Shown here in pieces: positions 1 through 64,000 of a stretch of DNA of 64,000 nucleotides. The notes beneath the pieces are model-generated. The model worked only from the letters and a program-made list of their open reading frames with translations. It made no database searches and was not told where the DNA came from. Positions within the stretch are counted from its first letter, which is position 1. Every line of letters starts with the position of its first letter. The translations under genes were made by a program, and so were the position numbers. This DNA comes from Selaginella moellendorffii. Lineage: Eukaryota > Plantae > Lycopodiophyta. The stretch lies in contig NW_003314280.1 in the NCBI RefSeq assembly GCF_000143415.4, forward strand, positions 2,091,549 to 2,155,548. The letters are read 5' to 3'.

Positions 1-1984
1 ACCACTCCAGGAATTGCACCAGCAGTATTTGTTATGCCCTGTGTGAGAAATGCTTTGGTTTAGAAAGGAAAAAAGAAAGGAGATGATTTGATTCCATACC
101 AAAAGAATGCCGGCGTACTTCCGTGATATATCTTGGTGTGTACAGTAAAGCCCTGGCAACACTGTTAGCAGCCGAAGAAACAAGGAAAATGACTACCAGA
201 TACCTGACAGCGCGAAACTTGACAATCCAATACCACCGGTTAGAAGCAGTATGACCGACCACGGTGGTAGACTAGGAACCAATGAGACAATACTCATGGA
301 AGCTGATGGAGAGAGAAAAGCGATGCTTTGGCAGATTTTTCTCACCTAGAAACATAACAGTGCTAGTCAGAGGGACAAGAAAGAGAACACCAAACTTACC
401 ACTGTGGTGCTTAGTCCAGATGTGATCATGCTATCAGCCCAGACAGCCGCAAAGCTTGTTACTGGAACAGATGCTAGAGGAGGAAGAATTGATATCTGTA
501 CTTTCATTAATCAGCCATTTTGATAGCAAAAGGAAAAGCTCTCACCAGTGCTGCATTAGTCAGATTCAGGTGTAGCTCATCACTGATATAAAAAGTCAGT
601 ACACATTGGTTTTTCTACAGTTTAACGCACCTGACAAATGTCGGCATCCAGGAAAGAAGTGTAAAATATCCCCAATTTCCACAGAAATGGGCATAAATCA
701 TCGCCCAGACTGGTGGACTTCTGAAAAAAGCGCTCCAAGGGACCTGTGACGAAACAGAAAAGATGATTACGGCGTCGAACGAAATGTTCCTAACCTTTGA
801 CGGTTGTCCAGTCTCATTGTCAGCAGCTGCTTGATCTGTCTCTGCAAAAAATGGTGTTTACATCACTCAGAACGCTGTATACTTGTATTTACCTGAATCG
901 CATCCTTCCGGATTGAACAGAAGGCACCTGGTCAAACACACGTCAACAAAAGTTCAAAGGCTTGTTCCATACCAGAAAAGGCCGAGCAAACCAAAGACGT
1001 AGAAAACAGATTGCCATCCAAAGTTTTCAATGAAAACAGGAGCGAAAAGCAGCCTGGTTTGCAAGATTCCATAAGTTACGCATTAGAGAGGCACAAAAGC
1101 TCACCCCGCTATACTTCCAACGCTGAGGCCACCGAAAATAACAGAGACCGCTCGCGAACGCTCGTTCGCACTTACTGTTCTACATTCACACATGAAAAAC
1201 AAACAGTTACTGATAATGTTACGTAATTGTACCTTGCTACGAGATCGGTAGCGGCTGAAGGAGACACGCCTTCGCCGACACCGACCTGTCAATTCCGGAA
1301 TCCATCACTCTTTGTCAGAGAAAGAAAAACTATGCTAGAATGGAAAACATACCATCACCCGGCTTGCCAGAATTAATGGTAGATATCGGGCTGAAAGTGG
1401 GACAGCCATAGTTGCCAACGACCAAAGAAAGACACCACCACGCAACACATATCTAGTACCAAACGGCAGGGAAAATAAAAAAAGAAACGGAGAATATAGA
1501 GCCTTACTTTCCAGAAAATTTACGTGAAAGCCATCCACCAGGCAACTGGCTGAAAGCGTATCCCAGAAACAGCGACGACTGAACTAATCCAGAAGTTGTT
1601 GCCGGCCATCCAAACTGCTGCGACATCGGTATAATAGCTACACTCAAGTTCACCTTGAAACAAACAAGTAAATATCGTTAAGTCAGCGATAAAATTAATC
1701 AGCGAGAAACTGAGAGGTACCTTGTCCATGTTGCAAATCACGAACGCGAGAGAAGCCATGAGAATGACCCTGTACTTGGGTTGATTCCAAGAAACACTAG
1801 CAGTATCTGTGGACGAAGGTATTGCAGTAATTTCATCTTCTTTATCCTGTGAGACACAATGGAATCTCAGCCCTGAGCCGTTCCGGAGTCTGAGATGCTT
1901 TGTACTTAAAGGGCTAGACTGCGGACAGATACTCATCTTGGTCGCGACTCGAGGTAGCCCAAGACACAAAGCCACTGCTGCCAT
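1..1984 (-). CDS. PHT4;5: Plastid anion/phosphate transporter PHT4;5 (ANTR6)-like MFS protein, multi-exon; 3' end runs off the window start
   Basis: ATG 1984 followed by a transit-peptide-like N-terminus. Spliced exons read SLAFVICNMDK|VNLSVAIIPMSQQFGW...GLVQSSLFLGYAFSQLPGGWL, matching the PHT4;5 subfamily. Many short GT-AG introns. Confidence 0.88.
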
Positions 1985-2053
1985 TGACGGACCTTTTATC
2001 TACAGACCATAGCTGACCTTCTAAACTCTTTGGTTACACAGACTGGGGGCGTT

Positions 2054-3033
2054 TCACTGTTGCTTTACAGTCAGTGAGGGCTGGCCCCGAGGCAGCCTCT
2101 TTGCAATCTCCTGTATGTTTCTGAGAGTTAAAAAGGGATTCAACAAAAGACCTTAGCGTACCTCGAAGAGCTCGTTAATGTTGCCGGCGGTTTTCGCCGA
2201 CGCCTCCGTAAAGAACATGGAGTTGCTCTCTGCATAAGCCCGAGCTTCCTGTAGATAGCATGTTGTGAGAGCAATTTTGAACTGCCAGCTTGAACATACA
2301 TCTGTTGAAACCGTGCGCAAGTTGTCAAGGTCGGCCTTGTTCCCAACAAGCGCAAGAACTATCCCTGCGTTCGCATGTTTTTGTAGCTCCTACACGAAAA
2401 TAAACGAGCAACCATAGTTAATGACAAACACGCAAAATGAAAAGCAAGGGTGGAACCTTGACCCAGTATTGAGCTTTCTGAAATGACTCCTTGCTGGTCA
2501 GGTCGTAGACTACCACCGCTGCAGAAGCTCCCCTATAGTAAAGTGGTGCTAATGAAGCATATCTCTCTTGTCCTGCGGTGTCCCATATCTCAAACTTAAC
2601 TGTGCTCGAGTCTTGGAGAGCTATAGTTTGCGACAAAAAAGAAGCACCAACAGTAACCTGTAGCACCATATCAAAATAATAAACACATTAAAAGCACTAC
2701 TTGCCTTTGATGACGGATCAAACTGCCCCCTTACAAAGCGCAGAACAATGCAGCTCTTTCCCACTCCGGAGTCGCCGAGAAGAACCAGCTGATTGTAGAG
2801 AGTTGGATCAATTCACAGCACAGGCTTTCCAACTCACCTTGACCCGTAGGTGTTTAGTATCTTGCGATCCATTTTCCAGAGAACCGTCACTCAGATGTGG
2901 CAAACCTTTAACTGGAGAAAAAGGAAATCAGCTTCGAACTTGGAGCTCACACAAATAGATCGCATAAATTGACGATTTGGGTACAACCATCGAAGGAGCA
3001 AAACATACCGGGTCTAGAAGCCGCACACCCCAT
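2054..3033 (-). CDS. RABF1: Plant-specific Rab5 GTPase RABF1/ARA6
   Basis: N-terminal MGCAASRP acylation motif; [37 protein letters not shown]-terminus [18 protein letters not shown] lacks prenylation Cys, as in ARA6. Confidence 0.93.
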
Positions 3034-3077
3034 CGTCGTCCTCCGGAGCTTAAGAACCTATGGAATATGCTGATCTC

Positions 3078-4294
3078 TCACTGGAGTTTAAGTAGTTCCG
3101 AAATAGTCACGACCGAATAGCCCTTTCGTTTAAGCTCGGGGAGAAGTACCCTTAGCACCTGAAACCAAACTCGTGATCGAAACTAGGAAAAAGGGTAGTA
3201 CCTCCGGAGTCTGTATCTTCTGCTGTTCCCTGTCGTGAAGAACGATAATAGCACCGGGATGAACCTACAACTTTCCACAATAAAGGTTTAAGGACCATCT
3301 GGAAAATTGACACATACCCTCCACAATAGGTACTTGGCAATCAACTTTCCTTTGTTCCTGAACAACGTGTCGAGAGGATACAGAGAGCCGAGTACCAATT
3401 TGTAGCCGTACCCCTCGACAAGATCTATCATTTCTCGAGTGTAGAAGCCGTGTCCCTGCACGAAAATTATGATTGATCAGTGAACGAAGAAGCTTGAGTT
3501 ACATACGGGTCGAAACCACTTCCACGGTTTTCCGTCCTCGCCTTTACGGAAAAATGGATTGAGCCGTCTCTCTGTGGCAAGAAGCTGGGCAGTAAACTCC
3601 TCCTGCATGCACACAAATGCTTCAACTTACACCTATAAAAACGAGGCATACCGGAGAGAGACGCCAGGAAGCACAATCGTACATGGTGTGGTTCCCAACC
3701 TCATGCCCTGTATCATCCAACGTGATGAAAAGCAAAGCTATGGCGACGCACCTTCTTTGTAAATTCTCTCGACCACCTCTGGGCACTTGTCCATATTACT
3801 TCCTATCAGGAACCACGTCGCTTTGCTGTGGTTTTCCTCAAGAATGTCCAGTAGCTGAAACACGAAAATCCCTTGGGACGATTTAGCTAAGAACATGTCA
3901 CAAAGAAAAAAAAAAGAAAAATCTCTCCACTCACTCAAGAAAAACTAGTTTACTACCTCGTGTGTAATGTCTCTGTGAGGCCCATCGTCCAGAGTGAGCG
4001 CGACCAGAAGCTCTGGACAAAATCAAGCAATGTGAGAGTGCTAGGGAAGGAAAGAGAAGAGCAGACCGTGCTTTTCTCGTCCTTGATCGAGAAACAAGAC
4101 TCTTCGCTGCCTCGTTTGCACGATCCTGACGAGCCATGTCGGGTGAACGGCGAGCCTGGATTCACAAGAAGGATGAGCAACGAAAAGAGCTGCCTATGAT
4201 CGACCACTCACGTAAGAATGCCAATGCCGGCGATTCCAAGCGCTCCAAATCCGAGGGTAAGCGTCGCGGCGGCCACTCCCCCTTGTGGCCACAT
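3078..4294 (-). CDS. Carbohydrate esterase family 4 (NodB-homology) polysaccharide deacetylase with hydrophobic N-terminus, multi-exon
   Basis: Spliced motifs VALTLDDGP, LLDILEENHSKATWFLIG, GHEVGNHTMYD, WKWFRP|GHGFY, LVLGSLYPLD, GAIIVLHDR and LLPELKRKGYSVVTISELL cover CE4 motifs 1-5. Confidence 0.88.
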
Positions 4295-4385
4295 TCTCTT
4301 TTCTTCCAAGATATTAGGGCTCTACGAGGAAATGGCGCTATGTGGCATTCCGCTGACAATTCTAGGGCTCCTCTAGCGCCGATGG

Positions 4386-6326
4386 ATGCGGCGAGCGAAT
4401 GTAAGAATCTGTGCCTCTCGCCTGCTCTCTTGTGATCTTTCTCTCTGCAGAGCGAGCACACAACCAATCTGGCAGAGCAGCAAGATCGAGGAGAATCGTT
4501 TGGTATCCAGGAGTTTCGATGGCACTGGGTTCGCCCTCGCGGCCTCGAGAGCTTGCGGCATTCTCAGGGATCTGGAAACAGCACGAAGGCTACACAAGGA
4601 TGCGATCGCGATCGACGGGAACAGCAACATCTACATCGCGAGCAGCTTGGTGGACAGCTACGCGAAATGTGGGAGCCTGGTCGATGCTCGCAGCGCCTTC
4701 GAAGCTATGGATTCCCGCAATGCAGTGGCGTGGACGTCGCTGATCCTCGGCTGCGCGGAGAATGGGGAGGCCGAGGCTGGCCTGGAGTTGTTCCAGCGGA
4801 TCATCGACGAGGGCTGCGAGCCAAGCGCTCGATCTTTCGTGGCGGCCCTCAAGTGTTGCTCTCGGCTGGCCAGGGAAGAAGAGGGAAGCCTCGATCGTCT
4901 CCATGGCAAGACGCGCAAGAAGCTGAGAAGCTTGGCTAGAGGCGCGGCTATTCATCGCTTGATCGAGGGATGCGTGGATATCTTCGTCGCGGGCAGCCTG
5001 ATCGACATGTACGCTAGCTGTGGAGATTTGCGGCGAGCTCGTCGCGTCTTCGACAGGATTCCATGCCACAACTTGGTAGCGTGGAACGCTATGATCCTGG
5101 GCTATGCCGAGCAAGGTGACGGACGCTCGTCGCTGGAGCTCTACGATCGCTTGTCTTCGGTTCCGGGGATGGTTCCAGACGCTCGGACGATTGGAGCTGC
5201 TCTTAAGGCTTGCTCCCTCCTAGCAGCTGACAAGCACCGCAACGAAAAGTTCTATGAAAAGTTGGAGCATGAAGAACACGAAGAAAGGATAGAGCATGAA
5301 GAACAAGAACACAGTAACGCTCTCCAGGTGAGGGAATTGCTGGACAAAGGCAGGCAGCTTTTCTCTCGAGCAGTGGAACTCGGGTATGGCTCGGACGTCT
5401 TCCTTCTTAACACGGTGGTGGACTTTTACGCGAAGTGTGGGAGCTTGGCCGAGGCTCGGGCGGTCTTCGACAGGATTCCATGCAAGACGTGCGTCTCCTG
5501 GAACGCTCTCATGCTCGGCTACGTGGAGAACGGTCATGCCGAGCAGGCTCTAGACTTGTTCATGAGCATGCCGGACGAGATGGATTCGACGACGTTTGCT
5601 GCGGCTTTCAAGGCCTGTGGTAGCAGAGCTTTTCTGGGAACTGGGAAGTCCATCCACGCACATATCTGCCGGTGTGGAGCTGAGAAGAACCTGGTTGTGG
5701 CGACCGGAGCTTTGGATTTCTACTCCAAGTGCGGCAACATGGTCGAAGCTCAGCACATCTTCGACTCCATGCCGTCGAAGAACACCGTAACTTGGACAGC
5801 GCTCATCGGCGGATTCAGTCGCCTGGGAGGAGAGGAATCGACACAGCAGGTGTTTGATCTCTTCCGTGAGATGCTCGACGGTGGGCTCAAGCCAGACGGT
5901 GCCACTCTCGTGCTGGTCATTGCCGCTTGCAGCCATGCCGGCCTGGTCGACAAAGGCCGAAAGATCTTCGAAGAAGTTCTTCCGAGGCACTGCGTCTCTC
6001 TCGGGATAGAGCACTACCACGCCTTGATCGATCTTCTGGGACGAGCCAACGAGCTCCAGGAAGCTCTGGACGTGGCGGAGACGATGCCTTTCAAGCCCAG
6101 CTTCGTGACATGGATGACGCTGCTGGCCTGCTGCAAGAAGTGGGGCAATGCAGCGATTGGGAAGCTCGCGTTCCAGAGATTGATAGCGATCGATGCGACA
6201 GACCCCACTGCCTATGTGCTCCTGGAGAAGATCTACGCGAGCCAAGGATCGTGGAAGGAGCTCGCGGAGATCGAAGAAATGAGGAAGAAGAAGAAAGCGA
6301 AGACCGTTGACTCTGTACGTCTTTGA
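4386..6326 (+). CDS. PLS-class PPR protein with E domain, no DYW; intronless
   Basis: 646-aa ORF with repeated SLVDxYAKCG.L..AR..F and W.A.I.GY motifs; ends ACSHAGLV...HYHALIDLLGRA...MPFKP...YVLLEKIYA. Confidence 0.93.
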   Translation: MRRANVRICASRLLSCDLSLCRASTQPIWQSSKIEENRLVSRSFDGTGFALAASRACGILRDLETARRLHKDAIAIDGNSNIYIASSLVDSYAKCGSLVDARSAFEAMDSRNAVAWTSLILGCAENGEAEAGLELFQRIIDEGCEPSARSFVAALKCCSRLAREEEGSLDRLHGKTRKKLRSLARGAAIHRLIEGCVDIFVAGSLIDMYASCGDLRRARRVFDRIPCHNLVAWNAMILGYAEQGDGRSSLELYDRLSSVPGMVPDARTIGAALKACSLLAADKHRNEKFYEKLEHEEHEERIEHEEQEHSNALQVRELLDKGRQLFSRAVELGYGSDVFLLNTVVDFYAKCGSLAEARAVFDRIPCKTCVSWNALMLGYVENGHAEQALDLFMSMPDEMDSTTFAAAFKACGSRAFLGTGKSIHAHICRCGAEKNLVVATGALDFYSKCGNMVEAQHIFDSMPSKNTVTWTALIGGFSRLGGEESTQQVFDLFREMLDGGLKPDGATLVLVIAACSHAGLVDKGRKIFEEVLPRHCVSLGIEHYHALIDLLGRANELQEALDVAETMPFKPSFVTWMTLLACCKKWGNAAIGKLAFQRLIAIDATDPTAYVLLEKIYASQGSWKELAEIEEMRKKKKAKTVDSVRL

Positions 6327-6634
6327 CTAGACCGCGTTTGACTGAAAATTCTACGGTGCTATGGCTGTTTCCACGACGCTTCTTCGATAACTAGCTAAAA
6401 GCGTTTTTTACAGTGAGCTATTTGTTAGTCCATTCTTCGCTAGGGCTCTCTGGCGCTCCGGACTAGGGTATACATGGTCCTCGTGAGCTTGGCAGCTGAG
6501 AGCGCGGCGCCAGCGTGTTGATCTGGGCAGAGCGGAGCTTCCAATTCCACCAGTGCCGGCAGTCCGCGAGCTGAAATTGTGAGTTTCTAGGGGCGAAGAA
6601 ATGCGCGATAGCGCTCCTCGCAGCGATCCTCACA

Positions 6635-9600
6635 ATGTATGACAATCGCCGTTTAAGATTCTTTCCCTCTCAGCCAGGTATGTGCTCTGTTGTGGAGAAG
6701 CGATTTTTTGGATTAATTTTGTGTTGTTTGACAATGTCTATAGAGATTGACATCTATCAGATTATACGCGAAGCACAGAACAGATGGTTGAGGCCTCTGG
6801 AAGTGATCGAGATCCTCCGCAACTACCAGAAGTTCCGGCTCAACCCCGTTCCACCGAATAAGCCTCCAAGTATGAATCGATCGCTTTGAGCTTTGACTGG
6901 ACATTTAATACTTTACAAGCAGGTGGATCGTTGTTTCTCTTTGATCGTAAGACACTGCGCTTCTTCCGCAAGGATGGTCATAATTGGCGGAAGAAGAAAG
7001 ATGGTAAAACTGTCCGAGAGGCTCACGAGCGTCTTAAGGTATGGCTAGAAGCTTGCTCGAAGAATTTCTAAGATATTCCTATTGTAGGCCGGTAGTGTAG
7101 ATGTTCTTCACTGTTATTATGCTCATGGAGAGGACAATCCAAATTTTCAACGTCGGAGTTATTGGATGCTTGAAGGGTAATGTCAACAAAAAGAATAGCC
7201 GATAGTTATAACGACAGTTTTACAGGGCATATGAACACATCGTCCTTGTACACTACAGGGAAGTCACGGAGGTACAAAGTTTTATTTTTTACCTCTCCAT
7301 GTGTATCTCGAAAGTCATTTCTTTATTTTGCACTTTCCAGGGAAGCAGATCATCTGTGTATCGATCCATGCAAGAAGCAAAAGAGAATGCGTCGCATTCT
7401 CGTGCTACGGGACAAAGCCTACCTGCATCCAATTCAGCCATTTCCGACGTTGAGGTGACAGGCCCCTACAAATCCCCCGAAGCTCCTGTGACGCCCATCG
7501 AAAGTGAAGGCACCGACTCTGGTGAAGAAGGCCACGTTAATGAAAACAATGTTGTGGAGCAATCGTCCTTACTGCAGCAAGTCGCTCAATCTTCTCCAGT
7601 CGCTCCACCTTCTACCAGTGTTCCCGTTGCAGCGGTGCCTGCTGCGGCGAAAAATCTGGAAGGAGTGGACTATGACGATCTTCTACGAAATCCTGGTAAA
7701 ATCAATCTGTTCTCTACGCATCAAGCTGACTGTCCTTTGTAGACGCGTATCTTGGTCAAAAGTCAATAGATGCCCAGACATGGAGTACGTTGCTGGATAA
7801 CTTCGGAGGCACCAACACAACTGAAAAAATGGAAAGCACTTCTCAAAGCCATTTCCTGTCTCCCGGTTTTTCAAATCACGTGTATAACTCCATTACACCT
7901 ACTAATCACCCTTTTCCACCTGTGGTAAGTTGTGCTCATGCTATCAGTTCGTTTCCTGAGATTTTTTTTGTAGCTTTCGACCCCGGATTCTCAGCATATG
8001 GAAGTTGATCTTCGTCAGGTGATTCTGCAAGCCATGCATTTCTTATGACGCATTGTTTTTATTGCTACATATTTTTGTGACGCAGGCTCAGTATTCCGCA
8101 CAAGATGTTTCTAAAAAACCACAAACCGCTATTCCGAATGATGCTTCCGAATACTACAAAGTCGCTCTGCCAGACGTGTTGGTTGAAGACGAGGGGAAAA
8201 CTTCGTTAAAAAAGCTGGATAGCTTTGGCCGATGGATGAGCCGGGAAATTGGAGAGGATAGTCAGAGCTCTTTACTTTCAGGCTCTACTGACCACGCTTA
8301 CTGGACACTAGACGACCATAACACGTTCGATGAGATTTCAAACTTTACTCAACAAATACAGGACGTTGGTCTTGGCCCGTCTGTCTCGCAAGATCAGCAG
8401 TTCAGTATCGTGGATTTCTCACCGGATTGGGCGTTTTCATCAGAAGAAACGAAGGTGAAACATTTTCCCGGTTCAGTTTTGTTGAAAAGTATCTTAAGTT
8501 TCTTCTGTTCCTTTTTTTTTTCCAGGTTATCGTTGCAGGGAACTTTTTGAAGAGGGGTGCAAGCCCTGTATGGCACTGCATGTTTGGTGAAGTGGAGGTT
8601 CCTGCAGAGACCATTCATGAAGGTGTTCTTCGTTGCAAGGCCCCTATACATTCTCCAGGAAGGGTTCCTTTGTATATTACTCTTGGAGATAGGGTCGCTT
8701 GCAGTGAAATTAGGGAGTTCGAATATCGTACCGCGACGATGAAGCCTGTAGCGGGTAATCCAGAACAATTACAGGTTGAAGACGAGGTTTTAGAACAGCG
8801 GTTTGCAAGGTTAATTTCGCTTAACACCGACGAAGCAACGAAGTCCGAGGAGCAGTCAGATAAAGTACAGCTATCGAAGATCTTGGAACTTACTTCTGGT
8901 CTGTGGGAAGATCCTGAGCCGAGTGAGAGCGAGGTGGGAAGTTCCACAAGAGACACCGTTCTTCAAACGCTGTTGAAGCAGCAACTTCAGAGATGGCTGC
9001 TTGTGAAAGTTTGTGACCGGGATAAAGGTGCTGCGGTTTTGGATGCGCAGGGACAAAGTGCGCTTCACTTGGCAGCTGCACTAGGATACGATTGGGCCGT
9101 CAATCCCATACTGGCTGCTGGTGTCGGAGTTAACTTTCGAGATGTCCACGGTTGGACGGGACTTCATTGGGCCGCATCTCGTGGAAGGTTTATTTTCTTT
9201 TTCTCTTTTGTTTTTCCGATCTTCTAAAGCTCGCGGATCTTGTAGGGAGAAAGTGGTTTCGACACTTCTGGCAGCTGGTGCCTCTCCAGGACTGGTTACT
9301 GATCCTACTCCACAAAATTCATCTGGACGTACTCCCGCCGACCTCGCAGCAAGCAGCGGTCACAAAGGAATGGCAGGATTACTAGCGGAGATGTCTCTGA
9401 CTACTCATCTCACGTCATTGACGCTGAAGGAGAGGAACACCGACGAAATAGACTCGCTGTCTGCTGTTCTTGCCGAAGAGAAAGCCGTAGAGGATTTCTC
9501 GGACAACCAAGCTGCAAATGGTGGAACCGATCGGTCCCTGCTCCAAGGTTCCCTCCGAGCTGTCAGAAACGCAGCCCGCGCTGCAGCGCTCATCCATGCA

Positions 9601-10315
9601 AGCTTCCGCCAAGAATCGTTCAGGAGGCGCCAGGAGAAGATTGGAGAAGAAATCGACAACGAATATGGAATGTCGATGAACGAGCTGAAGGTTTTGGCTT
9701 CGCGAAACGGCGGCGCGAACCGGAAGGAACACTCGGCAGCGACAAAGATACAGCAAAAGTATCGCGGCTGGAAAGGTCGCAGGGACTTCCTCCTCCTCCG
9801 CCAACGCGTAGTGAGAATCCAGGTAAAACCGTCGATTCAGCGTCGCTTTTGGTGACTAAAAGCTTGTGCCGCTCTTCAGGCTCACGTTCGCGGACACCAA
9901 GTTCGTAGGAAATTCAGAAAGATTCTCTGGACGGTCGGCATACTGGACAAAGCCATTCTGAGATGGCGGAGGAAGCGCGGTGGCCTCCGCCGAGCGAGCG
10001 CGCAAACTCAGAACACGGACGACGACGACGTCTTGAAAGCCGGCAGGAAACAAAAGGAGGCACAGTTCCAAAAGGCCGTGACGCGCGTCCAGTCCATGGT
10101 TCGCTCGCACGAAGCGCAAGAACAATATCAAAGAATACAGGAAGCTTACCTTCAAGCTGTGGTGAGTAGTCTCTCGTTTTTTCCTAGTTTCCCAGCATTT
10201 CGATCGTGGGCTTATAGTCTCCATCTTCATTCGATCTAAAACTTTTGCGTTTGCGCAGGCTGGTGACTCTCAAGCTCGTAACGAGAATGAACGAGACGAG
10301 ACAATGCTGGGCTGA
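6635..10315 (+). CDS. CAMTA: Calmodulin-binding transcription activator (CG-1, TIG, ankyrin, IQ domains)
   Basis: EAQNRWLRPLEV, FFRKDGHNWRKKKDGKTVREAHERLK, LKKLDSFGRWM, FSIVDFSPDW, CMFGEVEVPA, ankyrin LHLAAALGYDWA and GWTGLHWAA, IQ motif IQQKYRGWKGR. Confidence 0.95.
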
Positions 10316-10711
10316 CCGAAAAAACTAACAAGCAGTACTCTTATATCGGATAACTTTGGTTTCCTTCTTTCGCCATTACGTTTTAAGCTTCTTGTTTCTA
10401 CTAACATTTGAATGCTGTCATTTTTTGCGCGATATATATAAATTCCACACCAAAGTTTTTCCAGACCGTTAGATGAGCGAGATCCGCGGCTGAAACGTTC
10501 CACGGCTACATGCCGTCGATATTCTGGACGGGCGGGATCTTTCTAACGGCCATATGATGTTTGAAGTGTAACAAGAAAAAAGAAAAAGAGGGTTTTGAGG
10601 AGTCCTATGCCACTAGATTGGGATCCACGCGCGCGCTAATGCGATCGGTCGCTGTTCTAGGTACCTGATCGATCGATCTTGCGTTTCTGGTTTCTGGGAG
10701 TAGATTAGGCG

Positions 10712-13663
10712 ATGGGGAGTCATCCGGTAGAGGTAGTAGGGCGCATTCGCGGCCATCCCGACGGCAAGGGCGAGCAATCGTCGGCGCTGAGTGTTCTAGC
10801 GGGCGGCAAGTCCGTCCGGCTGCGATGCGATCAGGGATACAGGGATTTTGTGCTGGATGGAGTGTCCGTGGCCGAGGAGGAGAATTTGAGAGCGTTCTAC
10901 GCGAAATATGTGGAAGCCAGGGTCGATGACGTGAGGGCCGGCGGGCGATGCACGGTGATGATGTATGGGCCGACTGGCGCGGGCAAGAGCCACACGATGT
11001 TTGGATCTTCCAAAGAGGCTGGAGTGGCATACCTTGCTCTCCATCAGATCATGAAGAGCAAGCTTCCAGTGCCGCACGGCAATCGCACGAATGTCACGGC
11101 CAATGTTCTGGAGATCTACAACGAGGAGGTGTATGATCTTCTCGCCAGTAACTGCGTGGCTAGTCCGGGGCCAAAGTCATTAAAGCCCATTCCAGGCCGG
11201 GTAAGTTAGTTCGTCCTACCTAGGCACCATTCTAACTCTTTTCTTTCTTTATTTTTGCTAGGCAAGGCTCGAGGTGCGAGGAGGAAAAGCGAAAAATGCG
11301 ACATTCATTTCTGGTGAAGATCCCTCCAAGCTTGTGAACGAAATTGCCAACGTCGAGAAGCGTCGAGTTGTGAAAAGCACCAACTGTAACAGTCGAAGTT
11401 CTCGGAGCCACTGCATGGTAATCTGATTACTAGCGCGACCTCTGATAGATTAACTTGTCCTAGCAGGTTGTCCTGAATGTTTCTGGAGCGGGTGGGAAGC
11501 TGATCTTGGTGGATATGGCCGGCTCTGAGAATTCTGATCAAGCGGGATCCATTGGGTCGGAAGCTAAAATACAGGTACCAATACTATGGAGATTTGAAAG
11601 CTGTTGTTAAGTTTAGTTTTCAGACTGGAAAGATAAATCAAGGAAACGGTGCACTAAGACGGGTGGTAGAGTGCATTGCCAACGGAGATCCTTACATTCC
11701 TTACCGGGACAGTAAACTCACAATGCTTCTTCAGGTAACTTCTCAGTATGAAAGTTCGAATAGATCTCAAGTACGGTTTATCCAGGATTCGTTTGAAGAG
11801 GATGGCGCAAAGATTTTGATGATTTTGTGCGCCAGTCCAGACGGCAGAGATGCCTACAAGACAATCTGCACTTTGGAGTATGGAGCTAAAGCGAAGTGCA
11901 TCGTTCGACTTCCTTCTTCTCCACCTAAGGACAGAGCGACATTTGCCGACGGCATGGAAGCTGTGTTACTGGCTCGCCTTCGTCATAAGGACGAGTGCAT
12001 TGAGAGGTTGCGCCAGGAGTATGATCAGAAGGAAAGGGAACGTTTAGAAATTGCTCAGAAACTCATCCAGCGGCAGGAAGATTTGAAGGCACTGACGCTA
12101 AGGACCGAGAAGATGGAGGAAGAAAAGGTGAAGAGATTGGCGGAACTGCAAGCTGAAATGGAACGTATGATGAAGGAGAAGGCAGACGAACTGAGAAGAG
12201 AAATGGAACTTGAACTGCAACTTCAAGTTCACAAGATTTGTCCTGAAAATGGTCAGTATCGACTTGCTGAGCTGGAGAAGGTAATCCAAGATCAAAGGCA
12301 GGAGATTGCAGTGCTGCATTTGAGAGCTGAGCGAGCAGAATCTCAGGTTCAAGAGTTCCTTCAAGCATCGAGTCAGGCGTGGGCTGAGTCCAACGACATA
12401 GTGGATATGGATTTATCCAACAGCATTTGCATGTCAAGAGATTTCACGAACGGCAGCACTGCGGATGATCGAGCAGGAGATAGTTCTGTCGTATCGGCAA
12501 CACCTGCATCAGCAGACAATGAGCGTGGCCGGGAAGATCAATCGGACAAGTATGACACACCGAAAGATGGAGTCAACCGGAACTTGTTTGCTCTGGATAA
12601 AGTCCACAGCGAGGTGGAGGTTCCGTGGAGCGAAATCGGGCTTTTCAAAACAGGTTGGCTACCAATCATACCTGAAGAGGCGGATGAAGAGGCTTTGAAA
12701 CCTGTCGAGACTTCGAGTGGAGATACAGGAGAAGACACGCCGCAACCGTTATGTCCAAGTAACCTTGAGAAGAAGTTCGAATTGCAGTTTGAGGATAAAG
12801 GTAAAATTTCAAGCGCAGAAGTAAGTGTTGGGAGGATCGAAGCAGGAGCCGTCTCTCCGGTCGGTACCAAGTCAACAATCGATCATTTCACTTCGCATGA
12901 GAGGGTTGCCAGCAGAAAGGCTCGAATCGAGAACATTTTCCTACTTTGTGGCAATCACAGAGAGCTTGCCAAGAGTCCACGACGAGGTGACGCACCATCT
13001 TGGGATACTACTTCGGACATCCAGGATGGACATCTTTCTCCATTCCGCCCTCGCGACAGAGATTCATTGAAAGCGGTACTTGACTCTCTTAGCACTCCGG
13101 AGGCACTACATGCTGCCGCAACGATTTCCAACGACAATAGTGATACAGAGGTCTACGTCAAATGGGAATCGACAAAGATGGCCGCTGGAAAGCCGATTTG
13201 CAGTGTCCACGTTAGCAGCAGCACCAGCCTGGCAGATCTGCGGACTAAGATCGGCCTCCACGTTATCTCTCCATCGGACTTTTCGTTTTCTCTCGGCGTA
13301 AGTAAAACATGCGCTCTGCTTTCATGTCTCATATTCTAATGGTGGAGGTTACAGGACTTCGGTGGTGCTCCAATCGACAGAGCGGCAGAAAATGCACTTC
13401 TCGTGAGATCGCTACCACTTCATGAAAATAATCCAAACTGGAGGCTGGCGTGCTTGAGAACCTCAGCAACGTCACCAGCGAAATCAAGCCCGAGCAGCCG
13501 GTCAACCCCGTTCAAGCCAGTGGAGAACCGCGCGACGTCAACCAGTCCTCCGAGCGCGTCCAGCAACAAGCTTGTGAAAGTCCGCGGAGGGGAAGAGAAC
13601 ATCGCGCCTGTAGCAGACATAGACGTGCTTTCAAGAGGTGCAGTTTTCTTTTGCAAACACTAG
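10712..13663 (+). CDS. PAKRP2: Phragmoplast-associated kinesin, PAKRP2/KINID1 type
   Basis: HPVEVVGRIR, YGPTGAGKSHTMFG, SSRSH, variant switch II DMAGSE, YIPYRDSKLT, followed by coiled coil and tail. Confidence 0.88.
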
Positions 13664-13963
13664 ACAGATTTCTTGCTAAGTGCCTGCTCTTTATGTTCCA
13701 GTTTGTGCGAGGTAGCTGTACAGTGGTGTGTGACAAAAACAAGCTTAAAAGCGTCATTTCCAGGTAGCTCTAATCGATATTACGAGTCCACAGATCTCCG
13801 TTAGCGCGCGTTTTTTGAGCACTTAATAAGGCAAAATAGAAAAATACTGATTGTGGTCTTCCAAACGCTACGCTAGAACAGATTATTTCTTGCAACTAAC
13901 TGCTGCCTCTTTTTGTGTTACATGTACAAAAACTTGCGAGTATTCCTGTACACAGACTAAAAG

Positions 13964-15967
13964 TCAAGCTAAAACGTCCTCCCCAGGTAGTGTTTGATAG
14001 TACGGGTCTGCTGAATCCTTGAGGTTCCTCGTTTTGTACAGGGACAATAGGAAGAAAGCGGCAGCCATCGCCAGAAAAGAGCTGCCCAGTATATAATATT
14101 GCGTGAAAATTGTTGGCGCAACCATCACCTTCGAAAGGAAAGAATCGAAGGTTAGTAAAAAACCAAAGACACAATAGTTTTTTTGGCTTACAATGACAAA
14201 CTGGAAAACAGATTGGAGAATGCGACCAGCGAGCGTGTTGAGGCTGAAGAGAAGAACGTACTCCTTGTTCGCCAGAAATCTCGCGCACTGGACGTGAACG
14301 ATGCAGACGAGAATCCTGTTAATCCCCACGATGACAATGAACCCAGGATACGCGACCCAAAGAGTAGCGGTATACGGCATTGATAGGAGAAGAACTCCAA
14401 TCAGCACGGAACCAGCGGTGTAGTAGGCAATGCCGGCGTCCCTGGCAACGAGCACCGAAAGTGGAATGGCGCACAATGCGGCTATGAAGTTTGTGATCTC
14501 AGTGGCCGCCATGACGTGACCGCTGTAGATGGAGGTAGAGTCGATCGCTTCAAACAGGTTGAGCATGTATGTGGAAGCCATGGCGTATCCCGCGACATCA
14601 AAAGCCCACCTGGTAAGGAAAAAAAAATCAGACATCTTTTAGTCCTAACGTTTTGGTGGTTTTCAGATGATAGTGACGATCAAACAAGTAGCAGTACGTA
14701 CCAAATTGACAGAAGTTGCACGAATGGATTTTCCCAGGTCTCCCTGACGACGGTCGCAAGTCCCTGATGATCGCAAGCAAGCAGAGAGAATTGGAAGCTT
14801 TTCTTCTCGAGAAAGTAGCTCGAATCAAACCTTGAGGCGACAGATCGATAGTAGCTCCAGAATTGGTGGCCTTTTGGATTTCCTGGGCGCTGCTGGGCAG
14901 TCTGAGCACTGAGAGCTCTGCGGGTCTCTGGGCAGGACGAGGCAAATCAACACGGAGAGAGCAACCTGGTCAATGGTAAAACTTATGAAAGTTCTGATTT
15001 TTAAGAGACTTCGCTCACCATTGACATGGATATGTAGAGAAGCACGTCAATGGAGATCCCCTCGTGAATCAACGCTTGGCCTGGAACAATCAGTTAAGTC
15101 TTTTGATTTCTCGAATTTGGTTTTCTCACCGAGCTCGGAAGCACCAAAGTGCGCGATACTCGACGCTGCTTCCGTGCTGCTGGTCTGGATTCACTGAGAC
15201 GGCATTAGAGACGGCAGAAAGAATTTCATTCACGTCGAGCAAAGCGCACCATAATCTGGAACTTGTTCTCGGGCACAAGCAAGAACAAGTATGCCGGGAA
15301 GACAACTTCGATGCCAGCAGCCATTGATCGAAAGAGCTGCAACAAAATTCACAGGGCAGGCATTAATACACTCGCCAAGTTTTTGCCTGGGAACAGAAGC
15401 AAAACCTGCATCAACTGTAGCCAAAGAATCGAATCTCCCCATAGCAGCAGCGAGTACTCCACAAAGACCGCTAGAGAAGCTGGGGAGCGAGAAGAAGGCG
15501 TAAGAATCAAGCAGGAAACAAGAAAATTCTCACCAAGCATGAGAGTGCCATGATACGAGAACAAGGAACAGGCCGGAGCCGCGAGGAAGATGAAGAGAGA
15601 TCGCGAATACACTCCCACTGGCAGGATCCTGGTGCTTATCTGCACAAGAAACAGGGGTGCTAGTGCTATAAGATCGATCGATTCTCTCGGAGCTACAAGG
15701 AAAAAAACAAAAGCTCTACTACGAGGAAAGGGACGGACAGGGACGAGCGAGAGGGGAGATTTTTTTTTAAGCGTTAAAAGCAACCTCTTGATTGGTGATC
15801 CCTTTGTTGTGGATCATGTAACGAACTTCGTAGGGGATGACTGGAGCGAAGCGCTGCGCGAATCGGTAGGCGCTGGGCAGAAGAACCGCGAGGGCGATTG
15901 GCAATCTGGCTGTTGCTGCTCGTCCTCCGTTTGGCGATGCGAGGGCCATGTCTTCTTCGTCGACCAT
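13964..15967 (-). CDS. Reduced folate carrier / SLC19 (folate-thiamine transporter)-like MFS protein, copy 1 (divergent)
   Basis: RFAPVIPYEVRYMIHNKGITNQE|ISTRILPVGVYS, QLLSIW|WAF, SIYSGHVMAA, ARFLANKEYVLLFSLN. Collinear with the 30371 copy and shares intron positions where checked. Confidence 0.75.
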
Positions 15968-16086
15968 GGCGCGACGCGACGCGATGGGAAAGAAAAATCG
16001 AGGAAATGTGGGCGCGCTACTAAATTTACTAACAAGCAAAGGTCTTAAATATTTGGTCCACGGCGGGGATTCTCAACTATAGTCCG

Positions 16087-16248
16087 ACGTGGCCACTACG
16101 GTACCGAGGTGGCGGTCCCGAGCCGCCTTTTCCCTTCATATCATCGGGACGATTCCGTAGGTTCGCGGATGAAAAGCCGGGAATATGTCATGTCCATGTG
16201 GCACGTGCCCGGCACACGCCACCATGCGCTGCCGTGTGCCAACGTGGC
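16087..16248. promoter_or_regulatory. ABRE/G-box cluster upstream of SLC19-like copy 1
   Basis: ACGTGGC 16087, CACGTG 16202 and ACGTGGC 16242, all within 300 bp of ATG 15967. Confidence 0.45.
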
Positions 16249-16418
16249 GCCAAAATGGAAAGTTTGGATTGGTGAAGGAACGGTTGGAATCGCCTTAGTT
16301 TAGATTTCTGAAGAAGTTTTTTCCTTGTGTGGGAGAGATGGCAATCGATCAAGGGACGCAAGAGGTGGTGACAGCGTGGCCACAATGACCACAACTTGAG
16401 GTTGGGTGACCATTAACA

Positions 16419-18352
16419 CTTATGCTTGGTTATTTTAGAATATTTTTAATTGATAAACATGTTTATAATTCATAAACTTTCCTAAACACTTTCTAGTATA
16501 TTCTAGTATATTTTACCATTTAATGGTTTATATACAATAAGATTAGTTTTGTGTTATAAATTAGATTTTTTAAAAAACTTTTTATAATTTATACTCCAAA
16601 ACTATAAAGTAGAATTAGACTGAAATCTTGATTACTATAATCATGCAATCTAATTACATAAAAATACATAATTACATAGTTATAAAAATTATTTATTATA
16701 GAAATCAGTAATCAAATATAAATTAGACCTTTTACCAAACTTTATTTTAAAATATAATCATTTTTCCTCCCACGGTTAAACTATAAATATTTTTTTTAAA
16801 AGCTTTAAAATATGTGTAGAAGTTTACTGCATTTACTTATCATCATCATAGGAATTTAAAATATACTTTATTTATTAAATAATTATAATTAGATTGTATT
16901 AAAATTATAGATATAAATTACACTTGAAGAGAAATAAAAAATTTATACATAAACAATAATACATCAAATTTTGTATATAAACTAAAATGAACAAACAAGT
17001 TTTTACATTAAATTTTAAGTAAAAAAAATTTAATCTTATCTGAAATATTCAAGACAAAAGAAACTTAAAAATAAAATTTTTACAAGGAAAATAAATAAAA
17101 TCAATAATTAACTAAAATAAACCTTTCAAAACATGTAATTTAGTTAAAATTAAATAAAAATAATAATATAATTTTAAAGTTAATATTAATTTTTAATATA
17201 TTTTATAATAAATCCTATTTGTATAGTGTGTAAAGGGCTTTTACAATTCATAAATTTCAATAAAGATGTCAAAAAATCTTGATTTCTATGTTAAAATTGT
17301 AGTTAAAGTGATCAAATTAACCATAGGTTATTGGCTACTAGGTGATCCGTTACTTCAATGAAAAATAACATCATTATTAAATATTAATTAATTAGGGGTT
17401 TATGTGTTACATTATACTTATTTATGCATATAGATTTAAAATTTAAATTTGGTCGTATGGCCATAAATTTACATTTAAAAAAATCCACCAAAATTTTATC
17501 ATTTATCATCATGCTACAAAAGAATGTTTTTTATACTAAAATAATTTTTAAAATATGTAATCTATATAATTTTAAAATATAAAAATTTAAAATAAAAAAC
17601 CTTTCAAGTTTTATATTATGTTTAAATTTCTTTCTTCCACTTATCAATTAGTTAAATTTTACAATTTATTAAAAAAAAAGTTAAAATTTTATTTTAATAC
17701 TTGACTTATAATGGTGTTAATTTAAATAGAACATACTCATTAAATTCTCAAGCCCTTTCAACAAACGTGAGCGTTAAGTGATTGATTGTGCCGAACCAGT
17801 AAACCCTAAACTCTAAACCTAGTTGGATTGTTTAGTATTAGTAATAATTCAGTTGATAAATTATATTTTAATTAAAGAATTGAACTTTTTTTGTTTAAAA
17901 CAAATTTTATATGAAGTTGGAGAAATATTTAAGCATAAAGATAAACCACTTTAAAATAAATATTATTATATTATATTTATTGTATATATATACATTGGAT
18001 ATATGTCAAAATAAAATTTAGTAAGAGTTCCAAAAACTTACTTAAATAGTGATTTTTCTATTATACTTCACAAAAAACTTTCTAAGATGCAACTACTTTT
18101 TTTTGTATAATAAATTTGTTTTTATAGTATTTATATTGTAAGTGATTATAATCCAATTGTACTCTTTTATACTTTGGAGTGTTAGAGTATAAGTTTCATT
18201 TACAAAATATGTACATGATTGTGTTTATATAAAAAAAATTATATAATTTTTTCATTATATTAAAGAATAAACTAAGAAGTGTTTAGGGGAGTTTATATGA
18301 GTTATAAAAATGTTTAAAAATTATAAATACAAAATTAATTTAAATACATAAC
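16419..18352. mobile_element. Very AT-rich non-coding insert with long degenerate terminal inverted repeats (foldback/Mutator-like non-autonomous element)
   Basis: Left AAACATGTTTATAATTCATAAACTTTCCTAAACACTTTCTAGT approximates the reverse complement of right ACTAAGAAGTGTTTAGGGGAGTTTATATGAGTTATAAAAATGTTT. A second matching block pairs ~16593 with ~18150-18180. Abrupt GC drop and no ORFs. Confidence 0.6.
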
Positions 18353-18803
18353 AACTGAAAAATGAGAGATATGTAAAATTCTTTATATCCATTGCAGAAT
18401 TATGAGAAAATAGAGTATGTAGTCAAAATACCATGCTAAAGGCAAATCTCATAATAAGTATTTAGAGCTACAATATAAAGATGGTGTGAGTGCAAGGGAA
18501 TTTACCTTGCAGTTTTTGGAATTTAGATATGTAAGGCCCAATCCTTGCATCCACACTCGTTTGTAGAAGACCTCACCAAAGTAAATTCAGCTGTACACTT
18601 GGAACTGTGTCTCTTTGGTCTAAATGAATCAAACCGATAATGCAATGAAACTTATCTAGAGATACATACGTATCCATTATTATATATATACGTGGCGGAA
18701 GTAATCAAATTGTGACCCACAAGTGTCAGTCAGGAGTTTGCTTCTAAAGTCCCCGGTAGGTCTTTTTTTTGTTATTCCTCGTTTTTGTGCTCCATTCGTC
18801 TCA

Positions 18804-21800
18804 ATGGAAGATAGACAGGCCGCGGCTTTGCGCAGGTTACAGGTGCTCTCGCCGGGATTCCTCCCCGACGTTGGTCTGTCGGGTGGAAGTCTGAGACAAG
18901 CTCCCTGCTCTTCCTCTCCATCCAAGCAGGAAGATAGCAGCGATCTTGTCTCCGTGCCGCCGCATTTGTTTCGGGACGCTCCAGTCTCGTCAAGAAGTCA
19001 GGTAAGCTGCCGAGAGGCACAAAGAACAACTTGAAAAGCCTGTGGATCGATCTGTGTAGTATGAATCACTTTACTCCCAATCCCTGGGAGATCCCGACGG
19101 GTTTTGGGGAGGAGAAGCGAAGTGTTTGTTTTGGAAGAATCCATGGGACGCTGACCGTCCCGTCTGTGCTTACAACTTCGACAAACGCAAAGGGCCCATC
19201 TTTGTGGAGGTATTGCGGGACTCTTTTCTCTTTTCGTTTCTCTGCGGCCTTAGTGCTGATGAAATGCAGTGGTTCCGAGGAGGCTATACGAATGTTTGCT
19301 ACAACGCCATCGATCGACACGTTGACTCTGGAAGAGGAAACCAGGTCGCTGTTTTGTGGGAGGGAAACGATCCCAGATTCAATGCCCGCATCACTTACAG
19401 TGAATTGCTTAGATACGTTTGTCAGGTTCGCGAAAAGATTTGTGTTTTTTCACTCTTGCTCGATGATTTTTTTTTTCTACCAGGTTGCAAACTTGCTGCG
19501 CTCGCGAGGAGTAAAGAAAGGTGACCGGGTCTGCATTTATATGCCCATGATCTTGGAACTTCCCGTGGCGATGCTCGCCTGTGCTCGCATTGGTGCTATT
19601 CATTCCGTAAGTCACAGGTGTTGTCCTTCTTGTTTGTTCTGTCCTTGTCTTTTCATATGGATCGTCAAAAAAATGCTTGCTTTCTCCTGCTTCAGGTTGT
19701 CTTTGCTGGATTCTCCGCCGAGGCGCTTTCAGGCCGAATCCTTGACTGCCAGTCGCAAGTAGTGCTAACTTGCTCGGCGGTTCGAAGAGGAGACAAGATG
19801 CTCCTACTCAAGGAAATAGTGGACGAAGCTTTGCAGCTGTGCTCGCAAAGATCAGGATTCTCCGTTGGTACGTTGATCCTTTCTCTTTCGATTACAAAAG
19901 CGAAACGTCCTGTTCTACAGAGACGTGCGTAGTCTATGATAACGAGACTGCAGTACCGCGCAAGAATGTAGCTTGGCAAGCTCGAGACATTTGGTGGCAG
20001 GTACTAAAAACCACCATCGTTTTTTAAGAAAACTTCTCCCTCGAATCCAAACAGGACGCGGTGAGGGAGTGTAGCACAAGTGCAGAAGTAGAATGGATGG
20101 AATCAGAGGAGCCATTGTTTATGCTCTACACAAGTGGTTCTACAGGAAAGCCAAAGGTAAGAAAGTGTGTGATTTTTCTTTTCTCACACCATTCTAAATG
20201 CCTCGAAACAAAACCAGGGTGTTCTTCACACTGTTGGAGGCTATATGGTGTACGCTTCCACGACTTTCAAGTACTGCTTTGCTCCGCGCAAGGAAGATAT
20301 TTTCTGGTGATTTTTCTCGTCATGGTTCCACCAGCGCGACAACTCCTCTAAGAACTTCTTCGCAGGTGTACTGCCGACTGTGGATGGATAACGGGCCACA
20401 CATACGTCGTGTATGGGCCCTTGCTGAATGGTACAACCTCTCTAGTCTACGAAGGGGTATTTAGTCCTTGCTTTCTCTTTTAGACTTTTTTCTCAACCTT
20501 TTTCTTTTTTTCCTGTGATTCAAGGTCCCGGCCTGGCCTCATCCGGGTCGCTGCTGGGAAATAGTAGACAAGTACAAAGTCACCGCATTCTATACCGCAC
20601 CGACGCTCATTCGATCCTTGCAGGCGTACGATAAAGAGGTAAAGCACTTGCATCTCACCTATTAGTGATTCCTGACTTTGCGTCTCGTGTCAGCATGTCA
20701 AGAAATTCTCGCGGTCCAGCCTTCGGCTGCTAGCCACGGCCGGAGAGCCAATCAATCCAAAAGCTTGGAACTGGTACTTCGACGTGGTTGGCGATAGAAG
20801 ATGTCCGATCTTAGATACATGGTGGCAAACGGAGACCGGCGGAGTTATGCTCACGCCTCTACCCGGTGCGTGGCCTTTGAAACCAGGATCGGCAACTCTT
20901 CCTTTCTTTGGAGTGGAGGTAAAGTTCTTCGAGTAGTGTGATCTTCGAGCTAAAATACTAAGTTTCTTGTTTCTGTTCTTCCTTGATGCAGCCAGTAGTT
21001 TTGGATCAACAAGGCAAGGAGCTGAAGGGCCCTTGCGAGGGCTACCTGTGTATACGGCATCCCTGGCCAGGAATCGCCCGGACGATTTACGGTGACCACA
21101 AGAGATACGAAGAGACGTACTTTAGCACCTGGCTGAGTTACTACAACACCGGAGACGGGTGCCGGCGTGATGAAAATGGCTACATTACTATCACGGGACG
21201 CGTCGATGATGTTATCAATGTCAGGTAATCGGATTCTACGCGAGAGCTTTCGCTAAGATATGTATGTGATGTTTTTTTTGTTCGGATTTCTATCAGTGGT
21301 CACAGAATAAGTACCTCAGAGGTGGAAGCTGCTCTGGCTTCTCATCCCGGATGTGCTGAAGTTGCTGTGGTGGGATTTCCACACGAGGTGAGATGCCACG
21401 GCAATCGAGCGAGAATTGTTTATCAGATTGCTTTTGTTGCAGGTGAAGGGAGAGGGAATCTACGCCTATATCATCCAGATGGACGGGCATACAGACAGAG
21501 GGGAGCTGATCAAGGCCTTGAAAGTTCTAGCCAGAAAAGAGGTATACTTTTTAGTCTACTCTGATGAAAGTTTCGATTTTGTCCTTCCGTTGCTCTGTAG
21601 ATTGGAGGATTTGCTGTTCCGGACGTGCTACATTTCGTTCCGGGACTCCCCAAGACGCGAAGTGGGAAAGTCATGCGAAACATTCTTCGTAAAATCGCCT
21701 CGAACAGAACTGACCTGGTATGTAAACAATGCATTGAGGTAGATCATATGAGTTTTCGTTCGTTTTTGCCGCAGGGCGACACAAGTACGCTGGCCGACCC

Positions 21801-21837
21801 GGCTGTAGTTTCAAAGATCATTAGCTCCAAGATGTAA
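18804..21837 (+). CDS. ACS: Acetyl-CoA synthetase (AMP-forming, AcsA type) with C-terminal PTS1 SKM
   Basis: [74 protein letters not shown]; last exon [20 protein letters not shown]. Confidence 0.95.
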
Positions 21838-22006
21838 AACAAAGAACACCAATGTAAAGTGATACCATTTTCCATCCATTTGTTTGTGATAAGGAACTTA
21901 TCTTCGCCAAAACAGGATTTTGAAGCGTCGTAGGGCTCTTGCACAGTGGAACGAGGTAAAACTCCGAACTTCTTCTCGCAATGCTCCAATCTTCGCGGTC
22001 CCAGCC

Positions 22007-24280
22007 ATGGATTTAGCTGTGGCGCCATCGACAAACTCGAAACCCAGCGAGCTTCCACAGTCACGAGAAAAGAAAACAACAGTGGCAGGAAAATCCATCT
22101 CCAGTTTCCTAGTAGCACTCAGGGAATGCTCCAATGCGAGGGACTTGAGAAGTGGAAAAAATCTCCATGTCGAGGCGATCAACAAAGGCTGGAGCTCGAC
22201 CACTTACGTATCAAACAGCCTTGTCAACATGTACGCAAAGTGTGGAAGCTTGGCCGATGCTCGCGAGGTGTTCGACAAGATGCAAACTCGCAGTGTGGTC
22301 TCTTGGAACTCCCTGGTGCTGGGATACGTCGACAATGGCGAGCCAAGAGTGGCGCTGGAGCTCTTTGAAAAGATGCTAGCGGGGAGGAGATGCGAGCCAA
22401 GCGCACTGACTTTCATGGCGGCGCTCAAAGCTTGCGCGGCTATGGCGGCCAGCGAGCACAGCCACAGGGTGGAAGGGAAGTCTCTCAAGCTTCGGTGCTT
22501 GGAGATTGGCATGGTGGTGTACTCTCGAGCCGCCATGGCCGGTTTCGACACAGACATCCTCGTCGCCACCACGCTCGTCAACATGTTTGCAAAGTGTGGG
22601 AGCTTGGACGACGCTCGGAGGATCTTCGACGCCATGCCGAACCACAGCGTCGTCTCCTGGAACGCCATGCTGCTTGGCTGCGTCGAGAATGGTCGCGCGA
22701 AGCTGGCGCTTGATTTGTTCTCCAGGATGCTGCAAACCAAGACTCTCGCGAACTCGAGGACTTTCGTCGCCGCTTTCAAGGCTTGTGCTGCTCTAGCCGA
22801 CGAAGAACAGGGCCGGGAACTCGATGATCGCAGTGGGAAGATACTCAAGCTAAAGTCGCTGGAGACAGCCATGGCGCTCCACCTGCTCGCCGCAAGCTCC
22901 CGCGCCTGCGACCTCTCCGCCAACTTGTTCGTGGTGAGCGGCTTGGTCGACATGTACGCGAAGTCTGGCTGCATGGATCTCGCGCGCCGCCAGTTCGATG
23001 CCTTCCAAGCTCGTCACGACGTGGTGTCAACCACGGCCTTGCTACTGGGATACGCCGAGAACGGCGAGGAGGAGAGAGCGCTGGATCTCTTCTCCAAACT
23101 CCCGGGAGACGTGGAGCCAGGCACGCCAACTTTCGTGGCGGCGATCAAGGCGTGTACCGGCATGGCGGCGAGGGAGGAGCCCCGGCAGCTCGGCAAGCTC
23201 GCGATCAAAGCTCGGTCTCTCGAAACCGGCATGGCGATCCATGCTCGACTGATCGCCTCGCGGTTGCTCGATCTGGACAAGTTCGCGGCGAGCAGCCTCG
23301 TGGACATGTACGCGAAGTGTGGCAGCGCGCTCGACTCAGGGCGCGCTTTCGCCGCGATCGAGCTTCCGGACACCGTCGCGTGGAACGCGCTCATCCTCAG
23401 CTACGCGGACACCGGCGAGGAATCCCTGGCGCTCGAATCCCTCGCGCGGATGGAGCTCGCCGCCGCGGATCGCTGCTCGTGCCGCCCGGATTCCAGGACC
23501 TACGCCGCCGCGCTCAAGGCCTGCGGCAATCTGGCCTCGCTCGCGCAATGCCGGAGGATCCACTCGGCGCTTCTCCGGCGCGGCTTTCGCGAAGAACACG
23601 ACGAGGTCCTCGCGAATTGCCTGGTGGACGTGTACGGCAGGTGTGGCGGCATGAGCGACGCGCGCCGGGTGTTTGACTCTATGCCCGCCGCCGGTCTGGT
23701 GACGTGGAACACGCTCCTGGCTGGCTACGGCCGACAGGGGGACACCGACATGGTGTTCCGGAGCTTGCGGAGCATGTCGCGCGAGGGCGGGCACGCCGAC
23801 ACGGTGACGCTCACGTCGCTCCTGGCGGCGTGCAGCCACGCGGGGCTGGTGGGCAAGGCTCGCCAGATCTTTGGAGCGATCGCGACTGGCGGGGGAAACC
23901 ATGATGGAGTGTTTAGCAGGATCTCTCCGGAGATCGGGCACTACCACGCGATGATCGACATGCTGGGCAGGGCGAACGAGCTCGAGGAGGCGGCGGCGAT
24001 GGTGGCGGCGATGCCATTCCAGCCCAGCGCCGTGACGTGGATGATCCTGCTCAACGCGTGCGCGAAGTGGCGGAACGTCACGGTGGGGCGGCGGGCGTTT
24101 GAGTCGCTGGTACCGCTCGGTGGCGCCGCCGCCGCCGCCGCCGCGCACGTGCTAATGTCCAACATCTACGAGAGCGAGCCTCCTCTTGACACGTGGCAGC
24201 CCCAGCAGCTGCCAAGTGTTCTAGGGGTTAGTCGGACGTGGCCTTTAAATATCTGCCACGTCATGGACACTTTGCCCTAA
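22007..24280 (+). CDS. PLS-class PPR protein with E domain, no DYW; intronless
   Basis: ORF 21920-24280 with first ATG at 22007. Repeated MYAKCG/VSWN motifs; ACSHAGLV...HYHAMIDMLGRA...MPFQP...HVLMSNIY. Confidence 0.93.
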   Translation: MDLAVAPSTNSKPSELPQSREKKTTVAGKSISSFLVALRECSNARDLRSGKNLHVEAINKGWSSTTYVSNSLVNMYAKCGSLADAREVFDKMQTRSVVSWNSLVLGYVDNGEPRVALELFEKMLAGRRCEPSALTFMAALKACAAMAASEHSHRVEGKSLKLRCLEIGMVVYSRAAMAGFDTDILVATTLVNMFAKCGSLDDARRIFDAMPNHSVVSWNAMLLGCVENGRAKLALDLFSRMLQTKTLANSRTFVAAFKACAALADEEQGRELDDRSGKILKLKSLETAMALHLLAASSRACDLSANLFVVSGLVDMYAKSGCMDLARRQFDAFQARHDVVSTTALLLGYAENGEEERALDLFSKLPGDVEPGTPTFVAAIKACTGMAAREEPRQLGKLAIKARSLETGMAIHARLIASRLLDLDKFAASSLVDMYAKCGSALDSGRAFAAIELPDTVAWNALILSYADTGEESLALESLARMELAAADRCSCRPDSRTYAAALKACGNLASLAQCRRIHSALLRRGFREEHDEVLANCLVDVYGRCGGMSDARRVFDSMPAAGLVTWNTLLAGYGRQGDTDMVFRSLRSMSREGGHADTVTLTSLLAACSHAGLVGKARQIFGAIATGGGNHDGVFSRISPEIGHYHAMIDMLGRANELEEAAAMVAAMPFQPSAVTWMILLNACAKWRNVTVGRRAFESLVPLGGAAAAAAAHVLMSNIYESEPPLDTWQPQQLPSVLGVSRTWPLNICHVMDTLP

Positions 24281-24426
24281 AAGCTCTGATTCGTTTGCTG
24301 CCACCATATCGCCCCAGGGAGCACTAGCAAAAGGGACAACTCGTACCCATTCGGATTGTCACTTCACCGTCTCTTAAATCTCTGCTCTCTTTTTCTCCCC
24401 TCTCTCTATCTCTCTCTCTCTCCTCC
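24190..24426 (+). promoter_or_regulatory. Three ABRE/G-boxes followed by a TATA-like site and a CT-rich tract
   Basis: CACGTGGC 24190, ACGTGGC 24236, GCCACGT 24255; TTAAAT ~24374; (CT)n-rich 24380-24426. Confidence 0.45.
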
Positions 24427-25287
24427 AGATCAACTTGCACTTCATCTTTGGTTTCTACTCTATGATCATTTTTGTGTGTGGGCGAAGATCTTTGGTGCCG
24501 AAAGAGACAACGGGACCCCGCCTCTCGCCCCAGCGCATTTCCACGCGAGTCGATTACCTGGGCACCACACGTTGTTGAAATCGACCATTTGTATGTAAGT
24601 CCTCCATGCTACGCGGAATCGGTCTTGAGGCGAACGCAGCCCACATTTTACAATGCAGTTGAGGATAACGGGAAATCAACTCCACACCTTTTCTAGAGCC
24701 CTGGTTTTTGCAAGAAAGATCCAAGTTTTTGACGATGAAAAACACGGAAACTGCGTGACTTTAAGTTTTTCAATCGCATTGTATCACCGCAAGACTATAA
24801 ATAGCATATAGATAGATCGATAAATAGTATATCGTGGTTACATTCATTCAATCATTTGAAGTGCTCGCGTACACCCAAACCCTTCGCACTAGTACTGCCC
24901 GACGATCTTTGCTGCGCCTATAATTCTCTATACTTCTATATATTTCTTTTCTTTTTTGTGGGCTATAGAATTTCACACATTGTTGCTATACTATTCTACT
25001 CCTTGTATCAGATCTTCCATACAAGGGATAATCCGAAAAGAGATAACAATTCCTTGGAGAAGATTCAATGAAACTATATTAAAGTTTTGAGACCAATCTT
25101 TGTTCGTCATTGTCGTCATCTCGGCTATATCATGGCTGGAAGAACGCATACATATAACCAGAGGAAAAACACGGAAACAGAAATTCGAAGTAAAGAACGA
25201 GGAAAGGAAAAAAGAAAAAACGCAAGAGAGACAAACTTCCGCTAGAGCCTGGCTAAAGATCGCCGAGAAATCGGTGATTGATTTTTA

Positions 25288-25767
25288 TCAATCCAACTCG
25301 GAATCCATGTCGATGGTGCTGCCGGTGCTGGCGGTGGTGGACAGGAAAGTGGTGGTGGCGGAGGAGTCGCCGCTGGGGCTGGATTCCAGCGGCGGCGATG
25401 GCTCCTCCTCAGTCTCGGCCTCCTCTAGCTCCTGATCGGTCTCGCCGCCCAATTCGTCGTCCGAATCGTGGCGGAGCATTTGGAGGACGAGCCTCCCCTG
25501 GCTGCGGATGGGCTGGAAGAGCATGAGCTGCGCGCCGTGCGCCGCCTTGATCTCGTGGAGCACCACGCGATTGTTGCTGCGATTGGCCGAGAGGAGCGTC
25601 CACGGCACCTGGAGCGGCAGATGGTTGTAGCTCGTGCGCGCCAGCGATGGCATCGGCGGCGGGAATTCCCCCTTTCTGAAGCGGTGGGGGTGCTGATCGT
25701 CCTCCGCGCTGCTCTTCTCCATTTGGGGCAGCTGGATCACCGAATCGACCATCACGGGACCTCTCAT
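25288..25767 (-). CDS. FANTASTIC FOUR (FAF) domain protein
   Basis: FPPPMPSL...PWTL...RVVLHEIK...FQPIRSQGRLVLQM matches the FAF domain; acidic Ser-rich tail; TATATA ~26050 upstream. Confidence 0.8.
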   Translation of the reverse strand: MRGPVMVDSVIQLPQMEKSSAEDDQHPHRFRKGEFPPPMPSLARTSYNHLPLQVPWTLLSANRSNNRVVLHEIKAAHGAQLMLFQPIRSQGRLVLQMLRHDSDDELGGETDQELEEAETEEEPSPPLESSPSGDSSATTTFLSTTASTGSTIDMDSELD

Positions 25768-26644
25768 TCTTGCCTCCTTTTCTTTTTCTCCTCCCTCGCT
25801 AGCTGGATCGATCAGACGATCCGGGCGCGCGGCGCGACTGGATTGGATTTCAATCGGTTAAAAAACAGAGGAAGATAGAGGAGCGCCAGGCCAGAGGGGA
25901 TCCCAGAATCGATCCAATCGCGCAAAGGGAATCCAATCCAATAGACTGGGAACTGTGATGGGCGCTACTACTGCATTGATCGCTCACGCTCTTGGGTGAA
26001 AGACACAGGAAGAAAACTAAGTGGACTACCTAGTAGCATATGACTGGTGGTATATATAGGAATATCCCCCCGGCGGCTAGGGCTTTGCTTTCACTCTCCC
26101 TATAATTCAAACCAAGAGAATCAGTGTCAGGGCCAAAACTAGCATGCTTCATGACAACACGAAACCATGTATCATAGCCTAATTCTTCTAACGGATTTTC
26201 CCACCGCCACCGCACCACCCAAAACAAAATTTTCTCTTTTTCTCCAGAGAACAAGTGGGATATCCCTTGCATCTTCCATGGACCAATCACATTTACAGGC
26301 ACACGCCCGTTTCGTTTGGCGGAGCCGAGCCGAGTCTACGCTTTCTCTTCTCTCGTTTTTTGTGGTTTTGGAGTTTTCCATTCATCAAAGTTCGTTTGGA
26401 AGTACACACGTCCACAAACAAAAGTTTATGTGTGCACGCTTTGCGGCAGTAGGAAACAACTAGAAAAAGGAGAAGATACTCCTCGTTTGCTGGAATTTTC
26501 TCACCGGTGATCACTCTCGGTTTCTTGCGAAGATCGTATCGTCTCGTCTCGGTCGATCGGTGGCACAAACTCGCATCATGGAAATTAATGGCGAGGAAAT
26601 CGGGCAATGCAGCAAATGCCCAGTGCTGGGATTTCTTTCGAAGA

Positions 26645-26783
26645 TGACGTGGCGGCAATGTTGCCCGGGCCAGCCGGCAATATGACGTGGCGGCATCGGA
26701 TTTGTCTTGTTTTCCACGGCACAACTTATGAGTACATTCCCGTGGCTGGAAAAGCTTGGGCCATCGCTGGGCGTCCACGTGGC
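26645..26783. promoter_or_regulatory. G-box/ABRE cluster between the divergent FAF and DOMON-cytochrome b561 genes
   Basis: ATGACGTGGCGGCA occurs twice (~26644, ~26682), plus CACGTGGC at 26776. Confidence 0.45.
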
Positions 26784-27537
26784 ATCTGGCGTGGAACGCA
26801 TCCAGAGAGGATAAAAAGTCCCCACTTCTCTCTTTTACTTTTCATTTTTTCTGGTGGTTTGTTTGTCCACTGGCTAGAGAAAACTGTTACTCCATAGCCA
26901 TTGGACCAGTGACGCTTTCACGCTTTTAGAGATAGATAGCCCATTTGCGAATGTACCACCTCTGAAGATTAGGGCTCCAGCTTTTGGAGGGCTTCCGTTC
27001 TACTCATCGAACAGGATCTCGCCAACCGCGTTGTCTGCATTGGCCAGCCAGTTTTAGGGCCCCAGTACCTTTGAAATCTCCGCATTTAAAGGCTCAACGT
27101 TGATGTGGTGTCAATCACACAAGCGCCCAGCATTATCATCTCACGCAATCTCTCCTGAAACTCGGGCAAATCGAAATAACAAAAAGAGGACAGCCACTCC
27201 AATTTTCACTTGGCTTTTCACTTAAAAGGCATGGAAGTGATATCAAAATCTCCCAAGGCTGTTGCGGCGAGATCATGTCCTCCCAGAAACTTTGCTAGTT
27301 GCCGGCACGATTCCACAAAATGATACAGGACGATACCTGGAAACTGGTGTCTCGAATGAAAGCCACCACTTTCCCCGGGAGTACCATTGCAACTTGGGGG
27401 ACTCCTATCCGTCCGTGCAATCCAACGGCTGTTATTCAAACAAAAGTATATTCTCCGGCACCGAGAATATACCCCCTCCCGGCAAATTCTTTTAAACTAA
27501 AAGTCAACACTTTTCTAGGTAATGGACTTGTTCTTCC

Positions 27538-28680
27538 ATGGCATACAAATGCCGCCGCCGCCACTGGCCACTGCTTGATCTCATCGCGATCGCTTTATTC
27601 TGCCATGGAGCAAAATCCGAAATGTCTTCCCCGCGGCAGGAAGATCGGTGCTCCACCGATGGTTTGCTCCGAGAATTCGAGCACTGCGTGGCCTTGGGAG
27701 CGCAGGGTGCGTTCCTGGCGTGGAATTTCTTCGCCCAAAACCAGAGCTTGGATCTGGCGTTCTCGGGTGAGTCCCCGGGCTGGGCTGGATGGGGCTACAA
27801 TCCAACCGGGGACAACATGATCGGCAGCAGCGCTCTCATCGCCTTTGGAAACGCCACTGGAGCTCACCTCCATCTCTACAGCATCACCAGCGAGACCTAC
27901 ACGTACCGCTCGCTTCATCCCTCCGCCTCCAATTCCACCCCGGATCTCCAGCTCGCGAGAACAAACTGGATCAAAATCTCTGGAGCGAGCATCCAGTTCT
28001 CCGCCAGGATCAAGTTCCGCTCCAATTCCTCCAGGATCTTCCACATCTGGACGCGAGGAACAGGAGTCAACGGCGATTCACCGCTGCCGCACAGTGTCAC
28101 CCGATCGAGCGAACTGCGAGGGCGAGGGACGCTCGATCTCGCCAATGGAACTGGCGTCCTTGGCAAGGCTCCAAGCCTGGCGCTTAAGATCACACACGGA
28201 TTGCTCTGCGCCTCCTCGTGGGGATTCCTTTTGCCGCTGGGAGCGATCGCGGCGCGATACCTCCGGCGATTCGATCCGGCCTGGTTCTATGCCCACGAAT
28301 GCTGCCAGGGGCTAGGGTTCTTGCTGGGCACCGCCGGCTATGGCATCGGCCTGAGCCTGGGAGCCAAATCTACGGGGATCGAGTACACCACTCACCGCAG
28401 GATCGGCATCACCGTCTTCACCTTGGGATCACTCCAAGCGATCGCGTTCTTCCTCCGCGCCAAGAAGGATCACAAGCTCCGCTGGCTGTGGAGCCTGTAC
28501 CACCGAACCGTGGGCTACACCGTTATCGCCCTGTCGATCGCCAACGTCTTCGAGGGATTAGACATCTTCTCACCGGAGAGAGCGTGGAGAAGAGCCTACA
28601 TTGGCGTGATCGCTGGGCTGGCCTCCATGGCCGCCCTCCTGGAAATCGCAAGAACTCTAAAACCCCAGCTATTTGGCTGA
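27538..28680 (+). CDS. DOMON domain + cytochrome b561 protein (CYBDOM), intronless
   Basis: Signal peptide; GWAGWGYNPTGDNMIGSSALIAF (DOMON); HGLLCASSWGFLLPLGAIAARY, WFYAHECCQ, HRRIG and YHRTVGY carry the heme-ligand His residues. Confidence 0.93.
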   Translation: MAYKCRRRHWPLLDLIAIALFCHGAKSEMSSPRQEDRCSTDGLLREFEHCVALGAQGAFLAWNFFAQNQSLDLAFSGESPGWAGWGYNPTGDNMIGSSALIAFGNATGAHLHLYSITSETYTYRSLHPSASNSTPDLQLARTNWIKISGASIQFSARIKFRSNSSRIFHIWTRGTGVNGDSPLPHSVTRSSELRGRGTLDLANGTGVLGKAPSLALKITHGLLCASSWGFLLPLGAIAARYLRRFDPAWFYAHECCQGLGFLLGTAGYGIGLSLGAKSTGIEYTTHRRIGITVFTLGSLQAIAFFLRAKKDHKLRWLWSLYHRTVGYTVIALSIANVFEGLDIFSPERAWRRAYIGVIAGLASMAALLEIARTLKPQLFG

Positions 28681-29085
28681 TGGTTAACCAAGGGGAAAAA
28701 TAGCTTAAAGGAAAACCACTCCTTGTTTTGATTAAATTATTCTGCGAATGTTACATGGTATATGTGTTTAACTAAGGGGGGAATATAACTTATTTATACA
28801 CCGTCGGATGCGATCAAAACCCACACGAGGTGAAGATCTCATCGTTGGTGTGAAAGTAACAATTGTTTACGTTGGGCTGGCACCTTGCTACCCAGCTACA
28901 CACGCAGCTTAACCGGCCTCCGGTGGCACACTCCACGTAGGGTCCGTGCGAGCACGTCGGAGGCGTGGAGCACACTGCTTTTATTCCAATTTACACCAAG
29001 GCTCTAGTAGCTAGTCAATGAGCGTGGACTAAGAAGGAAGACGACGACGAAGACTAGGTTATAAGAGAGTGGGCTGACCGCGAAT

Positions 29086-30072
29086 CTAGTACGTACCATC
29101 CGTTGCTTGGAGCAGGCGACGGTTGTGATATGCGCTGACCGGCGTGGCGGCGCCGCCGTTGACCTTTTCTTCTCCCATGGTGTAGGAGGTGGTGGGCGCC
29201 TGGGCCTCGAAGGAGGCGCTGGGCGAGATCTGCTGCTCATGGTACGCGGCCACTGGGGAGATTTGATCGAGATGGAGGGAGGAGACCGGCACCTGGGCGA
29301 GGAGGTCCTCGCTCAATCGGCGATCCATCTTGAGCGACGCGGTCGGGGCGAGCTGATCGGGGTGGTGATCCATTCCCACGCTCGCGGCGGGGGCCTGCGA
29401 TCGATCGAAGTACATGTTCTCGAAGGACGCGGTGGGAGTGATGCTCTCCCTGGGGATGTGGTTGATCCCGCGGGATGCGACCGGAGCTTGGGCGGCGATG
29501 AAGTTCCTGCGCTCCTCGCGGGTCATCCCCATCATGGTGTCGAGCTCGCGATCGAGATTGGCGAGGGAGACGGTGGCCGGCTTGAGCGACGCGGTGGGAG
29601 CTTGCGAGATCTCCTCGATGTTCATCCGGCCTCTGTTCATGCCAAAGGAGGAGGTTGGTGCCTGGGACTCCCTCTCCATCGCCACAGGGACTTGCGCCGC
29701 CGCCTCCCAGTTCTCCATTCCAAATATCCTGGAGGCTGTGGGAGCTTGCGCCGCTGCCTCCCACTTCTCCATTCCAAAGTTCTTGGAGGCGGTGGGAGCT
29801 TGCGCCTCGCGGTAGAAGGCGGCGGTCGGCACTTGGGCTCTCTCGCGGATGGAATCATAGCCGAAGGACGCAGCGGGGGCTACTTGCTCTGGCTCGTACG
29901 AGGCCACTGGAGCTTGATCCAAGTTAGACAATGCCTCTGGAATTCACACACGATCAGCACAGTTCTTTCTCTTCTCCATCGAGGAGCAATCCGATCGAAG
30001 GGGCAGCTTACCCGAGAACCGCATCACCAGAGCAATGCTCAAGAGAGCAAAGACCAGCTTGGAGCTCCTCAT
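29086..30072 (-). CDS. Unknown secreted Cys-free repeat protein (~303 aa, ~17 QAPTAS-like motifs)
   Basis: Exon 1 30072-30012 encodes the signal peptide MRSSKLVFALLSIALVMRFS. Intron 30011-29937 (GTAAGC...TTCCAG). Exon 2 is in frame to the stop at 29086. TATAAAA lies ~90 bp upstream. Confidence 0.85.
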
Positions 30073-30370
30073 CTTTGCTTCTCCAAAAAGAGCGAGTGAT
30101 CGGTCGATCGACTAGGAAGAGTCCGAGAGCCTACATTTTGCCTCCTAGCCCGCTGGATTTTATACCCGCGGCAAGGGTGGCCAATTGTGCCTTTGTTTTT
30201 TACCTCGCAAGGCATGCTTCATGCCTTCCCAAGTGGAGAGGTTCATAAGGAACTGGCTAGTGCCATCCTGGCCTGACGCGTGGCACGTGAGAACAAATCA
30301 CAGCCATACAATGCGGACCATGTGTAAAGGCCCTAAAACCCTCGTGATTTTAGGGCTCCTTCCTCCTGTG

Positions 30371-32152
30371 ATGGAGGAGGAGCGCGGGGGAAGCGATGGC
30401 GGCTTGCGCGGCAGCGCTGTGGCATTGATGTGCGTCTACGCGTTTTGTCTCCAGTTCACGCCGTCGGAGCCATACCTGGTGCCATTTCTCACCAAGGTGA
30501 AGGGATTCAGCAATAATGTGGTAAGAATTAGCTTAATCAGCTAGAGTGTGGCTCTGGGAATTCGATCGCTCACGAGGATTGAGCCACACTCGCAGGTCAC
30601 CACCGAGATTTTTCCAGTGTCGGTGTACTCTACGCTGGTCTTTACGCTTCTAGCCGCGCCTGCGTGTACTTATCTCAAGTATCGCTCGGTCATTTTGATT
30701 GGTACGTGAGTGAGTGTTTCGTTTTGATGATTCACAGTGCTCGGTTCTTCCAGGTACTTTAGGTCGTTTGTCGACGTTTTTTATCCTTCTTTTCGGAAGA
30801 TCATTGCTCTCAATGCAGCTTATGCAGGTTTGTGACAACCTCAGAGAATTTTGAGTTTTAGTTCTGATGTGTTTCCTTGTTTTTCTTTCTAGGCTACGTA
30901 TGCGTTGGGAGTCGCCAGCGATCTCGTTTTTTCTTCCTACCTTTTTGTTCTCGTCAAGGAGAACATGTATCAGTCGCTGGTACGTGCGCACAATTTTGAG
31001 AAAAGTTCTTAGTTTCTTTTGGGAACTACAGACTAGTTTCACTCAGGCCTCATCCACATTTTCTTTTTTCATTGCTGCTGAGCTAAGTAGGTCCGGTCAG
31101 TGGGATCTCTAGGAACTGACTGGTTATATTTCCTTTCCTTTTCTCAGGTCAGCTCCTCGTTTCGGAGGGGGTTAACTTGATCGTTCTACTGTACATTTCA
31201 ACGTGCATGGTATCCATGGATAGAAATGTTCTCGGAAGATTGTGCTGACGATTTGCATCTGTGCTAGGTTGCACTTGCGTTGGTAGCATGCGTTTTTCTT
31301 CCGGTGGAAATGCGACACTGGATCGATGTATCTAGCTTGGGAGACTTGGAACTGGACTGGGAAACTCCTACTTCTTCCTGTCAGGTATGGCATATCGTAG
31401 ACGGCCTTCGGCTTCCCCACTTACAACGACGTTTGGTCTTAGAACTTCGTGGAATTGGTGAAAGCTACCTGGAGCAATCGAAGTCTACAACTACTGTCTC
31501 TCTGGTGGGTTTAAGATGTTCTTAGATGACTTAACCACGCATCGTTTTTTGTAGGTGGGCTTTTCAGCTAGGCGGCACGGCGATGATCGAGAATTACGGC
31601 ACGAATCTGTTCGATGCTGTCGATCCAACGTCCATCTACAACGGCCATGTCATTGCTGCAACGCAAGGGGCGTCTTGTGTTGCAGCTCTCATCGCTGTTC
31701 CAGCTTCTCGCTACACGTCAAAGGCTGGTGGTCTGCTCTACGCCGGAGGATCTGGACTGACATGGCTGCTGTGCGTTGTACTGTCCCGCTCCAAGTCCTT
31801 GTGGATCGTGCACGCAGCATACATCTTGTGTGTTGCTCTGAACAAGTTCCTTCTTTGCATCCTCTACGTCCAATGCGCTCGGTTTCTCTCTCACGGCCAC
31901 TTTATTTTCTTGTTCAGCCTCAATGCTGTGGCAGCTCTGCTTGTCCAATCCTCTCTCCAGGCGTTCGTGGTACGTTTCGATTTGTTTCTGTGCCTGACCA
32001 GTTTCCTTTTCTCGTTTCTGCAGGAAGTCCTGAACGCCAACTTGTCCGCTCAGTTCTACTATGTTGGAAACTATTTTCTAGTGCTAACCATTGTCTTTGC
32101 TGTGCTTGTGAAGGCATACTATCAATCGAGCAATGCTACATTACTTCGTTAA
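30371..32152 (+). CDS. Reduced folate carrier / SLC19 (folate-thiamine transporter)-like MFS protein, copy 2
   Basis: CVYAFCLQFTPSEPYLVPFL..KGFSNNV|VTTEIFPVSVYS..YLKYRSVILIG resembles SLC19 TM1-3; also LLSLW|WAF, IYNGHVIA, FLFSLN. Confidence 0.82.
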
Positions 32153-32599
32153 AGATAGAAAAACTGTTAAGTTGTTTTTTCTCCTGTTTTACTAATCCAA
32201 TCTTGTCTAGTTCTTCCTGTTCTGTGACAACCAGCCAGCAATCCTCTCTGGTTTGTTTCATCCCCAGGAATGTGTCCTCCAGTTTTCACCGCTTTCTAAG
32301 TTTCAGCAGGCCTTTCCCAATTGCAACAAGCTTCTCCAGATTCTCCGGGCCTGCGCAGCCAGACGTCTACAAAACTTGCAAAGAAAAAACAGGCAAAAGA
32401 GAGAAGCATGGATCGCAGGAAGTTTTGCTCGATCGAAAGAGCAAGGGTTTAGGTCTTATGGAATTCATATTTACGAATATGCGTCTGTTTGAAAAACTCA
32501 TCGCCAGCCGTCCATCTCGGAAATGGACGGCCAGCGCGTGTGCATTGCCACGGCGAAGAGAGAAGAAAGAGCAGAGCCACACACTTCTTTGATGTGAGG

Positions 32600-34354
32600 A
32601 TGAGCGCTGCTAGGGTTTGCGTTCCAGGTACCGGCGGATGCAGCGGCACTGCCAACATCGCCAGGGGAGGCCGCGGATCAGCGCTGCTGCTGGGCGACGC
32701 CTCTCTTCGGTTCAGGTGGGAGGCTTGGCGCCAGGATTTGAGGGTAGGCCACGGGCGCTCCATCACAGCTGTGGTAGAATGCGTCGCCTCCGATGCGTCG
32801 AGCGTCGAGGTGAAGGATTCCGGAAATGTGGACGTGGAGGAGGCTAAGGAAGATCCGGCAGACGATGCGGAGGCTAAGGATTCGCTCGACAGTGCTGCCG
32901 AGAGCGATGAAGAGAAGGATTCGTCCGAGAAAGAAGGGAAGGGGTCTTCTACTTACTGGCAGAACTTTCAAGCCATTCGTGCTCGGGTAAGGATTTTCTA
33001 TGGTTCTACGCTCATTCTTTTTGACTGATCGATTGTGTTGCAGAGGCTGCAAGACTGGAAAAGAGCTGAGAGCTTCCAAAAGAAAGGAGGGATTTTCCAA
33101 GCTAAGATAGAGTCCTTCAATCAAGGTGGCGTGGTGCTTCGTTTCTACAGTTTACGTGGTTTCTTGCCTTACTCTCAGCTGAGTTTAGCTCGGCTACCCC
33201 GAGGTAAGAGAAGAAGAGCTTCCTTCGTTTTCACTTGGATTTTCCTTGCAGACACGTCCAAGACTGTTATGGATGTGGGGAAAGAACTTATCGGAAAGTC
33301 TGTCCCTGTCTTGGTAAGTCCTTTCGTTTCTGATGCTCGTGACAACTTAAAGCAATTCGCAGGTCATTGAAGCTGACAGAAAAAAGAGAAAGTTGGTGTT
33401 TTCCGAGAGGAAAGCTCTCTGGTCGCAGTTTGGCTCGAAGATTCAGATAGGAAACGTACTGGATGGCCAAGTTACCGGCATAGTTGATTATGGAGCCTTT
33501 GTGGACATTCGCTACGCAGATGGTTTGTTCTCTCGCGTTTCCTTTGGATGTTTGTTCTTACGGTTGGAGGGACAGGAACATACCCTGCGGTGGGCTTGGT
33601 TCATGTGAAGGAAATCTCCTGGGATACTGTAACTAATCCGCGAGACGTACTATCAGTCGGCCAAGACGTGAAAGTAAAAGTGACCGGGATTGACGAGTAA
33701 GTCAAATCGGATCATTTCTCTCAAGCTCGTTTTCCTTTTTATTTCCAGAGAAAGCATGAGGTTAGCGTTGTCTATAAGGCAACTGGAACCTGACCCACTC
33801 ATGGAGACTCTGGATACATTGATGCCAAAGGTAGTGACTTTCAGCACACAGTTTTCCAATTCCTGCAACACTCTAAGCACAGGATTCTTCAACGGAACCT
33901 GGCTCAAGCGACTCAGACGAGCAGCTGTTAAACTCACCTCTACCTGGGATTGACAAGATCTGTGAGGAGCTGGAGAAGGAAAGCGGGTATGTATGCATTT
34001 GAAGTTCTCTCTTCTCACGACCAATATGATCACACGAACAGAGTAACTGCAGTGACTCTGGGTAGGCAAAAGCTCGAGAAGCACGTCGTGTCGCAAGATT
34101 TGGAACTCTGGCTTTCACAGGTAGGAGTATCGCTTAAGTAGCTCGAATCTAAACATCGCAAATTCCATAGGGTCCGGTTGAAGACGGGCATATCACCCTC
34201 TTAGCACGCGCAGGCCGACAGGTTAAACCACACGGAAATCCAAAAGATCTAGCTGACATTCTCATTGCAGGTTCAAGAAGTTCACGTAACAACATCACTG
34301 GGAAGAGATGAAATGAAAGTTGCCGTGAAACGAGTCACGCAAAAGATCCCGTGA
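32600..34354 (+). CDS. SRRP1: Plastid S1-domain RNA-binding protein, SRRP1 (At3g23700)-like
   Basis: Transit peptide; DWKRA..FNQGGVVLRFYSLRGFLPYSQL, VDYGAFVDIR, GLVHVKEISWD, LSIRQLEPDPLMETLD, VVSQDLELWLS, LLARAGRQVQE. Confidence 0.85.
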
Positions 34355-34398
34355 GTTGTACAAAACGCTTGTACATGAAGCTTTCCGGTTTGAGCTCA

Positions 34399-35199
34399 TC
34401 AGGTACTCCCATCCTCCTCAGGCACGGTATGGTTGCTCGTTATTCTTGTAGCATTCGCGATCGCTTCCTTTCTTCCTTTGCCAGCAGGAAATACAACACA
34501 CCGTGTTGGAATCCTCTTCTTGCCAACACTTCTGAGAATCCGCAACCTCATCAGCCTCATTCTGATCCCAGCCATAGCCAAGCACCTTGTGATCTCCCTC
34601 CGGTTGATCTTCCTGGGAAAAACCACGTATCTCTTTTCGCCAACTCCTGGAGCGTGCCTCAAGTCGACCTCAATCCCGTGCCTCACGTAGCAATTCTCGA
34701 CGACCACCCTCTTCAAACGCCTGTAGCCTTCCGAGTCCATCTTCCCTTCTAGCTCGAGTTGTTCCTCAACGAGCCTCGAGAACAAAAACCCCGGCTTGAG
34801 CCTGACGTGGTTTGGAGCCTCGTCCGAGAAGCCAACCTTGAAGGCCCTGTGCCGGAAGAAGAGCCTGCTTATGGCACAGACTGTGAACTCTCGCCGCCTT
34901 GGCATTCGGCCCATCTCCTCCAGGACGGACACCACTGCCCAAGTTTTCATCCGGCGACAGTCTGGGACTAAGCGGTTCCTGTGCTTTGCCTTTGGCATCT
35001 GTCCCTTCCCTGTCAAGTCGAGGTAGAGATCCTTGAAAGCCCACTCGAGAGCGAGCGGCTTTTCTTCCGGTGGCGGATCTCTTGTGTAGAAGAGGAGAGC
35101 TTGCTTCTTTGGATCGTGCTTGAATGCCAGCGTAAACTTTTGCCGAGCGAAGACCATCAGCTGTGGAAGGGCCTTCGCCCTCGAGTGGAGAAATCCCAT
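34399..35199 (-). CDS. Unknown basic protein (~266 aa), intronless
   Basis: Long open frame with coding-like composition filling the gap between SRRP1 and EMC5; no family recognised. Confidence 0.6.
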   Translation of the reverse strand: MGFLHSRAKALPQLMVFARQKFTLAFKHDPKKQALLFYTRDPPPEEKPLALEWAFKDLYLDLTGKGQMPKAKHRNRLVPDCRRMKTWAVVSVLEEMGRMPRRREFTVCAISRLFFRHRAFKVGFSDEAPNHVRLKPGFLFSRLVEEQLELEGKMDSEGYRRLKRVVVENCYVRHGIEVDLRHAPGVGEKRYVVFPRKINRREITRCLAMAGIRMRLMRLRILRSVGKKRIPTRCVVFPAGKGRKEAIANATRITSNHTVPEEDGST

Positions 35200-35258
35200 A
35201 CCAGCTATAAAACCTCGCAAAACGAATGGACAAAAGGTGGCAGTAGTGTTTTACCGAT

Positions 35259-35753
35259 TTAATTTACATCCAGCTTTGGTGGGAAGAGCTTCCCTCGGTG
35301 ATTGAAGATCATGAAGTCAAGGTTTTCCGGAAGCTGCAAGATCCTGCCCAAGAACAAACGTGAGAGGAGAAAAAAAAAACACGAGAAAAGATGGAGACAA
35401 ACCTGTCGTGTTTCGAGTCTGGAAGAATCTCCAGGAATGTGCCAGGAACCGAGAGCGCTGCCCAGAGGCACAGCGCCGAGCTCACCAAAACTTCGACCAA
35501 AATCTGCGAAGGCAGGCGCTTGTGATCACCAAATCGAGGAAAGACAGGAACAAAGCAAAGCACCTGGACTGAAACGCGAGAAAATTCTTCCTCCTTGATC
35601 TTGAGAGCCGCGCGATCTGCAAGTGGATGCGAGATGAAATCTGGAAGATCCAGAGAGGCGCCGCTTACACTGGATCGTGGAATGCGCCGCATGCGCGAGG
35701 AGAAGCACGCCGAGAACGCCGATCGCGAGATCTATCTTCTTGGCGATCCCCAT
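35259..35753 (-). CDS. EMC5: ER membrane complex subunit 5 / MMgT family
   Basis: GVLGVLLLAHAAHSTIQ|YRAALKIKEEEFSR..|ILVEVLVSSALCLWAALSVPGTF..|LPENLDFMIFNHRGKLFP. Confidence 0.9.
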
Positions 35754-35818
35754 ACCCTACAAGAACCCTAAAAGGCTATTCGTGGAATATACCGTTTGGG
35801 AGGTTTTGTCTAGGGTTT

Positions 35819-37936
35819 ATGGCGATGGAGCCTGCCGCCGACGAGCTAGAGCAGCGGTCGATCGAAGGTAAAGATCCCAAGAAAGGGGCGCCAGTGGAGG
35901 AGGATCAGAAGCATTTTCTGGAGATCGAGAATGTGAAGCCGGTGGTAATCGATGAGAATTCGAATCCGATGGTAGTCGATGGGAATCCGAAGCCGGTGGT
36001 AATCGAGCAAGACCAGCCGCCGCAAGATGGTAGCGCCGAGGGTGTGGAATCCTCCAGGCTCACGAGCGTTGACGATGATCGAGAGGAAGGCGAGGTGGAG
36101 GAAGATTTGGCCGAGAAAATCAGAGTAAGTGCTCCTTGTGTCCAGAAAGAAGAGAATGAGAAAGAGGAAGAAGAAGAGGAGGATGAAGGGGATGATCTGG
36201 GAGAGACCATGGAGGACAGTGAGCCTCTTTACAGCGACCATGGAAAAGAGGAGTCTTCCTCTAGTGACGACGACAATGAGGACTGGACGGCTTCTTTCGA
36301 GCAAAACTTTGGAAGCGAAAGCAAAAAAACTCAGAAGGATAGCAGTGATGATGAAGATGACAAGCCTCCGAGAACCAAGAACGAGATTTCGGTATGACAA
36401 TGTGGATTCTACCTCCTCCTTTTCATTCTTTCTTTCATTCTTCTTCTTGCAGAGCTTACCTCCGGTACCAAAAGTAGATGTCCAGCTCCAGCCTTGTCAC
36501 ACTTTAGTTCCAATCGGTACTGTCTCTTCGGTAAACTGCGGCATACTAGGCTTTTCTTTTCTATCTGTAGCTTAAACTCGATGTTCAGATAGTGGAAGCG
36601 ATGATCATCGTAGAAGGTGATGAAAATCATCAGGCACTCGATGAAGGCTCCATTCTCTGGCTGACGGATAGCCGAGCTCCCCTTGGTTTTATTGATGAAG
36701 TCTTTGGCCCCGTGAAGAAGCCCTTCTATGTGGTACGATTCAACGACGTTACAGAGGTTCCCAAAGAAGCACGAGAATCGGCGCGAGTGGCCTTCGTTCC
36801 CGATTTCGCGAGAACAGTCTTGAAGAACGAGAACCTGTTCAAGAAAGGTTACGACGCGTCTGGGGTGGACGACGAAGAGCTTTCGGACGACGAAGTGGAG
36901 TTCTCTGACGATGAGAAAGAAGCAGAGTTTAAGCGCGAGAGAGCTAAAGCAAAGAGGAAAACAAGGGAGGACTCAAGCTGCCAAGCTTTCAAGGAGAAAA
37001 AGCCACCTCGGGCTCGTAATTCCAGCAAGTTTGGCAATGGAGGACCACACAAGGTATCCGCTTCGACATCCAGGCTCTAGCTTACTTTTTCTTACGTGCA
37101 GGGATTCCAATCGCCTCGTGATAGGAAAATGAGAAGTCCCGGCGATGAGCAGGTAATCTAAATACTCAGATTCCATGACAGGAAAACTAACTGTGGTTTG
37201 CAGCGGCTCATACATGAAGCACAGATGAAACGATTCAACGATAAGCGGGTACACAAACATTTCTCGCCTTTTTTTTTCCTTCTGTAAGAAAACTGCTAAC
37301 GTTTTGTGCCAATCAGCAGGATGAAGATATAAGTTTCCAGCAGCTGGCACTCAATCAGAATCGCAGCCACCAGTACGAAGCTGGACAAATTCCTGGCGCA
37401 CGTATGAACAATCCCGTGCTGCTCGCTGATAACCGGGTAACTCACAAATTCTTTCCTTTCCAACTTCTATGTACACTCAAACTTCTTCCTTCTAGCAGAA
37501 CCAGAGCTACCAGTCTGAAAGACAGCAGCAAATCCAAAACTACGAGCACCAAAGTGGATTACTTCCGCCTCAAGTGATGGTGGGATACCATCCTTCGGTC
37601 GCCCCGCCATCATACTGGCCAGGACAACCATACCAGATGCTACCCACGCCTTATCAACACCCCGGCGTTAGCTTGCAGCAGTACGAAGCCGCGGTACCAC
37701 CACCACCACTACCACAACAACAACAGGCTCCAGGTTTCTATCCCACCGGGGGCCAGTGCTTTGGAGGATATCCAAGCCAGCACGTCGGCTATATGCCGGG
37801 GCCGGTTTGCTTTCCGGGGTTTGGATGGATGCCAAATGCCTCGCAAGTGATACCACCAGTCCCGGCAGCTCAGTTTCCACCATTGCAAGGAACAGAGTTC
37901 CTGGAAGATTTCATCCAGGAGGAGCACTCGAGCTAG
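35819..37936 (+). CDS. NAF1: H/ACA snoRNP assembly factor NAF1
   Basis: Acidic N-terminus; PPRTKNEI, LDEGSILWL..PLGFIDEVFGPVKKPFYVVRFN, KGYDASG.DEE..EVEFSDDEKEAE; Pro/Gln-rich tail. The 3' exons are uncertain. Confidence 0.88.
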
Positions 37937-38016
37937 AATTCCATCGACTGTTTTTTTCTTCCTTCTGGTAAGAGCACCTTGTAGATAATTTATCATTGTA
38001 TCATAGTTGTACAGTT

Positions 38017-40911
<2,895 letters not shown>

Positions 40912-41049
40912 AGATCTCGAGCTATGGCAAAATACCTCTGTTTAGGGGTTTAGACTTCTCGCTAAATTAAAATTTAAAAACGTCTCGCCCCAGGTTTCGA
41001 CCCCTGGACGTCACAGTACTTGGCCAGGACAAAGATGGCAATGGAATAG

Positions 41050-42129
41050 CTAGAAGTGTAGCACGGCTCCCTGGCAGTGGTAAAACGTAAGCAGCAGCGC
41101 TCTATACAACTGCCTGGAGTTCTTCAAATCGGTCACGTCCTCTCCGCCTTTGCTGGTGACGAAGAACGCATCGTTTCTAAACAACACGGCGGACGAAGAA
41201 TTGGAGCCGAGATCCAAGCTTGACAACGACGATGGCGACGAGGCAGCGAACGGGAGAAAGTAGCGCGACACGATCCCGACCTCCTTCCAACCGTGTTCTT
41301 TGTCATCGTCAAGCCTCCCCACGTACCCAGCCTGATTGATCACGTATAAGTGATCGCCAGTCGCCACGAACTCGCCCTCGCGGAGATTTCCCTCCAAACT
41401 TCTCTCGAGTTTCCACCGCCCGGTGTCGCTGCTGCTGCTGCTGCTGCCACTACTCCTGGGATCGAAAACGAGCACCCTCCTGTTCCTGCCGGCCCGCCCC
41501 TTGACGTAAAGTTTGCTCTGGAACACCGCGAAGCTCTCGATGTGGTTGAAGCCAAACGGCATCGATTCCAGCAGCGTCCACTTGTCCAGCTCGCTGTCGT
41601 AGGCCTCTGTACTTTGCTCGTTGTCGCAACCACCGGCAACGTACAAGGTCCCCTCGATGAAACCGCACGCAAAGTAGGACCTTGCGATCTTCATCCTGGA
41701 TCCGGTCGTCCATCTGCTCGTCGCCGCGTCGAAAATGGTCACTTCCGAGTGGTTTTGAAACTCTATCCCATCGTGACTGGCCGACGATCCCCCGAGGACG
41801 AACAGGCGGTGACCCTGGCTCGCACAGCCGACTCCCATCAGGTCCAAGTGTTTCTCTGCTTCCATCGGGCCTTTGATCCTGTGGCTGGCGGCCGAGTTGA
41901 AATCATAAGCGAGGAGCCGGGCGGACTTGTGCAAGCGGGAGTTCCTTGGTACAACGAGGACCAGCCAGTCGTCCACGAGGAGGTGCCTCTGGCGCAGGAG
42001 ATAAAACTGCTTGCTGCTCACGAGCTCGTTCCAAGCCTTGGAAACGCATCGGATCCTGAGAAGGGAGAACTTTGGCAGCCGAATCAAGCACTGGAGCGCT
42101 ATGTCATCTGGGAGACCGGGTATCACCAT
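41050..42129 (-). CDS. F-box/kelch-repeat protein
   Basis: IPGLPDDIALQCLIRLP...VSKAW F-box; kelch motifs LFVLGG and MKIARSYFACG..LYVAGG..EAYDSELDKW. Confidence 0.92.
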   Translation of the reverse strand: MVIPGLPDDIALQCLIRLPKFSLLRIRCVSKAWNELVSSKQFYLLRQRHLLVDDWLVLVVPRNSRLHKSARLLAYDFNSAASHRIKGPMEAEKHLDLMGVGCASQGHRLFVLGGSSASHDGIEFQNHSEVTIFDAATSRWTTGSRMKIARSYFACGFIEGTLYVAGGCDNEQSTEAYDSELDKWTLLESMPFGFNHIESFAVFQSKLYVKGRAGRNRRVLVFDPRSSGSSSSSSDTGRWKLERSLEGNLREGEFVATGDHLYVINQAGYVGRLDDDKEHGWKEVGIVSRYFLPFAASSPSSLSSLDLGSNSSSAVLFRNDAFFVTSKGGEDVTDLKNSRQLYRALLLTFYHCQGAVLHF

Positions 42130-42430
42130 GCTGTGCAAAAATGAATCATCTGCTGCCTGCCGTGAGATGAGAGGAGTGAATCTTGCTCTTCCTAACTTGC
42201 AACTTCGGAAAAGAAGAAATTTGTACCTGTCAGTCTACCTGAATTTGCTCGTCAGTGACTGGTTGGTGCAATTGCGCGTCCAGAGCCAAGGACAGCAACG
42301 GGTGGAGCTACGAAGGTCACGTTACTAGGAAGGAGCGTTGACAAACTCACTGGAACAAAAAAGTTTAGCGAAAGAAAGTTCGACGAGAAGAAAAGAGTAA
42401 AGAGAGAAAAAAGAAAGCTAAAAGCTCTTT

Positions 42431-43643
42431 TCAACTGTTTGCCTTCTTGAGCAGAGACTTCCTCCAGGCCCAGTAGTTCCGGCGCATCGAATCTGCCACT
42501 TCCAGGCGCTCACAGACTTGTCTCGCAAGTTGCTCTGGCGACAATCCCTCCGAGGGGAAGTCCAGCAGCCTGCAATCGTCAGCTGTGGGCCGATAACCAC
42601 GGCATAGCAGGTCCAGGAGAAAGTTGAGCGCGTGGACAGAGATCTTGTCCTTGGCAAGCTCTTCGATGCAGACACGGATGACCTCCGGACTTCTCACAAG
42701 AGCGCTCTTGTCGTCCTTAAACAAGCCCCCCAAGTATCTCCATGCACTTTCATTGTCCGGGGCGAACCTGATCGCGTCGCAGCAAAACTTGAGCTCGGAA
42801 TCTTTGGCAGCAACGAGACCACCTATCGCAGGACTGTTGGTGATCACAAAGAAGCGCTGTAGGGAGCACAAGGGAAACACCATAAGGGACAAGCATTGTT
42901 GTCTAGGATATATACCTGGTTCCACACAGAGTTGTTGTACACATCTTCCTGAAGCATCTGGACGAGAAACTCGAGCTCTTTCTCCCAACCTCCAAGTTTT
43001 TCCAGAACCCACTGCACATTCATACCATAAATGAATGAGAACGACTGAATCAGTATAGTACTTCTTTACCTGTCTGTGTGACCAGGCGTGATAATTCTTG
43101 CCATCTTCGCTGAGAATATTGGCCGTGAATTCCAACTCAGCGTTCATACAAGCCGGTCCGCGCTTTTCAGCTAGCCATCGCCGGTGATGCCTGCGTGATA
43201 AAAGAAGAGAAAAGGTTCGGTTAGTGCTTTTAGACGAACCAAACACATACCAGATTTGATAGTTTTTAGCATTGTCCTCTGCCATATTCTCGATGAAGTC
43301 CATTTCTTTATCCAAATCTCCTTCGATAGATTCAAGAACTAGCCTCCGAAAATGCCAAACCTGGAGAAGAAAGATCAGATCCAAGAAAATACAAGAAGGG
43401 CCTTACCGTGTAGTTCCCAGGATTCAAGGCAATGACTTCTCCAGTGAGATTCAGTGCTCGTGCCGAGCGCTCGTCTCTGGCAACCACAGCTCGAAAGTAA
43501 TCCATGACTTCCCGGAACTGGCTTGTGTAAGCGATTGGCACAACAGGATTTGGACCATCGTCCTGAGGAATAGGCTCTACATCCTTCCACTCTTCACGCT
43601 CCCTGAGCGGGATCCACACTTCCTCGTCGTCGTCACTACTCAT
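42431..43643 (-). CDS. FTA: Protein farnesyltransferase/geranylgeranyltransferase-I alpha subunit
   Basis: [28 protein letters not shown]|VWHFRR, KNYQIW|[31 protein letters not shown]. Confidence 0.95.
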
Positions 43644-43732
43644 TTGGAGCTGGAATCCATCCACCACCAACACCCAAGTCAGGCACACCCAAGCTCTCCC
43701 TCAGGAAAACTTACGTGAGTTTTACGTAGTTT

Positions 43733-44037
43733 TCACGAAATGTGCTTGGGCTGTGAGCGTGGCGCGGCGAATTTCCAAGCATCCGCGTCCAGGAGCTTCT
43801 CCTCCTTGCGAAGAGACTGGAGAAGATCCTCGAGAAGCGCTGAGTCCACACAGTGCGATGCTCTCAACGCGATATTTCCAGAAATCCAAAGACAACCCCA
43901 CCTCTCTCGGTCTCGGCCTTGCGATCCTCCTTGAGCGTCAGCTCCTCGGCAAATCGCTCGAACAGAGAATCCTCCACCACTGCCGCCGCGGAGGAAGACG
44001 AAGCTCGCGCAGGCGATCCGGTCACGCCGCTCTGCAT
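43733..44037 (-). CDS. SAMBA: SAMBA-like plant APC/C regulator (~80 aa, 2 exons)
   Basis: Exons 44037-43902 and 43839-43733 give MQSGVTGSPARASSS...EDRKAETERALLEDLLQSLRKEEKLLDADAWKFAAPRSQPKHIS. This resembles the SAMBA pattern SPA.S...RK.E...L..DL...L.KE.K.L..D.W.F..PRS. Confidence 0.78.
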
Positions 44038-44090
44038 CGCTCCATCCAAAAACCCTAGCCCTCCCTCTATTTGAAATATCAAAGCAATGA

Positions 44091-45782
44091 ATGGTACGCA
44101 ACCTCGCCAAGAACACGCACACCACGGCGGCCTTGGATCCACCAGAGATCGCTTCCTACGCATCCACTCTCCGGCAATGCAATCGCTCGCGAAATCTGGC
44201 CCTGGGAAGGACAATCCACAAGAAACTCCGAGAGCTCGGGCTGGATCGGGTCACGAATCTCAGCAATCTCCTCATCCAGATGTATGGGAGCTGCCACTGC
44301 GTCGCGGAGGCGTCCCGGGTCTTCGCCACGATCAAGGAGCCCAACGATTTCTCCTGGAACGTGATGCTCACAGCGTATGCCCGAAATGGGCATCTTGCGG
44401 AGGCGCGGCGGTGCTTCGATCGAATGCCGCGCGCGTGGAGAGGAGTCTTCACCTTCAACACCCTCATGCTGGCCTACGCGCGGAAGGGAGACCTCCGCGA
44501 GGCGAGAGATCTCTTCGATCGCATGCTCTCTCGCAACACATTCTCGTGGAACGCGATGATCTCCTCCTACGCACGCGGCGGCAATCCTCGCGAGGCGCTG
44601 GAGCTCTGGAGAGCGATGGACATCGACCCCAATAGCATCACGCTCGCCAGTGCGCTCCACGCTTGCTGCGAGCTCGCCGATCTGGACGAGGGCAGGAAGA
44701 TCCACGCGAGGATCAAACACTCGGGGCTGGAGTCCAACATCATCCTGGCCACCGCGCTCGTCAATCTCTACGGGCGATGCGGCCGCGTGATGGACGCCCA
44801 GGAGATCTTCCACTCCATGGCCGATTCACAGGACGTGGTCCTGTGGACCGCGATGCAAATGGCGCTGGCGCGCAACGGCCGATTGATCCAGGCCAGCGCC
44901 CTCTTCGATCGGATGCCGCGCCGGGACGTGGTCTCCTGGACGAACATGCTGGTGGCGCACGCCAGCGATGGCGATCTGGGCCGCGCGGCTCGTATCTTCG
45001 GGGCGATGCCCGAGAGGAGCTCCGTGACCTGGACTGCGATGATCACGGCCTACGCCCAGAACGGCCGCCCGCGCGCCGCGATCCACCTCTTCCTCGCCAT
45101 GGATTGCGAGGGCTTCCCGGCCAACAGCGTCACATTCGTCACGATCTTCGACGCTTGCTCCAGCGTCGCGGACATCGCTCTAGGCCGGAGGCTCCACGCG
45201 GAGCTCCTGGATCTGGGCGCCGGGCAGCCGCCCCAGATCGATGTCTCGCTCGGCACCGCGATCGTCAACATGTATGGCAAGTGCGGCAGTCTCTCGGAAG
45301 CGCGATCGTTCTTCGATTCCATGCCGGATCGCAATGCCTGGTCCTGGAACTCCATGCTCGCAGCGTATGCTCAGAGAGGGCAAACGCTAGCTGCCTTGGA
45401 TCTCTTCAAGCTTCTCAATCTCCACGGCCAAGATCCCGACGAGGTCTCCTTCCTCGCGCTCTTCTCTGCGTGTAGCCACGCGGGGCTCCTCCGCGATGGC
45501 CACTGCTACTTCGTGTCGATCACGCACGACTATGGGCAGCGCCTGACGATCGATCACTACGTCTGCATGATCGATCTCCTGTGCCGCGCTGGGCGGCTCG
45601 CTCACGCGGAAGAGCTCCTCCACGCCATGCCCTTCTCGCCCAGCTCCACCGCCTGGACGGCGCTGCTCAATGGGTGTGAGATGCATCGCGATGTGGAGCG
45701 AGCGCGGGGGATTCCTGGGCGAGCGCTGGGTGACGATCACGGCCCCTATGTCTTGCTCTCCAATACGATGCTCGTGTCATAG
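44091..45782 (+). CDS. PLS-class PPR protein with truncated E domain
   Basis: 563-aa intronless ORF of PPR motifs ending ACSHAGLL..HYVCMIDLLCRAG..MPFSP..PYVLLSN. Confidence 0.92.
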   Translation: MVRNLAKNTHTTAALDPPEIASYASTLRQCNRSRNLALGRTIHKKLRELGLDRVTNLSNLLIQMYGSCHCVAEASRVFATIKEPNDFSWNVMLTAYARNGHLAEARRCFDRMPRAWRGVFTFNTLMLAYARKGDLREARDLFDRMLSRNTFSWNAMISSYARGGNPREALELWRAMDIDPNSITLASALHACCELADLDEGRKIHARIKHSGLESNIILATALVNLYGRCGRVMDAQEIFHSMADSQDVVLWTAMQMALARNGRLIQASALFDRMPRRDVVSWTNMLVAHASDGDLGRAARIFGAMPERSSVTWTAMITAYAQNGRPRAAIHLFLAMDCEGFPANSVTFVTIFDACSSVADIALGRRLHAELLDLGAGQPPQIDVSLGTAIVNMYGKCGSLSEARSFFDSMPDRNAWSWNSMLAAYAQRGQTLAALDLFKLLNLHGQDPDEVSFLALFSACSHAGLLRDGHCYFVSITHDYGQRLTIDHYVCMIDLLCRAGRLAHAEELLHAMPFSPSSTAWTALLNGCEMHRDVERARGIPGRALGDDHGPYVLLSNTMLVS

Positions 45783-47576
45783 ATCATCGCTAGAGGCACA
45801 GATCTTCGCGAGCGAGATGTAAGGTGAGGAGCTACCGGGGGTCATCTCGGAGATCAAGCTCGCAGCTCTCCAAGCTCCCTCGGTTTTCATCCCACCAAGC
45901 GAGCAAGCTCCAAGCAGCGCTCCCCAGGTGGGATGATCCGGGTGGTATGGCATGCTATCGATAAGCTCCTCGGCCGCCACCAATCGCCCAGATCGAGCCA
46001 GGAGATTGACAAGCCACGCGTAGTGCTCCGCCTTTGCTGCGATCCCAAAGTCCACAGCCATGGACGTCCAGAGCTCACATCCCCGCTCGAGCAGCCCCTC
46101 GTAAGCACACGCCGAGAGAACCCCCAGGAACGTCACGTCGTGTGGATCGACTCCTTGGTGGATCATGTCCACGAAGAGCTGGAGGGCGCGCTCCCGATTA
46201 CCGCTCTGGACGTCGGCGGTGATCATCGCGGTCCACGACACCGAGTCGCGCTCCTCCATGGCATCAAAGTGCCTCTTTGCGTTCTCGAAGCTGCCACACT
46301 TGGCATACATTGAGATGAAGGAGTTTCCAAGCTCGACGCTCCCCCGGCTTCCTCCAATCTCCTCGTCGATGAGAATTCCGGGAGTGAGCGCCGAGGCCTG
46401 CGAGCACGCATCGATCAGGCACAGGAAAGTTATCCCGTTAGGACGAACTCCCTCGATGGTCATGAGCTTGAACAGCTCCAGCGCCTCGATCGCTCGCTCG
46501 CTCCGCGTGTAGCAAGTGAGCATCGCGTTCCACGACACCAGGTCGCGCTCCGGCATGCCGTCGAAGATCCTCCTCGTCTCCTCGAAGTGCGCCATCTGCG
46601 AACACGCCAGAAACATGCTCGTCCATGACCGGATGTTCCACTGTGCCATTTTTTCAAACACCAGCCTCGCGCTCTCCAGATCGTTTCCCTGGCCGTAAGC
46701 AGCGATCAGCGCGTTCCAGGATCCGGCGTCTCGGTCCATCGCGAGGAAGATCTTCCTGGCTTGATCGATGTCTCCGGCTTCGGCATACCCGAACAGCATG
46801 CTCGTCCAAGTGATGGAGTTCGGACAAGGGACGCTCTGGAACAGCCTCCTGGCCTCCTCGAGCATTCCAGTGCGCGTGTAGGCGGGAAAGATCGAGTTCC
46901 ACGACACCGAGTCTCGGGCTGGAATGCGATCGAAGAGTGCCCGCGCTGCTCGAGCATCCCCAGCCTGGGCATTTGCCGTGATTAGAGCATTCCATGACAC
47001 AATGTTTCTCTCGGGCATTTTGTCGAATAGAAACTTTGCTTCCTGGAGCTGGCCAGTTCGGGAGAGCCCGGAAAGCAAAGCCGTCCACGAGACTACGTTG
47101 ACGACAGGCATTCTTGAAAAGAAGCTGCTCGCTTCAAGACAATCCCCGGACTGGGCATATGCAGAGACCATAGAGTTCCAAGACGCAACATCGCGCTGGG
47201 CCATTTTATCAAACATTTCTCTTGACTCGGCAATGTTTCCAGAATCCGCTAACGCAACCATGACCGCATTGCAAGAAACCGCGCTGTGCTCTGGCATTTT
47301 CCAGAACCATTTCCCGGCCTCGTTAAGATACCCGTTTTGGGCAAGAAGTGCCACCATGATTGTCCACGAGAAAACGTTTCTCCAGCACAACCTCTCAAAC
47401 GCTGCTCTGGCTTCGTCCAGGCTTCCCAGCCGCCCAAACATTTGGATGATGTGGTTGCCCAGAAACTTTTGGCTGTCCAGGCCCTTCCTTGCGAGCTCCC
47501 AGTGCAATTGCCTTCCATCTGATAGATGGTTACAAGCTTTCAACTTCAAAGCATAATCAGCCTCCACAAGCCTCAT
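45777..47576 (-). CDS. PLS-class PPR protein rich in tandem short (S/SS-type) motifs, with E domain
   Basis: 599-aa intronless ORF with many ~31-aa repeats (FDKMP.R.VSWN); ends HYAWLVNLLARSG..MPYHP..SPYISLAKI. Confidence 0.92.
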   Translation of the reverse strand: MRLVEADYALKLKACNHLSDGRQLHWELARKGLDSQKFLGNHIIQMFGRLGSLDEARAAFERLCWRNVFSWTIMVALLAQNGYLNEAGKWFWKMPEHSAVSCNAVMVALADSGNIAESREMFDKMAQRDVASWNSMVSAYAQSGDCLEASSFFSRMPVVNVVSWTALLSGLSRTGQLQEAKFLFDKMPERNIVSWNALITANAQAGDARAARALFDRIPARDSVSWNSIFPAYTRTGMLEEARRLFQSVPCPNSITWTSMLFGYAEAGDIDQARKIFLAMDRDAGSWNALIAAYGQGNDLESARLVFEKMAQWNIRSWTSMFLACSQMAHFEETRRIFDGMPERDLVSWNAMLTCYTRSERAIEALELFKLMTIEGVRPNGITFLCLIDACSQASALTPGILIDEEIGGSRGSVELGNSFISMYAKCGSFENAKRHFDAMEERDSVSWTAMITADVQSGNRERALQLFVDMIHQGVDPHDVTFLGVLSACAYEGLLERGCELWTSMAVDFGIAAKAEHYAWLVNLLARSGRLVAAEELIDSMPYHPDHPTWGALLGACSLGGMKTEGAWRAASLISEMTPGSSSPYISLAKICASSDDL

Positions 47577-47799
47577 AAAATGCTTAGGTCCAAATTAGCT
47601 TCGTTTATATGCATTTTGCAACAATTAAAACTAAACAATTAATTTTCATTTTAGGTGGGAAAAGCTTTGCCCTTAATCACGGGTGTGATCAAGCTTTGAC
47701 TTCCAAGGAATTCATATTTGTCATAGGTTTCCAAAACTTAGAATTGAATCACTTGGAGCCAATAAGTACATAAGATACACCATCAACTAACACCATCTG

Positions 47800-50700
47800 T
47801 GGAAAATAAGAGTCATAGAATGCATCACTCTACTCCAATCTGGTTATTGGGAAGTGAACATCAACTGGGTATAAAGCATACATACTATATGACAATGGCA
47901 TTGTATGGAGCAGAGTACTAAGCCAAGACTTGTAGGATAAATTAGAGGCTCTCAACAAATCCTTTCCTTTAACATAGTTTGGCCTACCTAATTCTTGTTC
48001 TTGACACTGGGCTTCTTCCACTGGAGATCCTCACGTGGAGATGCTACCTTCTATATGTTCATCGCAAGTACTTCTTGCACCATTAGGGGATGCTGTCATG
48101 TAGGAATCATAAGAGATGGCAAACTTAGTGGTGTTGTTGTAGTTCCATGAGGAATTCATTGGCTTTGACTTGGATCTCCCCAGGAACTGGGACCGTGACA
48201 TCTAATAGGGTGGACAATGCGTTGAATCGGTTGGAGGCTGCCATGTTGACTTCAATGTGTAGTTCCTCCACAAGCATCCAGCCCAAGTACAACACCTTTG
48301 ATTCCTTCATTTTTGGAAGCTGCAGTAGTGGGGCAGACATGTAGTCTGTTGGTGGTGGACTGTTCCATCCTGGGGAGAGCTCGACTACCAGGATGGTCGG
48401 AGGAGCTGGAATGGAGCTGGTGCCGATGGAGAGGCATGGCACTAGCAAAGTGAGCCACAGGGATCCTTTTGGGGTTTCTGAACCGTGAGGCATGGCATCA
48501 GTGCTTTGTTTTCCCAGCAAAGCCTGAATGACTTGGTCCCTTTGCTACATGGTCAGGATGAGGTCGTTGCCCATTGGAGAGGGGGCATGTGAATTGGGAG
48601 CTTGTCCTTGTGTCTCATTAGCACCTTTGTCCATATAGGTGCCAAGTCCTTCAAGTGCTGGGGGGAGGGGTGGTGCCTTGACCATTGGTGGTGTTGCTGT
48701 GGATCTTGTGGCTAAGACTTTTCAGGATGAAGATGTGTTAGCTCCTCCTTTTGGCATCTTGGGGTTCTTTGTAGCTGGTTTTTTCCTCAAGACTTTGACA
48801 ATATCTGCTAATGATGTTGGGGAAGACATTGGGTTGCTCATTGTTTGCACCTTGTCTGCTTCCTTCTCCACGTGGGGGACATCAAGCTTTTATGGTTGTA
48901 GTGAACCTTATCTCTCTCCCCTTAAGCCAACTGAAAAAGGGGCAATTGTTTGATGAGAAAGCCTTTAGTGGCTATTTTATCCCCATTTATTTCCTAAAGT
49001 TCCAAAGACCCACAGTGACAATATATCCAAATTTCATCCCATGACTATATGCGTTACACTCACCCCCCCGTTTAGGGTTTACTAGCACCTCTAACACCTC
49101 CATTTCCACACTGAATCTACTAATCCTTCAATTGTATAGACTAGTTATTCCACATGAGGCAACTAATCATCCACCCATACCGCAGTCCCACAGTGGATAC
49201 CTTTGTCTATGGATACTCCACATAAGAGGAAGGATATACGCATGGATGCTCAATACGTACGATTTCAAATTTAGGGGTAGGAATATACCTTGCTCAAGGG
49301 TATATTATATTTTTAAGTAACCACTAATAAATAGAAATTGAACCCATGCCATTTACTCCAATACCACATATAGCGCACTTTATCTCTCTCCCCTTAAGCC
49401 AACTGGAAAAAGGGTAATTGCTTGATGAGAGAACCCTTAGTGGCTATTTTATTCCCATTCATCCCTTAAGGTTCTAAGGATCCACGGTGATAGTATATCC
49501 AAATCTCATCCCATGATCACATGTGCTACAGTGGTGGTAGAGGATATTGTTTGAGCTTGATGGAAAGCTTCATCCCTGTGTTCTCTATTGCCGAGCATGG
49601 GGCAAGTACTGCCTCGGGCTCTTCCACGTCCTCTTGCTGGATCTGGACTGTGTCTGGGTGTGCCATAAGTGGAGCCTGTATGATTATTTCTTCTACTGAT
49701 TGTTCCTACTCGTCCACAAGGATCCCGCGTTTGTGTGCATGCTTTGTTCTTGGCATGTTCCATTGGCTCCGAGGGGCTGCAAGACGTTCAAGGATAAGTG
49801 CCACACCGAGGAGGAGAAGTGAGATTCCTGTGTCAAAAAAATGACTAGGGGCAGTGGTGCAAGGGGGGAACAACACTGTAGTGTTGAGAGCTTTCATTGG
49901 GGGACAGGCTGGAGAGCAGGGGAGAGGTGATAGCAGGGAAGTGGTGGAGGCAGTGGAGGAGAGAAGGGGGGAGGGGGGTGATGTAGCCACTGTAGAGCAC
50001 AGGGAGGGGAGGAGGCAAACCTTTGCGTTGGTGTTGAGTGTTGGGTGCTTCTATTTGCTCTGCTTCATGCTTCTGTGCTGGCGCTGGCGAGGTGAGCCGT
50101 GGACTTGTCTTTTTGCAGTGTGGGGTGGAATTTTTATCGTCGGGGATGAGGAGAGAGTGACTAGGTTACGTGGAGCTCCCCCAGGGGTGACATGTGTTGG
50201 CACGAGGTGTGTGGCCCACGAATGTGACTGGCAATTGGATTGTGCTGACATCCCTAGTCCTCGACTGTTGTGCTTGGGAATGTCTCGATTTTGTGGAGAC
50301 ATCATTAATGATTGCTAGGTCGAGGGAGGTGCATGATGATTCCCAAGGTACGTGGTACTGTGGGGGCTTAAATTCTCCAGTTGTGAGCGTGATGGTGCCA
50401 CCACTTAATCTGAACCATCTAGTGGCATGAGGAGTGATCGGGGCCATTGGCGAGATTTTGTTATGATCGCTCCCTTGTGTAAGATCGTAAGCCATAAAGG
50501 TGTGGATTTGGGCCGATTGTGAGTTGGGGTTGCAGGACTACGGCATTGACGAGCAGTCTGACAGGCAATCCAACCCATCCAATGTGTGTATGGGGCGCTG
50601 ATACCGTACTTTTGGCTTGGGTGTGCTCCCCGGCTCTTGCTGAGCATTGGATGTCACAAGCACCAATCCTGGTCGTTTCCGGGACTTAGCCGATTTCTAG

Positions 50701-51400
50701 ATGATTTTTGTTGAAGTAGCATGGAGTTCTCTTCCTAGGATCTCCAATTGCTTCGATTCTTGGCTCGGCAAGAACTAGATTGGCAGTGGGATCCTTGATA
50801 AAAGGCCATAACACTGCAATTTGTTGTGAGAGGAGAGGGGGGAGTTGCCAACCCGTCCACACTTCATGTTCACAACCATGGTGCTAAAAATAGGACACAT
50901 ACAAGGAGGACTGTGGGCATGTTCATGGCTTGGCCAGAGGGCATTCCTTGCTCAAGCTCTTCTGGATGTGCTTGTTAAAGGTGCTCGTGTTCAAGAGATA
51001 GAAGGTTCATGATAGTATGTGCTCAATTTGCTTCTCGTATACTTCTATCTCTTTTTAATGCTTCGAGCATCCTTCCCCCGATCCGGCTTGGCGTGTTGGC
51101 TTTTTTGTTCATGATATGGGGGATCAGGGGGGAACTTTTGCTATGTCCACACCTGGGTCCTCTTTTTTTAACTTTGTAGGGGTGCAAAGAGGATTATGGG
51201 TTGTGTAGCCATTAGTCCTATCGGTCTTGGAGGTCTTGAAATGATCCCTTCACTACCCAAATGGATCAGTGTGGACCAATTGTTGGGTGGAGTGAGCTTG
51301 AATAAGGGGAACCCAATGTAGATCTAGTGGAAGTGGTGAGAGAGGGAGTGTTAGAGAGTGTGTTTGTGGAGACCGCGCTAGATTAGGGGGGAGCTGAGAA
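47800..51400 (-). mobile_element. Degenerate retroelement relic (possibly LINE ORF1-like), interrupted by a TRIM
   Basis: Broken minus-strand ORFs with stops, a SNRFNAL motif typical of LINE ORF1 C-termini, and no intron structure. The assignment is weak. Confidence 0.3.
48897..49530 (-). mobile_element. TRIM (family A), copy 1
   Basis: ~162-bp direct repeats 48897-49058 and ~49369-49530. Reverse-strand PBS-like TGGTATTGGAG ~49356-49366; PPT complement CTCACCCCCCC at 49059; TSD ATGGT/GTGGT. Confidence 0.85.
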
Positions 51401-51589
51401 GAATTGAGATCTCGGCACTTCCACCAACGAGATCGCTAAGCGTGTTCCGGACGTGCCCACGACCCCCCGAATAGTAAGGCGCTCAACTGCAAATCTATGG
51501 CACCAAAGATAGGAACTTGCCCGAGTGCTGTGAGCGTGAGAAGAGTGAGGGCATAGAGAGAAGGCACTGATACATTAGGGTTTCCATCT

Positions 51590-52987
51590 CTATCTCGCCT
51601 TCCCATAGTTTTGATTCCATCTTTGTGGTGGTGGATCAATTCACCAAGATGGCCCATTTCTTGCCTTGCTCGAAGTCCATCACTGGCATAGCAATGGCCA
51701 CCTTGGTGCTAAGGAGGTGTTTTGGCTTCACAGCCTACCAACAAACATCATCACCAATAGGGGACCTCAATTCATCTTCAGGTACTGACACCATTTTCTT
51801 GAGCTGCTTGGCATTCATGGCAACCTCTCATTGTTGCTGGAGCAATATCCTCATTGCTTCATCATAGCAAGATGATTGGGTGGACCTTTTGCCCCTCATA
51901 AAGTTCTCTTACAACAACTCTTGTCATTCTTCCATTCAGTACTCTCCATTCTTTGCCTATACTAGTCGTCACCCCCATTTTGATCTCTCTCACCCCCTTT
52001 CTTCCACCACTTTGACCATTCCACAGGCTAATGCTTTTTTCACTCATCTCCAAACCATTCACACCACCGTCTCCCATCATTTCCAATATGCCATTGAGTC
52101 TCATAAGCGCTTTGCCAATCATCATCGTCAACTAGCTCCTCCATATGCTATTGGCAACCATGTCTAGCTCCTTCACCACAACATCTCTACGAATCGACCT
52201 TTTAGCAAGTTGGACTTTAAGCACCTTGGCCCATTTTCCATCTTTGAGGTACTTAGTCCTCTTTCTTTTCATCTTGCTTTGCCTTCTTCTTATTGTTTGC
52301 ACTTTGTTTTTCACTCCTCTCTTCTCGAACCTTATATTTCCAACACCATTCCCAACCGCACTTCACCACCTCCTCCTGTTATCCTCCATAATGAGCCTAA
52401 ATTTGAAGTTGCTTCCATTCTTGACTCCAAAATCTCCCACAACCAACTCCTTTATCTTGTTAACTAGCTTGGTTATGGCTCTAAGGACCACTCCTAGGAG
52501 TTGGCCAAGCATCTGGCTCATTCCCCTCTTAAACTCCATGATTTTCACACTTGCTATCCTTATAAACCTAGTCCTCATTCTCTTGCTTCTACTTCTTCTC
52601 CCTCAGCTAATCTTCACACTCGCTTTGCTTATCCTTGAGGGGGGGGGTATTGTTAGGAAGCCCCCTTCCTACCATCAGATTCCTTGCCATTACCAATTTC
52701 CAAGCCATTATTCCAACTATTATCTTAGCCATTACCTAATGGCTTCCTTTGAGATTGATTCCTGTTCTTTGGGTGGTCTATGTAGCTCGGGCAACATGAA
52801 CCCCCAATTTGGGAGCTCAAAACCAATGGTCTTCATTCTTCCATTTGCATTTTAAAAGCGTAATAGTTATTGTAAAAACTCATCCACAATCAACACCAAT
52901 CTTGGGGATAATTTTCCCTTGACTTTTCTCATTTTCTCTTCTCAATTCCCCTTTTTTTTCCTTGATTTTTGGAGTTGGTTCTTGACA
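51590..52987 (+). mobile_element. Ty3/gypsy chromovirus 3' fragment: pseudogenised integrase, GPY/F motif, chromodomain, PPT and 3' LTR
   Basis: FVVVDQFTKMAHFLP, DWVDLLPLIKFSYNN, LGPFSI...VFHSSLLEPY, FEVASILDSK..LLYLV with stops and frameshifts. PPT GAGGGGGGGGG precedes TGTTAG (52651); putative end TTGACA (52987). Confidence 0.85.
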
Positions 52988-55069
52988 AAAGGTTACCCCA
53001 TGCACATAAATACCACCACCTCAAGCTCTTTTAGCAATAAGGTTGTTTCATGCTCTTTTTTTCTTTCTTTTTATTTCTTTTCTTCTCTCTTCTAGGATGT
53101 GATCCCATAGGTGGAGCAAGCATGAGGCTGGATTTCACTTTGAGGTTGTATCAATTCTTCTTGTCTAAAAGCTCAAGTATTTTTTGGATTATTTTTTAAG
53201 GTTTCTAGGTTTTTACAACCTTAATACATTCCATATATTACCACTATCATTCTCCATCACTCACAATCATCATCTATTCATTCCTTTACTTTCTCCACCA
53301 CAATTTTGTACTTAATATAGTTTCTCACTCACTTTTCAACCACTTTTTATGCCATGCATACACAATCTTAGGGATCCCATTATATCACTATCTTCAACAT
53401 TAGTAAACATGACAGATGAACCAAGAATCAACAAAATCTAATATACCAAAGTCAAGATATAATGCAAAATCTTATAATGTAACAATTTTAGCCAAATCTA
53501 AGACATTTAGTAGTTGGTTTTCGAGAGTCAGTTGGATCTAATGCATATAAGAGACCAAGCATTACCATGGACAAATGTTTGTTCTTGATCCCAACAATTT
53601 CTTCCAACACAAATAATGATCTATGCACCAAGATGTAAGTAAACAAACAAAATGACTCAAAAGATGATCCATAAAGGTTCAAATATAAAAGAAAAGGGTC
53701 TATGAATAATATTACACCCCCTTTCCCAATCAATTAAGGGTTTTATAATATTTGGTGTTAAATGTCCTTGGGTTTGAAAAGTATTACGTTATGTGACCTT
53801 TTGAGAAGTCTAAATTCAAGAACTTATATAGAATAAATTGCAAGTTTTTTCTTCTTCTATGACTTGCATACAAATTGCCAACCATTTCAACTGTTATCAA
53901 AGGCTCAAAAATCCCCTCCATTACCACTACATTACAATTGGATATTATATTCATCCACATTCCATTCCTTCAATCACTATATTTTATCACTCTAACAATT
54001 ACCATTCCCAAACAACACATTCATTTTACCATTCCATGTCTTTGGAACTTTAGGTATGACCCAACTATGCTAAAAGAACTTTCCAAAAGTGAAGGGATCT
54101 TGAGGTGGAATTCTAAGTAAGTAATTCCCCTTCATTTGGTTTTATGTTTCTTCATTGCTCTTTTTCTCTTTTGCTTTCTTTTCCACTTACTCTATTTTTG
54201 GTTAAGTGTCAAATTCTTGCTTTTAAGAAAATGAGGGGAAAGTTAGGGGCTTGAAACTTTTCACTTTCTTCTTTTTTCTTTTGTTTTGTATTCCTCTCCA
54301 CTTTCTCTCACAATAATGTTGACACAACCTATCAAATTGCAGCATCATGGGTTTCTCGTATACAATGGAGTTTGGCACAATCCCCCATAGTCAATATACA
54401 TAGCATTTGAGTGAGATTCCCTAGTCCACTATTGAATTATTCTAGAGGCATGAGAAAATTTTTAAGGTATATATTCTTCTTTCTCTCCACTTTTAAGGTA
54501 GGGAGTTCATATGAAAGATTTTGGTTGCATTTTTTTCGTGAATGTGATTATGGGTATCAAAAGTTATTTGTCGGTAAGTCCTTTCAAATATTATTTTTTT
54601 ATTGCCACAACAGTATGAGGTCGGTATTGTTGGACCCTTTATCAGTCTCCACCCAAGCTAGTTATGAAATTAGTCATTATGTATGTACTTATGCAGAATA
54701 AATATAAGGTAGGAACTTCTATATATGTTTCTTGTTGGGCATATTCGGCCTAATATGATAAACTCATATGTTAACTTGCACTTGCTAGTGTTGGGAACCC
54801 CTACGATATTAAGCTTAGTCCCTCACTAAGTGATAATTTACTGTATTTGCTAAGACACTCTTGCTATCATGCCCCATATGTTGGTCTTGTTTAATTCTAT
54901 TGGCTATTTATAAAAAGTGTCTAAATTTGCTAATTTTGCATCTCTTATCTACAGAATGTAGAGATTGTCTTAAACATGATGGTGTTAGTCTTGTGTCCAA
55001 ATTTATAATCTAGCACCATTCCATATTTAATATGTTTTCGTGATTGTCCCAAAGATTAACTCCTGGGAT

Positions 55070-55580
55070 TAGGGTGAAAGCCCAAAGCATGCATTCCTCA
55101 AGTAAGGGGGGGTAAGGGCTGTGGGGGGTTCCAAATATAAAGTAGGAATAGTGGATAGATCAAGACCAACCTGAGGCATAGTGTAGCTCTTGCTTGCATG
55201 CCTATCCTTGTTCTACATTCAATTTGGATATAAGCCCAAACTTCATATCATACTAGCTAGTGGAGTATTTATATCCTCACATTAGGTTATCCATATGCTG
55301 AAATAGTGCCAAACTTTATTTAGCTTTATTTTGTATATTAGTTTTGGCATTGGGATGCTAGAAACTCTAGGATTGTTCTAATGTCATTCCAAGCTCTTGT
55401 CCTTTTGCTCTTTGGGCTGAATGTTTAAAAGTTGCTCTATGCTTTGGTTCCTTCGCTCTTTGGTTAAAAACATAGAACTTTAGCTCTGTTTCTTCATTTA
55501 GTGGCCCAGAACCCTAAAACTCAGGTTCCACTTTGTTATTCTTGGACACATGGTATGTGACATGTGGCACATAAAAGTTT
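55070..55580 (+). mobile_element. Older LTR fragment related to the 55581/62349 LTR family, in inverted orientation
   Basis: 55300-55400 and 55541-55580 are diverged reverse complements of ~63780-63880 and ~63600-63640; 55070-55150 matches ~56510-56590 inverted. Confidence 0.65.
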
Positions 55581-56603
55581 TGTAAGTGACTAATTTTTCC
55601 ATTCTACTTTAGTCACTTAACCACACCTGCGACCACTTAGAGGAGTCTCATTCACAACCTCCATAAGTCCAATTCAGGACTTGGGGCTTGCTAGCCCCGA
55701 GAATGGCATCCATACCACTCAACCTCTACACTTGGTCCAGGTGCTCCACGTGATCGATCTCATGATCGACACCCCAAGGTACTACCGACATATCAGCCCG
55801 TTACGCTAAGGCCATGTCCATTTACCTTGGTCACACCGGTAGTCCAGCACCACCTGTATTGCAATCCCATCTCTCAAAGACTAGGCCATCTGCCATGAGT
55901 GATCATCCTAGATCCACTCCTTAGCATCCTTAGGATGCCCGCAAACATAGGGAATAACTTTCCCCAATATCTCTTTTTTGGTCCCCACCAAGTCCCTTTT
56001 TGTTCATAGCCGTGTTCGCCAACACTGCCATTAGATCAAGGCCCACAGGCCCGACCACTAAGTCCCCTTGTCCTCAGGGACTTCCTCACCGTGTGACTGT
56101 ATCTTTGGTCACCACACTAAAGGACTACTCCTCTTCCTATCCACAGTTTGGGACTTTAGGACAACATTTCGGAACACTGTGGCCCTATGCAGACCTCGTG
56201 GGTACTCTCCCTGTCTTTTGCCTTTGGGTGCTCTAGCCATGGGCTTAGAGCGAGGTTTCATTGAGCCACGCCAGGTATCCAAGTAGGTAGTGGCACCCAC
56301 GCCTGGATTGGGAGCATCGACCACTCGATCTCCCAGGGGAACTAGAGCCGGTTTTTGAACACTTCACCAAGCTACCCCACATGTCGGTCCATATTCACTT
56401 TAGTCTTGGACTTCTTAGTGGTCAAATCATCACCTAGCATCTGGGTACAGCCTCCCTAGGCCAAACTGGCCTTTCCTGGCCAAACTGGCTCCACTAAGCT
56501 CCAACCCCCATACTCTCCCTACTATAATTTTGGAACCCCCCACAGCCCCCCCTCCCCTAGGGGACGATTGCTTTGGGCTTTCACCCAACTACCTACATTA
56601 GTA

Positions 56604-56895
56604 TTCGGACTCGAACTTGGACTCGGACTCGGACTCAGTCTTAGTCTCGGACTCGGTCTCGGTCTTAGTCTTGGACTCGGTCTCGGTCTCGATCTCGGTC
56701 TTGGACTCGGACTCGGTTTCGGTCTCAATCTCAGTCTCGGTCCCGGTCCCGGTTCTATCTCGGACTCCATCTCGGGCCCAACTTGGACTCCATCTCAGAC
56801 TCCATCTCAGGTCCATCTCGAACTCCACCTCGAACTACATCTCGGACTCCATCTCAGGTCCATTTCAGACTCCATCTTGGGTCCATCTCGGACAC
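56604..56895. repeat. (GGACTC/GGTCTC)n hexamer grading into 12-18-mer minisatellite inside the LTR; a shorter variant array lies at ~63295-63500
   Basis: Tandem GGACTC, GGTCTC and GGACTCCATCTC units read directly. Confidence 0.85.
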
Positions 56896-57239
56896 TTCCA
56901 CATGTCATGTGTTGATCCTCTTGTGTCCCTTTTCTAAAGACTCACTTATCGCTCACTTCGTGCTTGTTCCTCGAGCACTTCATTAGGAGTTCCACTCCCA
57001 CTCTCGACCTTTCAAGTTGGAATTTTCAATCCAAACGTGTTACGCTTGTTTGGCTTTTGCTTCGGCCACACCATGTGGTGCCCTTTCGGCTCCACTTTGG
57101 GGCTTAGGGATTTATATCTCACAACTCCACCACCTATAGACGAAGTTCGATATCCTCATCAAACAATAAATTATTTTATAAAGTAATACTAGTATATATT
57201 ACCCTTGCCATCCTTGGCACCTAGCCAATATTCGTTAAT

Positions 57240-57872
57240 TGATCATGGGATGAGATTTGGATATACTGTCACTGTGGATCCTTGGAACCTTAGGGGATAA
57301 ATGGGGATAAAATAGCCACTAAGAGCTCTCTCATCAAGCAATTGCCCCTTTTCCAGTTGGCTTAAGGGGAGAGAGATAGGGTGTGCTACAATTGGTATCG
57401 GAGCAAATGGCATGGGTTCGATTCCCATTGATTAGTGGCTACTTAAAAATATAATATACCTTTAAGCAAGGTATATACCCCTAAAATTTGAAATCATACA
57501 TATTGGGCATCCATGCGTACGTCCTTCCTCTTAGTGGAGCATGCATAGATGAAGGAATCCGTGGGACTGCGGTACGGGTGGATGACTAGTTGCCTCACAT
57601 GGAATAACTAGTCTACACAATGGAAGGATTGGTAGATTCAGTGTGGAAATAGAGGTGTTAGTTCCCCTTGGCAACAACAATACTACAACAGTAGTAGTAG
57701 GGGGGGTGAATGTAATGCATGTGATCATGAGATGAGATTTGGATATACTGTCACCGTGGATCCTTAGAACCTTGGGGGATAAATGGGGATAAAATAGCCA
57801 CTAAAAGCTTTTTCATCAAGCAATTGCCCCTTTTCTAGTTGGCTTAAGGGGAGAGAGATAGGGTGTGTTACA
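57240..57872 (+). mobile_element. TRIM (family A), copy 2; 5' LTR slightly truncated
   Basis: LTRs ~57240-57390 and 57711-57872; PBS TGGTATCGGAGC at 57393; PPT AGGGGGGGTGAA before 57711; reverse complement of the 48897-49530 element. Confidence 0.88.
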
Positions 57873-59871
57873 TTAATGGTTTGACACCAAAGGTTCGCCA
57901 TGCATTATTCATCTTCTAAGGAGCATAATCTCTTGAATTTAGAGACTCATTCGACCGCTTGTGGTGGTTCTCTCCTTTTATCAGTTTAGTTCTCGTTAAA
58001 CCTGTCAGAGACACCTTCTATATCTCAATCCCACTATTCATTCTCGAGTAGTCTTAGTTTCCACCGATATAACTTTTGCACTTTGGAACTTTTAATTTTG
58101 ACTTCTCAAAGTCAATTTCTTGGGTGTCTCTGACACCTTGCATTACACATATTATGCAATTCCACTTCCCCATCCTAGAAAGTTCTCTACTTAAAGGCAT
58201 TATCATCCTCTCTTCTATTTCGGGTCACCTTTGGCACTAAGTTCCAGTTATTATAATTTGTGCTAGAACTATCCACGCCTATCATTTGACTACCTTACCG
58301 CTCCCTCCCTTGAAGCTTCCACTTTCACCAAATCAGAGCAATTAGGAATCCATCCGTGGAAACACATTGCCTTTCCCACAATTTGTTAGCACCCAACACT
58401 TTAGTGTTCTTGGCCCAACTTTGCCATCTGGATTCTTTTCCATGATTCCCATAGCTATTTTCTTAACCACTAGTTTTTTGCTCTTATCCTTTGATTGTTG
58501 CACCTAGCAACATAGGATCACTACCTCCATCTTTGAGGTATTCTTTTGGTTCCATAGCAAAGTCTTTGCTTTGCTAAGTCCAGAGGGTATTCACCCCTAG
58601 TAAGTATTTTTAGCATTTTCTATTGTGGGCTCTATCCACAGCCTAACTTTGTGACCCTCCCATGGGTCTCTCCCAGATATTATTTTCTTCAGACTCTCTA
58701 TGCCATCGCATTGACATATCTCATTTCCCTTAAGTGTTCTTCCCACTTGGTCACCTTGATCAAACCACACCATCATCAATAGTTCAAATCAACATTTTGA
58801 ACTAGAAATCTTATTCCTTAACCTCACAAAGACTTTATCCTTGTTTTAGCCATAAGATCACCTAATGATCTACTTTAATAGATTTGCCAATAGGTACTAA
58901 GTCTTCTAGACCTTTAAGTTATTCACTATGACCCCAGGGGTATCCCCCACACTTGGCAGTGCACCCAAGCTAGCCCTTCCGGCCAAGGGTCCATAACAAC
59001 TAAGACTAGGTGTCTCTATCTCATTCACCACGTCCTTGGTACCACTTGCATCAAAGTGTTCGAATTAGATATGCCGAGCCTTCACACTAAGCAATCTAGC
59101 TGTGCATTATGACTTTGGGGCATCCCCCGCTTGACAGTGTGCCCAAGCTAGTCTCCTTACTAAGAGTCCATGACCACCGAAAAATTGAGTGTCCTCATAT
59201 TCCAAACCATCACCTCACCCTAGTGAGTTGGGACTCGAACCCAAGCACTAGAGGATTAGGACTCGAACCCAACCTTCGTATATGCATTTATGGACAGCAT
59301 CACATTAGATGCCTAGCATGACTCCCCACGCCGGTGCACCAACTTATACTTAAAGCGCACTACAGATCACAGCTTAGGAACTTCTAGTACGTCCATACTA
59401 CCAAGTCCTCTCACTTGACATGTTTATGATCATGCATGGACTCCTCCATGTTTGGCCCCATGAGCCACCCCTTTTGAAGTTAGCATCTTCAATTAGGGTA
59501 TTTGTTCCTTTGACTTGCCAATCTCACCTAACAAGTCATCCGACCACCGTAATATGGTTCATGCACAAGCGTGAAAGCCCTTAACCATCGACTTTCGTTC
59601 AAAGCCCTCTCTTTGAACACTCGGGAACTACTTCCCTAACCTTGATAGCCTTGCTTCATGGCAAGCTTCAAGACTACGCTTCTGTTGCACCACTCTGATT
59701 TTGCGTGCTTTATGAACGATTTACACTTGGCTTTTTAGGTATTTTCTACCTAGAATTGTCTTTGGGAACTTTCAAGGAACTTTGTTCTTTAGCTTGCTAA
59801 GGCCTCTCTTTTCACAAGCTTTCAAATTGCCATATGGTTTAACATGGACAATTCCATACTTTAGACCCTTC

Positions 59872-60466
59872 TGTAAGCAACCAAAGGGAACGACTCGAGA
59901 GACAATCCATTGGGGTTCAAATATAGAGGGAAAGGGCCCATGAACAAGAGTGCACCCCATTTTCTAATCGGTTAAGGGTCTTGGGATATTTGGAGTTAAG
60001 CGTCCTTGGGTTTGAATAGTACTGGGCTGGGTGACCTCCCAAGAAGTCTAAACTCAGGAGCTTACATTTGGTATCAGAGGGGTCTCGGGTCCGACTCTGT
60101 TGGTTGGCTAGGGGAATCGCACCACATGTTGATTGACATCTGGCTGGTCCAATTTGCTCCCGCTGGGCTCAACCCGAGGGGTAGGGTGTCAAAAGAGCGG
60201 GGCTCTCGGGAGAGCTGTGGCTCTCAGCTTCCGTTCACGAGGGCGTGAACTTGCAGGGAAGTATGGTGGATTGTAAGCAACCAAAGGGAACGACTCGAGA
60301 GACGATCCATTGGGGTTCAAATATAAAGGGAAAGGGCCCATGAACAAGAGTGCACCCCCTTTTCCAATCGGTTAAGGGTCTTGGGATATTTGGAGTTAAG
60401 CGTCCTTGGGTTTGAATAGTACTGGGCTAGGTGACCTCCCAGGAAGTCCAAACTCAGGAGCTTACA
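59872..60466 (+). mobile_element. Intact Cassandra-like TRIM with a 5S rRNA-derived domain in both LTRs
   Basis: 195-bp LTRs 59872-60066 and 60272-60466 (TG...CA, 7 mismatches); PBS TGGTATCAGAG at 60069; 205-bp internal region; perfect TSD CCTTC. The LTR contains GAGTTAAGCGTCCTTGGG..AATAGTACTGGGCTGGGTGACCTCCCAAGAAGTC. Confidence 0.92.
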
Positions 60467-63400
60467 CCTTCATGGCATCACGGTTGCTAGTGACAATATG
60501 TTCGAGCACCCATTTGACTCTCCACTCCCAACTTGCATAACCCCCTTTGGTTATGTCTGTCAATTTCTATAGTTTGATTCTATCCCTTTACTACTTGCTT
60601 TTTGGCCTCATACATTTCCTTCGGTCATTCTCCTCTAAACTAGAAGGTTAGCTTTGCACTTTCTACCATGCCTTAGCAAATATTTATAGGGATGAACTTA
60701 CCCGACAACCCAGGGAGTGATTCCTCAATCCGGGTATGCTCACTTTATAATCCCACACACTGAGATTAACATTGCTACTTATGGGCCTTTATATGCCCAT
60801 CACTAGCCTTGCCAAAATCCCTTTTTGGTTTTGTCCAATTTGGATAGACAGACTTTTCCTGTCTCCGAAACTTTGGACATTTGAATAGCACCTCCTATCC
60901 ATCATTCACTAGAGACTTTGTTATTTGGGCCTTATTCATGCCCTCACGACACCAAACACCACCTCTTAATGTTCTAGAATGCTTGGGTGTCCCAATGATG
61001 GCCTTTTTGACAATAAGCACTCCCTAAGGATATATTTAACTTCCTTATCCCAATAAGAAATCTTAGGTAGTTACCTTCTACCAGTTTAACTAATTATTTT
61101 GCTTAGTTACTTCATAATTGTCAAGTCCTACAACTCATTACTAGTGCTTTCACACCTCCATCATTATTTGGGTCACTACACTCTAATTGCATGCCTTTCA
61201 GCTTAGGCTTTGCCATTCCCATTTCCATTAGGATTCCTTTGGGAAGGGGTTTTCATGAACCCATCAATTTGACCTCAAGGCATCATGCTTTGGCATATTC
61301 GTTGTCTACACACCATCATCTCTACAAGCCTACCTTTACGATACTTCCCACTTGTGTCTGGGTCTTTGCCAAGACCAAAACAGTCATTTCTCATGCTAAC
61401 AATCAGTTAGCAGTGCACCATAGTGTTCACACATAACTCAAAGTTGCTTTCTTTTGGGAACACTTTTCCCACGACTTTAGTATGGCATATTCTGCCATCG
61501 ATGAGATACCCACTATTCTCATACTTGGATTTTATGATCTCCCTATCCTTCGTGGGGTACAACACACCTCAGTCTAAATGCTTCCATCAATCCCTTAAGA
61601 TTATTCCTTAACTCTACTTGAGTTATCTAGCTTTTTGGACTTTGCTAATCCGACGACCTGTGAGGTCCTACTTTTGAAGTGTCAGCTCACTAGAATACAA
61701 CTTCTTGTATTCATGTCTTACTTACAAGAACCATCTTTGCAAGTGTTACTCTGACACTTGATTTTATTCTCTGGGGGCAACCTTTGCCCCTTAGAACCAC
61801 TTGTCCATGTGATGAGAATATTAACTCATCTTCTAAATACACCCCCAACTCTTTGGGTTGTTCTAGCATTTATTAAAGGTAGCCCCAGCTACCATTTCAA
61901 GGACTTGTGTCCTCTTCCGTATTTGACCTCCCACGGTCATCAATTCCAGTCTCAAATTCATGACTAGCAGCCTCAACTATATAAGGGTAATCTTGTGACT
62001 CCTTTATTGTTTTGGAGTCTGCATCTTTCTTGTGATCCCAACTATAGTTGTTACCATAACTACATTAGCTAATTTGCTGAGTCAAACACTCATCTAGATC
62101 ACATCCTCAACTCTTTGAGGAAACCCTTATATTATTCTCAAGATCCCAAAATCGTTCCCTTACTGGCCCTTTTCCATCCACCACATTGCGCACAAGTTCA
62201 CGCTTGAACTTGAGTGGAGAGCCATGTCCTCTCGACATGCTACTCCTTGAGGATATGTCCATACCTAGGACCTTTCAATTCTAATAAAAGTGGTGATATA
62301 CTTGGCCACCAATAAGAGTCGAACTAAGGAACAGCTCCGATACCAAATTGTAAGTGACTAATTTTTCCATTTTACTTTAGTCACTTAATCACATCTGCGA
62401 CCACTTAAAGGAGTCTCATTCACAACCTCCATAAGTCCAATTCAGGACTTGGGGCTTGCTAGCACCGAGAATGGCATCCATACCACTCAACCTCTACACT
62501 TGGTCCAGGTGCTCCACGTGATCGATCTCATGATCGACACCCCAAGGTACTACCGACATATTAGCCCGTTACGCTAAGGCCATGTCCATTTACCTTGGTC
62601 ACACCGATAGTCCAACACCACCTGTATTGCAATCCCATCTCTCAAAGACTAGGCCATCTGCCATGAGTGATCATCCCAGATCCACTCCTTAGCATCCTTA
62701 GGATGCCCACAGATATAGGGAATAACTTTCCCCAATATCTCTTTTCTGGTCCCCACCAAGTCCCTTTCTGTTCATGGCCGTGTTCGCCAACACTGCCATT
62801 GGATCAAGGCCCACAGGCCCGACCACTAAGTCCCCCTGTCCTCAGGGACTTCCTCACCGTGTGACTGTATCCTTGGTCACCACACTAAAGGACTACTCCT
62901 CTTCCTATCCACAGTTTGGGACTTTAGGACAACATTTTGGAACACTGTGGCCCTATGCGGACCTCGTGGGTACTCTCCCTGCCTTCCGCCTTTGGGTGCT
63001 CTAGCCATAGGCTTAGAGCGAGGTTCCATTGAGCCACGCCAGGTATCCAAGTAGGTAGTGGCACCCACGCTTGGATTGGGAGCATTGACCATTCGATCTC
63101 CTAAGGAAACTAGAGCCGGTTTTTGAACACTTCACCAAGCTACCCCGCTTGTCGGTCCATATTCACTTTAGTCTTGGACTTCTTAGTGGTCAGTTCATCA
63201 CCCAGCACCTGGGTACAGCCTCCCTAGGCCAAACTGGCCTTTCCTGGCCAAACTGGCTCCACTGGAGTCCTCCCCCACAGCCTATATTAGTATTTGAACT
63301 CAGACTCAGACTCAGTCTCAGTCTTGATTTCGGTCTCGGCCCATCTTGGGTCCACCTCAGACTCCAACTCGGACTCCACCTCAAACTCCACCTCGGACTC

Positions 63401-64000
63401 CAACTCAGACTCCATCTTGGGTCCATCTCGGACTCCATCTTAGGTCCATCTCGGGTCCATCTCAGACTCTTTTTCGGACTCCATCTGGGGTCCATCTCGA
63501 ACACTTCCACATGTCATGTGTTGGTCCTCGTATCACACGTGGTTTTGACCCTTTATCCTATGGTGATTTACCATATGATAACACCACGAAGCGGAAAATA
63601 AACCCTCTTTGTGACACATGTCATATGCCATGTGTCCAAAGGAACGTGGTGAGGAACTCGAGGTTCAAGGCCTTGGGCCACTGAATGAAGGAACGGTGCC
63701 AAACTCCCAAGCGTGGAGCCAAGGAGTGATGGAACCGAACCATGGAGCAACTCTTGAGCATAAAGCCCAAGGAGCGTAGGGACATGAGTCCGGAGCGACT
63801 TAGAACAGTCCTAGAGTAACTAGCATCCTAATGCCAAGACCAGCACGCAAAACAAAGCCAAACGAAGTTTGGCGCTATTTCGGCATACCGATGGCCTAAC
63901 GCAAGGACATGGGTACTCCACCAGCTAGCATGGAATGGAACTTGGGCTTAGACCCAAGCCGGACGCAGAACAAAGATAGGCACGCAAGCGGGAGCTAAAC

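What the first reader, a model, noticed from the sequence alone, without database searches (positions are those of the whole stretch)
29086..30072. Secreted multi-repeat protein resembling a multi-core peptide precursor
Seen: a signal peptide, no Cys, and ~17 copies of a (Q)-[AVIS]-P-[TVAS]-[AST]-[SA] motif often ending in F/Y/L (QAPVASY, QVPTAAFY, QAPTASL, QISPVAAY, QAPTTSY, TPVSAY). Variable charged, Met-rich spacers separate them, and a C-terminal RRLL precedes QATDGTY. Known: RRLL is the SBT6.1/S1P cleavage motif; repeated short cores are the architecture of multi-domain peptide-hormone and plant RiPP precursors (DUF2775 repeats end in PxxxAY-like tails); N-terminal Gln can form pyroglutamate. 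Inference: an undescribed family of processed apoplastic peptides. An alternative is a non-classical arabinogalactan protein with isolated Hyp sites.
Basis: partly seen in the sequence, partly recalled or inferred. Interest (0 to 1): 0.75.

Follow-up and report, generated by a model that had tools for sequence, protein, structure and literature searches.

The report
Spikemoss cysteine-rich peptide precursor, glycosylation-repeat propeptide

Summary
The gene lies on the minus strand of Selaginella moellendorffii and is annotated as SELMODRAFT_413107. The repeat motif is real: 14 strict and about 17 loose copies, against 0.25 expected in shuffles.

"GTY-stop" is read-through into a 122-nt GT..AG intron. 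A third exon (28974-28814) adds a 52-residue domain with 8 Cys that ends in CGF. Five observations support it:
- the other haplotype's annotated model uses it;
- two intron-less cDNA-like contigs from a related plant join the repeats to this domain;
- a phase-1 intron sits just before the first Cys in Selaginella, Diphasiastrum, Ceratodon and Physcomitrium;
- between haplotypes, indels break the frame in the intron but stay in frame in exon 3;
- all 8 Cys are kept.

The Cys domain defines a family of roughly 100-aa secreted precursors in mosses and lycophytes. It has no Pfam model, no PDB relative and no name. Nearly all members carry RRxL or RxLx, the S1P/SBT6.1-type cleavage motif, upstream of the first Cys.

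The repeats match the experimentally derived Hyp-arabinogalactosylation sequon (14 sites against 0.3 by chance).

Best reading: a cysteine-rich peptide released at RRLL from an AGP-like, O-glycosylated propeptide. The multi-core reading is unlikely. All of this is computational.

The parts
30012..30072 (-). Exon 1: ATG plus signal-peptide-like N-terminus (MRSSKLVFALLSIALVMRFS, first base of the Glu codon)
   Evidence: Identical to the start of database proteins P0001 and P0002. The FSEA junction is also present in cDNA-like contig L004. The signal peptide was judged by eye only.
29937..30011 (-). Intron 1 (75 nt, GTAAG..CCAG, phase 1)
   Evidence: An in-frame stop lies in the read-through. Both public models remove this intron, and it is absent from cDNA-like L004.
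29097..29936 (-). Exon 2: Cys-free, probably disordered repeat region (residues 21-300)
   Evidence: The ESM Atlas model of the whole protein has mean pLDDT 0.32. No Pfam family matches. pN/pS between haplotypes is 0.24, from 7 nonsynonymous and 9 synonymous differences.
29131..29916 (-). Array of about 17 Q-[AVS]-P-x-x-[SA]-[FYL] motifs, read here as candidate Hyp-arabinogalactosylation sequons
   Evidence: 14 strict motif copies against 0.25 in shuffles. 16 of 21 Pro fit [AVSTG]P[AVSTG][GAVPSTC][APSDE], against 0.7 by chance. 14 fit the stricter [not basic][not T][AVSG]P[AVST][GAVPSTC][APS], against 0.34. The sequon wording is quoted in PMC5266747 and PMC5651053.
29687..29806 (-). Recent 54-nt tandem duplication (QAPTAS[KR][NI]FGME[KN]WEAAA, 2.2 copies, 89% match)
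29110..29121 (-). RRLL, a candidate S1P/SBT6.1-type cleavage site five residues before the first Cys
   Evidence: Equivalent RRxL or RxLx sites occur in the homologues. Motif specificity is taken from PMC13082318.
28975..29096 (-). Intron 2 (122 nt, G|GTACGT..AAGCAG, phase 1).
   Evidence: Between haplotypes this stretch carries 11-nt and 2-nt indels. The same phase-1 intron precedes the first Cys in Diphasiastrum, Ceratodon and Physcomitrium. It is absent from cDNA-like L003 and L004.
28814..28974 (-). Exon 3: 8-Cys C-terminal domain (CSTPPTC...SCGF, 52 aa) plus stop codon
   Evidence: Intact ORF. 94% identical to the tail of P0002. Only an in-frame 3-nt indel and 2 substitutions separate the haplotypes. 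Homologues were found. The AlphaFold2 model has pLDDT 87.5.

Best explanation
This is a three-exon minus-strand gene of Selaginella moellendorffii. It encodes a 353-codon secretory pre-pro-protein with four parts.
1. A signal peptide.
2. A disordered propeptide of about 275 residues that carries about 14-17 Hyp-arabinogalactosylation sequons (Q-A-P-T-A-S-F type).
3. An RRLL site.
4. A C-terminal part of about 57 residues that contains an 8-Cys, disulfide-rich domain ending in CGF.

The Cys domain is the conserved, functional unit. It belongs to an unnamed family of small secreted cysteine-rich peptide precursors found here only in mosses and lycophytes.

Inferred mechanism. In the ER and Golgi, the prolines in the sequons are hydroxylated and O-glycosylated. 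A site-1-protease-type subtilase then cuts after RRLL, as it does in RALF23 and pectin methylesterases. This releases a mature peptide that starts with Gln and could cyclise to pyroglutamate. That peptide would act in the apoplast, more likely as a ligand than as a cationic antimicrobial, because its net charge is about -3. The glycosylated propeptide is a Selaginella-lineage elaboration that may control solubility, trafficking or wall retention before release.

What is shown: the gene structure, the family, the motif statistics and the conserved basic-x-Leu site. What is inferred: hydroxylation and glycosylation, cleavage, and ligand function.
For: Gene model.
- The other haplotype's database protein P0002 (354 aa, 98% identical) continues into the Cys domain.
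- Exon 3 is intact in the window.
- Intron 2 has canonical GT..AG ends and frame-breaking indels between haplotypes. Exon 3 has only an in-frame indel, and all Cys are kept.
- Contigs L003 and L004 (JGI samples) encode signal peptide, repeats and Cys domain with no introns.
- A phase-1 intron lies at codon -1 before the first Cys in Selaginella, Diphasiastrum and Ceratodon, and at codon -3 in Physcomitrium.

Family.
- phmmer of P0002 against 1.84 billion representatives gave only P0001, P0003, P0004 and P0005.
- Profile searches added Physcomitrium, a second Diphasiastrum gene, a Ceratodon tandem paralogue and unnamed moss-like sequences.
- The 8 Cys, GG, P-x-V and C-terminal CGF are invariant.
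- A Physcomitrium member lies on an RNA-like Logan contig.
- The domain model has pLDDT 87.5.

Cleavage site.
- R[RS][LFI][LQK] lies 2-20 residues upstream of the first Cys in 9 of 10 sequences. Chance per sequence in shuffles is 0.2-4%.
- RRxL, RxxL and RxLx are the AtS1P/SBT6.1 and SBT3.5 motifs (PMC13082318).

Repeats.
- 14 strict AG sequons against 0.34 by chance.
- 16 of 21 Pro lie in sequon context.
- The sequon wording is quoted in PMC5266747 and PMC5651053.
- Motif windows are 50% identical to the Selaginella-like relative, against 26% for spacers.
- pN/pS is 0.24.
Against: - There is no S. moellendorffii transcript spanning the exon 2-exon 3 junction. The public model for this very haplotype (P0001) stops in the intron.
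- No protein-level data exist for cleavage, Hyp, glycans or disulfides.
- The pattern R[RS][LFI][LQK] was derived after seeing the sequences. One Physcomitrium gene has only RELR. In the Selaginella-like contigs the site is RRLQ or RSLQ, not RRxL.
- PAST content is 37-39%, so the window's protein fails the Finding-AGP thresholds for a non-classical AGP. The sporamin-derived rule does not predict Hyp in all wall proteins (PMC5651053).
- The motif is more specific than the sequon requires (Q at -2, F/Y/L at +4). Something beyond glycosylation may be selected, or the units may simply share ancestry.
- The function of the Cys domain is unknown.
Confidence: 0.6

Rival explanations
1. Intact chimeric glycoprotein. 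The protein is not cleaved. It works as a wall or apoplast protein in which an O-glycosylated AGP-like stalk presents or tethers the C-terminal Cys-rich domain, as in non-classical AGPs with Cys-rich C-terminal domains.
For: The repeat motif matches the AG sequon. The Selaginella-like relative P0006 passes the Finding-AGP thresholds: PAST 47%, and a 102-aa region with 19 glycomodules. The site in that relative is RRLQ or RSLQ, which is weaker than RRxL.
Against: The basic-x-Leu site recurs between propeptide and Cys domain across mosses and lycophytes, including short precursors that have no stalk. The window's protein fails the AGP composition thresholds.
Confidence: 0.25
2. Multi-core peptide precursor. 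Each Q-A-P-x-x-S-[FYL] unit is excised and modified (pGlu, Hyp, possibly cyclised) to give many short apoplastic peptides.
For: The motif is strongly over-represented and is better conserved than the spacers. Q at -2 and an aromatic residue or Leu at +4 go beyond what the AG sequon needs. The region is under purifying selection.
Against: Spacers vary from 4 to 33 residues, and by inspection no recurrent flanking cleavage motif appears. In the relative the units abut with a period of about 10. Pfam finds no BURP or DUF2775 domain. The +4 residue is F, L or Y, not a fixed Tyr or Trp. The repeats are missing from all moss and clubmoss homologues, where only the Cys domain is kept. The whole-database search found no other protein with these repeats.
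Confidence: 0.08
3. The annotated 303-aa Cys-less protein (P0001 model) is the true product in this haplotype. Intron 2 is retained and exon 3 is unused.
For: The public annotation of this scaffold stops at the TAG in intron 2. No transcript was available for this species.
Against: Exon 3 is intact with all 8 Cys and only an in-frame indel against the other haplotype, whereas the intron has frame-breaking indels. The intron position is conserved in four lineages. cDNA-like relatives join the repeats to the Cys domain.
Confidence: 0.05

Closest known systems
RALF precursors (for example AtRALF23)
   Same: Signal peptide, then a propeptide, then an RRxL site cut by S1P/SBT6.1, then a C-terminal disulfide-bonded peptide of about 50 residues (PMC13082318).
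   Different: Here there are 8 Cys, not 4. There is no YISY motif, no RALF Pfam match and no sequence similarity. The propeptide is very long and full of glycosylation sequons. The family was found only in mosses and lycophytes.
Chimeric and non-classical arabinogalactan proteins; the sporamin-derived Hyp-AG sequon (Shimizu et al. 2005, as quoted in PMC5266747 and PMC5651053)
   Same: Secreted, Ala/Ser/Thr/Pro-biased and disordered, with non-contiguous [AVS]-Pro sites that fit the sequon. A folded Cys-rich domain sits at one end.
   Different: PAST is only 37-39%. Sites lie 9-38 residues apart, so the protein fails the Finding-AGP thresholds. No GPI signal is present. Its Cys domain is not a PAC/Ole e 1, FAS1, plastocyanin-like or nsLTP domain (no Pfam hits).
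Multi-core peptide precursors (BURP-domain RiPP precursors, multi-CLE proteins, the moss SHORT-LEAF repeat protein; recalled from my own knowledge, not tested here beyond Pfam)
   Same: A signal peptide followed by many copies of a short motif.
   Different: No BURP domain, no conserved flanking cleavage sites and no fixed Tyr or Trp. The repeats are lineage-specific, whereas the conserved element is the Cys domain.
Other plant cysteine-rich peptide families with 8 Cys (EPF/EPFL, defensins, nsLTP, hevein, MEG)
   Same: Small, secreted and C-terminal in the precursor, with an even number of Cys.
   Different: The Cys spacing is C-x5-7-C-x7-8-C-x7-C-x-C-x5-C-x6-C-x11-13-C-G-F, with no CC pair. 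Pfam shows no match. Foldseek's best E-value is 4.9 and the best VIA Z is 3.4. Physcomitrium 'MEG' peptides have 12 Cys and two CC pairs (bioRxiv 10.1101/2024.05.13.593875).

Membership tests
RALF | RRxL (S1P) site directly upstream of the mature peptide | tested here: met
   RRLL lies five residues before the first Cys. The motif definition comes from PMC13082318.
RALF | RALF domain (Pfam), YISY motif, four Cys | tested here: not met
   No Pfam hit at E<=10. The domain has 8 Cys and no YISY.
Arabinogalactan protein (non-classical or chimeric) | N-terminal signal peptide | tested here: inconclusive
   The basic n-region, hydrophobic core and S-E-A cleavage context were judged by eye. No predictor was available.
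Arabinogalactan protein (non-classical or chimeric) | Composition and glycomodule density. Finding-AGP thresholds for PAST <42%: at least 5 glycomodules in one region, GlycoIndex >=0.20, regional PAST >=60% (PMC5266747). | tested here: not met
   PAST is 37-39%. The best region in P0001 has 5 glycomodules, index 0.22 and PAST 57%. P0002 has no region with 5 or more. The relative P0006 does pass.
Arabinogalactan protein (non-classical or chimeric) | Pro in the experimentally derived AG-glycosylation sequon | tested here: met
   14 strict sites against 0.34 in shuffles, and 16 of 21 Pro in the looser form.
Arabinogalactan protein (non-classical or chimeric) | Hyp-linked type II arabinogalactan; Yariv reactivity | not testable with these tools
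   This needs biochemistry.
BURP-type RiPP precursor / DUF2775 organ-specific protein | BURP or DUF2775 domain; cores with a fixed Tyr or Trp | tested here: not met
   No Pfam hit. The +4 residue in 16 motifs is F5, Y4, L3, R2, K1, V1.
EGF-like domain (UniRef label of P0002) | EGF Pfam or fold match | tested here: not met
   No Pfam EGF hit. No EGF entry among the fold-search rows.
nsLTP / bifunctional inhibitor superfamily (UniRef label of P0016) | 8-Cys motif with CC and CxC; four-helix fold | tested here: not met
   No CC pair. The model is hairpin-helix-hairpin. No Pfam hit.
Unnamed moss/lycophyte 8-Cys 'CGF' peptide family (defined here) | C-terminal domain of 52-54 aa with 8 invariant Cys, GG, P-x-V and terminal CGF; a phase-1 intron just before the first Cys; an upstream RxLx/RRxL site; a signal peptide | tested here: met
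   Alignments. tblastn of moss and clubmoss members to exon 3 gave E 1e-8 to 1e-11. Introns. Site.

The most novel reading that the evidence does not exclude
A dual-output precursor. S1P-type cleavage releases a new kind of 8-Cys apoplastic ligand, from a family kept in mosses and lycophytes and not detected in seed plants. The Selaginella-specific propeptide is itself cut into many pGlu/Hyp-modified Q-A-P-x-x-S-[FYL] peptides with their own activity. One gene would then yield both a cysteine-rich and a post-translationally modified peptide class.
Probability: 0.07. Interest if true: 0.8.

Novelty: new variant of a known kind. Interest (0 to 1): 0.55.

Why it matters
Peptide-ligand families of non-seed plants are poorly charted. 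The catalogues I could read list RALF, EPF/EPFL, TAX, MEG and TPD, but nothing with this Cys pattern.

Here a conserved 8-Cys domain defines a candidate new family. It has a conserved intron, a conserved subtilase-type site and at least one moss member on an RNA-like contig. The family can be tested genetically in Physcomitrium, which has two small genes.

The Selaginella member joins such a peptide to a propeptide made almost entirely of spaced AG-glycosylation sequons. That makes it a natural test case for how O-glycosylation of a propeptide affects peptide maturation.

The work also corrects a public gene model: EFJ26703.1 is truncated relative to its allele EFJ26991.1.

Tried and rejected
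- Pfam gave only sub-threshold noise for the repeat exon, exon 3, P0002 and all family members.
- PDB sequence searches with exon 3 and with the family profile found nothing credible.
- The ESM Atlas gave no feature hit, and its structure hits had TM below 0.5 on a model with pLDDT 0.32.
- Fold searches with the pLDDT-87.5 domain model: Foldseek's best E-value was 4.9, the best Z in VIA-wide was 3.4, and the VIA re-look at Foldseek's matches found nothing. No known fold is assigned. Small disulfide-rich domains are hard to match, so this does not prove a new fold.
- The word search with the repeat exon was swamped by low-complexity candidates and missed P0003, which the exhaustive search later found.
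- Literature look-ups by locus tags, accessions and sample ids returned nothing relevant. The AGP survey's supplements do not list 413107 or 412555.
- No paralogue of the Cys domain lies elsewhere in the window.
- Rejected as families: DUF2775, BURP RiPP, RALF, EPF, MEG, nsLTP and EGF membership (see Membership tests).
- Not done: the three exons of the window's own allele were never joined. They were searched by reference exon by exon, and the other haplotype's database protein P0002 stood in for the whole product.
- Disulfide pairing could not be read because model coordinates are not exposed.

Full report
**What is at the coordinates**

The interval 29086-30072 is read on the minus strand. 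Translation gives a signal-peptide-like start, an in-frame stop, and then a long Cys-free repeat region. The stop lies in a 75-nt GT..AG intron (30011-29937), which leaves exon 1 at 30072-30012 and exon 2 starting at 29936.

The word search with the repeat exon, given by reference, returned a 100% match. It is the 303-aa hypothetical protein SELMODRAFT_413107 of Selaginella moellendorffii (EFJ26703.1, P0001). The window is therefore spikemoss nuclear DNA, which agrees with earlier scan notes on the same window.

**The repeat observation**

The motif is real.
- [AVIS]P[TVAS][ASTV][SA] occurs 14 times in 280 residues, against a mean of 0.25 and a maximum of 3 in 5000 shuffles.
- With the leading Q it occurs 13 times, against 0.02.
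- Degenerate copies (QVPVAM, TPTAS, TPVSA, KPATVS) bring the total to about 17.
- Spacing varies from 9 to 38 residues.
- One 54-nt unit is a recent tandem duplication.
- No Pfam family matches the repeat exon.

**The gene model is truncated**

The 90% cluster of P0001 also holds P0002 (EFJ26991.1, 354 aa), which comes from the other haplotype scaffold. It is 98% identical over residues 1-300, but it replaces the terminal "GTY" by a 54-residue tail with 8 Cys. In the window the same tail is an intact ORF at 28974-28814. The sequence GAT G|GTACGT...AAGCAG|TG TGC gives a canonical phase-1 intron of 122 nt (29096-28975).

Five independent lines favour splicing.
1. Between the two haplotypes, the intron carries 11-nt and 2-nt indels. 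Exon 3 has only an in-frame 3-nt indel plus two substitutions, and keeps all Cys.
2. Two contigs from JGI samples (L003 and L004, 1.4 kb) encode signal peptide, repeats and the same Cys domain in one uninterrupted frame. They lack both introns and so look like cDNA.
3. Moss and clubmoss homologues hit exon 3 by tblastn at E 1e-8 to 1e-11.
4. A phase-1 intron lies in the codon just before the first Cys in Selaginella, Diphasiastrum and Ceratodon, and two codons further upstream in Physcomitrium.
5. GC content drops from 0.63 and 0.57 in the exons to 0.46 in the intron.

Each exon was searched by reference, and P0002 served as the whole-protein stand-in.

**The conserved unit is the Cys domain**

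An exhaustive phmmer search of P0002 against 1.84 billion representatives gave only four hits:
- P0001, the other haplotype's allele;
- P0003, the 434-aa cDNA-like protein with repeats plus the Cys domain;
- P0004, 110 aa, from Diphasiastrum complanatum;
- P0005, 98 aa, from Ceratodon purpureus.

Two profile rounds added more members:
- Physcomitrium patens LOC112283947;
- a second Physcomitrium gene (P0016);
- a second Diphasiastrum gene;
- a Ceratodon paralogue lying in tandem (L010 2501-3519 and 4801-5525);
- several unnamed moss-like sequences.

All named members are "hypothetical" or "uncharacterized". One Physcomitrium member sits intron-free on a Logan contig of run SRR1588582.

The alignments show 8 invariant Cys, GG, P-x-V and a C-terminal CGF. 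Further searches gave no assignment.
- Pfam finds nothing for any member.
- PDB sequence searches find nothing.
- AlphaFold2 with the 9-sequence alignment gives a confident hairpin-helix-hairpin model (pLDDT 87.5).
- That model has no convincing match: Foldseek's best E-value is 4.9 and the best VIA Z is 3.4.
- The automatic labels "EGF-like" (P0002) and "bifunctional inhibitor/LTP" (P0016) are not borne out.
- The domain also differs from the Physcomitrium "MEG" peptides, which have 12 Cys and two CC pairs.

I found no paper that names this family.

**The cleavage site**

A basic-x-Leu site lies upstream of the first Cys in nearly every member:

| Member | Site and following residues |
|---|---|
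| Window gene | RRLL\|QATDVC |
| Diphasiastrum | RRFL\|QPWMC and RRLL\|LPWMC |
| Ceratodon gene 1 | RRIL, then RRLL\|DAVS... |
| Ceratodon gene 2 | RSLL\|Q... |
| Physcomitrium gene 2 | RSLK\|QTC |
| Selaginella-like contigs | RRLQ\|G and RSLQ\|G |
| Physcomitrium gene 1 | only RELR\|H |

The pattern R[RS][LFI][LQK] is present in 9 of 10 sequences. Chance per sequence in shuffles is 0.2-4%. I derived this pattern after seeing the data. The a-priori motif RRxL is present in four genes of three lineages.

RRxL, RxxL and RxLx are the recognition motifs of AtS1P/SBT6.1 and SBT3.5, for example in RALF23, CLEL6 and PROSCOOP12 (PMC13082318). Several members would begin with Gln after cleavage, so an N-terminal pyroglutamate is possible (inference).

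**What the repeats are**

The motif coincides with the sequon for efficient Hyp-arabinogalactosylation derived from sporamin mutagenesis. Two papers quote that sequon:
- [AVSTG]-P-[AVSTGA]-[GAVPSTC]-[APSDE] (PMC5651053).

The counts are as follows.
- 14 sites in P0001 fit the strict form, against 0.34 in shuffles.
- 16 of 21 prolines fit the looser form, against 0.7.
- The Selaginella-like relative has 17-18 such sites.

By composition the window's protein is not a textbook AGP. PAST is 37-39%, and it narrowly fails the Finding-AGP thresholds. The relative passes them.

The region is under purifying selection between haplotypes (pN/pS 0.24 from 7 nonsynonymous and 9 synonymous differences). 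Motif windows are 50% identical to the relative, against 26% for spacers. Repeat alignments inflate that contrast. It also does not separate "core peptide" from "glycosylation sequon".

Against the multi-core reading:
- the spacers are variable and, by inspection, lack recurrent flanking cleavage sites;
- the residue after the motif is F, L or Y and is not fixed;
- no BURP or DUF2775 domain is present;
- the repeats are absent from every moss and clubmoss homologue.

The extra conservation of Q at -2 and of an aromatic residue or Leu at +4 is not explained by the sequon. This keeps a small probability for that reading.

**Mechanism proposed**

- Shown: the three-exon structure, the family, the conserved intron, the conserved site and the sequon statistics.
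- Inferred: co-translational secretion; prolyl hydroxylation and AG O-glycosylation of the propeptide; S1P-type cleavage after RRLL in the Golgi; release of an oxidised peptide of about 57 residues with four disulfides.

Net charge of the domain ranges from -3 to +3 across the family and is about -3 here. That argues against a classic cationic antimicrobial and mildly favours a ligand role.

**Surroundings**

The neighbours are a DOMON/DUF568-cytochrome b561 gene (27538-28680, +) and a folate-carrier-family gene (about 30371-32152, +). It is about 8 kb away, and I found nothing that links it to this gene.

**Verdict**

This is a new variant of a known kind: an RRxL-processed cysteine-rich peptide precursor from an unnamed moss/lycophyte family. 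In Selaginella it is fused to an AGP-like propeptide made of repeated sequons. Everything here is computational. The decisive tests are junction-spanning RNA reads and secretome mass spectrometry.

Noticed in passing
window 28814-30072 (-) compared with L001 3001-4271: The two haplotype annotations of one gene disagree. EFJ26703.1 (this scaffold) stops inside intron 2 at 303 aa. EFJ26991.1 (the allele) splices to the 8-Cys exon and has 354 aa. The exon is intact in both, so the difference lies in the models and not in the DNA.
   Followed up: yes
window 38020-40121 (-): ORF pieces of a plant subtilase on the minus strand: Peptidase_S8 at 39489-40121, PA domain at 38862-39332, Fn3-like at 38020-38625. 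Its type (S1P-like or not) was not determined, and no link to the repeat gene was found.
   Followed up: partly
window 41053-42138 (-): Single-ORF F-box/Kelch-repeat protein.
   Followed up: no
window 27538-28680 (+): Single-exon DOMON (DUF568) plus cytochrome b561 protein, tail to tail with the repeat gene and about 130 nt from its stop codon.
   Followed up: no
window 16001-18000: A sharp AT-rich stretch (GC 0.25) in a window that otherwise averages about 0.49. Not examined.
   Followed up: no
L010 2501-3519 and 4801-5525 (Ceratodon purpureus chromosome 6): Two members of the 8-Cys family lie in tandem about 1.3 kb apart. They represent the two moss subtypes (CLGVGPVC... and CWPGMRLNC...).
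   Followed up: partly
L003 and L004 (JGI samples 3300046470 and 3300046759): Two near-identical cDNA-like contigs differ at the putative cleavage site (RRLQ against RSLQ) and in repeat number (434-aa partial against 446 aa). The architecture suggests another Selaginella-like lycophyte.
   Followed up: partly
P0002 and P0016 (database labels): The UniRef labels 'EGF-like domain-containing' and 'Bifunctional inhibitor/plant lipid transfer protein...' for family members are not supported by Pfam or by the predicted fold.
   Followed up: yes

Follow-up and report, generated by a model that had tools for sequence, protein, structure and literature searches.

To our knowledge, the land-plant lineage has very few bicistronic nuclear mRNAs that yield two conserved but unrelated proteins, with CDC26-TTM3 as the textbook case. 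The bicistronic CDC26-TTM3 mRNA is found in green algae as well as plants (Lorenzo-Orts et al. 2019, via PMC6973038, PMC7943633 and PMC11291117); co-translation from the one mRNA has been demonstrated for it, and NMD has been reported. In Chlamydomonas, a putative small APC/C subunit (APC15) is paired with another gene at one locus (PMC7896298). SAMBA, another APC/C-associated protein, acts in trans on the APC/C in Arabidopsis and tomato; binding of APC3b and the APC/C and promotion of A-type cyclin turnover have been described for the SAMBA proteins of Arabidopsis, maize and tomato only (PMC7943633, PMC12392944).

Here, we analyzed a 64,000-nt stretch of Selaginella moellendorffii DNA (the window, in whose coordinates all positions are given), in which a small SAMBA ORF precedes FTA, the predicted alpha subunit gene of the CaaX prenyltransferases. 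By analogy in structure and conservation, we class SAMBA-FTA as a new bicistronic locus of the CDC26-TTM3 kind. In both, a small (65–80 aa) APC/C-associated ORF comes first, closely upstream of an unrelated enzyme encoded on the same strand, and the arrangement has been conserved over very long evolutionary time. The two differ in that SAMBA is a plant-lineage APC/C regulator rather than a core subunit and its partner is a prenyltransferase alpha subunit, in that the Selaginella inter-ORF spacer holds an intron, and in that CDC26-TTM3 persists in Arabidopsis, whereas mosses, ferns and seed plants have lost SAMBA-FTA. Moreover, co-translation is demonstrated for CDC26-TTM3, whereas SAMBA-FTA is known from sequence and RNA contigs. 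The locus also resembles the green-algal polycistronic loci (PMC7896298) in its short first ORF (algal median about 290–600 nt) and in inter-ORF spacers that range from tens of nucleotides to a few hundred, although the algal loci were proven by Iso-Seq and proteomics. Our literature search found no paper describing a SAMBA-FTA pair, and the pair is in neither PMC7896298 nor PMC11291117, each of which contains 0 occurrences of "Farnesyl" and of "prenyl".

Both genes lie on the minus strand of the window. The SAMBA ORF (44037-43733; product 80 aa) is divided between the coding part of exon 1 (43902..44037, ATG at 44037) and that of exon 2 (43733..43839, including the TGA at 43735-43733), separated by a 62-nt, phase 1, GT..AG intron (43840..43901); exon 2 carries the best-conserved block, LRKEEKLLDADAWKFAAPRS. 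The same exon runs on for 18 nt past the stop (43715..43732) as the first part of the inter-ORF spacer. It is followed by a 65-nt intercistronic intron (43650..43714), which contains one ATG that is lost on splicing, and, as placed by the sequence and the RNA contigs, by the last 6 nt of the spacer (43644..43649). FTA (43643-42431; 329 aa) has five exons: exon 1 (43407..43643, ATG at 43643-43641), exons 2, 3 and 4 (43251..43360, 43070..43190 and 42916..43011, from the gene model and RNA contigs) and the coding part of exon 5 (42431..42856, stop at 42431-42433). From the SAMBA stop to the FTA ATG, the distance is 89 nt in the genome and 24 nt (18 + 6) after splicing. The initial annotation had placed a textbook intron within this 89-bp gap and an in-frame 24-nt spacer in the mature RNA. 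Its gap and coordinates matched the minus strand base for base, the GTAAGT donor at 43714, the CTGAC branch motif at 43682-43678 and the acceptor CAG ending at 43650 are all present, and the spliced spacer is in frame with no stop inside.

Upstream of SAMBA, the contig of run X5 extends to 44159, where the neighboring PPR gene shows no depth, and depth falls to 0 at 44179-44255. This defines a minimal 5' leader of the SAMBA-FTA RNA (44038..44159), the outer limit of which is a contig end rather than a mapped start site. In antisense orientation, the leader overlaps the opening codons of the PPR gene, which runs divergently on the plus strand. It contains, as read from the sequence, the start of a 7-codon mini-uORF (44022..44045; ATG at 44045, TGA at 44024-44022) on the minus strand that overlaps the SAMBA start codon.

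The initial annotation had named the two products from the window alone as SAMBA and a prenyltransferase alpha subunit, and both identities held. No Pfam model matches the small ORF, and its identity was therefore drawn from a profile search and cluster names. A profile built from bryophyte, lycophyte and fern relatives, 63–68% identical to the window ORF, matched 125 cluster representatives, among them clusters carrying the RefSeq/UniProt name "protein SAMBA" from Cryptomeria, Magnolia, Citrus, Zingiber, Acorus and Ensete (E 2e-18 to 4e-12). These matches identify the small ORF as a genuine orthologue of SAMBA. The intron position is common to Selaginella, Marchantia, Diphasiastrum and Adiantum, and the alignment shows conservation along the whole length of the protein, not merely in a C-terminal stalling motif. 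Three SAMBA motifs, SHR1, LCR and SHR2, were reportedly defined by Eloy et al. in 2012; the window protein shows two conserved blocks along with a Ser/Ala stretch of low complexity, which may correspond to them. The blocks DRK.E(T/A)..AL and L.KE.K.LD.D.WKF..PRS, a Ser/Ala-rich N-terminal stretch and a similar size (80–130 aa) are shared with seed-plant SAMBA (AT1G32310, SlSAMBA; PMC12392944, PMC7943633). The C termini differ: the Selaginella, liverwort, clubmoss and moss proteins end 4–6 residues past PRSQ, whereas those of ferns and seed plants run on with (I/L)HL(I/T)S-RPG... Chara braunii carries SAMBA homologues, and SAMBA is thus older than "seed-plant specific" would imply. Exact look-up in the protein collections found no record of the window protein or of its Pteridium (P0003) and Physcomitrium (P0012) relatives; these collections record no Selaginella SAMBA protein, and the gene in the window is unannotated. 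For the downstream gene, Pfam PF01239 (PPTA) matches exon 5, and exons 1 and 5 show 100% identity with residues 1-79 and 189-329 of SELMODRAFT_228128, which has the UniRef name FTase/GGTase-I alpha and clusters with named orthologues of other plants. The FTA tree agrees with plant phylogeny, and on this sequence evidence the downstream gene is that of the FTase/GGTase-I alpha subunit.

We then considered RNA-derived contigs from 4 runs of 4 studies; these are assembled contigs, which can merge overlapping transcripts. All seven predicted introns are removed in them. The joint 43649|43715, which the initial annotation had put forward as a check on the shared transcript, is present in the contigs of all four runs, and the SAMBA joint 43839|43902 in three of the four, with an additional retained-intron contig for the SAMBA intron (43812-43914) in run X4. 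Among the contigs of the four runs, none keeps the intercistronic intron: depth in the bin that holds it is 12/77 of the contig depth, exactly the bin's exonic fraction, indicating that unspliced contigs are absent. On one contig, the FTA start also lies within 30 nt of the SAMBA stop. These data support a single spliced RNA in which 24 nt lie between the SAMBA stop and the FTA start. Because the intron between the two ORFs is spliced, the end of SAMBA and the start of FTA necessarily share an RNA, and the 18 nt from the SAMBA stop to the donor are too short to accommodate both a poly(A) site and a promoter. Contig continuity, by contrast, was discarded as proof of a single molecule: the same contigs continue into the opposite-strand PPR gene and the next gene downstream, and since they merge unrelated neighbors, continuity alone proves nothing in this compact genome.

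Adjacency in other seed-free plants, another check raised with the initial annotation, was found in Marchantia, other liverworts and the clubmoss Diphasiastrum. In Marchantia, SAMBA and then FTA lie on the same strand with a 96-nt gap (annotated in M. polymorpha as separate genes, Mp5g11230 and the adjacent FTA gene), and in two more liverwort samples, including L006, the gap is 163 nt. In Diphasiastrum the gap is 229 nt, even with a SAMBA intron of 2.5 kb and an FTA gene of more than 7 kb. Transcript-like contigs from two alga-like species have gaps of 216 and 253 nt. Of these, L009 holds both ORFs uninterrupted within 1,882 nt, and L010-L012 represent one locus in three runs, two of them with a common 3' end. 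The lineage of L009-L012 falls outside land plants, with Mesotaenium, in the tree and has an "AWMY" motif in common with Chara. The adjacency is absent in the mosses, ferns and seed plants examined; in ferns and seed plants, SAMBA forms a gene of its own, on a different chromosome or transcript from FTA, and in seed plants it is monocistronic and unlinked to FTA, unlike the Selaginella pair. In Chara, whose genes are very spread out, there is no FTA within 10 kb downstream of the SAMBA homologue, and the two may still be linked. The SAMBA and FTA cluster representatives of Calypogeia belong to contigs that differ in length, a point against the pairing that may reflect homeologues. By this comparison of predicted gene pairs, the arrangement is old: liverworts, two lycophyte orders and alga-like transcripts have it, whereas mosses, ferns and seed plants have lost it.

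We put at about 65% the probability that SAMBA and FTA form one transcription unit in S. moellendorffii, with FTA translated by leaky scanning or reinitiation. Transcription passes through the two-exon SAMBA ORF and probably begins 122 nt or more before its ATG; with the 65-nt intron starting 18 nt past the SAMBA stop removed, the RNA would have SAMBA as first and FTA as second ORF. SAMBA would be produced by ordinary cap-dependent scanning and FTA by ribosomes that miss the SAMBA AUG; in Selaginella only, some ribosomes may instead translate the overlapping 7-codon uORF, bypass the SAMBA AUG and reinitiate downstream. The RNA is probably also an NMD target, since the SAMBA stop precedes five exon junctions, a likeness to CDC26-TTM3 that makes the same control plausible. 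As a net outcome, the output of an APC/C regulator would be co-regulated with that of the subunit common to the two CaaX prenyltransferases.

The start codons give a mixed picture of how FTA would be reached. In all five species examined, the SAMBA AUG has G at -3 and a base other than G at +4, a non-optimal context like that of ORF 1 in green-algal polycistronic loci under the leaky-scanning model (PMC11291117); the Selaginella FTA AUG itself sits in a weak context (C at -3, A at +4). Between the two starts there is 1 AUG in Selaginella (P about 0.15), 6 in Marchantia and 10 in Diphasiastrum, and the spacers of the two alga-like species, which are related to each other, have 0 (P about 0.14 each). 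Green-algal first ORFs are AUG-depleted, whereas the Marchantia and Diphasiastrum SAMBA ORFs are not. With the depletion test negative in these two plants and non-significant in Selaginella and the alga-like species, leaky scanning is not borne out as a mechanism common to these lineages. In Marchantia and Diphasiastrum, the 100 nt before the SAMBA ATG hold no ATG and thus nothing that corresponds to the mini-uORF.

The undepleted internal AUGs of Marchantia and Diphasiastrum, awkward for scanning to a second ORF, would suit an FTA made mainly from a shorter mRNA with a start inside SAMBA, either in intron 1 or in exon 2. In that case, the long RNA would serve SAMBA only, with FTA as a long 3' UTR, and an FTA promoter embedded in SAMBA would account for the conservation of the tandem. 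The readiness of contigs here to merge neighboring genes is compatible with such a start, as is the roughly twofold word depth in run X4 of the contig covering SAMBA exon 2 and FTA exon 1 (145.7) over that covering SAMBA exon 1 (67.4). The X4 difference is not a clean step, however, because the contig of FTA exons 3-5 returns to the level of SAMBA exon 1 (67.7), and we set this comparison aside as a start-site test since it does not separate one start from two. In the alga-like species, the contigs of three runs begin 10–26 nt before the SAMBA ATG, not inside the ORF, and a start within a 125-nt exon would need conservation in every lineage. Even then, every SAMBA-coding RNA would still be structurally bicistronic. 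We consider a predominantly internal start unlikely.

The position of SAMBA in the FTA 5' leader, its conserved peptide and a stop lying 24–253 nt ahead of the main ORF also recall plant CPuORFs, conserved peptide-coding ORFs that precede a main ORF within its 5' leader (PMC2075485), and SAMBA could on that account be mainly a cis-acting uORF that throttles FTA translation rather than a source of free protein. Unlike CPuORFs, SAMBA is longer than most, is conserved over its whole length, and in ferns and seed plants is an independent gene with a trans-acting protein, as documented for the APC/C in Arabidopsis and tomato (PMC7943633, PMC12392944). Between the two alga-like species, dN/dS is 0.17 and 0.19 for the two ORFs, which are thus under similar purifying selection. 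A mainly cis-acting role is quite improbable on this evidence.

Less probable still is translation of the pair as a fusion or through overlapping codons. The initial annotation had inferred a bicistronic unit expressed by reinitiation, leaky scanning or readthrough, and had pointed to an alternative donor at 43736. Its genes, splicing and conserved tandem are supported, and the sequence at 43736 would indeed end SAMBA as ...HISSK* with a TGA overlapping the FTA ATG (ATGA); the corresponding junction is in no contig of the four runs, although contigs can drop rare forms. In favor of coupling, the spliced 24-nt Selaginella spacer and the 96-nt Marchantia spacer are both in frame and stop-free, and the single internal Selaginella AUG, weak and out of frame, opens a 25-codon ORF closing at a TGA that overlaps the FTA ATG. 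Readthrough is nevertheless unlikely because the frame relation is not conserved (+1 in Diphasiastrum and L009, and out of frame across the 163-nt gap of L006), and with no SAMBA-FTA fusion among the 125 profile matches, we discarded readthrough and fusion. Mere tight packing without functional meaning, suggested by introns of 46–65 nt, a PPR ATG (44091) 53 bp from that of SAMBA and a next gene beginning about 300 bp past the FTA stop, is scarcely credible, because the intron between the genes forces a shared RNA and the ordered tandem, present in alga-like transcripts too, has been kept over deep time in non-compact genomes, with gaps of 96–229 nt in Marchantia and the large, intron-rich genome of Diphasiastrum.

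As one transcription unit, SAMBA-FTA looks like a second ancient two-protein mRNA of the plant lineage. If so, a small APC/C-associated protein would again be encoded by the first ORF, as with the putative APC15 of Chlamydomonas (PMC7896298), pointing to a recurring expression route for tiny cell-cycle proteins, and cell-cycle proteolysis would gain a new connection to protein prenylation. The pair, which liverworts and lycophytes keep intact but which is broken up in mosses, ferns and seed plants, offers a natural experiment, and its coupling is directly and genetically testable in Marchantia polymorpha. More tentatively, the dicistron may be ancestral for land plants and their closest algal relatives, SAMBA having originated, or having been kept for long, as first cistron of the FTA mRNA. 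Only in euphyllophytes would it then have become free-standing and gained its C-terminal extension, with a separate release in mosses. In Arabidopsis, loss of SAMBA or of FTA enlarges meristems or organs. Because loss of either gene has this effect, the coupling, possibly setting the ratio of an APC/C brake to CaaX prenylation, would constitute a built-in growth-control module.

Reading the minus strand of 42000-45500 and splicing it by script resolved two genes, at the coordinates of the initial annotation throughout. SAMBA, the gene for a small APC/C regulator, starts at ATG 44037 and comprises exon 1 (44037-43902), a 62-nt GT..AG intron (43901-43840), and exon 2 (43839-43733, with TGA at 43735-43733), for a conceptual product of 80 aa. 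FTA follows on the same strand in five exons (43643-43407, 43360-43251, 43190-43070, 43011-42916, and 42856-42431), with introns of 46-60 nt and a product of 329 aa. Between them lies an intercistronic intron with a GTAAGT donor at 43714, 18 nt past the SAMBA stop, a branch-like CTGAC at 43682-43678, and a CAG acceptor ending at 43650, 6 nt before the FTA ATG at 43643. As had been proposed, removal of this 65-nt intron leaves 24 nt from SAMBA stop to FTA start, in frame. The spacer is stop-free. The alternative donor at 43736 would, also as proposed, yield a SAMBA ending in ...HISSK* whose TGA overlaps the FTA ATG.

The prenyltransferase-alpha identity is borne out by a Pfam PPTA match in exon 5 and by 100% identity of exons 1 and 5 to SELMODRAFT_228128, the 329-aa S. 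moellendorffii FTase/GGTase-I alpha, an identity that assigns the window to S. moellendorffii or to a genome that cannot be told from it. No Pfam model matches the small ORF; its identity to 83-88-aa hypothetical proteins from Marchantia, Riccia, and Diphasiastrum is 55-68%. A profile built from 12 of its relatives gave 125 hits among 1.8 billion representatives searched, with clusters at E 2e-18 to 4e-12 that include RefSeq/UniProt-named "protein SAMBA" from Cryptomeria, Magnolia, Citrus, Zingiber, Curcuma, Acorus, and Ensete. These matches, together with the shared blocks DRK.E(T/A)..AL and L.KE.K.LD.D.WKF..PRS, make the small ORF a true SAMBA orthologue, in agreement with its first naming. 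The protein collections searched contain no annotated Selaginella SAMBA, and the gene (43733-44037, minus strand) appears unannotated in this species. Homologues are present in Chara braunii, indicating that the family is older than land plants.

In twenty public runs, 0.25-0.73 of the words sampled from the locus are present, the kind of share that spliced RNA should give. When contigs from four runs (four studies) were placed on 42100-44400, all seven predicted introns appeared as joints, CT..AC on the plus strand and thus GT..AG on the minus strand. Of these, 43649|43715, the joint between the two cistrons, was found in all four runs, matching the predicted 43714/43650 junction. Depth in the bin with this intron was 12/77 of contig depth in every run; this is precisely the fraction of the bin that is exonic, which leaves no unspliced contig at this place. 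Retention of the intercistronic intron was seen in none of the four runs, unlike that of the SAMBA intron, which run X4 keeps in a single minor contig (43812-43914, depth 17 vs 67-146 in neighbouring contigs). Given this splicing, SAMBA stop and FTA start are at most 30 nt apart in the mature RNA. The 18 nt from SAMBA stop to donor are too short to fit both a poly(A) site and a promoter, so every SAMBA-encoding RNA continues into FTA; likewise, FTA RNA spliced at this intron begins within or upstream of SAMBA. A contig from run X5 extends to 44159 with zero depth in the neighbouring PPR gene, suggesting that the 5' leader spans 122 nt or more; it includes one upstream ATG (44045) opening a 7-codon uORF that overlaps the SAMBA start.

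The initial annotation's inference of both genes on one RNA is supported in that spliced contigs do join SAMBA stop to FTA start, but the same contigs run on into the opposite-strand PPR gene and, across a 70-nt intron (42156-42225, minus strand) in the 5' leader of the next downstream gene, spliced in all four runs, into that gene as well. In the compact Selaginella genome contigs fuse neighbouring genes, so their continuity is no proof of both complete ORFs on single molecules. The main rival, FTA transcription from an internal start site, seems to us rather improbable; X4 word depths of 67.4 in SAMBA exon 1, 145.7 in SAMBA exon 2 and FTA exon 1, and 67.7 across FTA exons 3-5 do not settle whether there is one start site or a second.

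Two intronless genes with strong Pfam PPR matches occupy 44091-45782 (plus strand, 563 aa) and 45777-47576 (minus strand, 599 aa), convergent and overlapping by 6 bp at their 3' ends. The first PPR ATG and the SAMBA ATG, on opposite strands, are separated by 53 bp, so the two genes have a tiny bidirectional promoter region in common, and their 5' ends are probably mutually antisense. Downstream of FTA, an ORF at 42138-41050 (minus strand, ATG at about 42129) looks F-box-like by eye; contigs linking it to the FTA 3' end point to overlapping UTRs or readthrough transcription. RNA contigs differ from the window at 42737 T>C, 42818 A>G, and 44153 T>C (plus strand; one run each), and runs X1 and X2 have four single-letter changes in common in the PPR gene (44257-44359); such differences, from contigs compared only with the window, are most likely alleles or a second haplotype. 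Positions 16001-18000 are strongly AT-rich (GC 0.25, vs 45-62% elsewhere in the window).

We infer that SAMBA-FTA is a bicistronic RNA, on which the FTA ORF would be reached through leaky scanning and/or reinitiation, possibly assisted in Selaginella by the overlapping mini-uORF. In all five species the SAMBA AUG is preceded by G at -3 and lacks G at +4. Counts of AUG between the two starts, 1 for Selaginella (P about 0.15), 6 for Marchantia, and 10 for Diphasiastrum, show no depletion; the alga-like spacers have zero, which is not significant. Readthrough, raised in the initial annotation, or a fusion protein is unlikely, since the SAMBA/FTA frame relation varies among species, and the profile hits include no SAMBA-FTA fusion. 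Nonsense-mediated decay control is plausible because the SAMBA stop lies upstream of five exon junctions, as is reported for CDC26-TTM3 (PMC11291117).

Conservation offers the strongest argument for the proposed unit. The same-strand order SAMBA then FTA recurs in other seed-free plants, with 96 nt from SAMBA stop to FTA ATG in Marchantia polymorpha (small gene Mp5g11230), 163 nt on genomic contigs of two further liverwort samples, and 229 nt in Diphasiastrum complanatum, where the SAMBA intron is 2.5 kb and the FTA gene >7 kb. It is also found on alga-like, transcript-like contigs: L009 (1,882 nt, GC-rich) carries both ORFs uninterrupted with a 253-nt gap, and L010-L012 (about 2.0-2.2 kb, gap 216 nt) represent one related species, its FTA 81% identical. 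These last three come from three runs, their 5' ends lie 10-26 nt ahead of the SAMBA ATG, and two end at a common 3' position, like one mRNA. An FTA tree, which contained no hornworts, places both species outside the land-plant clade with Mesotaenium (split support 100/99), and "AWMY" occurs both in their SAMBA and in that of Chara; both species are probably streptophyte algae. Compared with each other, the two show a dN/dS of 0.17 in SAMBA and 0.19 in FTA.

Linkage is not universal. Among ferns, SAMBA and FTA lie on different chromosomes in Adiantum and Ceratopteris and on separate transcripts in Psilotum; in Cryptomeria, Magnolia, and Acorus they lie on contigs differing in length. In Arabidopsis, likewise without linkage, FTA is At3g59380. 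SAMBA there is AT1G32310 (PMC12392944). No FTA occurs in the 10 kb downstream of the Chara homologue, where the genes may still be linked, and no SAMBA in the 6 kb upstream of FTA in the moss Ceratodon. The SAMBA intron position is common to Selaginella, Marchantia, Diphasiastrum, and Adiantum; at this position the annotated Marchantia protein needs a 217-nt GC..AG intron (donor GCGCGT; L001, 6146). In a moss contig (L005 1551-1796, SRR33208217) the SAMBA ORF runs unbroken through it, with no FTA in the following 424 nt; if this is genomic DNA, the moss gene may be a retrocopy that moved to a new site. The Diphasiastrum FTA next to SAMBA (L003) is on chromosome 19, and another copy (P0205, O6H91_14G077800) is on chromosome 14.

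The closest known case, already drawn as a parallel in the initial annotation, remains CDC26-TTM3 (PMC6973038, PMC7943633). Green-algal polycistronic loci form the wider class (PMC7896298, PMC11291117), one of them pairing a putative APC15 with another gene. Full-text searches on SAMBA in connection with bicistrony or farnesyltransferase, on the Marchantia locus tags, and on Marchantia or Selaginella bicistronic genes found no published account of the pair. Deep conservation and testability in Marchantia add to the interest of SAMBA-FTA.
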